64,000 nt of DNA from Octopus vulgaris. Taxonomy: Eukaryota. Numbering within the stretch: position 1 is the first letter of the stretch; the number at the start of each line of letters is the position of its first letter. Shown in pieces: positions 1 through 64,000 of the stretch. Below the pieces are notes generated by a model. It worked only from the letters and a program-made list of their open reading frames with translations. It had not been told where the DNA came from and did not search any database. The position numbers were made by a program, and so were the translations under genes. The stretch covers positions 83,266,001-83,330,000 of the forward strand of contig OX597814.1 of NCBI GenBank assembly GCA_951406725.2, in the 5' to 3' direction.

Positions 1-750
1 TCCCAATAGAAATGAAGTCGATATTAACTTCAGAGATGTTAGCCAAACTGCAGAGAGGGAAGAAGTACAAAAAAGACTTCTGATTATTTAATCTTACAAT
101 ATTCATACCACAGTCTAAATATTCACTGTATCTATAATAATTTATTCTGCTGGAACTGACATAGAAGCCATCACCTGCAGATAAGACATTGTACTCACTC
201 ACTAACTTTATATGTTAGAATTGAGTAGTAATTTCTTTCTTATATGATGTATTAGAATCTTATAAGTCCATTACATTACCTATTTGGTAATGTCACCTCT
301 TATTACAAAAAGCCTATAACGTATATAGATCTTTTCTATTCTTAATTACAAGGAAGTGTGTAGAACTTGCGCGCAGGAGAATTGTGTGTATGTATGTGTG
401 TGTTTTGATTTGGTGTAGGCGTATGGAAGTCCAGCCAGCACGAAAGAAAATAATTTCTGATATAAGGGAAATAACTCATGATTATTTTCTTTTATGGTAT
501 GTAAGAGTGACGTCCCATGTAACATTTTGGATTACATGTGTATCTCTTGTTTATCATCACGTTTATCCGATTAAATTAAGCCAGATGCTAGTTTGAGTCA
601 CCTATTTAGAGGTGTTTGAAATTAAGGATTAAATATATTTTAGTGAAGATGTTGCAAGTAATAGAAATTATAAAGGATAGTTTGGTGTTTTATCGGGAGA
701 AAAATAGAGACAGTGTAGTATGGTGTCATTACAGAGTAGAAATTAAGTTT

Positions 751-1050
751 AATAATAATAATGATGAAATTATTGTATACAGTGCTCAGGTGCACAACAA
801 CTTGTCAAAAGTGCGTATAAAGCATATGCAGTAATGAACAAATGTCTGGAAGGTGAACAGTGTATGAGTCAGATACATGCTTACGTGTGTATGGAGGGGA
901 GAAAATCAGGTGTAGTGTAGGCGAATCTCAAGAAGTTTTGAAGGATGCAGTGCTCCGATAACTAACAACTGATGCCGGCAGTTTGTTCCATACTTCAGCA
1001 ACTCTTAGCGTGAAAAAATGTTTCCGAAAGTCATGGGAGCTGTGCTGTTT
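751..1050 (-). mobile_element. CR1/L2-type LINE 3' fragment (ORF2 C-terminus, 3'UTR, (ATT)n tail)
   Basis: Minus strand translates to KQHSSHDFRKHFFTLRVAEVWNKLPASVV..STASFK, the typical CR1-group ORF2 end; it finishes TGAGCACTGTATACAATAATTTCATCATTATTATTATT. Confidence 0.8.
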
Positions 1051-1060
1051 AGTGATTTCA

Positions 1061-1200
1061 CATTTTGGCTCAAGGCCAGCCATTTTGAGGGAAGGGGGTT
1101 AGTTGCTTACATCGACCCCAGTGCTAAACTAGTACTTATTTTATCGACCTTAAAAGGATGAAAGGCAAAGTCGACCTCAGCGGAATTTAAACTCACAACA
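1061..1200 (-). mobile_element. tRNA-derived SINE family A (MetaSINE-like core), partial
   Basis: Reverse complement contains GAGGTCGACTTTGCCTTTCATCCTTT..GGTCGATAAAATAAGTAC, which recurs more than 10 times in the window. Confidence 0.75.
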
Positions 1201-1993
1201 TAGGCTGGGACAAAATTCCAGATATGTGGGGATGGGGTTCATTTGTATCAACAAAACTCTTCACCTCAGAATTGCTGGCCTTGTGCCTAAATTAGAAACA
1301 ATTATTTCATATATGAAAATGTAGGGGAAAGTTGGGTGGAATAAAAACCCAGTATTTTAGCTGTTTGAAGTTAAGGCACTAGTCCGTTCTTAAAACATAA
1401 GACACTTTTAGGATTCTTGTTCATAGTTTCTTGATTGAAGAAGTCTGAAAGATTTTTTATATGAAGTTGATTAAATTCATTCCAGAATTTAGCTTTTATT
1501 TACATTATCAATTCCTGCATGATTAAAAAGGTTTGGCCGAATGATATATTTGCAGGTACCACTGCAAACATAAAAACCTGCTAGAAGTATAAAGAAACAG
1601 GCTGAGCCATGTAATTAAAAAGTCTGATTTGGTGTGGAATTCACCTACACACCACTTTAAATATCTTTAAGTATCTACCAAGCCTTGTGAAATAAATTAG
1701 GTAGAAAAAAACTGGAAGAACATCAGATGGACTGTGCAGTAGGGTACAGAATTTGGCCATTGCTCAATTTAATCACAACCTAGCTTTGGGTATTTTACTA
1801 AAGTCCATTCTGTTGCATGCATTTGGACTAATCCTTTCGCATCTTTCTGCTGCCAGAGTCAAAATTTGTGCAAAAACACATCATGGGTACTTACCTAATT
1901 TTTTTGACTAAGCCATAAAAAATAATGAATGAAAATCTTTATAGTAATATCCCATTGAGAATAGGTGTACATATGTACAGGCACACACACCAG

Positions 1994-2025
<32 letters not shown>

Positions 2026-2385
2026 CATACATGTCTGTGTGTGTGTATACATGTATATATGTGCGTGTGCATGTGTGTATCTACACATACACACAAACCC
2101 ACACACAAACTTTAAAAAAAATCACCCACCCAACCAAGTGAGCAACCGAAACCAGATAGATTTTATTCTCATAAAGAAATGGGATAGGTAGCTGATTGTA
2201 TATGTCAAATCTTTCTCAGGTCGAGAGCGTACTACTCAACATAGATTAGTGGTTAGTGTCTTCAATATAAAAGCTTCTTCAACAAAGAGACAAAAGGTAA
2301 TTTGGGAAAGAAAATGAAGATACAGAAGTAGAAAGAACTGCCCATCTTCTGCGTGTGTGTGTGTATGTGTATATATATATATATA

Positions 2386-4222
2386 TCATCATCATCATCA
2401 TCGTTTAACATCCGCTTTCCATGTTGACATGGGTTGGACAGCATGAATGAGGGCTGGCAAGACAGAAGGCTGCACCAGGCTCCAATCTGATCTGGCAAAG
2501 TTTCTACAGGTGAATGCCCTTCCTAATGCCAACTCGAATGGTGCTCTTTACATGCCAACGGTACGGGACCAGTCTGTTGGCACTGGCATTGACCATGCTT
2601 GAATGGTCTTTTTTACATGCCACCAGCACCAGAGCCAGTCAGGTGGCACTGGCAATGACTACGCTTGAATGATGCTTTTTGCATGACACCAGCACAGGAC
2701 CAGTCAGACAGCACTGGCATTGACGATGCTTGAATAGTGCTTTATACGTGTCACTGGCACAGGTGCCAATTAGGCAATACTGTCATCAGCCACGACAATG
2801 ACTTCACTTACCTCAACAGGTCCTTCACAAGTGCAATTTATTGCCCAATGATTGAAGGGTACTCTTAAATGGGCTGGTTATGCTGCACTGGCATAGGCCA
2901 TGGTTATGGTCTCACTTGGCTTGCTGAGTCTTCTCAAGCACAGTGTATCTCCAAAGGTCTCAATCACTTGTCATTGTCTCGGTGATGCCCAACATTTGAA
3001 GGTTGTGTTGTGCTTTACCACCTCATCCCAGGCCTTCTTGGGTCTACTTCTCCCACAGTTTCCCTCTACTGCTAGGGTGTGATACTTTTCACACAGCTGA
3101 CCTCATTCATACACAAGACATGACCATACCAGCACAGTTGTCTCTTTTGCACATCACATCTAATGCTTCTTATGTCCAACTTATCTCTCAGGGCGCTTAC
3201 ACTCTGTCGTATTTGCACACTAACACTACACATCCAGCAGAGTCGACATCGGCGGAATTCCTTGCATGTGTGTATCTGCATACATTGAATATATTAGTGT
3301 GTGTAGATACATGCATGCCCTCAGCAGTCACAGCCCATGTTTCACTGCCATGTAGCATGGCTGTTCATACATAGGCATCATACAGTCTACCTTTTACTTT
3401 GAGTGAGAGGCCCTTTGTTACAAGCATAAGTAGGAGCTCTCTGAACTTTGACCAGGCTGTTCTTATTCTAGCTGCTACACTTTCTGTTAGCCTTTTTTTG
3501 ATATTGCTGCACTTCTTCTGTGTCCATAGCTTGCACCGAATACATCTTATAGAGTTTTTACCCATACCTTTTCTACAGATCGAACAGGACCATCTACCTG
3601 AAGGGATTTGTGGTTTGTCTGCCTTCCTACTTATTAAAACTTTGATTTTTGCTAGATTTACTCTAAGGCCCTTCGATTCTAAACCTTGCTTCCACACCTG
3701 AAACTTCTCTAGTTCTGATAGTGACTCAGCAATTAGAGCAAGGTCATCAGCATAGGGAAGCTCCCTGGGGCATCCTGTCTCAAATTCCTCTGTTATTGCC
3801 TGGTGGACTATGATGAATAAAAGGGGGCTGAGGATTGATCCTTGGTGGATGCCTACCCCTATCTGGAATTCTTCACTATACTAGTTACCAACCCTCACCA
3901 TACTGACAGTATCCCTGCACATGTCTTATACAGCTGTCACTAACTACTCATCTATCCCTAGTTTCTGCATTGACCTCCAGATAAGGGATTGGGAGACCCT
4001 GTCAAAGGCTTTCTCCATGTCAACGAAAGCCAGGTACAGAGGTTTATCTTTGGCTAGGTATTTCTCCTACAACTGTCTTACCAGAAATATAGCATCAGTG
4101 GTGCTTTTCCCTGGCACAAACCCAAACTGCATCTCATCTAGACTGACTCTCTCCCTAATTAGTTGGGCTATGACCCTCTCCATGGCTTTCATTAACTGAT
4201 CCAACAACTTGATACCTCTGTA
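2386..4222 (-). mobile_element. Decayed RTE-clade LINE, 3' portion (RT C-half, PHD-like finger, 3'UTR, (GAT)n tail)
   Basis: Colinear with the 35.9-37.1 kb ORF; ORFs 3365-3697 and 3072-3281 give RT C-terminal peptides; stops, a deletion near 3483 and an insertion near 3240-3310. Confidence 0.93.
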
Positions 4223-4409
4223 AAAATTCCTAAGGGTGCAATGGGTAAATTGTCACCATTTCATATTTTTAATTTTGCTTACCATTTATACACATGCACA
4301 CACACATACACATTGGGAAAACCTCATTAAAATTAATATTAATATTTCTGAAAATATATGTTAGCACAACATTATCAGGACAATCCAAAACTAGTGAAAT
4401 ATATATAAA

Positions 4410-5219
4410 GGTAATCTTTATATCCAACTTAGCATGAATGTCTTGTTAGAGCACTGAATAGTGCATCATTAACCTTGAGAGATCCTCTCATATAGGTGCT
4501 TGGTGCATACAAGTACACACACCAGTTATAGAAGACAAGAATTGTCTTGTCATGGTTGCTGGAATCCCCATATCACATGATTTCACTTAACTGAAAATCA
4601 TCAGTGGGAAGTGTCTGGTCACCACATGCCAGTCAAATCTGACTGCTACAATATATTGAATACCAGTAGCTTTTCAGACACTGTTGTCGTAAATACCCAG
4701 CAGGCTTATCAAAAATTAATTACCTGCAACAGAAGCAGTATTAATACAAAATGGTAATCTTTCTATCCAACTTAAAATGGATGTCTTGTTAGAACACTGA
4801 ATACTGTGTTATTAGCCTCAGAAGATCCTCTCAAAATAGGCGCTATGATTTATGTGTGTGTTTTTATGTTCCAGGTGCCTATTAATACCTTTTGGTATAA
4901 ATGCTGATTCTGTCACTAATAATTAATTTTTGATAAGCCTGCTGGCTATTTGTGACATTAGTGTCTGAAAAGAAGCTCATATTTTATATATTGAAGCAAG
5001 ATTCGACCTCTGATGATTTCCAGTTGAATGAAATCACATGGCATGACAGACAGTCCTCATCTGCTATGATCTATGTGCGTGCTTTTATGCACCAAGCACC
5101 TATATAAGAGGATCTCTCAAGACTAATAATGCATTATTCAGTGTTCTAACAAGACATCCTTATTAAGTTGGATATAAAGATTACATTATTTTGGTATTAA
5201 TACTGCTGCTGTCGCTGAT

Positions 5220-5220
<1 letters not shown>
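4410..5220. mobile_element. Head-to-head tandem of a ~340-bp non-coding monomer carrying a hammerhead-like motif (retrozyme / Penelope pLTR-like)
   Basis: 4411-4503 repeats at 4754-4843 (period ~343); 4921-5185 is the inverted copy of 4410-4722; ends in (TA)n. Confidence 0.6.
4565..4610 (-). ncRNA. Putative type I hammerhead ribozyme (weak stem II)
   Basis: Minus strand ttccca-CTGATGA-ttttcagttaagt-GAAA-tcatgtga-TA-tgggga: 6-bp stem I, intact core, stem III closing on an AUA triplet. Confidence 0.5.

Positions 5221-5268
<48 letters not shown>
5221..5268. repeat. (TA)n microsatellite
   Basis: Direct reading. Confidence 0.95.
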
Positions 5269-5271
<3 letters not shown>

Positions 5272-6362
5272 TCATCATCATTTAACGCCCGCTTTCCATG
5301 CTAGCATGGGTTGGACGGTTCAACTGGGGTCTGGGGAGCCCGAAAGCTGCACCAGTCCAGTCAGATCTGGCAGTGTTTCTACAGCTGGATGCCCTTCCTA
5401 ACGCCAACCACTCCGAGAGTGTAGTGGGTGATTTTATGTGCCACCGGCACAGGTGCCAGACGAGGCTGGCAAACGGCCACGCTCGGATGGTGTTTTTTAT
5501 GTGCCACCGACACAGGTGCCAGACGAGGCTGGCAGACGGCCACGCTCGGATGGTGTTTTTATGTGCCACCGACACAGGTGCCAGATGAGGCTGGCAAACG
5601 GCCACGATCGGATGGTGTTTGTTACGTGCCCACAGCACGGAGACCAGTCGATGCGGTACTGGCTACGGCCACGTTCGGATGGTTTTCTTGTGTGCCACGT
5701 GCCACCGGCACTGGTACCACAAAGATACAAATTCCATTGATGTTCATCTATTTTGATTTGTTTTGATTTGATTTTCACTTGCCTCAACAGGTCTTCACAA
5801 GTGTCACAAGAAGGAAGGTATGCACAGGTGGACTGACTACGTCCCAGGTAGGGGCCACAGGTTATGGCCTGACTAGTCTTGCCGGGTCTTCGGATGGTGT
5901 TTTTATGTGCCACCGACACAGGTGCCAGATGAGGCTGGCGAACGACCACGATCGGATGGTGTTTGTTACGTGCCCACAGCACGGAGGCCAGTCGGTGCAG
6001 TACTGGCTACGGCCACGTTCGGATGGTTTTCTTGTGTGCCACTGGCACTGGTACCACAAAGATACAATTCCATTAATGTTCATCTATTTTGATTTGTTTT
6101 GATTTGTTTTGATTTGATTTGATTTCATTTCATTTTGATTTTCACTTGCCTCAACAGGCCTTCACAAGTATCACAAGGAGGAAGGTATGCACAGGTGGAC
6201 TGACTACGTCCCAGGTAGGGGCCATGGGATATGGCCTGACTAGTCTTGCAGGGTCTTCGGATGGTGTTTTTATGTGCCACCGACACAGGTGCTAGATGAG
6301 GCTGGCGAACGGCCACGATCGGATGGTGTTTGTTATGTGCCCACAGCACGATGGCCAGTCGA
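5268..6362 (-). mobile_element. Young RTE LINE 3'UTR with internal ~62-bp repeats and a ~345-bp higher-order tandem duplication
   Basis: Nearly identical to 35500-35977; (ATC)n tail at 5268-5281; block 5553-5895 repeats at 5896-6262 and partially at 6263-6362. Confidence 0.9.
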
Positions 6363-7399
6363 TAAATTTTTTACTTAATTATGTTGTGAAATTTCTTGCT
6401 CATTTCATGATGAAATAGGTAGATAGTTCTTGTAAATTTCTCAGATTATTTTAAATTACCTAATTGTAGTTTACATTCTGAACTATGAGCTTGATATTCA
6501 AATCAAATTTATTTTCAGTTAATTTAGGATTTAATGGAGAATTAATTGATCTCTGAAGGCCTTCTTTACGTCTTTGTGTTGCCAAAACATTAAAACTTGT
6601 GACATCTACAATGGGAACATTATGGGACAATTGAGAGAAAATTAAGTCAAATGCCCAAAAAGTTACTCTATTAACTGCTTGGACATTATCTTTTCATAGA
6701 TCTAATGTGAGGGTTAAGATACACAGCTCAGACTTGACATAAGACCAAACTTGACATAATGTACAAACAGATGATACCCCATAAATATCAAAGAACTTTG
6801 GAGAGGTTCTTCATTCTCAAGCAGATGATGATAATGATGAATTGTAAGATAAAAGCAGTGTCCTTTCTCCTCCTGATGGCTCTCATACCCTCACCATCCC
6901 TCACATTGTGAACATCATTTGTGATAAAAACATACCCTATTATGATTCTTATTTATTCCCTAACCTATCTATCTTCAAATGTTAAGTATACATATTGCTC
7001 TGTATATGTATAGAAATTATTATTTTCATGCATAAAACTGGTCATGTTGCTTTTTTTTTTTTAGGAGGTGGGGACAAAAATAATGCCTTGAAACACACTA
7101 TCACTTAATAACTTGAAAATCAATGGTAAAGTTAATTTTGCATTACGGGATTCTGCATTACACCAAGTTTTTCAGGAAACATTGTTTCTGTAATGTGGGG
7201 TATTCCTGTATCCTGTACTATCTCATGGCGCATTATAGAATGTAAAAATAAATTTTGATTGCAGAAATTAATAATTAAACTGAACATTTGCCACAAATAA
7301 ATTAATTCACTGTTTAGATGATTGAAACAGTATAATACTTGAATAATTGCCTGTTTTTATTGTTTTATTCTATTTTATCTAGTCCAGTTCATCATTACT

Positions 7400-7623
7400 T
7401 TAACCCTTTAGCATTTAAACCGGCCATATCCGGCTCAAAATTTTCTACATGTTTTATGTTCAAACTGGCCAAATCTGGCTTCTCACACCTACGTAAGAAC
7501 GTCATTGTAAAAATATATAGTCACATCATTGAAATATCAAAGCTACAAGATAATGCATGATTAATTCAAATCAAGGTGAATAAATAAGCATTACATTTGA
7601 TAATCTGAATACATAAGGGTTAA
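7400..7623 (+). mobile_element. piggyBac-type MITE
   Basis: TTAA-CCCTTTAGCATT ... AAGGG-TTAA; further copies at 8772, 14938, 33541 and ~60535. Confidence 0.85.
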
Positions 7624-8771
7624 ATTGAAATCTCACTGAACTCAGCTTCCTATTTCATTCCTATGTGGTTGTGAAAAATAGTAATATACTGAGATCAGTT
7701 TAACCCTTTTGTGGCTGTATTTCATTATCTATATATTTTAGTTTTGAAAATAATAAATAATCCTAAGGGCTAACATATGTTGTTGTTAAACTGTTATGTG
7801 GAACATGACTTCACAAAAGATTCTTCCATAAAAATTATGAATGGAAGTTTTAAATTAAATATTTAAACACTTTAAAATGAATGGTTTTGTATCGTTGAAC
7901 CATGGGAGGCCTCAGGCCTGTTGATACAGTTAACTAACTGTTTAACAGTTAATTAAATATACACATCTATTTCCAAAGTTATCTTTATAGCCAACCAAAT
8001 GAAATAGTTATACTATTATTTACTGTCAACCACTATATAACAAGAAGTAAGCTTCCCACAAGCCAAATACACAAACTAATTCTGCTGCTTGGTTGAAGAG
8101 AATTCATATCATCATATTGTTAAAGTCTTGGAAAAAGCATTAATATTGCATCTCGTTTTCCTTTCCATATAAAATTCTAAGTTTGTACCTAATAAAAAAC
8201 AAAGTCATATAGCATAGTAATTACAGTGTAACTACATTTTCAGAGAAAGAAATTTGAAATTTTCCAATTGTGACTGTTGCATGTGTATTTCATGTTATTA
8301 GAAAAGGTTCAAATGTAGGTTGCAACTTTGTATTTTGCCTCTATTACAATTTTAATGATTCATACCTACATAAAATATTGCTAATTATTTTAAAATTTCA
8401 TAAAATTTTGTTTTATTGATTTTATGGTAAATAAATGATGATTAGTTTTCTTTTCTTCTTTTTTTTTGTTGTTATTTTATATTTTATTTGGTTCATTATA
8501 TCTTAACAATAAGATTGCTTGTCTTGAAGTTGGGAAAATGTCCCAATCTGCCATCTATTTCTATTTGGTTCCCTGCATTTACCTACAAATACTCATATTG
8601 TAGTCTTATTAGGGTTGCTAAAAACAATGTCAGTCAAAGTATTGAGAGTCTATAATGAAGTTTTCTCTCCAATGTAACTATTTTCTGTTTTATATCCACT
8701 AAATCAATTCCATGCTTTGCAAAAGTTCAAATATTATAATGAATTTACTCAACTAATATATTTTTGGAGAT

Positions 8772-8965
8772 TTAACCCTTTAGCATTTAAACCAACGATA
8801 TCAGGCCCAAATATATTGTACCTTGATTTATGTTCAAACTGTCCAGATTCAACCGCTCACCCAACAATGTCATTCTAAAACTAAAGTCGCATCAAAACTT
8901 TGAAGTTACAAGATAATGCATGACTAATTCAAAACAATGTGAATAATCTGAATGCTAAAGAGTTA
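8772..8965 (+). mobile_element. piggyBac-type MITE (same family)
   Basis: TTAACCCTTTAGCATTTAAAC...AATGCTAAAGAGTTA. Confidence 0.8.
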
Positions 8966-9262
8966 TAGTATTAGCATCAATGTAATGACCTTTGAACCTT
9001 ATCTTCCATTTCACTACACTGACCTTTGCTTCTCTAAATTCTTCAACTTTATACCACCTCATGCAGCAGTTTCTCTACCTTCAGTTATTCTCCTTGATGT
9101 ATCAGGTATGCAGTAAAAGAGTCACTGGTTGGTTGGAAATCTGTAACCAATGATGTTGTTGTTTATAAATTGTGATATGAAATAAATGAATGATAAAAAA
9201 ATATATGTAATTGGAAATGTTGGGTAAACAGTAATACTTCTAGAAGAAAGTAAAGTATTTAG

Positions 9263-9850
9263 TGGAATATCTAAATATTGGTTTAAAATTTTGGCACAAG
9301 GCCAGTAAGTTTGGTGGAGGAGGTATGTCGCTTACATCACCCTCAATGTTCAACTGGTACTTATTTTATTGACCCTGAAAGGATGAAAGGCAAAGTCGAC
9401 CTCACTGGAATTTGAGCTCAGAATGCAAGAACAGAAGAAATGCCACTCAGCATTTTGCCCACCATGCTAACGATTCTATCAGCTTGCCACCTTTGGATAT
9501 CTAAATATTGGTTTCAAATTTTGGCACAAGGTCAGCAATTTCAGGGGTAGGGCTAAGTCAATTACATTAACCCTACTGTTCAACTGGAACTTAATTTTAT
9601 CAACCTCAAAAGAATGAAAGACAAGGTTGACCTCAGCAGAATTTGAACTCAGAAAGTAAGGAGGGACAAAATGCTAATGATTCTGCAAACTCACCACCTT
9701 GGAATATCTAAATACTGGTTTCAGATTTTAGCACAAGGCCAGGAATTTTGGAGGAGGGTCAAATCAGTTAAATTGATCCCAGTGCTTGACTGGTACTTAT
9801 TTTATCAACCCCAGAAGGATGAAAGGCAAAGTCAACCCTAGCAAAACTTG
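9263..9850 (-). mobile_element. Three head-to-tail SINE family A copies
   Basis: Three diverged copies, each preceded by GGA(A)TATCTAAATA(T/C)TGGTTT at ~9263, ~9495 and ~9701. Confidence 0.85.
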
Positions 9851-10933
9851 GAAGAATAAATACTGAAAAAAGTGAAAAGATTCAATGTTCAGTCTTTTCC
9901 TGAATTCATGAATATCCTATATAATATCCACTATATCAATTCCATATTTAAAAAAAAACTTCAAATATTATTGTCAATTTACTTGACTAAAATATTTTGG
10001 AGATTTAAATTAATAACATCAGTGTAATGACTATCACTCTTGATTGACAATCCTTCCCTCAGCAACAGTCTGTAACTACTTGAACCTTTTCTTCCATTTT
10101 ACTATTTTGCTGTAACTATGATAACTTTTGGATAAAGTGTTCTGGTTTTATGATGTCAAAATATAAACATGTAGAAATATATGCATATTGATGCTCCACA
10201 GTTATCCATGGCTGAATCAGTTCTAGCTGAAGCATACTGAAATATTCAGAGCTGCAAGATTGTTCTGTATAGATGAAAAATTCATGTCCTTTAGATTACC
10301 AGAAGCTTTTATTGCAATTTCTATCAAATGGCCCTGCAAGAAACTTGTATTAAAAAAAATTAACTTCTTTTTATTTTTTTATGTGAATTTAAACAGGAGA
10401 GCATCAGAAATTTAAACTATACTCCCAGTGGATAAAACTTGCTATCTGTTTTCAGTCCCCAGTAGTAATTATTCCTCTTCATTTACATCACTGATGCCTA
10501 TAGGAAAATGAAGAGGAATTGTATCCAATCAAAACTTTAATTTATCATTTCCTTGAGACTTTTAAAGCATGATTACCCAATGATATTGCAGCCTATATGT
10601 AATCAAGCACTTGTCTTTAAATACAACTTACACAAAATTTGAAAATTTGTTTTTATGCAAATATTGATCCATTACAAAAATCTATAGCAAAGAGGAAATA
10701 AGGTACAAGAAATGCTTTAATGAACATATTTTACTGATGGGTAGAAGCAATGTTGGTGGAGAGAAATGACTTCAACTAGAAATTTGAATACATTACTGAC
10801 TTGTTTTACAGTAGCTTATCTGTTGCCACGTTTATGGATTTCTTTTTTTTTTTTTTACTGTATTTGTAAAATGTGTGCACAAGAGGGTGTAACTTATATT
10901 ATGTGTAACTCTGATTCCTCTTTCTTTTTGTAG

Positions 10934-11153
10934 GACGTCGGGCAAGCTTGGAGTCGTCGAGTAGCAAAGACACTTCCATATCAGCACACCAACTTTCTCC
11001 ATTCAAATTTTCTAAGTTTAGCCGGGATTCTAGCAGGTTAAAAAAAATGGGGTACGGAAGATCTCCATTGCTGAGTTCTCAATCTGCCTGGGGTGATCAG
11101 GTCAGTTTACCTCGACAAGACTCCACCGACCAAACATTTGAGAATGTGTCTGC
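10934..11153 (+). CDS. Probable internal coding exon (220 bp) of an unidentified host gene; Ser/Arg-rich peptide xRRASLESSSSKDTSISAHQLSPFKFSKFSRDSSRLKKMGYGRSPLLSSQSAWGDQVSLPRQDSTDQTFENVS
   Basis: Polypyrimidine tract + TAG acceptor (ttcctctttctttttgtag), GTAAGT donor at 11154, open frame, higher GC and retained CpGs relative to flanks, not repeated in the window. Confidence 0.65.
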
Positions 11154-12459
11154 GTAAGTACTCTGGAATTATACATTTTAAGTCTGTTTCCAATGTCTAT
11201 TGTTCGCCTGCACTAATTAATATTTCTGAGTATTGCCTCTAAATCATACACTAAATGGTATAACTGAGATTTATTTCTATAATTTTGAGTTGGTGAGTGT
11301 AGATGTCTGAGTTGACAAGGTACCCTCACACAACCACTTAGCTATGATATGTAAGTTACAATGTCTGACTTGATTTAGCTCAAAATGTTGCCTGCTTTTG
11401 TTGTTTTAGCTCTATTCCAATTCTAAATCTAAGATTACACTTCAAAGAGAATTTTTTTTCTGATGACAATTTTGAAGTTACTTAACCTCACACATTTCAC
11501 TATATCACTATATACATTTTACTAATGCAGACCATAACCAGTTTCTGTAAACTCTGGTTTTCACATTCACACCAGAAATTCCTTCTTGAATCAACAGTTT
11601 ATGATGTGTATGCACATGCATAAGTGGGTCTTGGCTATATTTTATATTGGTGTACAACTTTTACTTGTATTTTATGACTGATTTCATTTATGTTACATAT
11701 TTATATCAAATTTCATGTTAACTGATAAAACATTTTAAAATTTAAATATTACTTGCTAATATCATTGGCTGTGCATCCTTTAAATACACTTGGTTCTAAA
11801 CCTTGTTCCATTCTTACATCATGGTTGAGTTGTTAGAAAAGGGAAAACCGTGCATATAAATAAATCATCTCACCTATGCAAGCATTCAAAAATGGACAGA
11901 AAACAGTAAAAGAAAATTCTTTCATATCATTTGTATTCCAGAAAATGTTGGAATACAAGTTATACAAGTTATATACCTATGTGGTATTAACCAGAATTTT
12001 CTTTAATCATACACAAGCAAGCATGTGCATGCATGTGTGCACGCACATGCACACACCTAAATATATTTATATGTGTAAATTTGTATATCCTGAAATCATA
12101 AAAATATGAATAGTCTGAAGTTATATATTTACTATTTGCTGATGCAGGTGATCACTAGTTTTCCCCATGTTCTACTGTTTACCATATACTTTTATGCATG
12201 ATATTTACATATTGAAGCAGATTTAAATGTAATACATTTGTAAACAACAATTTAAGATCAAAACATGAACCAATGATGGAATCAAACCATAGATCTCTTG
12301 CTTTCTGTACAAATTCACTATCATTTACATCACTCTTGCCTTATGAGTCCTTGGACTCATGACATATGTGAGTGAATCTTTGGTATTTTTGATAAGAAGG
12401 GAAGAAGCGAAGTAATGGAGATTATCCATCATCTTTCCAGCATCAACCTTGGGCACCTT

Positions 12460-12815
12460 TTTGAATTCCACATGTTTAACACTCATAGACATGCTTACAG
12501 AACTGAAGAAACAACACAGCATCTATAACTTTTGGAAACATTTTTTCATGCTCAGAATTGCTGAAGCATAGAATAAACTATCTGCATGAACTGTCAGCTG
12601 TTAAGACATTAAATCTTTGAAATCTGTCATGCTCCCTGAAATTTGCCAACAGTACACCTGATGTCCCCCAACCCCATATCTTGCTTTTTATTTTTCAGAC
12701 TTTTTCATTATTCACTTCCTGTGCATATTCTATGTATTGTTCATGCAGTTTTGGTTACTTTTGCTGATGAGTTGTAGTGCATCTGAGCACTGTATATAAT
12801 AAATTCATTATTATT
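12460..12815 (+). mobile_element. Old CR1/L2-type LINE 3' fragment
   Basis: Homologous to the reverse complement of 751-1050 (GGAAACATTTTTTCATGCTCAGAATTGCTGAAG ... TGAGCACTGTATATAATAAATTCATTATTATT). Confidence 0.7.
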
Positions 12816-13964
12816 TGGCAGGTGCTATGTGAGCTTTTTCTAGGTATTTGATGTATGATAATAATAGTTATGCAGTTATGTCTGGAAGATGAATTAAAAA
12901 TGTGACAGTTATGTCATATTTTACCAAGTACCTATCTATAATATAGCTACAGAGAGTTAAGCTACTTCCAGTAATGTCTAATATTATTAAGATGTCCCAA
13001 TTTGATTCAGTTTGTTGAGGATAATTGCCACCAGTACATCTAAAATCTGTAATTTCCTGAATGGAATACAACAAAGATCAATTATGTCATCCATTGTAAG
13101 TACATAGCCTTACTACATCTCAGTATATGCATACAGCATTTATGTAGATGTCATCAATCACTTTTATGCACCAATCCCTTAATGCAACTACACAACAATG
13201 CACAGTTTATGCATACTAACTTCCACTCAAAAGGTGTGTGCATAAATATATGTAGATTGATAGATAGACAGATAAATAGACAAGTAGATAGATATATACA
13301 CACACACATTATGGGTGTCCATACAATTGCTATCTACCAAATTCCCATCACAAGATACTACAAAAAAACGATCTGTCCAGTGGGATTGAATCTGGAATAA
13401 TGTGATTGTAATACAAGCTTTTTAACCACCATACCAGTGTCTATATCAATTCTACCAAGAGAAATTTGTATAAAAAATTACACACACATATACACCCTCT
13501 CTCCCCACTTCTCTTTCTAACATAAATGTGTGTGTGCATGCATTTTTTGCTGTTGCATATTTGTGAAAGATGTAAACATTAATAAAGGAAACTGATAAAC
13601 CAGTACTTTTGAACTAAAGTTCAATTTTTCCTCTTGTGTTACATAGATGCTCCTTGTCTTTCTAATCATCATAAAAAGCACCTACACCCAAAGATGTTAG
13701 TGTTCACAAAATGCAGTATAAAATAAAACTGAAGACAAAATAATAATTCTTCAGACTTAATCTGTTGCTATTTAATTTATGAAACTTTATATAATAGCTC
13801 AACTTCTTAGAAATAGCTGTCAATTTTCCCTTAAATTACAATCAATGAATCTTAGAGAAAAGAAGGATACATTGGACAATTTAGTACCAGTTATAGTGTG
13901 TCTGAGTGAAGAATGAGACTGTTACAATTGGAATACTCAATCAAGGGTTCAAACTTAAATAATT

Positions 13965-14183
13965 CACTGTTATGAGCCATCACAGTGAGAGTGTGAAACT
14001 GGTCAGTCTTTACTGTAAGGGCAAAGAAAGACACCTGAAACTTGTTAAGCTATTACAGAGCCATCAGAATTTGAAACAATGTTGACTACTTTACCTAGAG
14101 ATCTTATGTCACAATTAGGAGATTCCTTTGTGTTAGTATAATAAGAAATAAGGAGACATGAACTCCTCAAGCTACATTAAAGA
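13965..14183 (+). repeat. Interspersed repeat fragment, inverted homologue of ~32893-33078
   Basis: Shares GAGCCATCAG.ATTTGAAACAATGTTGACTACTTTACC.AGAGATCTTATGTCACAATTAGG ... GGAGACATGAACTCCTCAAGCTACATTAAA. Confidence 0.75.
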
Positions 14184-14937
14184 CAGTCTGTCTAAGAGGA
14201 CTCGATCAAGGTTGACTCTGATTAAGTATTCCAACATCATTGTAAATATAGGAACTTTTATCAGGTGCTTGAAAGTGTTTTAGAAAGCAGGGAAAGTAAT
14301 GTCATAGATTATTTCTTTATCAACATTAATAAAATTTGTTTTATTTTTAATACCCATGTTTTTATATATGAGTTGAATATTTAATACTCACCATCATCAT
14401 CATCATTGTTTTAACATTCACTTCTCTATGCCCTTCCTCCATTCCTGTCACCATCCCTTATCTCTTACCAAGCAAGGTAATATTTACTCATGATCAGACA
14501 TATTTTCACCAAATGTTATAAATGAATTTAATTTACATTTACAAAAAGCATGTAATGTCAAGAAAAAGAGACACAGCCACACACACATACATAGACAGAC
14601 AAACATACGTATGTACAATGGACTTCTTTCTGTTTCTGTCTACAAAATCCACTCATAAGTAATAGCTTAACAAGTTTCAGGTGTCAGCTCAAGGCTATAG
14701 TAGAAGACATTTGCCCCTGACTGAACCCAAAACCATTTCATTGGGAAGCAAGCTTCTTAACCACATGGCCATGCCTATATCTATAATCCTTGTACCTATA
14801 TGAATGAAAATAAACAATTACTAAAACTAAGGTGGTGTAATGGTTGAGAAGTAGACTAAATGCTTTATTGTGTTTAGTTTCATATCTCTACCTTTTGAGT
14901 TCAACATCTTTGAGGTTCAACTTTGTCCTACACTCCC

Positions 14938-15166
14938 TTAACCCTTTAGCTTTCAGATGACTCTTATCACATATAGTGCTTATTCATTCAAATTGTTTTG
15001 AACTAATCATGCATTATCTCATAGCTTTCATATTTTAATGATGTAATTGTTTACTTTTAGAATGACATTGCAGGGTAGTTGTGAGAGGCCTGATCTTGTC
15101 AATTTGAACACAAAACAAGTAGAATATTTGGGCCTGATATGGCCAGTTTGATTGCTAAAGGGTTAA
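14938..15166 (-). mobile_element. piggyBac-type MITE inserted into a SINE family A copy
   Basis: TTAACCCTTTAGC...GCTAAAGGGTTAA; SINE core resumes after it (GATAAAATAAGTACCAGT at ~15171). Confidence 0.85.
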
Positions 15167-16159
15167 ATTTGATAAAATAAGTACCAGTCATGTATGTACA
15201 CAGGCTGACTTAATCTTTTATGATCCTTCCCTACAAAATTTTTTGCTGGGTGAATTAGTAGAAACAATAGATTTAAATACAAAATGCATTACAGTATTGA
15301 GTGTCATCTTTCTACATTCTGAGCTGAATTCTTACTGGTTCCTTTCAGAGTCAATAGAATAATATTGATTTTAAACTGATGATATATCAACTAACTATAT
15401 TCCTTCCTTAGAAAAATTAGATTATGCTTAGTCAGAAGAAGTTATACATGATATGAGATCTACCAGTGTTATATGATAAACATAAAAGTACTCAGTGCAT
15501 CTTTGTGTTAAAAGTGTGTAGAGTATGGTTTATTTATAAAGAGAAACAGGATTGCATTATTACCTGTCATTACATTGTCATTCAACTGGCATTTCATTTG
15601 ATTGTACACATCAGTGGATTGAGAAGAGATGACTAATAATGATTTAAAATTGCACATGCCACAATTTCAAGTAATCATTGGGGTCTTTGGCATAAGTTAT
15701 TCAATATACACCAAGAGAGTGTCTTTTGAAGTTGAGATGAAATTTGGGTTTGTGCTGGCAGGCTGAAATAAGCTTATTTCTTTCTCTATAAGTATTTTAT
15801 GAATTCTAATATATGATATTAACTTACATCAATTGTAATATCAGTTATACTAACCTAATAAATATTTGTAACAAAGTTAAAATTGCTGATATCGTCATTT
15901 CCACCACTTTTGCTAATACAGTTTTACAATCCAGCAAGGGCCCATCAATTGAAGCAACTTGATCCACTGACAATAGCAGCTTAATTATTCCCAAATCACA
16001 CCTTAATATCTTAAAAAAGGGAAGGACACAATGAATAGTATTGTCTTCAATCCACTGTGTATAAATAACAGATAGGATAAATACTACTGGAATGCTTTTG
16101 ATCACAGGTTTGCTTAATAACCTGTCACTAAGAAGGAGCAAAAACCTTCACTTTTACAG

Positions 16160-16600
16160 TTTAGATAGGTGCTTGAGTGAAGGAAATTCTTCGATATGAT
16201 TATTTTCTCAGCCAAGCTGAGTCTGCTCATTCTAAGGTTTGCACTTTTCTGGTATCCTCCGCTTGATGCTATAATACACAGCTTTTTCCTTCTATCTCCA
16301 TATGTGCCTTGCTAGTGACATTTTGTCTCTCTTGGATATTAAATGAAGACTTGTGGTTATTGAATCTTGTTTCTAAAAGGACCTTCTCTCATGCCCAAGT
16401 ATTTCTTTACATGTGTATTCTTTGACTTCACCTCCACAACATGCACAATAGTTTTTGTACTGGCTGTATAGTGGGCATGTGGTAATGCCTCTGAATGAAC
16501 AACTTGCCTCTGTTCTAGGTTTGGGTGTTTGACCTTGATTTTTTTCCACAGATTTTGTTCCAGGTTTTTACAGCAACTGTAAGACATACAAACTAAATAT
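16160..16600 (-). pseudogene. Penelope-like element GIY-YIG endonuclease remnant (Naiad/Chlamys-like)
   Basis: Minus strand gives IVHVVEVKSKNTHVKKYLGMREGPFR, then (frameshifted) RFNNHKSSFN and RLSLAEKIII, resembling YIGxTEGxFKxRYNNHKSSF...CxLCLxEK. Confidence 0.6.
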
Positions 16601-16753
16601 GGTACTTTCAAACCTCCAGTGACAAAGAGCCACACCCTATTATTCCTTTTAGCCATTTCTGATGGTTGCTGGAATCAGTTCTCAACTGCTTGTATGAAAT
16701 CAATTAGTAATTTGGCTATTATGAGACTATAATGTGTTGTTACCAGAGGTGTT

Positions 16754-17345
16754 AAGGTGATGAGCTAGCAAAATCATTAACATAGTGGACAAATGATTAG
16801 CAGCATTTCTGACTCATTACCTTCTGCCAAAATCAACTTTGTTGTTCATTCTTTTGGGGTTGATGAAATAAGCACCAGTTGAGCAGTGGGGTCAATGTAT
16901 TCAACCACTAACATAGCTAGAGGGGAGCAAAGGGGGTGGTCCACCCTGGGAAGCACTGTTTTGGGTCTGCTGTAGGCAATATGTATTTTTTGTTTGAGCC
17001 TGAGGGTGGCAAACTGAAGGACCACCCCAGGCAGCACACACTCTAACCATGCTAGTGTAATTGACTATCCCCTTCATTCAAAATTTTAGTCCTTGTGCCT
17101 GTAGTAAAAAGTGTTATTATTATATAAGGCAGTAAGCTGGCAGAATTGTTAGCACACCAGGTGAAATGCTTAGCAGCATTTCATCTACTGCTACATTCTG
17201 AGTTCAAATTCTGCCAAGGTTATCTTTGCCTTTCATCCTCGTGGGGTTGATAAATTAAGTACCGGTGAAATGCTGTGGTTGATGTAATCGAGCAGTATCC
17301 TCCCTTAAATTTCAGGCCTTGTGCCTTTAGAAGAAAGGATTATTA

Positions 17346-17420
<75 letters not shown>

Positions 17421-17640
17421 GAAGGCAGCAAGCTGGCAGAACTGTTAGCAAAACCATGTCGAAAAAATGTTTAGTGGCGTTTTGCCCATCTTCACATTCT
17501 GAGTTCAAATTCCACCAAGGTCAACTTTATCTTTCATCCTTCCAGGGTCAATAAAATAAGTACCGGTCAAGCACTGGGATCAGCTTAATCGACTCACCCT
17601 CTCTTGAAATTGCTGGTCTTGTGCCGAAATTTGAAATTAT
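16754..17640 (+). mobile_element. Three tandem SINE family A copies separated by (ATT)n
   Basis: Heads AAGG(T/C)..(G/A)AGCT(A/G)GCA at ~16755, ~17126 and ~17422; (ATT)n at 17338-17418. Confidence 0.85.
16906..17057. mobile_element. hAT-like MITE nested in a SINE
   Basis: TIR CACTAACATAGCTAGAG / CTCTAACCATGCTAGTG; decayed 8-bp TSD TATTCAAC / TAATTGAC matching the SINE consensus TAATCGAC. Confidence 0.65.
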
Positions 17641-18135
17641 TATTATTGTTATTATTATTATTGGTGATGATGATGTTTGACTCTGGTTCATTCTTATTCG
17701 TAGTTTAATTTATGTGGGTAGTGGATTACTACCTGTAACCTTAGGTATACATAAGTTTTCAGTAGCCTTTCAAGTGCATAAAATGCTCCTGGTAATCTTA
17801 CTTGCCTCTAAGAGGTAAACTTTCTGTACTTCAACTATTTGTCTATATCTTTACTTACAATTCCCAATGCACCATTTAATACAGGCACAGCCTTTACAGT
17901 TTTCATACTCCAAATTCTTGCAATTTCAATTTTAAGGGATTGCAGTTTTCTCATTTTTCATCCTCTTTCTTTACAATCCTGGAATCAATTAGTAAGCAAC
18001 TTCGCTTTTCCTTGTCTATCATTGTTATGTCTGGTCTATTATTTTCTAGCTCCTTATCCATCTGAATAGGAAAATCCCTTAAGTGTTGGCTGGCAATGAG
18101 ATAGTGCACATGTTCTTTTATTCTTTTCATTTTCT
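17640..18135 (-). mobile_element. R4/Dong-like non-LTR retrotransposon 3' fragment (restriction-like endonuclease) with (TAA)n tail
   Basis: Minus strand DKELENNRPDITMIDKEKRSCLLID..KKEDEK*..LKIEIARIWSMKTVKAVPVLNGALGIV..VQKVYLL..KITRSIL = RLE RPD..D, KxxKY-region and GALG motifs. Confidence 0.8.
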
Positions 18136-19749
18136 TACTAGTGTCATTCACTAGATTATGGTCATACTGTAGCACCCCTTTTCAATGTTTTTTTTTATCT
18201 CATTGACCCCAGCACTTATTTTATTTAGCTACTCATCAAATAGTTAAATTATCCCTTTTCTTGCATTATTTGTGCAACTAAACTCACACAGAAGCAGTAA
18301 GTTGGCAGAGTTATTAGGGTATAGGACAAAATGTCTTGCAGTATTTGTTCCAGTTATCTGCTTTCTGAGTTTAAATTCCATCTATACCAACTTTACCTTT
18401 TATCTTTTGTGGGTCAATAAAATACAAGTCCAAGACAGCGGATCAGCAGAATTGATGGAATATTGGATAGAATATCATGTAGTATTTGTTTTAGTTCTTC
18501 GCTTTCTAGTAGACTTAACGCATCATCCTTCTTAACACACTCAAATAATCATTGTTATCCTGCATTATAAACAGATATTGCAAATTTGGTATTGGTCCTA
18601 TTTCTTGTTCTCCACCTCCTCTTATTTTTTTTTATACTTTATTCTAATAAAGGGTCTTATGTTTCTTTTCATTTGGAATATTTATTATCATTGTAAACAT
18701 TCTTTGATCGTTGTTTTTCTATACTTTTTCCACCATGTGCTTTACTTGTCTAACTGTATATATTATTTGTTTGTCTTCTCTTTACCTTTGTTTTACTTGT
18801 TTTTATCTATCTACCTACATACATGTGTGTGTGTGTGTGTATTTTGCTTAGGCATTGCAATACTAATAACCTGGCATAGAACTCAATATATGTGTGCTTC
18901 TGGACAAACCTTTAGTCAAGTACAAAGCAGTAATAAGAAATGAGAAAGGAATAAACAATTATCTTATAAACTCCATTAGCTTATAGCTGTTTCCACTATA
19001 AGATGCAATGGACTCAGTTTCTTTTGCTCAATTTTCTACATGCTGTTAAAACTGTATCTACTTTAAGTTGCACCATCAAAAATATTTTACTCCATGTGTG
19101 TGTGTATATATATGTATATACATTAGTAATCATTTTCTTTTATAAGGTGGAAGAAAAAAAAATTTATTTGCCTGCTATTTACAGCAGAGCCACCTTCAGT
19201 GGCTCATAGTGATAGTAGAGGTGGAAGGAGAAACAATAGATGAAGCAAAAAGTAGAGAGAAATGGAAAAGAAAGAAAAATAGAAAAAGGTGTGGATAAAA
19301 ATGAAAAATTATTCATTCCATGACCTTCTTTCATACTTCTTACATTCTTCCTTTTGTTTTGATCCTTCTTATTCTTTAATTTACTTTCATCTTCATTATC
19401 TCTTAGTTTTTCTTTTCCGGCCATGCCTTCTCTGTCTTTCTGGCCTTTCCCTCACCTATATTTCAGTCATATTTTTCTATATAACTGTCTCCTCTGTTTT
19501 TCTTTTCTTTTTTTTTGTTGTTTTTCTGTTTATTTCTTTTTTTAGTTTTACTACCTCTTCTTATTTCATTTATATGTTCACTTCCTCCTAGTATTCTTTT
19601 TTCTGCCCCTTTCTCTAATTACCCATCTTTCTGTCTCTTTATCTGTATTGTTTATCCTTCTATTTCTACCTGCCTACCTATTTATCCAGTTTAACTCTCT
19701 CTCTCTCTCTCTCCCTTTACACCCCACCCCTGCTCTATCACTTTCTCAG

Positions 19750-20530
<781 letters not shown>

Positions 20531-21760
20531 CTGACTACTAATGTATTTTTATAGATATTCAACACTACCTTCCTTTCTATCTGTTCATCTAACTTTTCTT
20601 CTGTTCTCTCATTCTTTCTGTTTCTATCTCTCTCTCCCCCTCTCCTTCTCTCTCTCTCTTCATATATCTATCTATCTATCTATGTCTTTCTCGTTCCATT
20701 TCTTTCTTCCTCTACAACATTTTTATTAATGTTACCAACTCTGCCCCCCCCCTAACCTCATTTATTCATTTTCTCCATTGAAACATGTCAAAACACTTCC
20801 CCACAATCAAACAAACCCTTAATAAATATTTTAACTCATTATTCCTCAATTCAAATAAGGCAAATTGCAGTGAAGATATTTTATTCGCCATAAAAACCAA
20901 ACAAAATCATAACAAAAATATAATGCTTTAGATTCCACACTGCATCTACACGTTGCAGTTTCCAAGGAAGCTTGCAACTGGTGCACTGCTTGTACAAATA
21001 GTAGTACTTATTCCTCAGAAGAACAATATCTTTCAGTGTTCTCTAAATGATAAGATTGCACTATAACATCAAATGTTGACACATAAATATTTCAGTATGT
21101 TTCTGAATAGCCATGAAATGTTATTACTCCCTGGTGGGTAGAAAAGCTACTATTGTACATGACCCTTAACATTCTACAGTTATGGCTCAGTTAATAACTA
21201 CCATAAGGTAGGTTCAAACTCATTTCAATTTTAAACTTCTACTCAGTCTTGGTAACAGTTTTTTTTAGTTCAATTTTTCTGTTTTCATTTTAAAGAGAAA
21301 AATATATAATTTCAAACAGGGTTGTTCCTTCGTTTTTTTGGGGGGGGAAATAATTCACAAGCTTAATGATGTGTTAATCTATTTTTCTGTCACATTTGGT
21401 ATTAAAATCAAAAGCTATTTAAGAGAAACATTTAAAAACACAGATTTACATATGCATATGCACAGAGCAATAATACCACTTGAATATGCATGTCCTTCTT
21501 CCTCTTATTCCCTTTCTCTTCCTGTGTGTTTATGTGTTTGTGTGTATGTATGTATGTATGCATGCATGTATGTATGTATATATATGTTATAATTTACAAA
21601 ACATAAAGTAAGTAAAGATACTCAATACCGAAATACAATGTAATTATTTATTGTACTCAGATTACTCTCTATGCTACTCCAAATTTCACAACTCTTTCTT
21701 AATCATGCAAGTTGGAGTAACAACAAAGAGTAATCTTAGTATTATATAGTTAGATGGATG

Positions 21761-21791
<31 letters not shown>

Positions 21792-22714
21792 GCATATATG
21801 TTTGTATACATACATATATGTATGTGTGTGTGTGTGTATATACACCTCTCTCTATATGTATATATATGTGTGTATGTATATCTGTATCTCTGTTTTTGTA
21901 GAAAAAATATACAAGTGCTTGATAAATATTGGCAGAAGACAAATCAGTCAGATAATGGTTGTATGTGCATTAGAGAGAGAGAGAGAGAGGGAGAGAGAGA
22001 GAGAGATGTAGTGTCTGTTAGTAAATGAATAAAGGCAAGAAGCAATTTAATGCTTGAGTAGAGAACTTGATTTTATCTCCGTATTTTCTGTTTTCAAATC
22101 TTGCCAAATTCAGCTTACCCTATTGATCCTTACCTGGTCAATAAATTAATCACCTTTAAATTTGTGAGATCCATTAAACTGACTATACGCTGCAGAAACC
22201 ATTACATTTAAGTTTGTACTTTGTCAACAAGCATGCATTTAGGCACATGGCTCTATTTGTGTGGGTGTACATTCATATCTGAATATCAGTGGAAACTAGA
22301 ATAGCAATTTCATACCATTGGTTTCATGAAGCTCATGGAGCATAACACACTGACTGTAATATTAGTTCTGTGCGAGCAAGAGGGTGGGGGTGGGGGAGTG
22401 GAGATAAAGGAGATGTAGCTCATTTTGCAACCACATGATTTTTGTGTTCACTATCACTGCATGGCACCTTGGGCAAGTATCTTTTCATATAGCCCCAGTC
22501 TGAGTAATGCCTTGTGTGTGTTGTATATACATATTGCATAAAGGATCATGGGTAAGGCCACAACAATGCAAAGTAAATGCAAGGCAAATCACAAGAAACA
22601 ACTATATGATTTAGTATTTCAGGGTTATGACCCCATTTTCAAAAAATTAGCAAATGTTGCCAATGTGTATGTGTGGAATGGGCATGTGTAGAAAGGTGTT
22701 GCTATAGCAACCAG

Positions 22715-22865
22715 CTAACTTCCTGTAACTCTCTTCTGTTGTTGATATTTGGTTTCCTTTGGTGTATGAGGATGGCCTCAGAAATTCTAAAGTTGCCCCT
22801 GTTCCACTGTGTTGCCTTGATGAGCACTGTGAGTTCCCGGATCTGGCATTTCTGTTTCTTCACAG
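22715..22865 (-). pseudogene. C-terminal GIY-YIG remnant of a second Penelope-like family
   Basis: Minus strand FRISEAILIHQRKPNINNRRE matches the PLE terminal motif ExxxIxxxxPxxN. Confidence 0.5.
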
Positions 22866-22867
22866 AA

Positions 22868-23890
22868 ACACACCAAGCTCTCCATTCCCTACTTCCAATT
22901 CCTCCGTCTGTGCAGGCTCTGCAGTGACAACCATGACTTTGAGACTCAGTCTCAACTCATGGCTCGCCACTTCATCCTTCGTGGATATCCCCTTACCACT
23001 ATCTACACCACCCTTAGCAGAGCATATTCCGTGGACTGTGCCTCTGCCCTCTCTCTTCATATCCACCCCGCTGTTGCCCGTTTCCTCTCACCTACCACCC
23101 CTCCACCTTGCCCTCCAATGCACTATTCTCTGAGCCTTCTGGTGACACTAGTCTGACCCCTCCACTTCACACATCTTCCCCAACCTACCCCTTCTCTCTT
23201 TCAAATGAACCCACAAGCTACGTGACCTCCGAGTTCACAGTTTCTTCCCTAACTCCACCTCCCAACCTGGCTCATTCTGCTGCTCCTGCCCATGCTGTCA
23301 CACTTGCCCCTACCTTTCCAATACCACCATCCTCACAGGCATCTATCATCATCTCTATCATATCACTGGCTCCTTTACCTGCAGTTCTAGCAATGTCTTT
23401 TACTGCATCTCCTGCTCTTTCTGTCCTTCTCTGTACATGGGTCAAACAGGACACCAGTTGGCTGACCAGTTCACGGAGCACCTCCAAGACATTAGACTCG
23501 ACAATGACAACCCAGTCTCACACCATTTCTGCTCTACTGGTCATTCATTACAACACCTGTCTGTGTTCAGACTGTTTTTGCACAGGAGCTATCCAGACTC
23601 CCGCCTTCACCATGAACAGAAATTAATCTTCTCACTTCACTCCTTTGTGCCACATGGGCTCAACTCCCCTCCACTCTTCATCTGACTCCTCTCCTCATCT
23701 GACACCTACTTCCTCTCTTTACTTCTACCCACCTCTCCTCTCTCGCCCTGACACCTAAGTCCTCTCTTCACTCCTACCCACCTTCCCCCTTCATTGATAC
23801 CCCCTCCATCCACACCCCAGCCTCCACATATCTAGCCCCTACACCTACATCCTCACCCAACCACGCATCGCATTTAGGCTAAATCCCAGC
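22868..23890 (+). mobile_element. Penelope-like element (Neptune-type) 3' part: RT thumb, Cys-linker, GIY-YIG endonuclease; frameshifted
   Basis: HTKLSIPYFQFLRLCRLCSD..F..RGYP; FTCSSSNVFYCISCSFCPSLYMGQTGHQLADQFTEHLQDIR..PVSHHF..EQKLIFSLHSFVPHGLN* (stop at 23685); pyrimidine-rich 3' region. Confidence 0.9.
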
Positions 23891-24109
23891 TGTAAGTATA
23901 TAGTATTTACCATATGAATCAATGGCTGATTCAGCAAAATGATAATGTGAAAATTATAAATTAACGAAGGTAGCTAGATGCAACATAAAATCAAAAGGAA
24001 AACTTAATTGTCATGTTTTTTTTCATCCACTATTTCCATGCTTGTATGGGTACGATGAGACATTTTAAGGCATTATTCTACAGTCAGATGCCCTTCCTGA
24101 TGGCAATCC

Positions 24110-24295
24110 TTGTTTTCAAGTCAGGTATTTTATTCCACTGATGATCTTCACCTGTTGAACTGCCAAACAACTAGACATGGTGTTTATTTGACACATAAGA
24201 AAATGTTACTGCTACCCAAGGCAGCGAACTGGCAGAAACATTAGCACACCAGGTGAAATGCTTAGTGGTATTTCGTCTGTCTTTACATTCTGAGT
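24110..24295 (+). repeat. Local ~185-bp direct duplication, copy 1 (copy 2 at ~25436-25621)
   Basis: Near-identical TTGTTTTCAAGTCAGGTATTT...TTACATTCTGAGT including a SINE head junction. Confidence 0.9.
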
Positions 24296-24523
24296 GCCTA
24301 GAGTAGAAAAGAATGTGGGGAATCAGTTAGAAACACACATATACATGCATATATGTGATGGGCATGACGCAGTTTCTTTCTGTCAATCAAATTACACTTA
24401 GGAGACAATCTAGATGACAGAATCATTACAGCATTGTATAAAAGCCTTGAAATATTTGTTCCAGGATCATTAAAATAAAGTGCCAGTCAGCTATTGGCAA
24501 TAATAGGTCAATTCTTTCTTGTT

Positions 24524-24555
<32 letters not shown>

Positions 24556-26226
24556 AATTAGGTGGACTGTGCTGTTAGAAAGACAAGGTTGCCAACTCAT
24601 GTAGCTCTTTTTTCCCAAACAGCCACTTCCATTCTATCACTGTGGGGAAAATGTGGTCACCAAGGCTCTGATAGAACATAGATAGAATGAAGTCACTATA
24701 TATGTAATATGTATGTATGTGTGCTTGTTAATTTTAAGAAGTAACATCTTATAACTCGTGTAACTGTTTCAATACATAGATGTCTTAGCTCTTCTGAGAT
24801 AAGAAGAGAATAGATATTGGAAATCAACAACGTTTTTATGTAGGTCAGAGAGAAAAACTACAATCAAAGTATATAACACAACAAAAGTAAGAAAAACGAA
24901 AGAAAAAATATTACTTGGAAGAAACATCAAAAGGGCCAGGAACTACTCACATATAAAATCTTTTTAGATTATTATGGAACTCACTGAAAATATATAATGG
25001 ATGGAGTTTGTTGTCTTATCTTGTTATTGCTCTGTATCACTGACAAAAATACTTAATTCTTTAAGTTTATCTAAACAGATATCATGGAGAAGTGAAGGCA
25101 CATGGCCTAATGGTTAGGCTGTTGCACTCACAATTGCAAGATTGTGCCTTCAGTTCTCAGACTGGGCAATGCACTGTGTTCTTGAGCAAACTAATGCTTC
25201 ATTTCACATTGCTCCAGTCTACTCACCTGTTAGTGAGTAACTCTGTAATAAACTGGGGTAATATTATGATCTCAGTCACTCATATGCCATAAAACTGAGT
25301 AACCAGCTCTGTGTGTCCTAGGACTTGAGACAATACTTATTTATCTTGGAGAAATAGTATTTATTGCTATAAGTATTAGGAGCATGACATAAATAACAAG
25401 CTCAAATCCTTTTAAGAGCTTGAATAAAGTGGCAATTGTTTTCAAGTCAGGTATTTCATTCCACTGATGATCTTCACCTGTTGAACTGCCAAACAACTAG
25501 ACATGGTGTTTATTTGACACATAAGCAAATGTTACTGCTACCCAAGGTGGCGAACTGGCAGAAACATTAGCACACCAGGTGAAATGCTTAGTGGTATTTC
25601 ATCTGCCTTTACATTCTGAGTTCAAATTGACCCAAAACATTTTGGTGGTTTATTATGAGCTGTACCTATTAATTACATCTGTTGTTTTGGGTGTATTGTT
25701 TCTTATACATTAGAAGTCCTTACCTTTAAAAATAAGATTTTGGCTCAGTTTGAAATTACTTTTGCTAGGGTACCCTCTTGGCAAGATCATGGATATTGAA
25801 GTTTATGTTATATTTCAAGTAACATTGCAGTATTTAATATTTTTTGATAAATAAATAGCAGTCCTAGTATGTGTAGAATTTTGGAGAGCCTGTGTGGGTG
25901 AAATCTGCTGCCCAACCCACTGGCAGAACTATATTCTGATTGCAGAAATAAATGAAAATAGTTAGATATGAACTCCAAATTGTGACATTATCATCTTCAT
26001 TGTTTTAACATCTACTTTTCCATACTTGTATGGATCAGACAGGATTCATTTATGCAGATTTTCTATGGCCAGATACTTCTTCCTCTCACTAACCCTCACC
26101 TGTTTCCAAGTGAATAATATTTGTTTACAGTATTACAAGGAGACAGAAGTACACACACACACACATATGCACAAGACCTTTTTTCAGTTTTTACCAACCA
26201 AATTCACTCAAAAGGCTTTGACATGC

Positions 26227-26244
26227 ATACACACACACACACAT

Positions 26245-26310
<66 letters not shown>
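26227..26310. repeat. (CA)n microsatellite
   Basis: Direct reading. Confidence 0.95.
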
Positions 26311-26313
<3 letters not shown>

Positions 26314-28300
26314 GAAGACCTTTTTTCAGCTTCTGCCTACCAAATTCCCTCAAAAGGCTTTAGACATGCCCAGGGCTATAGTAGAAGACACTTGCTCGAG
26401 GTGCTGGACAGTGTAAACATTCAAACATCTTTACATTCTTCCCAGATCTGCTGCATTTCACTTGGAATTCTTGGTCCTCTGAAGTCATCTTAGTGTATTA
26501 TAAATCAACCTACCTATATTAGTTGTAAATTTGGGTGTGAAAAATTCAACTTGTACACTGGAAAATACAGTATTAGACATTAGAGAGAGAGGGGGAGATA
26601 GGGGTGCATATTGTTGAGACTGATGAATAACCTTTCTAAAAATTGAATAATAACCATACAATTCATAATGATAATAATGTCATATGAGATGCTGTCACAT
26701 ACAATAAATAGATGATTCACAACAGAGATAGAATGGTGGTGGCGGTGATGGAGAGGTGTTCTTTTAATATAATATTCTTTAGAATATAGTAAGATGAGAT
26801 TTAATTGGAGGTTGGAATGAGAACACTATTTTATCATTTGGGTGGAAAATTAATAATTCACATTTGGTTCTTTTTATCTGAATGTTCATAAATATACATA
26901 TACATGTATATCTATATATAAATGAATTTATATACTGTCAGCTGCTTTCCTGTCCTTCCTTAGCAAAAGAAAAAAAAGGAAATGAATTATTAATTTTCCA
27001 CTCATGATAAAATTCAACAATTTTTATGCATTCTTCATTAGTCTGATGAATAAAGCATTTGTTTGTGAAAGCAAAACAAAAAAACATTAAAATTAAAATG
27101 TATAAAATTGCATTATGTGGTTTGTTGCTCACTACTCTTTTTATTTCTCCTTCTCCAATATATATATATACATACACCACATATACACACACAGATATAT
27201 AATTTGTTTGCTTGTTGAAAGGCTCAGCAAAGAAAATCCAGTGAGCGATAAATATCATTTAGAGAATACAGGAGTTATACATGAGCTGCTTCAAGCTTCA
27301 TGCTCAGAAAGTACAGTAATTTGGCAGGTTTACATGTCATTCAGACTCAACAATTGAGCCTAAATGATTGCTGGATCATGCACCATACACAATACATGAC
27401 TACACTATTTGTCCATTACTACACTATCTGAACATTGTATTCAGTAAATGAGATTAATATATTATATATACACCAAAACATAATTACAAGCTAACACCTA
27501 CCTACTTAATCCTGTAACCACTAACTTCTCACAATCCAACACTAATAGGAAACTAAGACCTTGATCCAATTAGTTGTATAACATTATAATCCATAACCAT
27601 TTGATTGGAGAAACAATTTAAATTAGACTAGAGAAATAATTTAAATTAGACTTAGATTAATTCAAATTAGTTCCAGACCTGTATCTGATATGAATCTAGA
27701 AGTAGAATATGTTGAAGAACCATGTAAATATACAATCAAACAAACTGAAAAGAGAACATAAAAACAACTACATAAACACCATAATAACATCAAAAATTAT
27801 TTTACTAAACATAGACATCCCATAATCAGCTGTTGTATTGGAAATCATTATGGTTTTGATACCAAGCAGTACCATTTAATATGACAATATAAAACCACGT
27901 AATAAATTATATTTAAATGCTGTTTGGGAATTACTAGACATAATGACAAAAACAGACATGCAGCTTTGATAAAGCTGAATACTCATAATGCATATGATAA
28001 TAATGCCCTCCCAAACCAACAATTACATAAAAAGTAATTATAAATAACCAACCAGAAACAGTAAAAACAAATGATTGGATCCTAAAACGCACAACTGAAA
28101 TTAACATAAAAGGAATAACCAGGCATTAAACTAGTGCTTATTAATGACTATTAAATGGAATAAAAATAAGCAAGAAGCAGTCTTAATATTAATGTTAATT
28201 AAACAATAAATTAATGGAAAAAAAATATTACAATTAGTATACAGAAAATTCCACACACACACACATATTGCCCAGTGTTATGACCTACACCCATGTTGTA

Positions 28301-28361
<61 letters not shown>

Positions 28362-28367
<6 letters not shown>

Positions 28368-28538
28368 CATATCACATTGAAAACAACGGTTCTTGTTCGA
28401 TCATCGAAGTTAAGCATCATTGAGCCTCGTTAGTACTTAGACGGGTGACAGCTTGGGAAGCCTACATGCTGTAAACATATTTCAATCCTTTCAAGGTGGT
28501 GCTCTAGCATGACCACAGTCCAATGACTGAAACTAGTA

Positions 28539-28545
<7 letters not shown>
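28362..28545 (+). pseudogene. 5S rRNA retropseudogene / SINE3-like element (5S head 28362-28477 + SINE/LINE-type tail)
   Basis: TATGGCCATATCACATTGAAAACAACGGTTCTTGTTCGATCATCGAAGTTAAGCATCATTGAGCCTCGTTAGTACTTAGACGGGTGACAGCTTGGGAAG..TGCTGTA aligns to mollusc-type 5S with many substitutions; no T-run terminator; flanked by (TA)n. Confidence 0.88.
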
Positions 28546-28594
<49 letters not shown>

Positions 28595-28749
28595 ATGGAG
28601 AGGAATTGTACAAAATGTATAAATAGATGATGACTAAAGCACTCGCACAGTTTCAATTACCTGTTGTTATCCTCAGTGAAGACAATAACAACATTGCACA
28701 TCTATATCTATATCTATCTATATCTATATATTTATATATATATATATAT

Positions 28750-29045
28750 AATAATAAATATTAGGGAATAAATCCAAATTTACAGGGAAAAATCAGATTT
28801 AGGATTGAATCCAATTTTATAGTAAAATATAATATAATATTAATTAGAGACAAAACCACTATTATGCAAATCAAACAAAGAAAGACTCAATCCAATACAT
28901 AAAAAATTTTATATAAATTTAATATAATTAAGATATCCACTACGATCGTTTCTTGTCACTTCTATGGACATTCATCAGGTGGTTTCAAGACCTTCTATGC
29001 AATTTTGAACTATAATTAATATTATATTATATTTTACTATAAATA
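28750..29045 (-). mobile_element. ~295-bp non-coding hammerhead-bearing element anchored in (TA)n
   Basis: Contains the hammerhead below; internal inverted repeat 28816-28845 / 29014-29043; a related end recurs at 38715-38790. Confidence 0.65.
28937..28982 (-). ncRNA. Minimal type I hammerhead ribozyme
   Basis: Minus strand ccac-CTGATGA-a-tgtc-catagaagt-gaca-a-GAAAC-gatc-GTA-gtgg: full core, stems I and II, palindromic stem III ACGATCGT, GUA cleavage triplet. Confidence 0.85.
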
Positions 29046-29411
29046 TATGTATGTACTCAGTTCTCGAGTTCAGGTGGAATGTACATACCACACACAATGC
29101 ACTCCGGCGTTGCGTGGGTCATTGATAACAATAACACCATGACCAACTGGTATTGCAGTACATGTCTCTGATAAGGAAAAATTGATTTGAAATCGTACCA
29201 ATCAGTGAACACGGTGTGTGTCCTGACTAATGAAGGGACATGCACCATGGACAGACTCATGTGTATGTGACCTTAATTTGCCCTCACATAGATGTGCAAT
29301 GTTGTTGTCTTGTTTTCCTTTGCACCACCTGCGTTATAGTACATGCTCAACCACTGTGAAAAATAAGGAGATTGTACAAAATCCTTTCAAACTTTGAGGG
29401 TTATGGAATGA

Positions 29412-30902
29412 ATAATAGGCATGAATATATACTAATAATGGTAAGCAACTTTGCATAAACTGGATTGAATAAAGAGAAAAATGTTAAAGGCAAAAAAGCT
29501 TGAACGGTTTGAGTCATTTCTTCACGTCTTTACCACACTTCAACGAATTATAGGCTCTTACTGTCCTTAATCCTTAGGGAAATTTATTGAATTTAAACCC
29601 GAGAAGGATCCTTTGGTATTCCTGAGTCATTTGCTACCAAGAAAATCTGCATAGACAAATTGTTTTCTGTAGTAGTGCCAGAAGCAATCACAATACTTCA
29701 GACATTATTTAATCAAGAAATACTGAAGACATTCACATTGGCAGTTTAGTTGTGGCACAAAGGCCATTATTGACAGAAAATGTGCCAATAATTGTTCCAA
29801 AAAGCATGTTTTTTGGTCATTTTGCATTGACAAATAGGGTTTTTGTGCATCACAAATGCACTCATAACACTCCTTGTACACTGCTGCATATTTTGACAGC
29901 AAAAACATTAAAATTGGCTATGTAGATTGGAAGCAAATCAAAATATTGCCCCAAAAGACCTCAGAATTGTGCTGCCAAACCTCATTTTCAAGGGGGGTTT
30001 TTTTGTAGTAAAAAAGAGTTGTTGTGCAAAGAACATACTTCATTTAGTAGCCAAAAGATTACTGAATCTTTTGATACCTCATACGTCAAAATTGATTAGT
30101 CAGTTTTTGAATCCACAAGGAACATACACACCACACACAGACACACACACATTCACAAACTCTATCATACATATAGATAATAGGTATGAATATATACTAG
30201 TAACGATAAGCAACTTTGTATAAATTGAGTTGAATAAAGAGAAAAATGTTAAAGGCAAACGCTTGAACGAATATAAGCTCTTACTGTGCTTAATCCTTAA
30301 AGAAAATTTTGTTGGATTTAAACCCAAGAATACTCTTTTGGCATTACTGAGTCATTTTCTACCAAGAAAATCTACATAGACGAATTGTTTTCAGTAGTTA
30401 TGCCAGAACACAGTTCATTAATAAATTTTCTGTTGAAAAATAGGGCTTTGTGCAAAGAAATGGTATCACAATACTTCAAAGACATTGTTTAATCATGGCA
30501 TACCGAAGACATTCACATTGGCAGTTTAGTTGTGGCACAAAGGCCATTATTGGTAAAAAATGTGCTGGTAAGTGTTCCAAAAGCATGTATTTTAGTCATT
30601 CATAACACTCCTTGTACATTGCTGCATATTATGATGCCAAAAACATTAAAATTGGCAATGCAGATTGGAAGCAACTCCAAATATTGCCCAAAAATTACCT
30701 CAAAATTGTGACCTGACCTTGTTTTCAAGGTTATTTTTGTAGTAAAAAAGAGTTGTCATGCAAAAAACATACTTCATTTGGTAGCTGAAAGATTACTGAA
30801 TCTCATAATATCACATACATCAAAATCAGCAATTCAGTTTCTGAATCCATAAGGAACATATGTACCACACACAGACACACACACACAAACTTTGTTTTAT
30901 AT

Positions 30903-30905
<3 letters not shown>
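29412..30905. repeat. Two diverged tandem copies of a ~765-bp unit, possibly non-autonomous Helitron-like
   Basis: ATAATAGG(C/T)ATGAATATATACTA.TAA.G.TAAGCAACTTTG at 29412 and 30177; both end in (CA)-rich + TATAT. Confidence 0.8.
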
Positions 30906-30954
<49 letters not shown>

Positions 30955-31030
30955 CACTGCTTTATTTTGAGATTGCTAGTGTTAACTATACTTATAAATA
31001 CAGACTGGAGTTGTTGTGCTCCAAGTGAGC

Positions 31031-31575
31031 TATATTCCGCTTAATAATTTCATTGGAGGCAATGCAAGCAGAAACTAGAGGAACATAATTAATAACCACA
31101 CTCAAAATCAAATATATACATATATTCTTCTACATTTATAAAACGGATATAAAAAATACAAATATATAAATATACAAATACATATAAATAGATAAATATC
31201 GATGTGATATATAAAACACAGTGAATTTTAGATTTAGAAGTTACAATACATTGGTGTCATAAAAATTGAGCTGATAAAACATTAAAAGGACGTACTAAAA
31301 TACCATGAAAATAATAGAAACATTTTAAAATTCCATCTACGGCTCGTGGATGGAATTTTTATTTTTGTATTATTTTCGTGGTGCTTTAGTATGTTCTTTT
31401 AATGTTTTATCAGCTCAAATTTTTATTACACCAATGTATTATAACTTTTAAATCTAAAATTCACTGTGTTTTATATAAATGTAGAAGAATATATGTATAT
31501 ATTTGATTTTGAGTGTGGTTATTCATTATGTTCCTCTAGTTTCCGCTTGCATTGCTTCCATTGAGGTTATTAAGT

Positions 31576-31583
<8 letters not shown>
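31031..31583. repeat. ~550-bp foldback (near-perfect palindrome) between two (TA)n tracts
   Basis: Arms 31031-31340 and 31346-31583 are reverse complements except ~70 bp (31141-31210) absent on the right; centre AAAATTCCATCTAC-GGCTC-GTGGATGGAATTTT. Confidence 0.92.
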
Positions 31584-31622
<39 letters not shown>

Positions 31623-32204
31623 ATATAGTTGAATAAAATTTAGGTAAAAACCTTGTACTCTATACAAAGTTCATCCTCTGTTATTGGCTACCAAATGTCA
31701 TTGTACAGTGGGACTTATTCATCACTTTGTACAACATACATGCATGGTGGTGGTTGTTTTGGACTCCTTATGCAGAGAAGGACCATCTCTTGTATTTACA
31801 CCTTAGATCTATCATGGCAGCTGATGTGGCTATTTAAACTAGACGATGATTTGAAAAGACACCCACATAGATTGCATGTCTTGATTTGGACCACCAAGAA
31901 CTACAGTTAAGTTCTGATCTTTGTGGATCTTAGAATGTCTCTTGAGGCCTCTGTTAGATTTGCAGACCTTATGGCATATACAGCATGCATGCATTCATCA
32001 ATCAATCAAACAATGGATCACAGATCTGAAAAAGAAGCACACTCTAAAAGTTAGAGCAATAATGCATTTATATGCAGTTAAGTATATGTCCGGTCATAGA
32101 GTGACTAATGGTTCCACATTCATAAAGCTATGACCAGACATATATTTAACTTCATGTAAACACACACACACACACATACACACATTCACACACACACATT
32201 ATAT

Positions 32205-33080
32205 ACAGTGGTGGATCTCCTTTGTTTGACACAGATTCAGTTGCTTGATCAACTGAAGAACCTGCACCCAAATTAACATGTAAATAGCTGAGCATTCCAA
32301 GACAGATGTAGCCTTAATGTAAGTCTTCGGCAGAATCAGTATGATACTGTGTGTGACAAGGTTTTCACCTTTTGAAATTACAGATACAATCCACTTGATG
32401 GCCTTCCATACAGTTTCACTTAAAAGATATATAGAAAATGGCATTTGCTTGAGGTGCCTCTCATTGCTGACTTTATTCATCTGGTACACACTAATTGGTC
32501 AACATTCATGTTGTTTTTGTGGTTCAAGGCTCATTCCATCACTAACCATTTCATAGCATAGACCAGGTGCATTTCATCATTCCACCAACACTGGAAATGT
32601 TCTCTTTGGAAAGACAAAAATGTCCATTCAGCTTTCTATCAGTTATATTTGAAGTTACTATGCTTCCAGACAGATTACCTGTAATGTGGCTTGCAGAGTC
32701 AACAACTTCATTCTTTCACTTTTATTTGAATTTTATAATTGTTTGCTCTTCCTATTACCTATCATGCTACAATGTGGAAAAGATACACTTTATTGCACCA
32801 TCAGTGCTAGAGAGATTGTCTGCAACAGATGTAAAGAGTTTTGTACACCATATCAATTCTTATTCAGAATTACTGTCCTCTTAGAAAAATTGCTTTTAAT
32901 GTAGCTTGAGGAGTTCATGTCTCCTTTATATCTTATAATACTGACACAAATGAATCCCCTAATTGTGACATAAGATCTCTTGGTAAAGTAGTCAACATTG
33001 TTTCAAATCCTGATGGCTCTAAATTTGTTGCACAGGCCAACCAGCATGCATTCTCTCTGTGATGGCTCATAATACTGAAT
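32205..33080 (-). mobile_element. Highly decayed DNA transposon remnant, possibly hAT (Buster/Charlie-like)
   Basis: Weak peptide echoes (LKQMPFS..TV, NAQLFTC); its right end is shared with 13965-14183. Confidence 0.3.
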
Positions 33081-33540
33081 TAGTTAAGTGTGAACCAATG
33101 AGAGAGTTTCTAGGAAATTTGTTAATCTGCTAGAAATAACAGCTTAATCTAATTCAAAGAACACTTTGCCATATTAAATAAGCTTATGATGCAGTGAATA
33201 ATATGCCCTACATCATTATCATCATCATCATTGTTTAATGTCCACCTTCCATGTTGGCATGAGTTGGACGGTTTGACAGGAGTTGACCAGATAGAAAACT
33301 GCACCAGGTTACTGTATCTGTTTTGGCATGATTTTTACAGCCAGATACCCTACCTATTATCAACAACCCCACAGTGTGGATTGAGTGCTTTTTACATGGC
33401 ACCAGCACTAGCGAGGTCAGTTTTGGCATGGTTTTTACAACTAGATGCCCTTCCAAACGCCAACCACTTCACAGTGTGGAGTGAATACATTTTATGTAGC
33501 ACCATCAGGTTCACCAAGTATCCTCTCAGCTGGGTTGCCT

Positions 33541-33762
33541 TGAACCCTTTAGCATTTAAACCAGTCATATCAAGCCCAAATATTCTTCCTGTTTTAATCG
33601 AAACTGGCTACTTTCAGTCTCTCACATCTATAATGTCATTCTAAAGATAAACAATCACATCATTGAAATCTCAAAGCTATGAGACAATGCAAGTTTAATT
33701 CAAAATAGTGTGAATATAGAAACATTACATTTGACAGAGTAATCTGAATGCTAAAGGGTTAA
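33541..33762 (+). mobile_element. piggyBac-type MITE
   Basis: AACCCTTTAGCATTTAAAC...AATGCTAAAGGGTTAA. Confidence 0.85.
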
Positions 33763-34494
33763 TCATAGAATTGCTCAATCAGGACTGACCTGGAACTAAA
33801 CAACAATGAAAACCATATAAGATCAACAATTTGTCATTAGTAACATTGTCAATAAGATAACAGATGGGAATCATAGAAGCAATCTCTCACTCTCAACAGA
33901 TTTGTTGTAAATAGAAGTAATCTCTCACTCTCAAGAGACATGTTGTAAGATGTGTTGCATGCTACATGAGAGTCTCAATAGTAATACACTCCCAACATTC
34001 TCTAACACCCATTGTAAAATGTATAGCCCATGTGATTAAGAAATTTGCATCACATCTACCTGATTTCAGATTCAGTCCCATTTCGTGACACTTGGGCAAG
34101 TGACTCCTCAAGTAAACCAATACCTTGTAAGTGAAAACTATGTAGGGTCTCATTTATAATGCATCAACTATGCTCCTCAGGCAGTAACTTATCTCAGTTT
34201 TCATCATAGATTTAATGTTGAACACTAATTACCTCTACCCATGAAATTAAAAAGTGATTGAAAAAATAGAAATAACTTCAGTGCTGGAAGAAAAAGGTCA
34301 TGTATATGATGCAAGAACATTATTTATTTATTTTTGTCAGTTTTAGAAAAACTCGAAATGAATCTCATTAACCAGTTATGGCTGTCTTTTAAACTACATA
34401 GTGTCGCAATTTATACTAATGATTATCTTATCATCTTTTTCTATTCCTTTTCATGTGTGTGTATGTGTGTACATACACACACACATAAGCATAA

Positions 34495-34662
34495 GCATGG
34501 CTGTGTAGTGAGAAGTTTGCTTCTCAACCACATGGTTTCAGGTTCAGTCCCACTTTGCAGTATTTTGAACAAGTGTCTGCTACTATAGCTTCAGGCTAAC
34601 AAAATATCTTGTGAGTGGATTTGGTTGTCAGAAACTGAAAGAAGCCCACCATGTGTGTGTGA

Positions 34663-34680
<18 letters not shown>
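34495..34680 (+). mobile_element. tRNA-derived SINE family B (CORE-like)
   Basis: GCATGGCTGTGT..AAGTTTGCTT..CAACCACATGGTTTCAGGTTCAGTCCCACT..CAAGTGTCT..TACTATAGC..TTGTGAGTGGATTTGG; other copies at ~14600(-), 38880(-), 45885(+), 57690(-), 61990(+). Confidence 0.75.
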
Positions 34681-34704
<24 letters not shown>

Positions 34705-34959
34705 TCTTTTTTTTTTTTCAGTCATTTGACTATGGCCATGCTGGAGCAACACCTGGAGTTTTAGTCAAACAAAGCGACCCCCCAGGACTTATTATTTTTT
34801 TTAGCTTGTTACTTATTCTACCAGGCTCTTTTGCCAAACTGCTATGTTTCAGGGATGTAAATATACCAACATCGGTTGTCAAGTGATGGTTGGGGGATAA
34901 ACACAGACACAAAGACACATACACATAAACATACATATATATATATATTTACCCAGTCC

Positions 34960-35370
34960 ACTTCTGCATATCTTTCCTCCTTGGGACACAAAACTCTGCT
35001 TGTGAAGACCTATTGAGGCAATTGAAATCGATCAAAAATCAATGGAAATTGTAGTTGTGATACCAGTGCTGGTGGCACGTAAAAAGATCCATCCGAACAT
35101 GGCCGTTGCCAGCGCCACCTCGACTGGCCTCCATGCCGGTGGCACATAAAAAGCACCAACTGATCGTGGCTGTTGCCAGCCTTGCCTGGCATGTAAAAAA
35201 CACCCACTACACTCAGGGAGTTGTTGGTGTTAGAAAGGGCATCCAGCTGTAGAAACACTGCCAGATCAGACTGGTGCCTGGTGCAGCCTCCTGGCTTCCC
35301 AGACCCGGGTTGAACCGTCCAACCCATGTTAGCATGGAAAACGGATGTTAAATGATGATGATGATGATAT
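34960..35370 (+). mobile_element. RTE LINE 3'UTR fragment with (GAT)n tail
   Basis: Reverse complement of 35500-35977 and 5268-5800. Confidence 0.88.
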
Positions 35371-35499
35371 ATATATTGGCCTGCTCGCTTAGCCAGTGGG
35401 GTGGCATTATTTGAAGGTTAAAACAATGCGAATGCATTGTGACCAGTGATGTGTAGCAACATCTGATGGTCTGGTCGGTCACGTGATCATGTGATATAT

Positions 35500-38400
35500 A
35501 TCATCATCATCATCATCATCGTTTAACGTCCGCTTTCCATGCTAGCATGGGTTGGACGGTTCAACTGGGGTCTGGGAAGCCCGAAGGCTGCACCAGGCCA
35601 GTCAGATGTGGCAGTGTTTCTACAGCTGGATGCCCTTCCTAACGCCAACCACTCCGAGAGTGTAGTGGGTGATTTTATGTGCCACCGACACAGGTGCCAG
35701 ACGAGGCTGGCAGACGGCCACGCTCGGATGGTGTTTTTTATGTGCCACCGACACAGGTGCCAGACGAGGCTGGCAGACGGCCACGCTCGGATGGTGTTTT
35801 CTTATGTGTCACCGACACAGGTGCCAGACGAGGCTGGCGGACGGCCACACTCGGATGGTGTTTGTTACGTGCCCTCAGCACGGAGGCCAGTCATTGCGGT
35901 ACTGGCTACGGTCACGTTCGGATGGTTTTCTTATGTGCCACCGGCACTGGTACCACAAGGATACAAATTCCATTGATCGAGTAAGTACACTGACATTACA
36001 CATCCATCGGAGCATACTGGCTTCGTTCCTCACGAGCTTATGCATGTCCTCAGCAGTCACGGCCCATGTTTCACTGCCATGTAGCATAGCTGTTCGTACA
36101 CATGCATCATACAGTCTGCCTTTTACTCTGAGCGAGAGGCCTTTAGTCACCAGCAGAGGTAAGAGCTCCCTAAACTTTGCCCAGGCTATTCTTATTCTAG
36201 CAGTTACACTTTCAGCGCACCCACCCCCACTACTGACTTGGTCACCTAGATAGCGGAAGCTATCAACTACTTCTAGTTTTTCCCCCCGGAAAGTGACAGA
36301 AGTTGTTTTCTGCAGATTTTCGGAGGTCAATGCTCCAGAGCACCTGCCACATACAAAAACTATCTTCCCAGTTAGCCTACCTTTGACATTGCTGCACCTC
36401 TTATGTGTCCATAGCTTACACTGGGTACATCTTATAGAGTTTCTACCTACACCTTTTCTACAGATCGAGCAGGGCCATCTTCCTGAGGATATTTGTGGGT
36501 TTTCTACCTTTCTACTTATTAGTACTTTGGTTTTAGCTAGGTTGACTCTAAGGCCCCTCGATTCTAAACCCTCCTTCCACACCTGGAACTTCTCCTCCAG
36601 TTCTGATAGTGACTCAGCGATTAGAGCGAGGTCGTCAGCATAGAGGAGCTCCCAGGGGCAACCTGTCTTGAATTCCTCCGTTATTGCCTGGAGGACTATG
36701 ATAAATAGGAGGGGGCTGAGTACTGAACCCTGGTGGACCCCAACCTCTACTTTGAATTCTTCTGTGTACATGTTGCCAACTCTAACCTTACTTACGGCAT
36801 CTCTGTACATGGCTTGCACAGCCCTCACCAGCCATTCATCTATCCCTAGTTTCCTCATTGACCACCAGATGAGGGATCGGGGGACCCTATCAAAGGCTTT
36901 CTCCATGTCAACGAAAGCCAGGTACAGGGGCTTATCCTTGGCTAGGTATTTCTCCTGCAGCTGCCTTACCAGGAATATAGCATCAGTGGTGCTTTTCCCT
37001 GGGACAAACCCAAACTGCATCTCATCTAAACTAACTCTCTCTCTAATTAGTTGGGCTATGACCCTCTCCGTAACCTTCATTACCTGATCCAACAGCTTAA
37101 TACCTCTGTAATTATTTGTATCCAGGGCATCACCTTTACCTTTGTAGCAGTTGACTAGTATGCTGCTACACCAGTCATTGGGTATGACTCCTTCGTGTAT
37201 CACCTGGTTGACTATACGGGTGACTAGGTTATAGCCGACACTGCCAGATATTTTGAGCATCTCTGCAGTAATTCCTGATGGGCCTGGGGCTTTCCCTGTC
37301 TTCATGCTTCTAATTGCCTTAGCTACCACGGAACTATCAACTCGGATAGCTGGTCCCTCTGTTGGGTCAACATTTGGCAGACTCTCTTTATCCCATTCAT
37401 TTTCTTTATTCAGCAAACTTTCATAGTGGCATCTCCAAACCTCTCTCTTTGCATCCTCATTTAGCGCAAGTGAACCATCATCCATGCAAACACACTTCTC
37501 TCCTACCACATCACGATTCTCTCTCACACACTGTCTTGCAACACGAAATACCTCAAGTCTTTCATCCTCACGGCTCAGAACATTGGCAAATTTTTTCTTA
37601 TCCGCTTCCCCTCTGGCTAAATAAACCTGTCTCCTAGCTTCCCTTTTGGCTGTCTGATACAATTCCCTGCTACCACCGTTCTTCCAGTCCTTCCAAGCCT
37701 GTCTCTTTTGTCTAATAGCCCCGTCAACCACCGTGTTCCACCACCATGTAACTCTGGGTCGAGATGGTACTTTGCTCCATCCACAGATCTGGTCAGTGGC
37801 TGTCAGCAGATTGTCCCGTAGGAATCTCCAGTTGTCTTCCACATTAAGTGGAGCTATATCCCCTTCTATTTCGTCAAAGGCTTCGAGTAGTATGTCTCTA
37901 AATCTCTGTCCATTTGCAGGATCTTTAAGCTTCCAGACCCTTCTCCTCCAAGCTGGTCTTCTTCTGGGCAACCATTTAGCTCTGATCCTGAAGTCGCTAA
38001 CTACTAATCTATGTTGGGGAGTACATTCTTCGCCTGGGAAGGTTTTGGCATTTATAATCAGCCCTCTTTCCCTTTTTCTGGCAAGGATGTAGTCAATCTG
38101 GCTGGTGTGTCTGCCAGAACGGTAGGTGACTAGGTGAGAGGTGGGTTTCCTGAAGTGGGTATTGCAGACCATAAGGTCATTTGCATCGCAGAACTCCAGC
38201 AGCCTGGTTCCCTCCTCATTTCGAGAGCCAAAACCGTGGCCTCCATGGATGCCATGGAAGCCCCTGACATGTCGTCCAACATGTCCATTGAAATCACCTG
38301 CCACGAAGAGAAGGTCACTGTCATTTGTCAATGAGGTAGTCCGCAATAGGGTGTCATAGAATTGGTCTTTTTGTCCTTCCGGTAGCCCTGGTTGAGGGGC

Positions 38401-38715
38401 ATATGCCGAGATGATGGTAGCTGTCCTATGGTGAAGAACTAATCTAATTTTAATTACTCTGTCACTTACTCTGACTACCTCGATTACCTTACCTATCCAT
38501 TTCTCCGCAAGAAGTATACCCACGCCCCCGACTCCGTCAATGTTCCCTGCCCAGAAAATCTTGTACCTGTGTTCCTTGCCCGTGAGGAGCCTAGCAGAAC
38601 CTCCTCTCCACCTTACTTCCTGGATACAGCATACATCCACACGTCTCCGTTCAAGCAGCTCTACAATCTCTCCAGACCTACCTTTCAATGTGGCAACGTT
38701 GAGCGCGCCAACTCT
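35500..38715 (-). mobile_element. Young RTE-clade LINE, 5'-truncated, with an internal deletion joining the ORF to the 3'UTR
   Basis: Long ORF plus 3'UTR repeats and (GAT)n tail; CpGs retained. Confidence 0.97.
35875..38688 (-). CDS. RTE ORF: apurinic-like endonuclease + reverse transcriptase + PHD-like zinc finger (937 aa; last ~34 aa are read-through into the 3'UTR)
   Basis: APE motifs IQEVRW, SAYAPQ, GDFNGHVG, QIDYIL, QHRLV; RT motifs NYRGIKLL, QFGF, FVDMEKAFDRV, GVHQGSVLSPLLF, LLYADD, FRYLG; CSIC..CTQC..HKRC..CGRC. Confidence 0.95.
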   Translation of the reverse strand: MKGRSGEIVELLERRRVDVCCIQEVRWRGGSARLLTGKEHRYKIFWAGNIDGVGGVGILLAEKWIGKVIEVVRVSDRVIKIRLVLHHRTATIISAYAPQPGLPEGQKDQFYDTLLRTTSLTNDSDLLFVAGDFNGHVGRHVRGFHGIHGGHGFGSRNEEGTRLLEFCDANDLMVCNTHFRKPTSHLVTYRSGRHTSQIDYILARKRERGLIINAKTFPGEECTPQHRLVVSDFRIRAKWLPRRRPAWRRRVWKLKDPANGQRFRDILLEAFDEIEGDIAPLNVEDNWRFLRDNLLTATDQICGWSKVPSRPRVTWWWNTVVDGAIRQKRQAWKDWKNGGSRELYQTAKREARRQVYLARGEADKKKFANVLSREDERLEVFRVARQCVRENRDVVGEKCVCMDDGSLALNEDAKREVWRCHYESLLNKENEWDKESLPNVDPTEGPAIRVDSSVVAKAIRSMKTGKAPGPSGITAEMLKISGSVGYNLVTRIVNQVIHEGVIPNDWCSSILVNCYKGKGDALDTNNYRGIKLLDQVMKVTERVIAQLIRERVSLDEMQFGFVPGKSTTDAIFLVRQLQEKYLAKDKPLYLAFVDMEKAFDRVPRSLIWWSMRKLGIDEWLVRAVQAMYRDAVSKVRVGNMYTEEFKVEVGVHQGSVLSPLLFIIVLQAITEEFKTGCPWELLYADDLALIAESLSELEEKFQVWKEGLESRGLRVNLAKTKVLISRKVENPQISSGRWPCSICRKGVGRNSIRCTQCKLWTHKRCSNVKGRLTGKIVFVCGRCSGALTSENLQKTTSVTFRGEKLEVVDSFRYLGDQVSSGGGCAESVTARIRIAWAKFRELLPLLVTKGLSLRVKGRLYDACVRTAMLHGSETWAVTAEDMHKLVRNEASMLRWMCNVSVLTRSMEFVSLWYQCRWHIRKPSERDRSQYRNDWPPC

Positions 38716-38843
38716 AGGGAATATTATTCCAAACTTACAGGGAATAATTCAATTTAGAAATACTAAATCAAATTTCACAAAATATAATATATATATATAT
38801 ATATATAAATTAGAATTGATAAAAGGTGTTTTTTTCCAATTTT

Positions 38844-38878
<35 letters not shown>

Positions 38879-39467
38879 TCAATTGGCTTCTTTCAGTTTT
38901 CCTCTACCAAATCCATTCACAAGACTTTGGTCAGCCCAAGGTGCCACATAGTAGGACTGAACCTGGAACCATGTGGTTGTGAAGCAAGCTTCTTAACACA
39001 CAACCACAACTGCACATATATATATATATATATATATGAATGTATGTATGGGTGTATATGAGTTAGTCTCTTTGCCTTGATATCATGAGATAGTTGCAGG
39101 CGAATGTCACCATCATGCAAGCAGTGTCTTCTATTTCCAAGTGTTCTTCAAATCATGTCTGACCATGGGAAAATATTAACTTGGAAACAGGTGAGGATTG
39201 GGGAAAGGAAAGATATCTGGCTTTAGAAAATTGACCCATACAAGCTTGGAAAAACAGACATTAAAATCAATGTTGATGATGATTGTGTGTATATTCATAT
39301 ACAAACAAGCATATATGTATATATGTGTATACATCCATACACAAACATGTATACACACACATGCATATATATATACACACATCCACATGCATATATGTAT
39401 ATGCATGCATATATATATATATATATATATATATCAATATATATAAGCAACAGAATATCAAGAGGTG

Positions 39468-39555
39468 ATGCAGTACAACCATTTCAAGCAGCTCCATTTA
39501 ATTGAACAATGCAATCATTACATCAATTTAAATGCAGGGCTATCCTCAGCTGCAT
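39468..39555 (-). ncRNA. Type I hammerhead ribozyme with long stem II (stem III decayed)
   Basis: Minus strand atgcag-CTGAGGA-[tagc..catttaaattga..tcaattaaatg..gctg]-GAAAT-ggtt-GTA-ctgcat; 6-bp stem I; about 25 bp from a (TA)n tract. Confidence 0.7.
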
Positions 39556-40564
39556 AAATAAATAGAATTTTTAATCAGTTGGACACATATTTTTTTCCGA
39601 TTTTTTTTCTGATTCTTAGCTTATAATTAATATAAAGATAGCATGATTTATTGCCCCAGTTTTCCATAAGTAAACACCCAGAGCAATCTTTATGGAAACC
39701 ACCTAATAAATAAATAATTAAGGACAGGAATGAATATTAAACTAATTCTATGTAATCTTCTCTTTCTAATGTTGAAAATTGGAATATATATACACATTTT
39801 ATCTATTCTGGTTATATCATTTTTAATAATCTTAAATTTTATCTTTATACAACATAACAATATTGTTTATATCCATAGTACCCCATGATAATTTCCTCTG
39901 TATTAACATCATAGGTTTTATTAGCGTCTAGCCCCTTTAACTGGTAATTAATATCTAGTAATTAACAGCCTACTTATAGACAATTACTTATACAAGTCCT
40001 AAAATCCTGACAATATTCATGACCATACCCATATATACTCATGCACATGCATATATGTATATGCTTGCACAAAGAATCATATATACATGACATATGAGTG
40101 TCTGTTAGTCAGTGTATGGACACTAAATAACTTTTTGTTTTGTTTTTATCTTTTAGTTATATAAACTTAAAAGGAACAATGGCACAATTAAATTTTTACT
40201 ATTTGCAGGAAAAAAAGTTCAAATTCAGCTATGTGTTTAAAGCTATTTTTGACAACTTTTTTTTTTAATGTAATAAAATTCTTTATCTAATTACTTTCAA
40301 AGAAAGGAGCTGGAAAAAAGTGAGTTACATATCATAGCATAAGAGACAGAATTGATTATCTTTATGAAGAAAACTTCTGCTTTTGCAGCTTGATAAATGT
40401 TCTGCAAACACTCAATGTCTATTAGAATAGTTTAAGTTTTGCTATGATACAGACCTCTTATACAATCTGTGCTTCAATTTAATATCTGCTTTACAGATTA
40501 CTCAGGAGTTTTTTGAGGGAGCTGTGATAATCAACATTGTGTTCAATATAATGGAAATATAAAA

Positions 40565-40740
40565 AAGTGCAAGCTGGCTGAATCATTAGCATGTTGGGAA
40601 AAATGCTTAGCAGCATTTTGTCCAGCTTTATATTCTGAGTACAAATGCTGTCCAGGTCAACGTTGCCTTTCATCCTTTCAGGACCAATAAAATAAGTTCC
40701 AGTTGAACACTGGGGTTGTGCCAAAATTTGAAACCAATAT
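40565..40740 (+). mobile_element. SINE family A with target-site duplication
   Basis: Flanked by AATATAATGGAAAT on both sides. Confidence 0.8.
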
Positions 40741-40797
40741 AATGGAAATGAAAAAGAAGTAAAAAATAATTGACTATACCTACCATCCTACAATATA

Positions 40798-41291
40798 TAC
40801 AGGATGTCTTAGAATTAACTGTTTCAGTGAAATCAGACAATTTTTTTAAAAATTCATTTTTATCTATGTTTATCAAGTTTAATATGCGTTAAAAGTGTAT
40901 AAATTTTATAATTTTATTTTTCATTCCTGTTGGATCCTCCTTATTTGTCCACAACAGCTTTTTTTTCGAGCACTGCAATCATTTTCTCTACCTTCATCCC
41001 CATGATGGAGCAATAATTTAGTTGAACTTAAAGAATACATTCTGTTAGCAGTGCAAGAGAGAAACTCGTGAAATGCTTCAAAATGAATTTCACAATGCTA
41101 AGAGTAGATTTGAAATTTGCAAGGATGCAGACAGATCACATGTTGAAAATTTTCAATCAAGTTTTAGCATAGGATTTATCAATCTATTCGTTTTAGTATC
41201 ATGATTAAGTAATAAACATAAAATTCTATCAGTATTTTTAAAATTTGTCCTATTTCATGAAAATAGATAGTTAATTCTGGTACACTCTGTA
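40798..41291 (+). mobile_element. Internally deleted Tc1/mariner-superfamily element
   Basis: TA-CAGGATGTCTTAGAATTAACT ... AGTTAATTCTGGTACACTCTG-TA TIRs; residual C-terminal peptide ELKEYILLAV..EMLQNEFHNAKSRFEICKDADRSHVE. Confidence 0.7.
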
Positions 41292-44200
41292 TATTACACA
41301 AACATATTATAGAGAGTAACAATTTTGTGCACCAAGGATACCTTTTATTTCAGGAGTCAGGGAACTAACATTACCCTCACTTCAATGACCTAAACTACCA
41401 AAAGAATAAAAAATATATGTGGGATAAGGGTGTATTTGTGCATGTGTGTATTTAAAAGTAAAAAAGATGCATCTGAACTTTAGCAATAAATAATAACTCA
41501 ACCATAAATAATAATAATAATAATGAAAGTAGTGAAAAATGCCTTCAGAATGCCCTATTAGGAAAATATATGTTGAAATATTAACATATGTGCCTGAAGC
41601 TATATAGTACAAAGATACATCTAAATCTAGGCAGTATGATTTTTTGCTCATCTAAGTAGGATGTGCATAATAACTCAATAGGTAGTCAGTGATATGATTT
41701 TATGGGAAATAAACAAACTAAAAGAATGAACCTCAAATATGCCACATAAAGGAAACAAAATACCTACCATCACTTATCTTGCAGGAGATCTAGGTGATTA
41801 TTCACTTCAACTGCTGTAGAAGAAAGTTGCTTGTTTAGCCACACAATATTTAGCACAATAAATCAATCAGGATTGGGAAAAGGGATGATGTGATTAGTTT
41901 ATATATCCCTGAGATACAGTGACTGTCTTAGAAAGATAGTGAAAAAGTCCTCATTATTGTTCTACTGCAGGAATATAATGAATTAGGACACTTAAATACA
42001 TGCCAGAAGCTATGTAGTAGATAACTTCCTACAAACCTAGGCAATGCAATCTTAGTTCATCTGAGGGACATACTGTATCACTGAGAGTGCATGATGACTC
42101 AACATGTAGTTAGTACTGTAACTTCATGTGTAAATGAATAAAACAAGAATGGACCTCTATGTGTGAGTGTGTGTGTGTGTGTGTGTGTAAACACATTTTG
42201 GTTCAATGAGTAAGAAATTCCTCACACAATCATGATGTCTGATGTGTGATATCTTGGGCAAGAGCCTCAGATTGATCAAAGTCTTCTGAGTAAAATTGGA
42301 ACGACAGAAATTGTAAGAAGGCTCATTGTATAGATTGTACCTCTAATTCAAATTACAGCCTCGTCACACTGTATCATGCTGATTCTGCCTAAGAATTGTG
42401 CTAAGGATGTGGAATATTCAGCTATTTACTCATCAATTCAATGAGTAGGTAATTCAATTAATTAAACAATTGAATGCTCATCATCCAAAGCATTAGAGAT
42501 CTTTTTGTTCTGTTACTTTATAAATGCTATTATTTAGTTCTATTTCTAGATTTCTTGCTAATGGAGAAAGAGCTGGTTTCTAACCTAGATCCAAAGCTCC
42601 TTCATTGGAATTTCCCCAATATCAATAGGAGAGTTGTGCATGTATGTGTGTGTGTATGTGCAAGTACTTGGAGCTAGTGTATGTGCAGGTCTCTATGCTT
42701 TGTTTTATATATGTATATTCATACATACAGTTGCATATCTAGACATGTGCAATGTATACTTATAATGCTAACTTTTTGGAAAGTTTTACATACTTTGACT
42801 GTTCCATTAATGGATTATATCTGTTGTTTTCTAGTTAGCTATCTGTTTTCTGCTTTTGAGAACCCTAATTTCTCAAGATTGGTGAAGAGGCAATTGGTTA
42901 CATATCCAAGTGCTCCAATCTGAACTTGCAATCTGGGTGATATAACTGTAAGTTTCTTAATAGTCTAGTGAAGGCATATTGTGTTTCACTGATCTTTACC
43001 TTTATGTTGATATCTTCTAGGTAACTTGTGTGTGTGTGTGTGTGTATGTGTGTAATTACGTGTGATGCAAGTGGGCAGGTGGGTGAAAGACAGGCAGGCA
43101 TAATAACAAACCAAATCAAATATATTTGCCTTGAAGTGATCTAGTCAAACTTTCTTCTATTGATACAAATATATTCTAACCTTAAAGTAAAAAAAAAAAA
43201 AGACAGCCAAAACCATAGGCTTTTAGTAGCCATATACTCTCCATCAATGTGTATGTAAAAAGAAGAAGAAATATTCTATTCATTTTCCTATCATAAAACC
43301 TAATTGTATCCAATCTTTCAGTCCTAAGACCTTCTTTTCAAACCTTGCTATTATTATATACATTAATGGAATTCTTTCAAGTTTCCATTGAATAAATGAA
43401 AGATTTTCTTTATAGTTAACCTTATGGCTAACAATATTTCTTGATTTACATGATAATTATTTCTTCTCTTATAAACATTTCCTCTTCTATTTTTGTTGGT
43501 CTTTATTCAACATACATTTTCATCTCTTGTCCAAGACATTCCACTGAAGATTTCTTACAATCTCTCATTGAAATTCAGTTTTATGAACTCATATTTTCTT
43601 CAAACATATGCCATTATCAAATCATTTTTACTTAACCATCTTAAAGAAACATTGATAATGCACTACTTAGTCCTTGTTCGCGTGTGTGTGTGTGTGTGTG
43701 TGTAATAAAAAGATATTTGTTAGTTCTGTATCATTTGTCTGTATATGTGTGTGTGTCACTGCACATGTGTGTATATGCACATAACATTATAAATCAATTT
43801 CAAACTGTGTATGTACATGTGTATGTATGTTTGTATCTCTGAGTATGTATGTATGAATTTAAGTGAAATGAATACAAATTCTATCTAAGCTATATCTGTA
43901 TATGTGTGCTTGTATGCACACATGCACATATAGGTTTTGAAATGTGATACAAATTAACTGTAAATCATACATGCATATCTAAATGTATGCTCACATGAAA
44001 TGTTGGATATATTATAATTAAATCTCTTTTAAGCAGTCAATAGCTCATAGAAGTATGTTTACATGTGTGAAGTACATGACAAAACAGATGGCATTGTTGC
44101 ACATGCCTTTTGTTACTATAAGCAGTCTCACCTACATTTGCTTTCTTTTATCAGCTGTACTACTATTTATGTCTTTCTCAACACAATAAGCATATGAAGC

Positions 44201-45884
44201 ATTTTATTGTTTGTATACATTTTGTAGCATCATTAATGCTGAAGGATTATTGCATCTGCAGACTGATGCAAATTATATATGATTTATATCTCTGTATCAC
44301 TTTTATATATTGAGGGGTCATATAACAGGACTCCTTTAGGTATCCCAGTTCTATTATAGATGTACAACCTAACACAACTCATAGGGTGGATCTCTAAACT
44401 GTAAGTTATCTCTAGTTTTTGCTGTGTGGATGAAACACAAATCTACAACTAAATAAGACAATCTGCAAATAAGTTTACTCAAAAGGCATCGTAAATATTC
44501 ACCCAGGTCTGATGAGATATGTTCTGTGACACATCTTTATCAAATACTTAGTAGAATATGAATTTGCAATCAGTGAGTTTATAATCTATATAGACACTAT
44601 ATTCACTTAGCTATTTCTCAAGAGCTTCATTTCTGTTTAAATGTCAACCAATATAAACCAGAAAGAATATACTCTATGCTAATTCTCAAAAGTCCATCCT
44701 TATCCAGCTACATGGCAATTTCAAGAGTTAACTTAATGCAACATGCACATAAAATTACACTGCAGCTCACAAAATTAACACTACTATATGACCCAGTACC
44801 AAGCTGATAAGAGGTTTTTCAGAATACTAAATAACATTTTTTATCATCAGATGCCTAACGATAGTGTATGTTGTTGAATTCAGATTTATTTTTATTTCAA
44901 AACTATTAATGTATACAAATCCTAGTACTTACTCTTTTAAGCATAGATTTTGTTGACCCCCTCCTCCTATTCATTTTTTAAAAAATATACTTTTCTTTAA
45001 TGGTCTTCAGATTTTTACGTTTTGTACATCAGAGATTCAGAATCTGCAAAAAGTAAAAAAAGAAAATGTTTATTTTTACATTAAAATGTTGAAAGATATA
45101 ATAATTAAAATGGGTTTTATTTTTTAAGCAAAAACTTATAAGGATTAGAGGATATATAACTTCAAAAATTACTGACACACTCACAGACACATACATGCAT
45201 ATGTATATAAATATTTGTAAATTGTAAAGTGATTGGCATTAGGAGGGGGGCATCCAATTATAGAAACCATGCCAAAACAGATACTGGAATTTTGTACTGA
45301 ACTGCCATTCATCAGATCCTGTCATTCTGTCCAACCCATGTCAGCATGGAAAACAGGTATTAAATGATTATGGTGAGAAGGACGGTCTTCATTCTTAATA
45401 AATTGAAACTGAAGGAACATTATTTTAAATTTTCAGAAAATTAAAATATTGCTTCCAAATGTAAACAAAATATATTTATATAAACTTCAATCTCAAATGA
45501 AATTATTTACATACAAAAGAGAAGTACTTCAGTTGTACAAATTTTAATTAGTTTCTGATCTATAAAGAAATTAATTAAAAATATTTCTCTTTGTCTTTAT
45601 TAAAATAAAACAAAATTTACAGATTTTGAGTCTGACATTCAAAGGATAGAAACCAAACACTGTTTTTAAAAAACTGCATAATAAACAATGTATGACGTGG
45701 ATATAAAAGAATCTATGCATAAGCAAATAAGTGACTAAATATGTCATTAACTCCACCTTAGTCTCTCTCTGTTTCTGTACTATATGCCTTTCATGGATAT
45801 ATTTATTTCTGTCTCCATACCATCTCTGCTCAAATCTCTCTCTCATTCTATTTTTCATTTTCTCATATTTTTCTTATGTTTTCA

Positions 45885-46250
45885 GGCATGGCTGTGTGTT
45901 AAAAAGTTTGCTTCCCCAACCACATAGTTTCAGGTTCAGTCTCACTGCATAACACTACTATGTTCTTGAGTCAACCAAAGCCTTGTGAGTGGGTTTAGTA
46001 GACAGACACTGAAAGAAGTTTATTGTTTGTGTGTGAGTGTGTTTTTGAGTCTGTCTTTGTGTCTCTCCCTCACCACCACCACTTGACAACCGATGCTGGT
46101 TTGTGTATGTCCCTATTATGTAGCAGTCTGGTAAAAGAGGTGGACAGAATAGGTACTGGGGTTAACTTGTTCATCTAAGATCCTTCAAGGAATTGCCCCA
46201 GAATGGTCACAGTTCATTGACTGAAACAAGTGAAAGAAAGATAAAAGAAA
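45885..46250 (+). mobile_element. SINE family B, near full length
   Basis: tRNA-like head, (TG)n middle, 3' tail CCTTCAAGG..GCCCCAG.ATGGTCACAGT..TGACTGAAACAAG. Confidence 0.8.
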
Positions 46251-48459
46251 GAATCTATCCTCCACGGAGAACCTTATGTTTCTACATTTATATTGAAAAT
46301 AGCTTGTTCTATTCAGTCTGAAGTGTAAACTCTAGGGCTCTATTTGAGGTTAGTAGAGGTTCCACAAAACATAAGGCTAAATAAGGAAATATAATTTTGA
46401 ATCATTTTTGTATTTTCTTCTCCATCCATAATGTTATTATAATTATGGGTCATATTCTCCAAGAGAAATTCTGGTATTTGTAAAGAGATCCTGCAGAAAA
46501 AATAACCTCACCTCCAGAAATCTTGGTAAAGAAGAAATTTTTTAAACCTTCTTTGTGACATCCCATCATAGTTTTGTGATTTGGTTAATTTCTTATGAAA
46601 GTTAAATGTATGTGAATTTTCATGAAATAAGGAATGTAAATTAGAGTTTCCCCAAGAGTAAAATGGAAACACAACACAGTTTGGGCAAATGATTGAAGTT
46701 CTATTAGCTGTGAGAAAGATTCTGTAATACAGGTGCCATGACAAAGTACCAAGATTTTTTTGTTTTTCTATGTGGGAGATGTCTAACACACTACTTAGTT
46801 CTTGGGTGTTTTCAGCAGTATTCACACTCCTGCAAGCATCCAAAAGAAGCCCATGATTTGAAGATAAAACAATACTCAATTTTTATCAAGGATTATTCAT
46901 GGAATAGTGCCCCAGTGAAGGATTACTACCAGATATAAGATTAGGCACTCAAATCAGAAGGTAACTCCAAATCATCTGACACATAGTCCTAAATCCACAC
47001 CTCCTTTAGTTTGGGTTACCTGCAGCTCATCTCATGAACCAGGGATTACTTTTCCCTTCCCACTAGAACATTTATCTTAATAATCACAAATATATATAAC
47101 TAAATCTGGGAAAAATCCATTGAAATTGGTTTATATATATATATATAAAATATAAATAATATAAATATATATGGGCAACATACACACACATACACACACG
47201 TACGTACATACACCTATTACATATATGTTTTTTGTATGCATACATGTTCATAAACAGAAATGAATGAAAAAATGCTGGTAAATTTGTAGATTAACACTCG
47301 CACGATTTTCACTAAGAAAAAAAAATCAGATTTTTTCCGTGGAATCAACTACTCTGGCCTCCTAATATGCTACAAAACCCTTTTTGTGGTCCTAAAATGG
47401 GGTGGGTTGTGGTGGCAGCCTCAGAAATTGTACCCTGACAAATTGTTACCTACTTCTTTGTTTCTTTGTTGTTAAATAAATGGATTCTCAACAAAACACT
47501 TTTTTCCTCGGCATAAAATATAAACAAAAATTAACATGCCCAAAGTAATGTGTGTGTTTGAGAGGGTGGGGAGAAACATGAACGATTTAAAATGAATAAA
47601 TGATTTAAAATATATTTTAATTATTGTGTGAGAAAGTATATATAATCTGATTATAAAATATAGTGTCTTTCAAAAACATCCTAAATTTGAAGACTATATC
47701 TCATGTTTAAGAAAAAAACAAAACATTTTACATTTCTATTTTTGATGAATGCTGTCACTTTCTCTCTCTCTCCCACTTTTCTGTACCTTTTTTTGTTAGA
47801 CACTGTCAAACACTCTCTCTCCCTCACACACACACACATACATACATCAACACACAACTTCTCTCTCTCCCTCACACACACACATACATCAACACACAAC
47901 TTCTCTCTCACCCTTACACACACACACACTTTCACTTGGCTATGGCAAGAAGGGACATAACTCATGTTAGCAAACTTCAAAATTGGTAAAAGTTATGGCT
48001 GAAAAAATATTTTTACTGCTATCTGCGGGTGCCTCGGGAAAAAATAAGTTGACAAAACCCAGGTAGGATGGTGACGAATGTCCTCCTCAAATTGGAGCAA
48101 CATGCATACTAATTTGTGGACATGCATAAACTACATTCACGTACACACACACACCTTCTGCCTTTTATATATACAGATACACTAATCACATCACTGGACA
48201 ATTCTCCTTTCTTTCTACAAACCTCCATGGGCACACATTATATCAACATCCTATACTAAGAGTCTATCAAGACTTTGTTGCATCTTAAGATTTCCAACAC
48301 TCTTCCTTTCTATACATTAATGATTTACTTTCTTTACTGCAAATTCTACAAATACTATCTCAGATGTTACTACACTTCACTTCCAAAATTGGGTATCTTC
48401 TGCATACAACATAGATAATTTCTGCCAGGGGTTCTGCTTCCATGACAGCAATTCAGAAA

Positions 48460-48745
48460 ATTTCCTCAGTAAGAAGGGCCACATAAAAGCATTGGTAGGA
48501 GTGCTGGTGTCACATGAAAAGCACTGGTGAAGGTGCCATGTAAAAAGCATTAGTGATGGTTCCACATAAAAAGCACCCAATACACTCTGTAAAGCAGTTG
48601 GTATTAGGAAGGGCATCCAGCCATAGAAACCAAGCCAAAATAGACTATGGAACCTGGTGCAGCCCCTGGCCTTGCTAGTTCCTGTCAAACCATCCATCCC
48701 ATGCCATCTAGGAAAATATATTTTAAATGTTGATGAGATGATGAA
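48460..48745 (+). mobile_element. Old RTE 3'UTR fragment
   Basis: TTGGTATTAGGAAGGGCATCCAGCCATAGAAACC motif shared with other RTE tails (also ~33215, ~45230, ~51855). Confidence 0.75.
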
Positions 48746-50436
48746 GAAAAAGAAAAACATGATGACCTAATCCTCAATAGAATGAAGAGATGCTCCTTAC
48801 TCATATCAAGGAAGCAGTCTTAAATTACATCCTCCTTATATATCAATACATACTCAAAGTTCTTAAAGTCACTACAAATGCATTGCAATCTTTACAGCAA
48901 GCAAATGTGGCCTACATTTCATTGCTAGAATTGCTCACATATCTGATATTTTCCTGCCACAGTATACACAAAAATAAATGCATAGCAAAGAATTACTTTT
49001 GTCTGATTGGTAAGGATTCACTCACCAACAAACTACAACCTCTAGAACCAATGTTACTTCACCTATTCAACCAATACTACAACAGCCACTATTCCTCTAA
49101 ACTAAAACCCCAAACATATTCCACTCTGCTTGAGCCTTCTGATGCACATATCTCTCCTCCCCTCGTCATGATTCTATACTAAACAATCTGTTTGAACACT
49201 TCTCAAAAGTGCAGTTCTCTGGAATTTTTTTTTATTACATATCAATGCTAATATATTTCATACAGTTGTCACTGCTAAATATCAACTATATCAATTTCTC
49301 CTGTCTAACTGGGCCAGCCAGGGGGACTGCCTTTTTTTTCTTCAACCAATTAATAAACATATTTTTAAAAATCATGTGGTAAAAAAAGTTAAATAGTCTT
49401 CATCAAATTCCTCGCTGTCTTTAAAATTGAGGCCTCATATTTTAAATAAACATTTTCTCTTCTCTTTCTTGGACATACACTGATATAGGTTTGACTGCAG
49501 TAATCCCACAAGTATTTCTCTTATCAGTATGGCTTCTAAGGCATTGAAATATATGATGAGTTTTTGTTCAACAATGTAATGCCAGAGGTGGGAGTCTGTT
49601 CAATAATGCAATGACAAATTTAGATGAGCTAAGAAACCTCTATATTGTCTCTTGACCAACTACAATTATCTGACATATCTTCAAAGTTCAATATACCATT
49701 TTTAAAATCAATGAATACACTGGATAAACTATTCTTAAAAATGGAGTAGAGTTATTTGATGGTGGAAACTATAAAAACAACAGCAATGATGAAGACAGGG
49801 ACATAATCAACAACTGCCAAGAGCAAGATTTGAACTTATGATCTCTGGTCCATAAGTGCATTACCTGGAGCAATCAATCAGTGTACTAAACTGAAAATAA
49901 TCTCATCCAATAATTCATCATTTACACTTTTCATATTTCTTCTTGCTGTACATTTTGTTCTTTTGTGACTATTTTAGTCTTATCCGATCCCCATCTCCTT
50001 AGTGCTTGTTCACACCACAATATCAACCAACTATTTCTTACACAAAATCACTGTTTATCAGCAACCAGGAGAAAATTACTGCAATATTGCTACTTTTACT
50101 AAATTAGTTTCATTTTAACAATAGACATTATTTAAATAGAATGGTTTGGTAAATACACACACACACTAACATTTACAAATAATGTGTTCTGAAAATGTAT
50201 GAAACAATGAGAACACAGCCTATAACCTTCCATTTGTTTATCTGTGTCTCTCTATATAAGGTGACAAACTGGCATTGTCATAGGCGTGTTGGATAGAATG
50301 TCTTATAGTGTTTTCTGACCTTTAGTACACTAAGTTCAAATCCCACTGAAGTCAGTTTGCCTTTTAACTCTTCAGAGTTGATAAAATCCCAGACAAGTCA
50401 AATATTGACCTCTCTGTCTCTCTCTCTCTCTCTCTG

Positions 50437-50509
<73 letters not shown>

Positions 50510-50577
50510 CTATTCTTCCCTAAAAAATTATTGGTCAAGCTGTATATGTGCATGTATGTTTTATATGTATGTGTCTA

Positions 50578-50905
50578 TGTGAAGGCACGTGACTTAGTGG
50601 TTAGGGTATTTGATTCACAATCATAGGGTGGTGAGTTTGATTCCCAGCAACACATTGTGTCATTCAGCAAGACATTCTATTTCACGTTGCTCCAGTCCAC
50701 TCAGCTGGTAAAAATTAGTAGTACTCGTATTTCAAAGGGCCAGCCTTGTCACACTCTGTATCACACTGCTTCTTCTTGAAAACTACCTTAAGGGTACATG
50801 TGTCTGTGGAGTGCTCAGCCACATGCACATTAATTTCACGAGCAGATTCTGTTGATCAGATCAACTGAAAACCTCATCATTGTAAGTGACAGTTTACAAT
50901 GTGTG
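50578..50905 (+). mobile_element. tRNA-derived SINE family C
   Basis: A-box/B-box-like head TGACTTAGTGGTTAGGG...GTTTGATTCCC and body TTTCACGTTGCTCCAGTCCACTCAGCTG; other copies at ~25092, 55825, 56150, 62560. Confidence 0.8.
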
Positions 50906-50924
50906 ATATATATATATATATATA

Positions 50925-51165
50925 TATTCATCATCCTCATTTCATGTCTGTCTTCTATTCTGACATGGTTGGAGGGTTTAACAGGAGCTGGTAAACCAGT
51001 GGAACATCTGTTTTTACTCATGAGGAATCTAGCAGAGGCTCCCTTCCATCTTATTTCTGATACACCACACACTTCTACATGCTGTCACTCCAGCATATCA
51101 ATAATCTCACTTGTCCTTCGTTTCATTAAGCTGACATTGATGGTGGCGGCCCTGAAATTGTAGGA
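50925..51165 (-). mobile_element. RTE derivative: endonuclease N-terminus fused directly to the 3' tail
   Basis: Minus strand RAATINVSLMKRRTSEII..VSEIRWKGASARFLMSKN followed at ~50995 by the RTE terminal CCTGTTAAACC.TCCAACCATG..GATGATGA. Confidence 0.7.
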
Positions 51166-51296
51166 AAACAGTTGTGGAACTTTTGTCAGCACCTAAAAAG
51201 ATTTGTGCAAATGCTTGCCAGCTGGCAGAGTGCTTTGGTATGTATATATGTATGCATGTGCATACATATGTGTATATTTGTATGTGTGTGTGTATT

Positions 51297-51341
<45 letters not shown>

Positions 51342-51409
51342 GTGTGTGTGTGTGTGTGTGTGTATGTATATACACATATATGTATGTATATATGTATGTG
51401 AGTGTGTAT

Positions 51410-51588
51410 GATAGATCAGTAGCCACTACACACATTTTTGTCTCTCTTTGTTTCTTTCTGTGTTCCTTTCTGTGGAAGAGTGTAGGCTCGAAACGTAAAA
51501 GACTTTTTCAATTCCTGAGCATTATACTAATACATCTGTTTGTTTTTCTACACCCCCTATCTTCTTTTGTTTTTGTCGTGAATTCTCT

Positions 51589-51592
<4 letters not shown>
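51410..51592 (+). mobile_element. Penelope-like pLTR 3' end with a minimal hammerhead variant (51466-51501)
   Basis: cttt-CTGTGGA-a-gag-tgtagg-ctc-GAAAC-GTA-aaag; between microsatellites. Confidence 0.55.
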
Positions 51593-51650
<58 letters not shown>

Positions 51651-54409
51651 GTGGTTGTTGCATTAAATAGCTTACATGGATAATTTTTCATTGTTTCTTA
51701 AAGTAAGCAATGCTTTTTGGGGTTTTTTAACCACAGCTTAAAATCCAACAAAATTTGAAATTAGGTTTTGTCATTTCCTTTCTACTGTCTACAGAACAGA
51801 TAACAGGCATTTGTTTGAATTTGTCCAAAGTCTTGCAGCATCATCAAAAGTAATTCTTCATCATCATCATCATCGTTTAATGACCATTTTCCATGCTGGC
51901 TTGGGTTGGACGGTTTGACTGAGGTCTGGAGAGCTAGCAGCTGCGCAAGGCTCCTGTCTGATCTGGCAATGTTTCTAAAGCTGGATGCCCTTCCTAGTGC
52001 CAACCACTCCAAGACTGTAGTGGGTGCTTTTTATGTGCCACTAGCACAGGAGCCACTCAGATGGGCCTGTCATCGATCACTTTCGGATGGTGCTTTTTAA
52101 GTGTCACCAGTACAAGAGCTAGTCAGGGGGTACTGGCATAAATAAATATGGTTTTCCTTAAAACATATTTAAATATCATACATATATATATATATATTTA
52201 AATATATCGGTTGGCCAGATTAGTTTATAGCTTATTACACAGATAGACTAAAAAATTCATCAACATGTCCTTGTTCCTCTTCCTTTTTCCCCTTTTACAA
52301 TCTATTTGCAAATATCCGGTCAGCTTCTCCGACATAACCTTCTTGTTTTTCCTTCTAAATTTTTTTTTGCTAATATCTTTTTTGATGTTTTACTTTAATT
52401 TTTGACACCTACAAGAATGGTAATACATAACTATTTTAATTATTATTATTATTAATGTTTTTTCTTACATGTTTGTATTGCCATTTGAAATGGTCCTATG
52501 TGGAAATTAAATTCTAATTTGAACTTTTAACATCTCTTCTCCATTTTTATAATTGTTAGTAGAGTTTTTATAAGATTTTATCTTATACATGCCTATAACG
52601 AACTTTTTACTTATCATCATCATCACAATGCAGCTAATCTTATGATAGAACAAAGGAAATTGTTCTTATTGGTTTTTCAGTTATTGTTACTATTTGTTGA
52701 TCATAATTCCTAACAGAAGCATCATGGATTTCTCTTTTTTTTTTCTATACTCTGGTGATTGGAGGCAGAGTTTGAACTCAGAACATGCAGAACTGGATCA
52801 GATACCACAAGACATCCCATCTGATGTTCTTTCAACTTTGCCAATGGACTGGTGCTTTATCTATTGATCCTCAAAAGAAGGGAAAATTTGACATATCTAT
52901 CTATCTACTATCTACTAATTTACCTATCTGTATGTATGTATACTCATGTACATGTATTTTGATGTATGTATACTCACATGCTAACAAAATAGCTACATAC
53001 ATCCATATATTTCCCCTTACATGTTTCCTTTGTTTGATGACATGGTCAATAAGATTTCATAGTGGAAACCTTTCTGAACCATTTTGTCTCATTGGCACCA
53101 CATCTACCATCACTATCAAAATTCCTCCATAAGCTTTACAGAATTCTTCATTTTTTATTCTCCTTGATCGATTGGTTCTGCTACCTTGCCTCCACAATAA
53201 TTCCACTCATTGATTGAAGCATTTTTTTTTTCTCCTTATTCCTTTTCTTTACCTTTCTCTTATAGCCAGTTCTTTAAGAAAATATTGAAATTTTCAATGC
53301 TGAAAAAAATTCCCCATCAACTTGACCAAAACAGCAGACAATTTCATTACATATTTACAAAGAGATGAAAACAGCATTATTTTCTGCAGTTTCTATTCAT
53401 TTGTTATTATATAATTCTTTTAATTTAACTTCATTTGTATTCTGTCTGTTTGGGCAATGTTTGGAAAGAGAATTTTTTTTCATTGTTTGTTGTATGCATT
53501 GTTTTGTTTTGTTTTATTTGTTTCTTTGTATTCTTCCTTTTTGATTCTTCATTATTTTTTCTTTTGAAATTTAAAGGAGATTGGTGGGATGTGCACAAAA
53601 AGAAATATTAAGTGAGAGAGATACACAGAAAATTAGTGAAAGAAAGATGAGGAAAAGGAAGTAGAATTTGAGACAGAAAAAAAAAGGAAGTGAGAATTAG
53701 AGGCACAATGATGTATATATGGAGAGAATGATAAAGAGAAAGAAATATATAAGGAGAGTGACAGGATATTAGTGAGACTAAAATAAAATATAGTGTTGCC
53801 AATTAACTACAGAATGTTCTAGAAAAGTTTAATGCATAATTTCTATTTGTGTAACATTAAGAAATTGTGTCTGAATCAAGAAATTTGGAATTTAAATTCA
53901 AAGTATTTTTACTTAGAAAAGTTTTTAAAAAATAGCATGTTTACATTGCTTCTATGTAATCAAGAGGTCACAGAACAAAATAAGGATAACATTAACTTCT
54001 CAAATAGTTGGTTTGACTTCATATGTCTTGATAGTGCGTTATTGAGCTAGTCACTTAAAATTCTATTTCTATCTTCTTCTAAGAGAGGAAGTGGATATTA
54101 CCAGTGGAAGTTAACTCAGGTGTGTTCTAATAATGATAGATAATTAAGAGAAAGTGTTTATTCTTGACAGTTAATACTGATCTTCTTCTAGCAGAATCCA
54201 GGAATATAAATAGATGATGTTTATGTGTGTATGTTGCAGGATCAGCAAAGAAGTACAAAACCCAGAGTAGCAACAAAGACTAATCTGAAGACTATAATAA
54301 ATAATTGCCTTCTGCTTCGATATGAAGTACTTTTTCCTTTCGCTTGTACATTTGAGCGCACATGTTCTAAATAGTCCTCCAGGCAATAACAGAGCAATTT
54401 AAGACAGGC

Positions 54410-55782
54410 TCTATGCTGATGACTTTGTTCTTAAAACTGAATCACTACCAGAACTAGAGAAGTTTCCAGTATGGAAGCAAGGTTTAGAATCGAAGGGCCT
54501 TGGAGTTAACCTACCAAAAACCAAAGTCTTAGTAGGTAGGAAGCCAGAGAAATCACAAATCCCTTCAAGTTGGTGGCTCTGCTCAATCTGTGGAAAAGGC
54601 ATAGGTAGAAGCTCCATAAGATGTACCCAGTGTAAGCTATGGACACATAAGAGGTGCAGCAATATTAGAGGAAGGTTAATAAAGAAAATAACTTTTGTGT
54701 GCAGAAGACGCACAAATACAATAAACACCAAAGATGTACAGGAAATAGACTCCATCAACTGCCAGGGGAGTAAGCTAGAGATAGGAGATAGCTCCCCTTA
54801 TCTAGGTGACCAAGTTAGTAGTGGATGTGGATGCTCTGAGAGCATAACTGAGAATAAGAATAGGCTGGGAAAAGTTTAGAGAGCTCCTACCTCTACTGGC
54901 AACAAAAGGCTTCTCCCTCACATATTGTAGGATGCCTGTGTGTGAACAGCTATGCTACATGGCAGTGAAACATAGGCTGTGACAGCCAAAGACATGTAGG
55001 CTTGAAAGAAATGAAGCCAGTATGCTTTGCTGGATGTGCGATGTCAGTGTGCATGTTTGACAGGATGTAAGCATATTAGGAGAAAAGTTGGGCATAAGAG
55101 GCATCAGATGTGATGTGCAAGAGATACAACTGTGCTGGTATGGTCATGTGATGTATTTGGACAAGGACAGCTATGTAAGGAAGTGCTAATCTCTAACTGT
55201 GAAGGGAACTTGTGGTAGAGGTGGACCCAGGAAGATAGGGAAGAGGTAGTGAAACATGATCTTTGAACTTTGGGCGTCATAGAGGCAATGACTAGTGATC
55301 GAGATATTTGGCAATATGCTGTGCTTGAGAGATCCTGTCAAGCCAAGTGAAATCATAGTCAAGGCCGATGCTGGTGTCACATAAATGGCACCTGTATCAG
55401 TGGCTTGTAAAAAGTACCTTTCATGTGTTGGGCCTCATGGAGGCAAAGTGGCTGATGCCAGTGGCATGTGAAAAGCTCCTTTCAAGTGTTGAACTTTACG
55501 GAGGCAATGACAAATGACCAAGACTTTTGGCATTATGTTGTGCTTGAGAAGAAGACCTATCAAGCCAAGTAAAATTACAGTCATCAGATACTGGTCTCAT
55601 GCAAATGGTACCTGTGGCATGTAAAAGCACCTGTTACAATCTTGGAATGGTTGGTGTTAGGAAGAGCTGTAGAAACCATACCAAATCAGACTGGAGTCTA
55701 CTGCAGCCTTCCAGCTTGCCAGCCCAGGTCAAACCACCAACCCCATGCCAGCATGGACAACAGATGTCAAATGATGATGATA
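54410..55782 (+). mobile_element. Decayed RTE LINE 3' part
   Basis: Begins at LYADD; PHD-like finger, YLGDQVSSG, 3'UTR and GATGATGAT tail; multiple stops. Confidence 0.93.
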
Positions 55783-56416
55783 TATATATATATATACGTA
55801 TATATGTATATATATTGTGTGTGTGTGAAAGCATGTGACCTGGTGGTTAGAGTGTTGCACTCACATTCACAAGGTTGCAGCAGTTTTTATTCTGACTGGC
55901 AGTGCATTTTGATCTTGGGCAAAACACTTCATTTCATGTTGCTCCTGTTCACTCAGCTATAATTTGGTAACCTTGCAATGGCCTGGTATTTCATTTAGAA
56001 GGAATGTTGGCTTGCTCACCTAGCCAGTAGGCTGACATCATTTGGAAGCTACAACAATGCCAAGAAGCACATTGTGACCAGCAGTGTATAACATCTAATT
56101 GTCTAGTCCATGCAATGATACAGTAGCAAATATATGCATACACACACACATGTGGAGACACGTACAAGGCTTAGTGGTTGTGGTGTTGGACTCATGATTG
56201 TAAGATTGTAGTTTCAATTCCTGGACCAAGCAATGCAGAACACTTCATTTCATTTTGCTCCAGTTCACTCAGCTGGCAAAAATGAGTAATCCTGTGACAG
56301 ACTGGTATCCAATCCAGGTGGGGAATTTACAGACAATGGAAACCAGCTCTTTTGAGTTGGCATGACTTCAGAAGGTAACCTTTTTTTTTTTAACTATACC
56401 GACATGCATATATATA

Positions 56417-56790
56417 TACAAGGCATGTCCCAAAAGTTTTGAGTCCAACATACTTAACGACATACATGACAATAAGGAGAGAATATTTTATTTCTATTTC
56501 ATTTTTTTTTGACAATATCATACTTAACTTCAATAGTTTTTATAACACTTGCACAACTACCTAATTACTATTTGTCCTGCTCAGTCAGTCACTGATCTGT
56601 AGCTGATTGCTGTTCATCTCAGGAGCAGTTTCTGATGTTGAAATGATACTTCGAATTTGACAACAGGTGAAAATTGCAAGGTTTTTGAACCCATGGGAGC
56701 TAGGGCAGTGTCAAGAAGAAGCAGGACACTGGTACTCATCATTCCACAATGTTTTATCATAATGCTATTTTGCTAATATTGTGAAAACTA
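56417..56790 (-). mobile_element. Old mariner remnant (transposase C-terminus + TIR)
   Basis: Minus strand CNFHLLSNSKYHF..DEQQSATDQ*LTEQDK..TIEVKYDIVKK; terminal TACAAGGCATGTCCCAAAAGTTTTG. Confidence 0.55.
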
Positions 56791-56803
56791 TAAAAACAAA
56801 ATA

Positions 56804-57333
56804 TTAGGTTGAAGAAAAAGTTTGTGCACCGTGTTAAAATAATGATTCTTTTATATATTTTTGTGGTGTGTGTGTTCATTCAGTTCATGTCATGTTCAAT
56901 TGTGACTCACTGTTGAAAAATACCCAAGACTTGTTCCTCAAAAATGCACTTTGTTCAAACAAGACAATGCAAAGCTGCATACTACCAGAAAGACCAGCAA
57001 CACGATTGAAGAATTGGATGGTGCGAAGTTCTGCTGCATCCAACCTATTGTTCAGATGCTCCTCCATCTGACTATGGTGTCTTCCAATCAATGCAGCACT
57101 TTATGAAAGGTCGCCATTTTGAGTCATTCAATGAAGTTGAAGAAGTCTGTCAAGAATTTTTCAATTCAAAGCCGAAGAATTGGTACTTTGCCCAAATCCG
57201 AAAGCTTGCAGATCATTGGCAGAAGGTCATGGAAAATGATGGTCTTTATTTTGAAGAATAGCTGTTGTTTTTGAATAAATTGCATAAAAATTCGTTATTT
57301 TAACATGGCACACAAACTTTTTCCTCAACCTAG
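56804..57333 (+). mobile_element. Internally deleted mariner (Hsmar1/cecropia-like TIR)
   Basis: ~45-bp TIR TAGGTTGA(A/G)GAAAAAGTTTGTG..TGTTAAAATAA; peptide DAPPSDYGVFQSMQHFMKGRHFESFNEVEEVCQEFFNSKPKNWYFAQIRKLADHWQKVMENDGLYFEE* (57056-57261). Confidence 0.9.
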
Positions 57334-57492
57334 TTTTATAACAAGGCAATCAAATATATAATAAAACAATAATTTGAGATATCTGTCAAACGGAAAATAG
57401 TCAAATGCAAAACTTTTGGATATATATCATCTTTTTTTATATATTTTACTTGTTTTATATATTTTGGTTGTTTCAGTTATTCAACTCTAACC

Positions 57493-57661
57493 ATTTTCAC
57501 AAAATTAGCAAAATAGCATTGTGACAAAACATTGTGGAATGATGAGTACCAGTGTCCTGCTTCTTCTTGACACTGCCCCAGTTCTCATAGGTTCAAAAAC
57601 CTACTTCACCTAGCCTATCTAGTAGATCTTGCTTATTGCAATTTTCACCTGTTGCCAAATT
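57493..57661 (+). mobile_element. Inverted duplicate of the old mariner fragment at 56655-56788
   Basis: Reverse-complement match; encodes VLLLLDTAPV and LLHLAYLVDLAYCNFHLLP (HDNA and YSPDLAPCDF motifs). Confidence 0.7.
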
Positions 57662-60094
57662 ACAGGATTTAGTCACAATGTTTTTTTGTTTTTTCATGTC
57701 TGGTATTTATTCTATCAATCACTCTTGCTGAACTGCTAGGTTATAGAGACATAAACAAACTAACACTGGTTATCAAGTTGTGGTGAGGGAAAAACACAAA
57801 GACACACTCACACATATATGTATGTTATGGGCTTCTTAACAGTTTCCATCTACTATATTTACTCACCAATCATTGATCAGCCTGGGGTTGTATTAGAAGA
57901 CACCTGTGGTGCTGTGCAGTGGAACTAAACCCAAAACCACATGGTCACAAAGCGAGCTTCTTAACCACACAGCTATGCCTGCACCCAAAACCAAAATCAG
58001 GCCCACACACACACACACACACACACATACACAGAAAAGAGAGGAAAGTTATTGGCTGATTAAAATCTTTGTGCGTGGAAAAGTATGTGGAACAATGATT
58101 AGTTAACTAGAAATTGAATAGACAGATGTCACAGAATGTTTTGTATTATTTTTTGATTATGAACTATTATGCAATGATATCCAGAGAGAGGTGAAAACAG
58201 TAAATTGTTTGCATTTAAGGGGTTTGAGCAAAAAAATTATCACTGACAAAATACAATTTCATAAGACAGTCCTTCTGTTGCAAAAACAACTCTTCCCAAA
58301 ACTTGAAAGGTTAATTTCTATTAATATTTTAGTTAAATGTCATTTGGCTTCTCTATACACAAAGAGCAATGGCCTCCAAACTCTGAAAGGCATCATCTAA
58401 TTAATGCCAAGTGAATTTCTTTACTTTGTTAAACATTTACATAGAAACTATTATGAATGCAAATTACATATCATTTATTCATGATTGATAAAGTAATTTT
58501 ATTTTCTATTTCTTGCTAAACATTTTGAGTTTTCTTCATTAACAACTTTTTGCATATGTTACTGTGTTTTGTTTACTTTTTTGTTTAATGAAAAAAACTC
58601 AACACATGGCATTAAAGTTGCAAGTTTTTAGCTCTTTACCTATCAAATCTATTCTGCCAAAATCCTTTACTTTCTTATCTCTAATATTTATCTGATCTTG
58701 TGTTTTCGAATACCAACAGGTTAGTAATTGTGCTGAAATACCATAGTTTAGAATTACCTTATATGTCAGCTATTAACCTCTCTTCCCACAGACATTTTCT
58801 ATCAATACATATATTTGCTTTGCTTCATTCCTATGGATGGAAAAGGCTGGCATCAGTTACTCAATTTCTAATTTCTTGCAAGTCTCAAGTAAGGCACTTA
58901 TTTAAAAAACAGAAAAGGCAGAAACTCTCTCTAATCCATATCTGAGGAGAATAGCAGATGTCAAAATATTGACAACAGTTGCAAAACTTGTAACAAATCA
59001 GCATCACAAACTAATGAAGGAACCTATGCCTTGATACTCATTATGCTAAAAATTACTGCCAAGTTGCTATGAAGCTACACTCTACCATTTCATGAAAAGA
59101 GAATATTGGATAATGTAGTCCTAGATATATATTGCCTGGAAAAAAGACAGAATGCTCATAGTTGGAATACCTTTGATATTAAGTTTATTTAAGTAGGCTC
59201 AACTTTGTGCAAAAGAACAATAATAAGGATAAGCCAGTGGAGGGAGGGAGTTCTACAGGGTAATTTCATTTGCTAGAAATAGCAGCTAAATATCCTTCAA
59301 GTTATACCCTACTGTTAGAATAACACATTGGACAGTATAACTATAGATATATAAAAAGACAAGCTGGTCTTGACTGAAAGACTTTGCCTCATAGGTTTGC
59401 TCAATCAAAAATGACCAGGGACTAAGCAACAATTAACAGCAACCATTATCATCATCATCATCATTTAAATATCTGCATTTTTTTTCTAAGGTCACAAACT
59501 GGCAGAGACTTTTGAGTTGGTTAGATTGTAATATTTGTTCCAACTCTTTTTGCTCTGAGTTTAAATCCTGCTTAAGTCAACTTTGCTTTTCATCTTTTTG
59601 GATTTGCTTAGAAAAAAGTACCATTCCTGGACAGTGGATTGGCAGTGTATTAGAGGGTTAGATGAGATGCTTTGCAATATCTGTCTCGGTACTTTGCTTT
59701 CTGACAGTGACATCTACAATGATGCTAATGCTGGTCTGTATTGTCCCATATCAGCAGCCTTTCTTTCGGATAAACATCAGTGAATTTGAGAGAAGAGACC
59801 TGCATAACTACTAATCTCTTCCACAAAAGATGCTGCTCAGTCCTGTGCTCACATGTGCAGATGCATGGTCACTCTTGACTGAAGGAGATCCTAGATATTT
59901 TACTGCATTGAAGTTTAATTTTAATAATTATTTCTTTTGTTACTTGATAGTTCTTGCATTTTCTTCCAGTATCCACAAATATACCAAATAATGTTTACAA
60001 ATAATTTATTTTTTGTACCACACATAATAAAGCATTTTTGCAAAAAGAAAGCTGATTATTTTAACAGTAGTAAGTTCTTTCTCAAAGTTTAGTA

Positions 60095-60251
60095 CAGGCA
60101 TGGGCAATCTTTCCTGAGAAGTGAGTTGCATAAGACATGGCTTATCATCAGGTGGATCATTCTATTAAAAAAAATTTAACACATGTTTTTTTCCTCATGA
60201 AATTTGGCATGCTATTCAGAAAGTCTGAAGGTTGCAGTTTGCCCATGACTT
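60095..60251. mobile_element. hAT-like MITE
   Basis: TIR CAGGCATGGGCAA / TTGCCCATGACTT; 8-bp TSD GTTTAGTA / GTTTATTA. Confidence 0.65.
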
Positions 60252-61679
60252 GTTTATTATAACAACTTCTTGGTTAACACTTTTGACTTCAAAAAATTCC
60301 TTCCCAGATCTTTCCCCATCATTTGGCCAAAAAATCTTCCATTTTGCTTTTGTTTCTATGGAGTATCAATATAATTACAGTCCACTACATCCTGTTTTTC
60401 ATTATTTTAATTAATTTATATTTAGGGTTGTCTCCTCTGTCTGTCTTAACCAGAATTAGTCTTTAATGTAATAATTTTTCTTTCCATCATTATGCACATA
60501 ATTTTAATTAATCAAAATTTCCTGATTCCCTTCAGTAACTCTTTAGCATTCAAATTATTCTGTCAAGTGTAATGCTTTTTTATTCACATTGTTCTGAATT
60601 AGTCATGCATTATCTCAAAGATAACTTCAATGATATGATTGTTTAATTTTAAAACAACGTTATAGGGCAGGTGTGAGAGGCCACAGGTGTGAAGTATTAA
60701 ATGTTTTACTTTACCACTTTACTATTTGATTTCATGCAGCAAGTATCTTTGAGTATTTTCCCCACCATTCTTTTCAGTTATCATCTCACTCAGTGTTTAA
60801 TCACTAAAATCTTATATTCTCTGTCATCATTTTAAGATCTGGCTTTAATGTTGATGAGGTTTAATACTATAGAAACATGTCTGGAGTTGTCACAGTAGTA
60901 TCAAAAATCAGACAACATTGTATTTCTAATTAATATTGAGATTAGTCAGTAAGATAATCATTTTTTCCCTTATTCTGGATGTTGATTAGTTAAAATTTTT
61001 TTTCTCACCACATTAAGTACATAAACATCCATTTTTGTACAATTATACAAAGTAATTTAGAAGTCTCTTTAGCATTTAAATGATAAAGTATCAAGGATTT
61101 TCTGTTCATTACAATCAAAATAAAATTCAATTTCATGATGCTGAGATATATTAAGAGATGACTAGATATTATATTATATTTATTTATATATTTTGTTATA
61201 TTATACTTGTATTTTATATATTAATTTACTTCATTAAGAGATTGCTAGTTTAGTCATCTCTTAAAAGAGATGATGATCAAGTACAAGGGATTAATGGAGG
61301 TAGTAACGATATTGCTGTTATTGTTTAGTTTCAGGTGAACTCTGATCAAGCAGATCAATTGTCAAAGGAATTCCAGCTATAATCACATTGTCTAGATGTA
61401 AATTACCTTTCTTGATTTAAGATGGTAGAGTGCTATATCAATGAGATTAGGGTATATCTAACTGGTGAGTTAATTCTGTAGTGGCTCTTTTATAACTGAC
61501 AAATGCTTTATTAAATTGTACTACCAGGCTCAAATTCTCCCATTGGTTACTGGAGAGATGGATATCACCAAGAGTACTATTATCAACTAAGATATCCAAA
61601 CATTATCAGCACTCAATGACCTTTCTCAGAGTTATAGTACAATTTTATGGAAGCTGTATATTTCTTTGTGTGGAGTAAT

Positions 61680-61895
61680 ACTGGTTTCAGATTTTGGTAC
61701 AAGGCCAGCAATTTCAAGGGAGAGAGTAAGCTGATTACATCGACCCCAGTTTTCAGCTGCTACTTATCTTATCTCCAAAAGGGATGAAAGGTAAAGTTGA
61801 CCTCAGCAGAATTTGGAACTGGAACATAAAGATGGATGCAATGTCACTAAGCATTTTTCCCAGTATGCTAACAATTCTGTCAGCATGCCCCCTTT
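61680..61895 (-). mobile_element. SINE family A, full length
   Basis: Core motif; flanked by GGAGTAATA direct repeat. Confidence 0.8.
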
Positions 61896-64000
61896 GTAGG
61901 GAGTAATATTAATGTTTATATTATAAGTATGCTTCAAGCATATTAAGTAACATTCCAGTTAATTTTGTTTGTCAATCCTTAATTTCTGAACGGTTGAGAA
62001 GTTCATTTATAACCACATGATTCTGGATTTGATTTCACTGCATAGCACCTTGGGCAATGTCTTCTACTATTGCTTCAGGTTTACTAATACCTTGTGAGTG
62101 GAATTTGGTAGAGAGAAATTGTGTAGAAATCAGTTGTATGTGTAGATGTACAGCTTTTGCTAATGTATATTGAGGAAGATAGTGAACATCATTGAAAAAT
62201 CTAACATTCTTTGAAGTTCTTTGTGAAATAAAGTTCTTTGCATTGAGTTATTCTTGACATCAGAAATGTTGGAATTCAGTGACTGATTCATTGGAAACCT
62301 GTGATAAACAGTACTGGTTTCCAATTAGTAGAATAAAATTATATAATAATAGTAAATAAACCTCATTTGTCTGTTCTTGATTGTTTACTTCTAAGCATAA
62401 GCTACAAGTGAATATGTGTCAACCTAAAGGTGGCCCAATAAACTCTAAAATCTGAAAGTGGAGTTATCATTCTTCATCTGCCAAGAAAGTTTACCTTATA
62501 AGTTAGTAAGCTGTGAGACTAGATATTTTCAAGGTTTATTTATATTATTAACAGTGGATATGAGCACATGGCTCAGTGGTTAGAGCATCGGACTCACAAT
62601 TATGAGGTAGTGAGTTTGATTCCTGGACCAAGCTGTGTGTTGTATTCTTTAGGAAGACACTTTATTTCACATTACTTCAGTTTATTCAGCTGTAGAAATG
62701 AGTTGCAACATCACTGGTGCCAAGCTATATCAGCCTCTGCCTTTCCTTGGATAATATTAGTGGTGTGGAGAGGAGAAGATGGTATGCATGGGCAACTGCT
62801 GGTCTTCCATAAACAACCTTGCCCAGACTTGTTCCTCAGAGGGTATTTTTCTAGGTGCAATCTTGTGGTCATTCATGACCAAAAAGGGTCTATGGTTCCA
62901 TGTACAAACATATCTGATATACATGAAGCATTGCATTGCCTTTAATTTTCCTTAACTAATTAATTAATGTTTTTGGAAATTTTGTGTTCAGTAGAAGTCT
63001 TGACATCTGAAGAGTTTGGTGTGCAGGGCTGTTGAATCAGGAGGTTGTGTTTTTTCAATTATTGCTGTAGGAAAGATACATTGCTCTTATTGTCCTAATA
63101 TATCTCTGTTGGAAAATAAGGTTCAAGTTAGCAGTTTGAATTCACGTTCATAAGGCTGTTATTATGAAACATCATTCATTTGTAAAATTCTTTGTTTTTC
63201 CAATTCATACAGTTTGGTTAAAAACCATACATTCATTAAAGGAAAGAATGTAAAATCATTCTAGCAAACAATGTTGAAAAGATTTGTATTTAAGTTACTC
63301 TATCATCAATAAATAACAACTATTAGAAAGGGTAATAATGTTTTTATTCAGCACTCTGCTCATTCACCCATATGACAGTGTGCAGACATATACACAAACA
63401 CACAAGCTCCCACCTAGAAACAGAGCATTTTTATTATATAGAACAGACAACACCTTTTGTCGTCATGATACTCACATACAGATATATGCATAAAGATACT
63501 CGTAAATACATACAAATACACAAGCATGTACACTCAATGAATTGTTAGCATTCTAATAGTTACATATATTTATATAAATATAATTTGTATTCAGTACACG
63601 TACACCCAGATGCATATACACAACAACACACGTTGATTTACGTTAACACATAGCCCTGCACATAATGAGAATTGTTTTCAATCACACTATTTGTCTTCAT
63701 GGCACAAACGTGCGCATTCATACTCATGTGCATACACATATATCAAACGTACTTGTCAAACAGCATCACATGCACATATCTATCTATATTCATTATTGTC
63801 ATTATCAGTGGCATCACTATTATTGACAACAATTACAAATTGCTTGCAGTTTACAATGCTTTCATAGAACAGATAACAGGCTTGTTCTTCATGATACACA
63901 CACGCCATATACTCACATGTGCATGGAACCACATTCTCAGATACACAAAATCTCCCTGCCACCACCAATCACCATGTATATATTGATTAGTTCATTGTAA

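Follow-up and report, generated by a model that had tools for sequence, protein, structure and literature searches.

Introduction

Penelope-like elements of the Hydra clade are recognized by a DKT motif, a CxCx5C linker, the lack of a CCHH motif, and CxxC and CxH motifs placed around an E and an N (Craig et al. 2021, PMC8557442). Passages of the same article describe an inverted 5ʹ copy and an optional tail for Penelope-like elements, and these passages describe neither an intron nor spliced copies for Hydra. Why Penelope-like elements retain introns is described there as unexplained (PMC8557442); one proposal invokes an antisense template for both intron retention and head-to-head palindromes (PMC3846280). 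In Drosophila virilis, the terminal repeat of Penelope contains an intron preceded by the start site and an exon of 46 nt; splicing affects most transcripts, and it has been suggested that copies without the intron are selected against (PMC2377424). This intron ends at hammerhead helix I, and minimal Penelope-type hammerheads are reported to cut poorly and as dimers (PMC4209133). The enzyme of PAc, a Poseidon element of the anole Anolis carolinensis, primes internally in vitro at two sites that define the tail and uses uncut RNA, and the PAc hammerhead needs protein (PMC11167929). Retrozymes occur mostly as head-to-tail repeats and yield circles (PMC7229834; bioRxiv 10.64898/2026.07.22.740005). 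Terminal-repeat hammerheads, inverted arms, tails, octopus Hydra elements and a terminal-repeat origin of retrozymes are already published (PMC4209133; PMC8557442; PMC7229834; bioRxiv 10.64898/2026.07.22.740005).

The element examined here lies in a 64,000-nt stretch of the Octopus vulgaris genome (contig OX597814.1), which we call the window (Table 1). It very probably combines exon 1 with the hammerhead exon of a Hydra-clade Penelope-like element, and is likely a processed copy of the 5ʹ end of the capped, spliced RNA of that element, likely produced by internal priming of the element's own reverse transcriptase at a nicked (TA)n tract. With the Hydra clade, including Hydra-1_Obim of Octopus bimaculoides (PMC8557442), the parent shares a C-terminal GIY-YIG-type domain, (TA)n targets, a hammerhead, inverted 5ʹ copies and an optional tail. 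It departs from typical Hydra elements in carrying KWK rather than RWK, an Asn-rich insert, a tail of 76 nt instead of 30-40 nt, and a unit of 6.0-6.8 kb that contains introns. As in D. virilis Penelope, a putative start site, a short exon 1 and a spliceosomal intron just before helix I all reside in the terminal repeat (PMC2377424, PMC4209133); however, the Drosophila element is described as keeping its 75-nt intron in the genome, whereas the octopus intron measures 0.9-1.8 kb and is lost from most short copies. AT-rich targets and a hammerhead upstream of the priming sites are shared with PAc, as would be two internal priming sites that define the tail and an uncut RNA template. The PAc hammerhead overlaps the ORF start, whereas the octopus ORF begins ~220 nt after the cut site, and RNA ends at the cut site are absent in the PAc account, whereas octopus genomic 5ʹ ends pile up near the cut. 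Metazoan non-LTR retrozymes are likewise short AT-rich repeats with a type I hammerhead and kinship to Penelope terminal repeats, but the octopus copies are head-to-head or single, have a fixed start upstream of the hammerhead, and appear to be made afresh from masters.

Table 1. Features of the short hammerhead-bearing insertion and its surroundings (window coordinates)
Feature	Position	Strand	Basis or remark
(TA)n/(TAGA)n target microsatellite	28703..28750	.	
Exon 2 to 3ʹ insertion end: terminal-repeat core with hammerhead, AT-rich spacer and tail	28751..28991	-	243-nt match
Tail of ~76 nt, inner to outer end site	28751..28826	-	In masters continues into 5ʹ UTR and ORF
Inner priming/end site	28816..28827	-	Most tail-less arms stop at 28827; arm of the window copy at ~28816
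Minimal type I hammerhead	28937..28982	-	Active as a dimer by prediction; 10.1/11.1 is A·A
Predicted cleavage site after GUA	28940..28941	-	Sequence; genomic 5ʹ ends in excess at -6..+14
8-nt palindrome, intermolecular stem III	28942..28949	-	Central-pair variation and cofolding
Exon 1/exon 2 junction; 1116-nt GT-AG intron of L063 (6282-7397) missing	28991..28992	-	Comparison with L063
Remaining part of exon 1, nt +6 to +27 of 27 nt	28992..29013	-	Identical to L063:6260-6281, which GTACGT follows
Inverted 5ʹ arm, 30-nt opposite-orientation copy of 28816-28845	29014..29043	+	Specific to the window insertion; accounts for the seeming closing stem
Truncated inverted copy of a sister family, with related tail	38715..38850	-	Abuts RTE LINE; separate from the window insertion

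A minimal hammerhead motif conserved among octopus copies

The initial annotation described a textbook, canonical type I hammerhead with a palindromic stem III on the minus strand of the window. The type, the strand and the palindrome were borne out, as were the core (CUGAUGA and GAAA) and the stems, which include a 4-bp stem I (CCAC/GUGG) and a 4-bp stem II (UGUC/GACA) closed by a 9-nt loop. The word 'canonical' does not hold, given that A·A occupies positions 10.1/11.1 where the canonical motif has a G10.1-C11.1 pair. A strict hammerhead descriptor gave a single match in the window and none in 300 Markov resamples. The Rfam search that had been proposed as a check returned no hammerhead, either at the gathering score across the whole window or at E<=10 within 28700-29100. 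The A·A apposition and this null result weaken the canonical label but not the description as a minimal Penelope-type hammerhead, whose marks, a 4-bp stem I and a palindromic stem III that allows dimerization, are both present.

We compared 20 natural variants of the motif, all from the O. vulgaris genome. The type I marks (a CUGANGA and GAAA core, an NUH cut site and stems I-III) are present; core and stems are invariant in all 20, whereas loop 2 and the flanks vary. Of the cells, 94.6% are paired, and a shuffle control gave 1/500, a value that according to the tool is not a probability. The central pair of the stem III palindrome is G-C in 10 variants, A-U in seven and G-U in three, which is a compensatory change. 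Positions 10.1/11.1 can pair as U-A (4/20) or A-U (3/20) and are unpaired in the remaining 13. As a monomer, the hammerhead fold (-2.0 kcal/mol) is less stable than an alternative (-6.5 kcal/mol), and the minimum free energy structure is not a hammerhead, whereas the best homodimer fold (-21.2 kcal/mol) contains stems I and II together with an 8-bp intermolecular stem III. With an invariant core, a compensatory change in stem III and a predicted dimer fold, this is a genuine motif under selection, and its cleavage is predicted.

A copy-specific inverted arm and the neighbouring sequence

The element had been described as a self-closing unit of ~295 nt without an ORF that abuts (TA)n. No ORF was found in it, and (TA)n indeed adjoins its 3ʹ end, but the forward unit spans only 263 nt (29013-28751, minus strand). 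The complementarity that would close the transcript also exists: the 30-nt arm pairs with its source segment (fold z = -4.6), and when the arm is removed no terminal closing helix of that kind forms. It is nevertheless not a property of the unit. Most of the best 30 copies carry a head-to-head inverted arm whose length differs from copy to copy (35-190 nt in copies other than that of the window), and nearly all of these arms stop at the equivalent of window position 28827 and then run into (TA)n. The closing stem is a copy-specific by-product of integration.

Short copies in general finish at either of two fixed sites separated by 76 nt, and they mostly form head-to-head pairs within (TA)n. 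Within a chromosome-1 sample of 67 insertions, obtained from the first 100 of 1644 exact matches to a motif downstream of the hammerhead, 41 combine one tailed and one tail-less arm. Two pairs of separate loci (L003/L012 and L002/L014) each have a common inversion junction, and L003/L012 share a private substitution as well, which suggests that hairpin copies now and then undergo transcription and a further round of copying. At one further locus (L017, G000:C17 ~14241575-14241684), a GC-rich stretch of ~100 nt has been captured between head-to-head arms.

A diverged relative of the 3ʹ end had been noticed at 38715-38790, and a related tail does lie at 38715-38796 (75% identity over 85 nt). A search with this tail gave 324 candidates, 40 of which were scored, at 96-100%. 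The sister family thus sampled (38715-38850 and L253-L271) has the same inverted layout, with a variable (TA)n within the unit at the inner end site; neither a hammerhead nor an ORF was found for it. Two other Hydra families (L246, L247) were considered as the source of the tail at 38715 and rejected, as they do not have it. The tail adjoins the truncated 5ʹ end of an RTE-type LINE with a 957-aa open frame (35875-38748, minus strand). Elsewhere in the window are a 5S rRNA-like sequence within (TA)n (28359-28477, plus strand, 58.5 bits), likely a 5S-derived SINE or pseudogene, and two adjoining direct copies of ~780 nt with 71% identity (29412-30927).

An ORF-bearing parent of the Hydra clade

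Widely spaced pairs among 166 exact matches to the core led to two parents, L062 and L063, in which copies of a 243-nt module flank an ORF encoding reverse transcriptase together with a GIY-YIG-type domain. The module in the window is 98.8% identical to that of L062 and 96.7% identical to that of L063. The element was rightly called Penelope-type. Over 243 nt it matches, at 97-99% identity, the terminal repeat of Hydra-clade elements that bear an ORF, and the genome-wide copy search suggested at the outset does link it to such an ORF.

A sister subfamily preserves open frames of 821-862 aa, exemplified by L233 (837 aa). In this protein DKG is changed to DKT at residue 128, a Hydra-clade mark, the CxCx5C linker reads CTCRDKSNC at 688, the nuclease lacks CCHH and has a single Cys between VVY and YIG, and CYLC at 794 (CxxC) and CRH at 823 (CxH) flank an E and an N. 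KWK at residue 43 aligns with RWK or RWR of homologues, and the protein as a whole aligns, by eye, with the Hydra alignment in the supplement of PMC8557442. Insertion into (TA)n and a hammerhead within the terminal repeat are further Hydra-clade marks of the parent, and L062, L236 and L245 display partial tandem terminal repeats, an inverted 5ʹ copy and an optional tail, the pattern of endonuclease-positive Penelope-like elements. The spliced monomer measures 2979 nt (L062) and intron-keeping monomers 6.0-6.8 kb, compared with typically <3 kb for Hydra, a size that is not diagnostic. Two of nine matches to the parent ORF are named homologues, from Octopus bimaculoides and Argonauta; Atlas feature matches were obtained at 0.93-0.97, some with RVT_1 members, and sequence searches of Pfam and PDB did not recognize the ORF. 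On its motifs, homologues and Atlas feature matches, the parent is assigned to the Hydra clade.

Several other candidates for the parent were discarded. Hydra-1_Obim has another hammerhead and another protein, and four parent motifs have no match in the supplement of PMC8557442. A GIY-YIG fragment within the window (23209-23685) has neither the tail nor the hammerhead at any of its 30 loci, and the sequence upstream of L017 is unique. The fragment belongs to a broken GIY-YIG end (22729-23685, plus strand) of another, very abundant Penelope-like family (9433 candidates) that lacks this hammerhead and tail. A tblastn search with the parent ORF found nothing else in the window.

Some additional traits of the parents were recorded. 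The Asn-rich insert of L233 (approximately residues 490-600) lies between the reverse transcriptase and the nuclease, as in rotifer Penelope ORFs (passages of PMC3846280). A strong donor-like CAG|GTAAGA at ORF codon 5 (L062:5692 and L233) makes a further intron possible. The long 3ʹ region of L240, L245 and L250 contains a duplication of the block formed by promoter and exon 1, with distances of 1.1 and 2.4 kb to the hammerhead that follows. In the ORF-bearing L062 (2780-6376), both repeats join the ORF 3ʹ UTR to the hammerhead exon, such that a 2875-nt intron is gone and the promoter is lost; this form, 1.15 units of the 2979-nt monomer, is compatible with a back-spliced or ribozyme-made circle or with a template jump.

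Exact and recurrent loss of the terminal intron

In L063 the ORF is followed by a 3ʹ UTR, a donor at 4522/4523, 1.7 kb of further sequence, a conserved block and an initiator-like A at 6255, after which come a 27-nt exon, GTACGT, an intron of 1116 nt ending in TTTTAG, and the hammerhead exon. The window copy retains 22 nucleotides of exon 1, each identical to L063, and passes from them straight into the hammerhead exon at the exact splice junction. A GT-AG intron that is precisely missing when compared with a genomic master is a mark of processed retrocopies, and the 5ʹ end of the copies lies at what we infer to be the start site.

This organization recurs among masters. The promoter matched 30 loci, and the 23 that could be parsed all share one layout: an exon of 27/28 nt, then a GT donor, an intron length of 933-1390 nt and, 9-10 nt ahead of stem I, an AG acceptor. 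Exon 1 ranges from 23 to 28 nt across master subfamilies, and spliced copies carry the exon 1 of their own subfamily. The conserved upstream block (L063:6101-6200) is 93% identical among 22 masters, which were found by a search aimed at this very block, versus ~80-90% downstream.

Spliced copies are the majority in each sample. For the window subfamily, an exact-pattern search counted by hand yielded 71 spliced junctions, 25 that keep the intron and four in which the ORF 3ʹ UTR is joined by removal of the 2875-nt intron, among the 100 junctions listed of 101. In the chromosome-1 sample, 28 of the 67 insertions reach the junction, with 21 spliced (two ambiguous cases being scored so by eye) and seven unspliced. 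For the subfamily with intact ORFs, the first 30 of 1223 exact core matches comprise 18 spliced, seven unspliced and five uninformative copies, as judged by eye; its exon 1 has 23 nt and no AG, and two donors located 4 nt apart are both found among the spliced copies. By contrast, ORF-bearing insertions mostly keep the intron (14 in addition to L063), versus L062 and the fragment L072, from which the 2875-nt intron was lost.

A tree of exon 2 (141 rows, 149 columns) is weakly resolved, yet the spliced label changes 34 times on it, with at least 16 changes forced by supported branches, and seven sets of identical rows span classes. Spliced copies were therefore made repeatedly from unspliced masters. 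The joint that lacks the 1116 nt also appears in contigs of three of four runs guessed to be RNA, in one case with ~90 nt of upstream sequence; these contigs point only weakly to spliced RNA because the joined form exists in DNA as well.

Where copies begin

Short copies begin at or just after the initiator-like A. Among 80 arms examined, 71 cross the exon junction in an ungapped mapping, and all 71 end at -5 or downstream of the A, with a mode at +1 (15 arms). As exceptions, two spliced copies extend across the promoter: L187, whose junction is imprecise, and L244, whose junction is precise. Unspliced copies were sought with exon 1 and the start of the intron, a query blind to upstream sequence, and 40 scored candidates of 176 resolved into 30 loci. 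Four of these stop within the intron and 26 reach exon 1, of which 25 continue upstream and one stops ~7-10 nt before the A; the two-by-two comparison of 5ʹ ends thus sets side by side samples drawn from different searches. A cap-derived G is not significant: among 15 cases the base preceding the A is A in seven, G in five and C in three, and the G is often explained by the inverted arm.

A second accumulation of ends occurs near the predicted hammerhead cut. The count was made per insertion, with one arm (the longest) from each of the 67, because some arms are counted twice in the per-arm data. In 38 of them the end lies in the interval from -50 to +56 around the cut, and 21 of the 38 fall within -6..+14, versus a uniform expectation of 20% (p ~1e-6; two loci were corrected by eye, and two neighbouring loci are perhaps one duplication). 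A mapping artefact was rejected as the cause, given that the bias found by simulation is minor, with 0..+14 receiving 121 of 682 mapped ends, versus 31 of 64 real arms. However, no more than two arms stop precisely at the cut, and the pile could owe something to AT-rich palindromic sequence or to pausing at the ribozyme fold. For these two reasons we rate cutting by the hammerhead in vivo cautiously, as somewhat more probable than its absence.

Origin of the short copies

The cap-binding complex aids splicing of the first intron. If the initiator-like A is the transcription start, the intron would be spliced efficiently only when its donor lies beside the cap, whereas read-through RNA that crosses the promoter would mostly keep it. 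Reverse transcriptase would prime at the tail sites near the mRNA 5ʹ end and copy ~270 nt up to the cap, and a second priming event at the inner site, or a fold-back, would create the inverted arm. Because priming is internal, spliced RNA would give rise to short copies only. Full elements would require RNA that enters the promoter from upstream, with the donor far from the cap and mostly ignored; the retention of the intron in promoter-crossing read-through RNA would thus account for its presence in ORF-bearing copies. For the long unspliced copies, a nascent or antisense template could also have served. The hammerhead would need a partner and cut only part of the RNA, so that uncut RNA yields copies like the window element and cut RNA yields copies that end near the cut site.

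We consider it moderately probable that the genome in this way records the pool of templates, with capped spliced RNA producing short promoter-less copies, read-through RNA alone producing full elements and cut RNA a third class, that intron retention reflects transcript position rather than an antisense template, and that the hammerhead cuts in the germ line. Start site, cap, RNA strand and cleavage are all deduced here from genomic copies. Certain observations pull the other way. A cap-derived G is not significant, and two spliced copies (L187, L244) cross the promoter; some short copies may have been copied again, as the shared junctions of L003/L012 and L002/L014 indicate; the best monomer fold is not a hammerhead, and 10.1/11.1 is unpaired in most variants; and for the anole element, if the analogy applies, RNA ends at the cut site were not found and uncut RNA was the main substrate (PMC11167929).

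The initial annotation placed the element in a non-autonomous Penelope-type or retrozyme family, and one could suppose that such a retrozyme- or SINE-like family lost the intron once and is now transcribed and copied alone. High copy number, near-constant length, the two shared inversion junctions, a clustering of the spliced label on the tree that exceeds shuffles, and the proposal that retrozymes derive from terminal repeats (bioRxiv 10.64898/2026.07.22.740005) would all suit this idea, but it is largely refuted and we hold it to be very unlikely. The leader is the exon 1 of the parent, and its variants follow the master of each subfamily; spliced copies are scattered through the unspliced tree, where the forced label changes make them polyphyletic; and short copies lack the conserved upstream region. 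Nor do 97 loci contain any head-to-tail repeats of unit length (the retrozyme mark, 150-450 nt), the only same-strand hammerhead pair within 700 nt being a 60-nt duplication.

Two other accounts would dispense with a capped first exon or with splicing itself. The abrupt 5ʹ limit might be a reverse transcriptase stop at a lariat branch point, with the leader being the 3ʹ end of a long upstream intron removed by recursive splicing. In the window subfamily a TTTAC fits a branch motif 27 nt before the AG/GT site, the 2875-nt intron between the ORF 3ʹ UTR donor and the same acceptor is removed in four of the 100 listed junctions, and a stop specific to spliced forms would be expected. Yet copies of the intact-ORF subfamily stop at the same A although their exon 1 has no AG at all, CATAG is CATAA in several subfamilies and exon 1 of one subfamily ends in AAT, and the copies include the A itself, which makes this account highly improbable. 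Still harder to credit is a junction formed in DNA by deletion or microhomology-driven template switching that merely mimics splicing. It could draw on the four nucleotides of microhomology (AG|GT) in the window subfamily and on the imprecise junction of L187, but the same exact GT-AG removal occurs in subfamilies without microhomology (exon 1 ending in AAT or CTT, exon 2 starting with AT), and both alternative donors have been used. A processed copy of capped, spliced RNA remains our preferred explanation.

Implications for Penelope-like elements

As a single copy, the window element is ordinary; what is new is the family-wide pattern. A search of the open literature turned up no account of plentiful spliced Penelope copies in genomes; an earlier mention may exist in subscription papers such as Arkhipova 2003 and Lünse 2017. 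The main text of an octopus repeat paper contains no occurrence of Hydra, intron or ribozyme (PMC13282606).

The keeping of introns distinguishes Penelope-like elements, and a majority of spliced copies would help to explain why retention appears constant. Exactly spliced copies residing in the usual head-to-head structures imply that spliced sense RNA is a routine template, and such mass copying argues against the antisense-template account of intron retention. The division between spliced copies that stop at the start and unspliced copies that read through constitutes a testable rule, and because intact ORFs are present in the genome, the system itself can be tested. Cutting in vivo, which was not seen in the sole element studied biochemically, is hinted at here by the excess of ends at the cut site, a rare indication of its kind. 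Many short hammerhead repeats regarded as 'solo retrozymes' or as SINE-like may likewise be processed copies.

What the first reader, a model, noticed from the sequence alone, without database searches (positions are those of the whole stretch)
30948..31612. 550-bp foldback whose turn-point is a hammerhead-like stem III / cleavage site
Seen: near-perfect palindrome with a 5-nt loop, bounded by (TA)n on both sides. On the minus strand the centre reads ACGAGCC-GTA-GATGG, the same pattern as (GAA)AC-GATC-GTA-GTGG at 28.9 kb, so each arm would be the sequence 3' of a hammerhead cleavage triplet. Inference: reverse transcription snapped back at the quasi-palindromic stem III, giving an inverted dimer that lost the catalytic core. 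This would be a mechanistic footprint of how these elements integrate. It is also a strong cruciform/dsRNA substrate.
Basis: inference. Interest (0 to 1): 0.7.

Follow-up and report, generated by a model that had tools for sequence, protein, structure and literature searches.

The report
Penelope-type insertion folded at hammerhead stem
This real but imperfect 550-base palindrome is two head-to-head copies of the end of a common repeat, joined inside what is likely the small palindromic stem of a hammerhead ribozyme; it is likely an ordinary, aged insertion of a Penelope-like jumping gene, with a modest hint about how such elements join their inverted halves.

Summary
The foldback is real but not near-perfect: 213 of 232 aligned columns match (92%), the loop is 3 nt, and the left arm alone has a 71-nt block and an 88-nt end piece. 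The arms belong to a repeat family found in runs of six coded organisms. In two of four runs laid, other copies leave the window sequence at the centre and read TGAA-ACGG-C-CCGT-A-GATGG in ribozyme sense (one run with a variant letter). The CUGANGA half was not seen, and no link to a coding region was shown. Head-to-head inverted ends with a palindromic junction and a one-sided tail are already described for these elements, with self-priming proposed. The template was uncut at the ribozyme. Three other family junctions have unequal arms, which favours two separately primed cDNAs pairing at stem III (0.5) over a simple snap-back (0.3). Verdict: new member of a known kind; interest 0.3.

The parts
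30898..30948 (.). Left target microsatellite: (TA)n 30911-30948 with an interrupted outer end that is mirrored on the right side
   Evidence: (I15)
30949..31036 (-). 88-nt end piece present only in the left arm; genuine family sequence; likely the Penelope-type 'tail'
   Evidence: left-only block; covered in all 4 runs; 3 X3 contigs run into TA at 30951
31037..31341 (-). Left arm: repeat-family sequence 3' of the hammerhead cut site, ribozyme sense on the minus strand; keeps the cleavage triplet GTA (31340-31338) and the stem I strand GATGG (31337-31333)
31137..31207 (-). 71-nt AT-rich block missing from the right arm, bounded by TATAAAAC repeats; present in other family copies, so likely a deletion in the right arm
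   Evidence: table 8 records 5, 22, 23 span it
31339..31347 (+). Junction: 9-nt quasi-palindrome ACGG-C-TCGT, one change from the family stem III ACGG-C-CCGT; 3-nt loop 31342-31344
   Evidence: (loose ends behind 31342)
31345..31577 (+). Right arm: same family sequence, ribozyme sense on +; triplet changed to GTG; ends at a second family end next to (TA)n
   Evidence: (X3 loose end before 31045, 4 contigs, median 9 nt)
31578..31627 (.). Right target microsatellite: (TA)n 31578-31613 plus mirrored interrupted end
28752..29043 (-). Comparison element, a different family: complete type I hammerhead motif 28982-28937 with its own short inverted arm (28816-28855 / 29003-29043) and about 64 nt more on the (TA)n side
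   Evidence: score 65; maximum 40 in 1000 shuffles, 45 in up to 2000 real window stretches

Best explanation
This is a head-to-head pair of 3' ends of a multi-copy repeat lying in a (TA)n tract, likely the terminal repeat of a hammerhead-bearing Penelope-like retroelement, and likely made in one insertion when two separately primed cDNAs paired at the ribozyme's palindromic stem III. Shown: the arms are family sequence; the family continues upstream with TGAA-ACGG-C-CCGT-A in ribozyme sense; the junction lies inside that 9-nt quasi-palindrome; the arms end at two different points. Inferred: the element's endonuclease nicked both strands of the (TA)n tract; each nick primed reverse transcription, one at the outer start (with the 88-nt tail) and one at the inner start; both cDNAs ran past the uncut cleavage site into stem III; their self-complementary ends paired (8 of 9 positions, central mismatch), were trimmed and filled in, which dropped the rest of the ribozyme. 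Since then the arms have drifted 8% apart and the right arm lost 71 nt. The copy is predicted to be inert: no catalytic core, no coding region. Confidence that it is a Penelope-type inverted end joined at stem III is about 0.8; the figure below is for the two-cDNA step.
For:: loose ends behind 31342 in X1 (4 contigs, agreement 0.68) and X3 (3 contigs, 0.98) give GTTTC in the predicted register; window frequency of GTTTC is 0.0011 and of TTC 0.019. Hydra-clade hammerheads mostly have a 4-bp stem III with a 1-2-nt loop, often T before GAA, and nearly all families are listed as (TA)n-inserting. table 5 lists 3 opposite-strand joints (30986/31340 in X1 and X3, 31030/31332 and 31101/31299 in X3), all with unequal arms (short side 37, 66, 41 nt), which a fold at one palindrome cannot make; 2 of the 3 long arms stop within 12 nt of stem III (p about 0.003 under a uniform null). 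Both arm ends recur next to TA in X3 contigs (30951; before 31045). PMC11167929: a Penelope protein nicks and extends both strands, starts at two RNA sites that define the tail, uses mostly uncut RNA and is predicted to be a dimer. The 28.9-kb neighbour has the same inverted-arm-plus-one-sided-extension layout. The central base is C on +, where snap-back of the tail-bearing left cDNA predicts G.
Against: The CUGANGA half and the 5' strands of stems I and II were not seen; the 22 nt visible beyond GAAA in X3 hold no partner for stem II, so loop 2 would have to be long. No reverse transcriptase or endonuclease gene was linked to the family. The interrupted microsatellite end is mirrored on both flanks, while only 1 of the 58 other (TA)n tract ends in the window carries that motif (3 of 60 in all); copy-back explains this more simply. 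Both arms share C at 31271 where 96% of family depth in X1+X3 has A, so they come from one source. The second end rests on 4 contigs of median 9 nt, and could be a recurrent deletion at the TATAT at 31031-31035. The joint count is small, only joints with both sides inside the 416-nt query could be seen, and 135 loose-end rows and 62 variant rows were not shown. The central-base argument is one nucleotide.
Confidence: 0.5

Rival explanations
1. Snap-back: one cDNA ran into stem III, folded on itself and was copied back, through the TA tract and into the flank; the right arm later lost the 88-nt and 71-nt pieces.
For: Junction exactly on the quasi-palindrome; mirrored microsatellite ends, rare elsewhere in the window; shared minority allele at 31271; central base fits a fold of the right-primed cDNA; both missing blocks have TATA-type microhomology at their ends.
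Against: Needs two later deletions in one arm, one of them landing on an end that other copies also show. The 3 other inverted joints of the family have unequal arms. A fold of the left cDNA predicts the other central base.
Confidence: 0.3
2. A DNA-level event after insertion: a full hammerhead-bearing copy was turned into a palindrome by a replication template switch or break repair at stem III, or two independent copies landed back to back.
For: A 9-nt quasi-palindrome can seed a template switch in DNA (established knowledge); the mirrored flank fits an inverted duplication that includes host DNA.
Against: Other family copies have inverted joints close to the same site, and this layout is typical of fresh Penelope insertions. 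Two independent copies would not be expected to meet within one 9-mer.
Confidence: 0.12
3. A foldback DNA transposon or MITE with long terminal inverted repeats in a TA target; the hammerhead likeness is chance.
For: Inverted arms in TA; 12% of random fold centres fit the minimal stem III pattern; the first half of the core was not seen.
Against: No contig of 606 crosses the centre; 7 contigs continue with GAAAC instead; the arm ends are unequal, which terminal inverted repeats of a cut-and-paste element would not be.
Confidence: 0.08

Closest known systems
Inverted (head-to-head) pseudo-LTR insertions of endonuclease-bearing Penelope-like elements (Arkhipova et al. 2013, PMC3846280; Craig et al. 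2021, PMC8557442)
   Same: Head-to-head inverted ends, palindrome at the inverted junction, tail on one arm only, (TA)n target, self-priming already proposed (passages).
   Different: Here nothing but the two ends is left; both stop at the same 9-mer; that 9-mer is the hammerhead stem III; the tail is 88 nt rather than 30-40 nt. The passages read do not tie the junction palindrome to the ribozyme.
Hammerheads of Hydra-clade Penelope-like elements (Craig et al. 2021, File S2)
   Same: 4-bp stem III with 1-nt loop, T before GAA, cut site 100-200 nt from the 3' end in most listed families, (TA)n insertion.
   Different: About 390 nt lie 3' of the cut site here; no sequence match to the listed consensuses was found with short motifs; clade cannot be assigned without a coding region.
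Non-LTR retrozymes and dispersed minimal hammerheads of animals (Cervera and de la Pena 2014, PMC4209133; 2020, PMC7229834)
   Same: Non-coding, type I hammerhead with palindromic stem III; the 2014 paper notes pairs of motifs 100-700 bp apart on opposite strands.
   Different: Retrozymes are head-to-tail tandem units that keep the ribozyme; this copy is inverted and has lost the core.
LINE-1 twin priming (recalled, not read here)
   Same: Two primed cDNAs joined by microhomology give an inverted insertion.
   Different: In twin priming the two cDNAs cover different parts of one RNA; here both cover the same part, which needs two RNAs or a tandem transcript.

Membership tests
Type I hammerhead ribozyme (family source of the arms) | GAAA followed by stem III and an NUH triplet | tested here: met
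   loose ends behind 31342 in 2 of 4 runs (7 contigs) give GAA-ACGG-C-CCGT-A (X3) and a one-letter variant (X1)
Type I hammerhead ribozyme (family source of the arms) | CUGANGA core, stem II and stem I 5' strand upstream | tested here: inconclusive
   Loose ends are cut at 30 letters and show none of these; motif scans of collections gave one chance hit and otherwise nothing
Type I hammerhead ribozyme (this locus) | Complete core in the window copy | tested here: not met
   Neither strand has CUGANGA or GAAA before the stem; no hammerhead family among Rfam matches
Type I hammerhead ribozyme | Self-cleavage | not testable with these tools
   Needs a bench assay
Penelope-like element insertion | Head-to-head inverted, 5'-truncated terminal copies | tested here: met
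   three more such joints in family contigs
Penelope-like element insertion | Tail on one end, from two recurring 3' ends | tested here: inconclusive
   88-nt one-sided piece; both ends recur next to TA in X3, but on 3 and 4 short contigs; longer than the published 30-40 nt
Penelope-like element insertion | AT-rich or (TA)n target | tested here: met
Penelope-like element insertion | Family attached to an RT plus GIY-YIG coding region | not testable with these tools
   No genome is held for this window; the GIY-YIG-like fragment at 23.3-23.7 kb is 7 kb away and not linked
MITE / foldback DNA transposon | Copies share the palindromic layout and equal termini | tested here: not met
   zero depth across the centre in 4 of 4 runs, unequal ends; contigs show presence, not absence
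Non-LTR retrozyme | Head-to-tail tandem units each with a hammerhead | tested here: not met
   Not at this locus; whether the family forms tandems elsewhere was not tested

The most novel reading that the evidence does not exclude
The palindromic stem III that lets Penelope hammerheads work as dimers also serves as the joining site during integration: two element RNAs paired at stem III are copied by a dimeric reverse transcriptase from both nicks of a (TA)n target, and the cDNAs meet and anneal at that stem. The ribozyme's conserved palindrome would then have a role in insertion that needs no cleavage, and stem-III-centred palindromes would be its genomic footprint.
Probability: 0.2. Interest if true: 0.65.

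Novelty: new member of a known kind. Interest (0 to 1): 0.3.

Why it matters
How Penelope-like elements make their inverted ends, and what their hammerheads are for, are stated as open in PMC8557442, and cleavage is dispensable for insertion in vitro (PMC11167929). A family whose inverted junctions gather at stem III gives a countable genomic test between self-priming and two-ended priming: arm ends and the central base. One aged copy does not settle it. The locus would give about 230 bp of double-stranded RNA if transcribed, but transcription was not shown.

Tried and rejected
Other arm copies in the window: none. Metagenome scan with a full hammerhead pattern: 1 hit, L001, rejected as chance because it lies in a prokaryote-type coding frame and has no homology to the arms. 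Viral and prokaryote collections: 0 hits. Rfam: no hammerhead family at gathering threshold in the window or at E up to 10 in 26-36.5 kb, not even for the 28.9-kb motif, so this says little. Expression: no RNA holder listed; X14 is only guessed to be RNA and its contigs cannot show expression. Host gene around the locus: 100 of 217 candidate open frames scanned against Pfam, 2 weak hits below cut-off, none useful. Bias to G-T pairs on the + strand: 10 of 13 transitions, p 0.09, not pursued. One arm more mutated: the right arm has the family majority at 7 of the 8 differing sites listed, but 11 of the 19 sites were not among the rows shown, and loose ends point to right-arm changes at some of them; rejected as evidence. 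Match to published octopus Naiad or Hydra consensuses: none by short motifs. Rotifer junction sequences: the supplement of PMC3846280 held none of the terms.

Full report
Observation. The window is repeat-rich animal-type DNA with LINE fragments and microsatellites. From the look of its repeats I recall octopus; no call tested this. The foldback is real: -198 kcal/mol as DNA, z -34. It is not near-perfect. Left 30949-31341 against right 31345-31577 gives 213 identical and 19 mismatched columns, with left-only blocks of 88 nt (30949-31036) and 71 nt (31137-31207). The loop is 3 nt. Both sides end in (TA)n, and the mirror extends about 14 nt past the tracts. The 28.9-kb motif is a complete type I hammerhead pattern on the minus strand but is not homologous to the arms. 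In the window alone the centre is weak evidence, since 12% of random fold centres would read like a minimal stem III.

The family. No genome is held, so I used public runs. Twenty of 24 listed runs, from six coded organisms, hold part of the stretch, none more than 23% of its words. I laid four on the left arm plus centre, 30950-31365, at 80% likeness: 225, 301, 60 and 20 contigs. No piece spans the stretch, so this locus itself is not shown to be in those runs. The family covers the arm, including the 88-nt piece, and three listed contigs span the 71-nt block. At the centre, 4 contigs in X1 and 3 in X3 leave the window sequence behind 31342. Read in the opposite sense X3 gives GTCTC-TGAA-ACGG-C-CCGT-A-GATGG, and X1 the same with one letter changed in stem III. 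X5 and X14 had no such row among the 24 shown of 159. Depth is zero at 31356-31365 in all four runs. The CUGANGA half was not seen: loose ends are cut at 30 letters, the X3 contigs share only about 14, and X1 is a mixture (agreement 0.68). Scans for a full copy gave one chance hit in a prokaryote-type coding frame and nothing else.

What kind of element. File S2 of PMC8557442 (part 2 of 59 read) lists hammerheads of Hydra-clade Penelope-like elements, mostly with a 4-bp stem III, a 1-2-nt loop and often T before GAA; nearly all these families insert in (TA)n. The family motif has this format. The same paper (passages) and PMC3846280 (passages) describe an inverted 5'-truncated copy at the 5' end, palindromes at the inverted junction, head-to-head arrangement and a tail on one of the inverted ends, and the latter proposes self-priming. 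The neighbour at 28.75-29.04 kb shows the same layout with its ribozyme intact: a 41-nt inverted arm (score 65; maximum 40 in 1000 shuffles, 45 in real stretches) and about 64 nt more on one side. A GIY-YIG-like fragment lies at 23.3-23.7 kb (atlas score 0.96 for residues 50-158; no Pfam hit) but is not linked to the arms. I put Penelope-type origin with a junction in stem III at about 0.8; membership stays short of proven because no coding region and only half of the core were seen.

How it was made. The junction keeps the triplet and stem III, 10 nt upstream of the cut site, so the template was uncut there. This fits PMC11167929 (parts 1-2 of 4 read), where unprocessed RNA is the main substrate, both target strands are nicked and extended, and two start sites define the tail. 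For two separately primed cDNAs: the three other opposite-strand joints (30986/31340, 31030/31332, 31101/31299) all have unequal arms; both arm ends recur beside TA in X3; and the central base is C on +, where a fold of the tail-bearing left cDNA predicts G. Two of those three long arms stop within 12 nt of stem III (p about 0.003 under a uniform null; small n, and only joints inside the query are visible). For snap-back: the interrupted microsatellite end is mirrored, a motif found at only 1 of the 58 other tract ends; both arms share a minority allele at 31271; and a fold of the right-primed cDNA fits the central base if the right arm later lost both blocks, each of which has TATA-type microhomology. 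I give 0.5 to two cDNAs pairing at stem III, 0.3 to snap-back, 0.12 to a later DNA-level event and 0.08 to a DNA transposon. All mechanistic steps are inferred.

Novelty. The architecture is known. I did not find the tie between the junction palindrome and stem III in print: one search gave one review (listing only), searches gave none, and one search gave four papers, three of which I read in part. [quoted passage not shown] PMC4209133 (parts 1-2 of 4) notes the palindromic loop 3, dimer folding, and motif pairs on opposite strands. The bioRxiv retrozyme paper (part 1 of 5 and passages) and PMC7229834 (passages) add nothing on inversions. Earlier notes of this scan report hammerhead-centred Penelope palindromes and breakpoints near the ribozyme in other genomes; they are unchecked leads, and they lower the rarity of this case. 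The double-stranded RNA claim is structurally true but no transcription or host gene was shown.

Verdict. A new member of a known kind: an aged, inert, Penelope-type head-to-head end pair whose junction sits on the hammerhead stem III. Interest 0.3.

Noticed in passing
window 28359-28477 +: Decayed 5S rRNA copy (58.5 bits) directly after a (TA)n tract; likely a retro-copy or 5S-derived SINE head.
   Followed up: no
window 28752-29043: Second hammerhead element of another family with an intact core, a perfect 8-nt palindromic stem III, a short inverted arm and a one-sided extension.
   Followed up: partly
window 28620-28690 -: Decayed hammerhead-like string (CTGAGGA ... GAAAC ... GTC) between two TA tracts, with a small hairpin centred on the first core half; low confidence.
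   Followed up: no
window 23356-23682 +: GIY-YIG-like endonuclease fragment, probably the 3' end of a Penelope-like element; no hammerhead core found behind it by the pattern.
   Followed up: partly
window 29412-30196 and 30177-30927: Partial tandem duplication of about 765 bp, 71% identical overall, ending right at the left TA tract of the foldback.
   Followed up: no
window 35875-38748 -: 957-aa open frame of a LINE with endonuclease, reverse transcriptase and a weak PHD-like match; decayed relatives at about 2.9-4.2 kb and 54.4-55.4 kb.
   Followed up: partly
window 35062-35822: Inverted pair of a common dispersed repeat, about 80-90% alike with a 120-140-nt spacer; another double-stranded RNA candidate.
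   Followed up: no
window 32066-32161; 56679-56787 / 57494-57602; 4408-4756 / 4886-5187: Further inverted repeats: a 96-nt hairpin with sub-threshold microRNA-family matches, a 94% pair of 109 nt and a 71% pair of 349 nt.
   Followed up: no
run X5 loose ends at 30984 and 31127: These look like sequencing-adapter remnants (recalled), not genomic flanks; they were not used.
   Followed up: no
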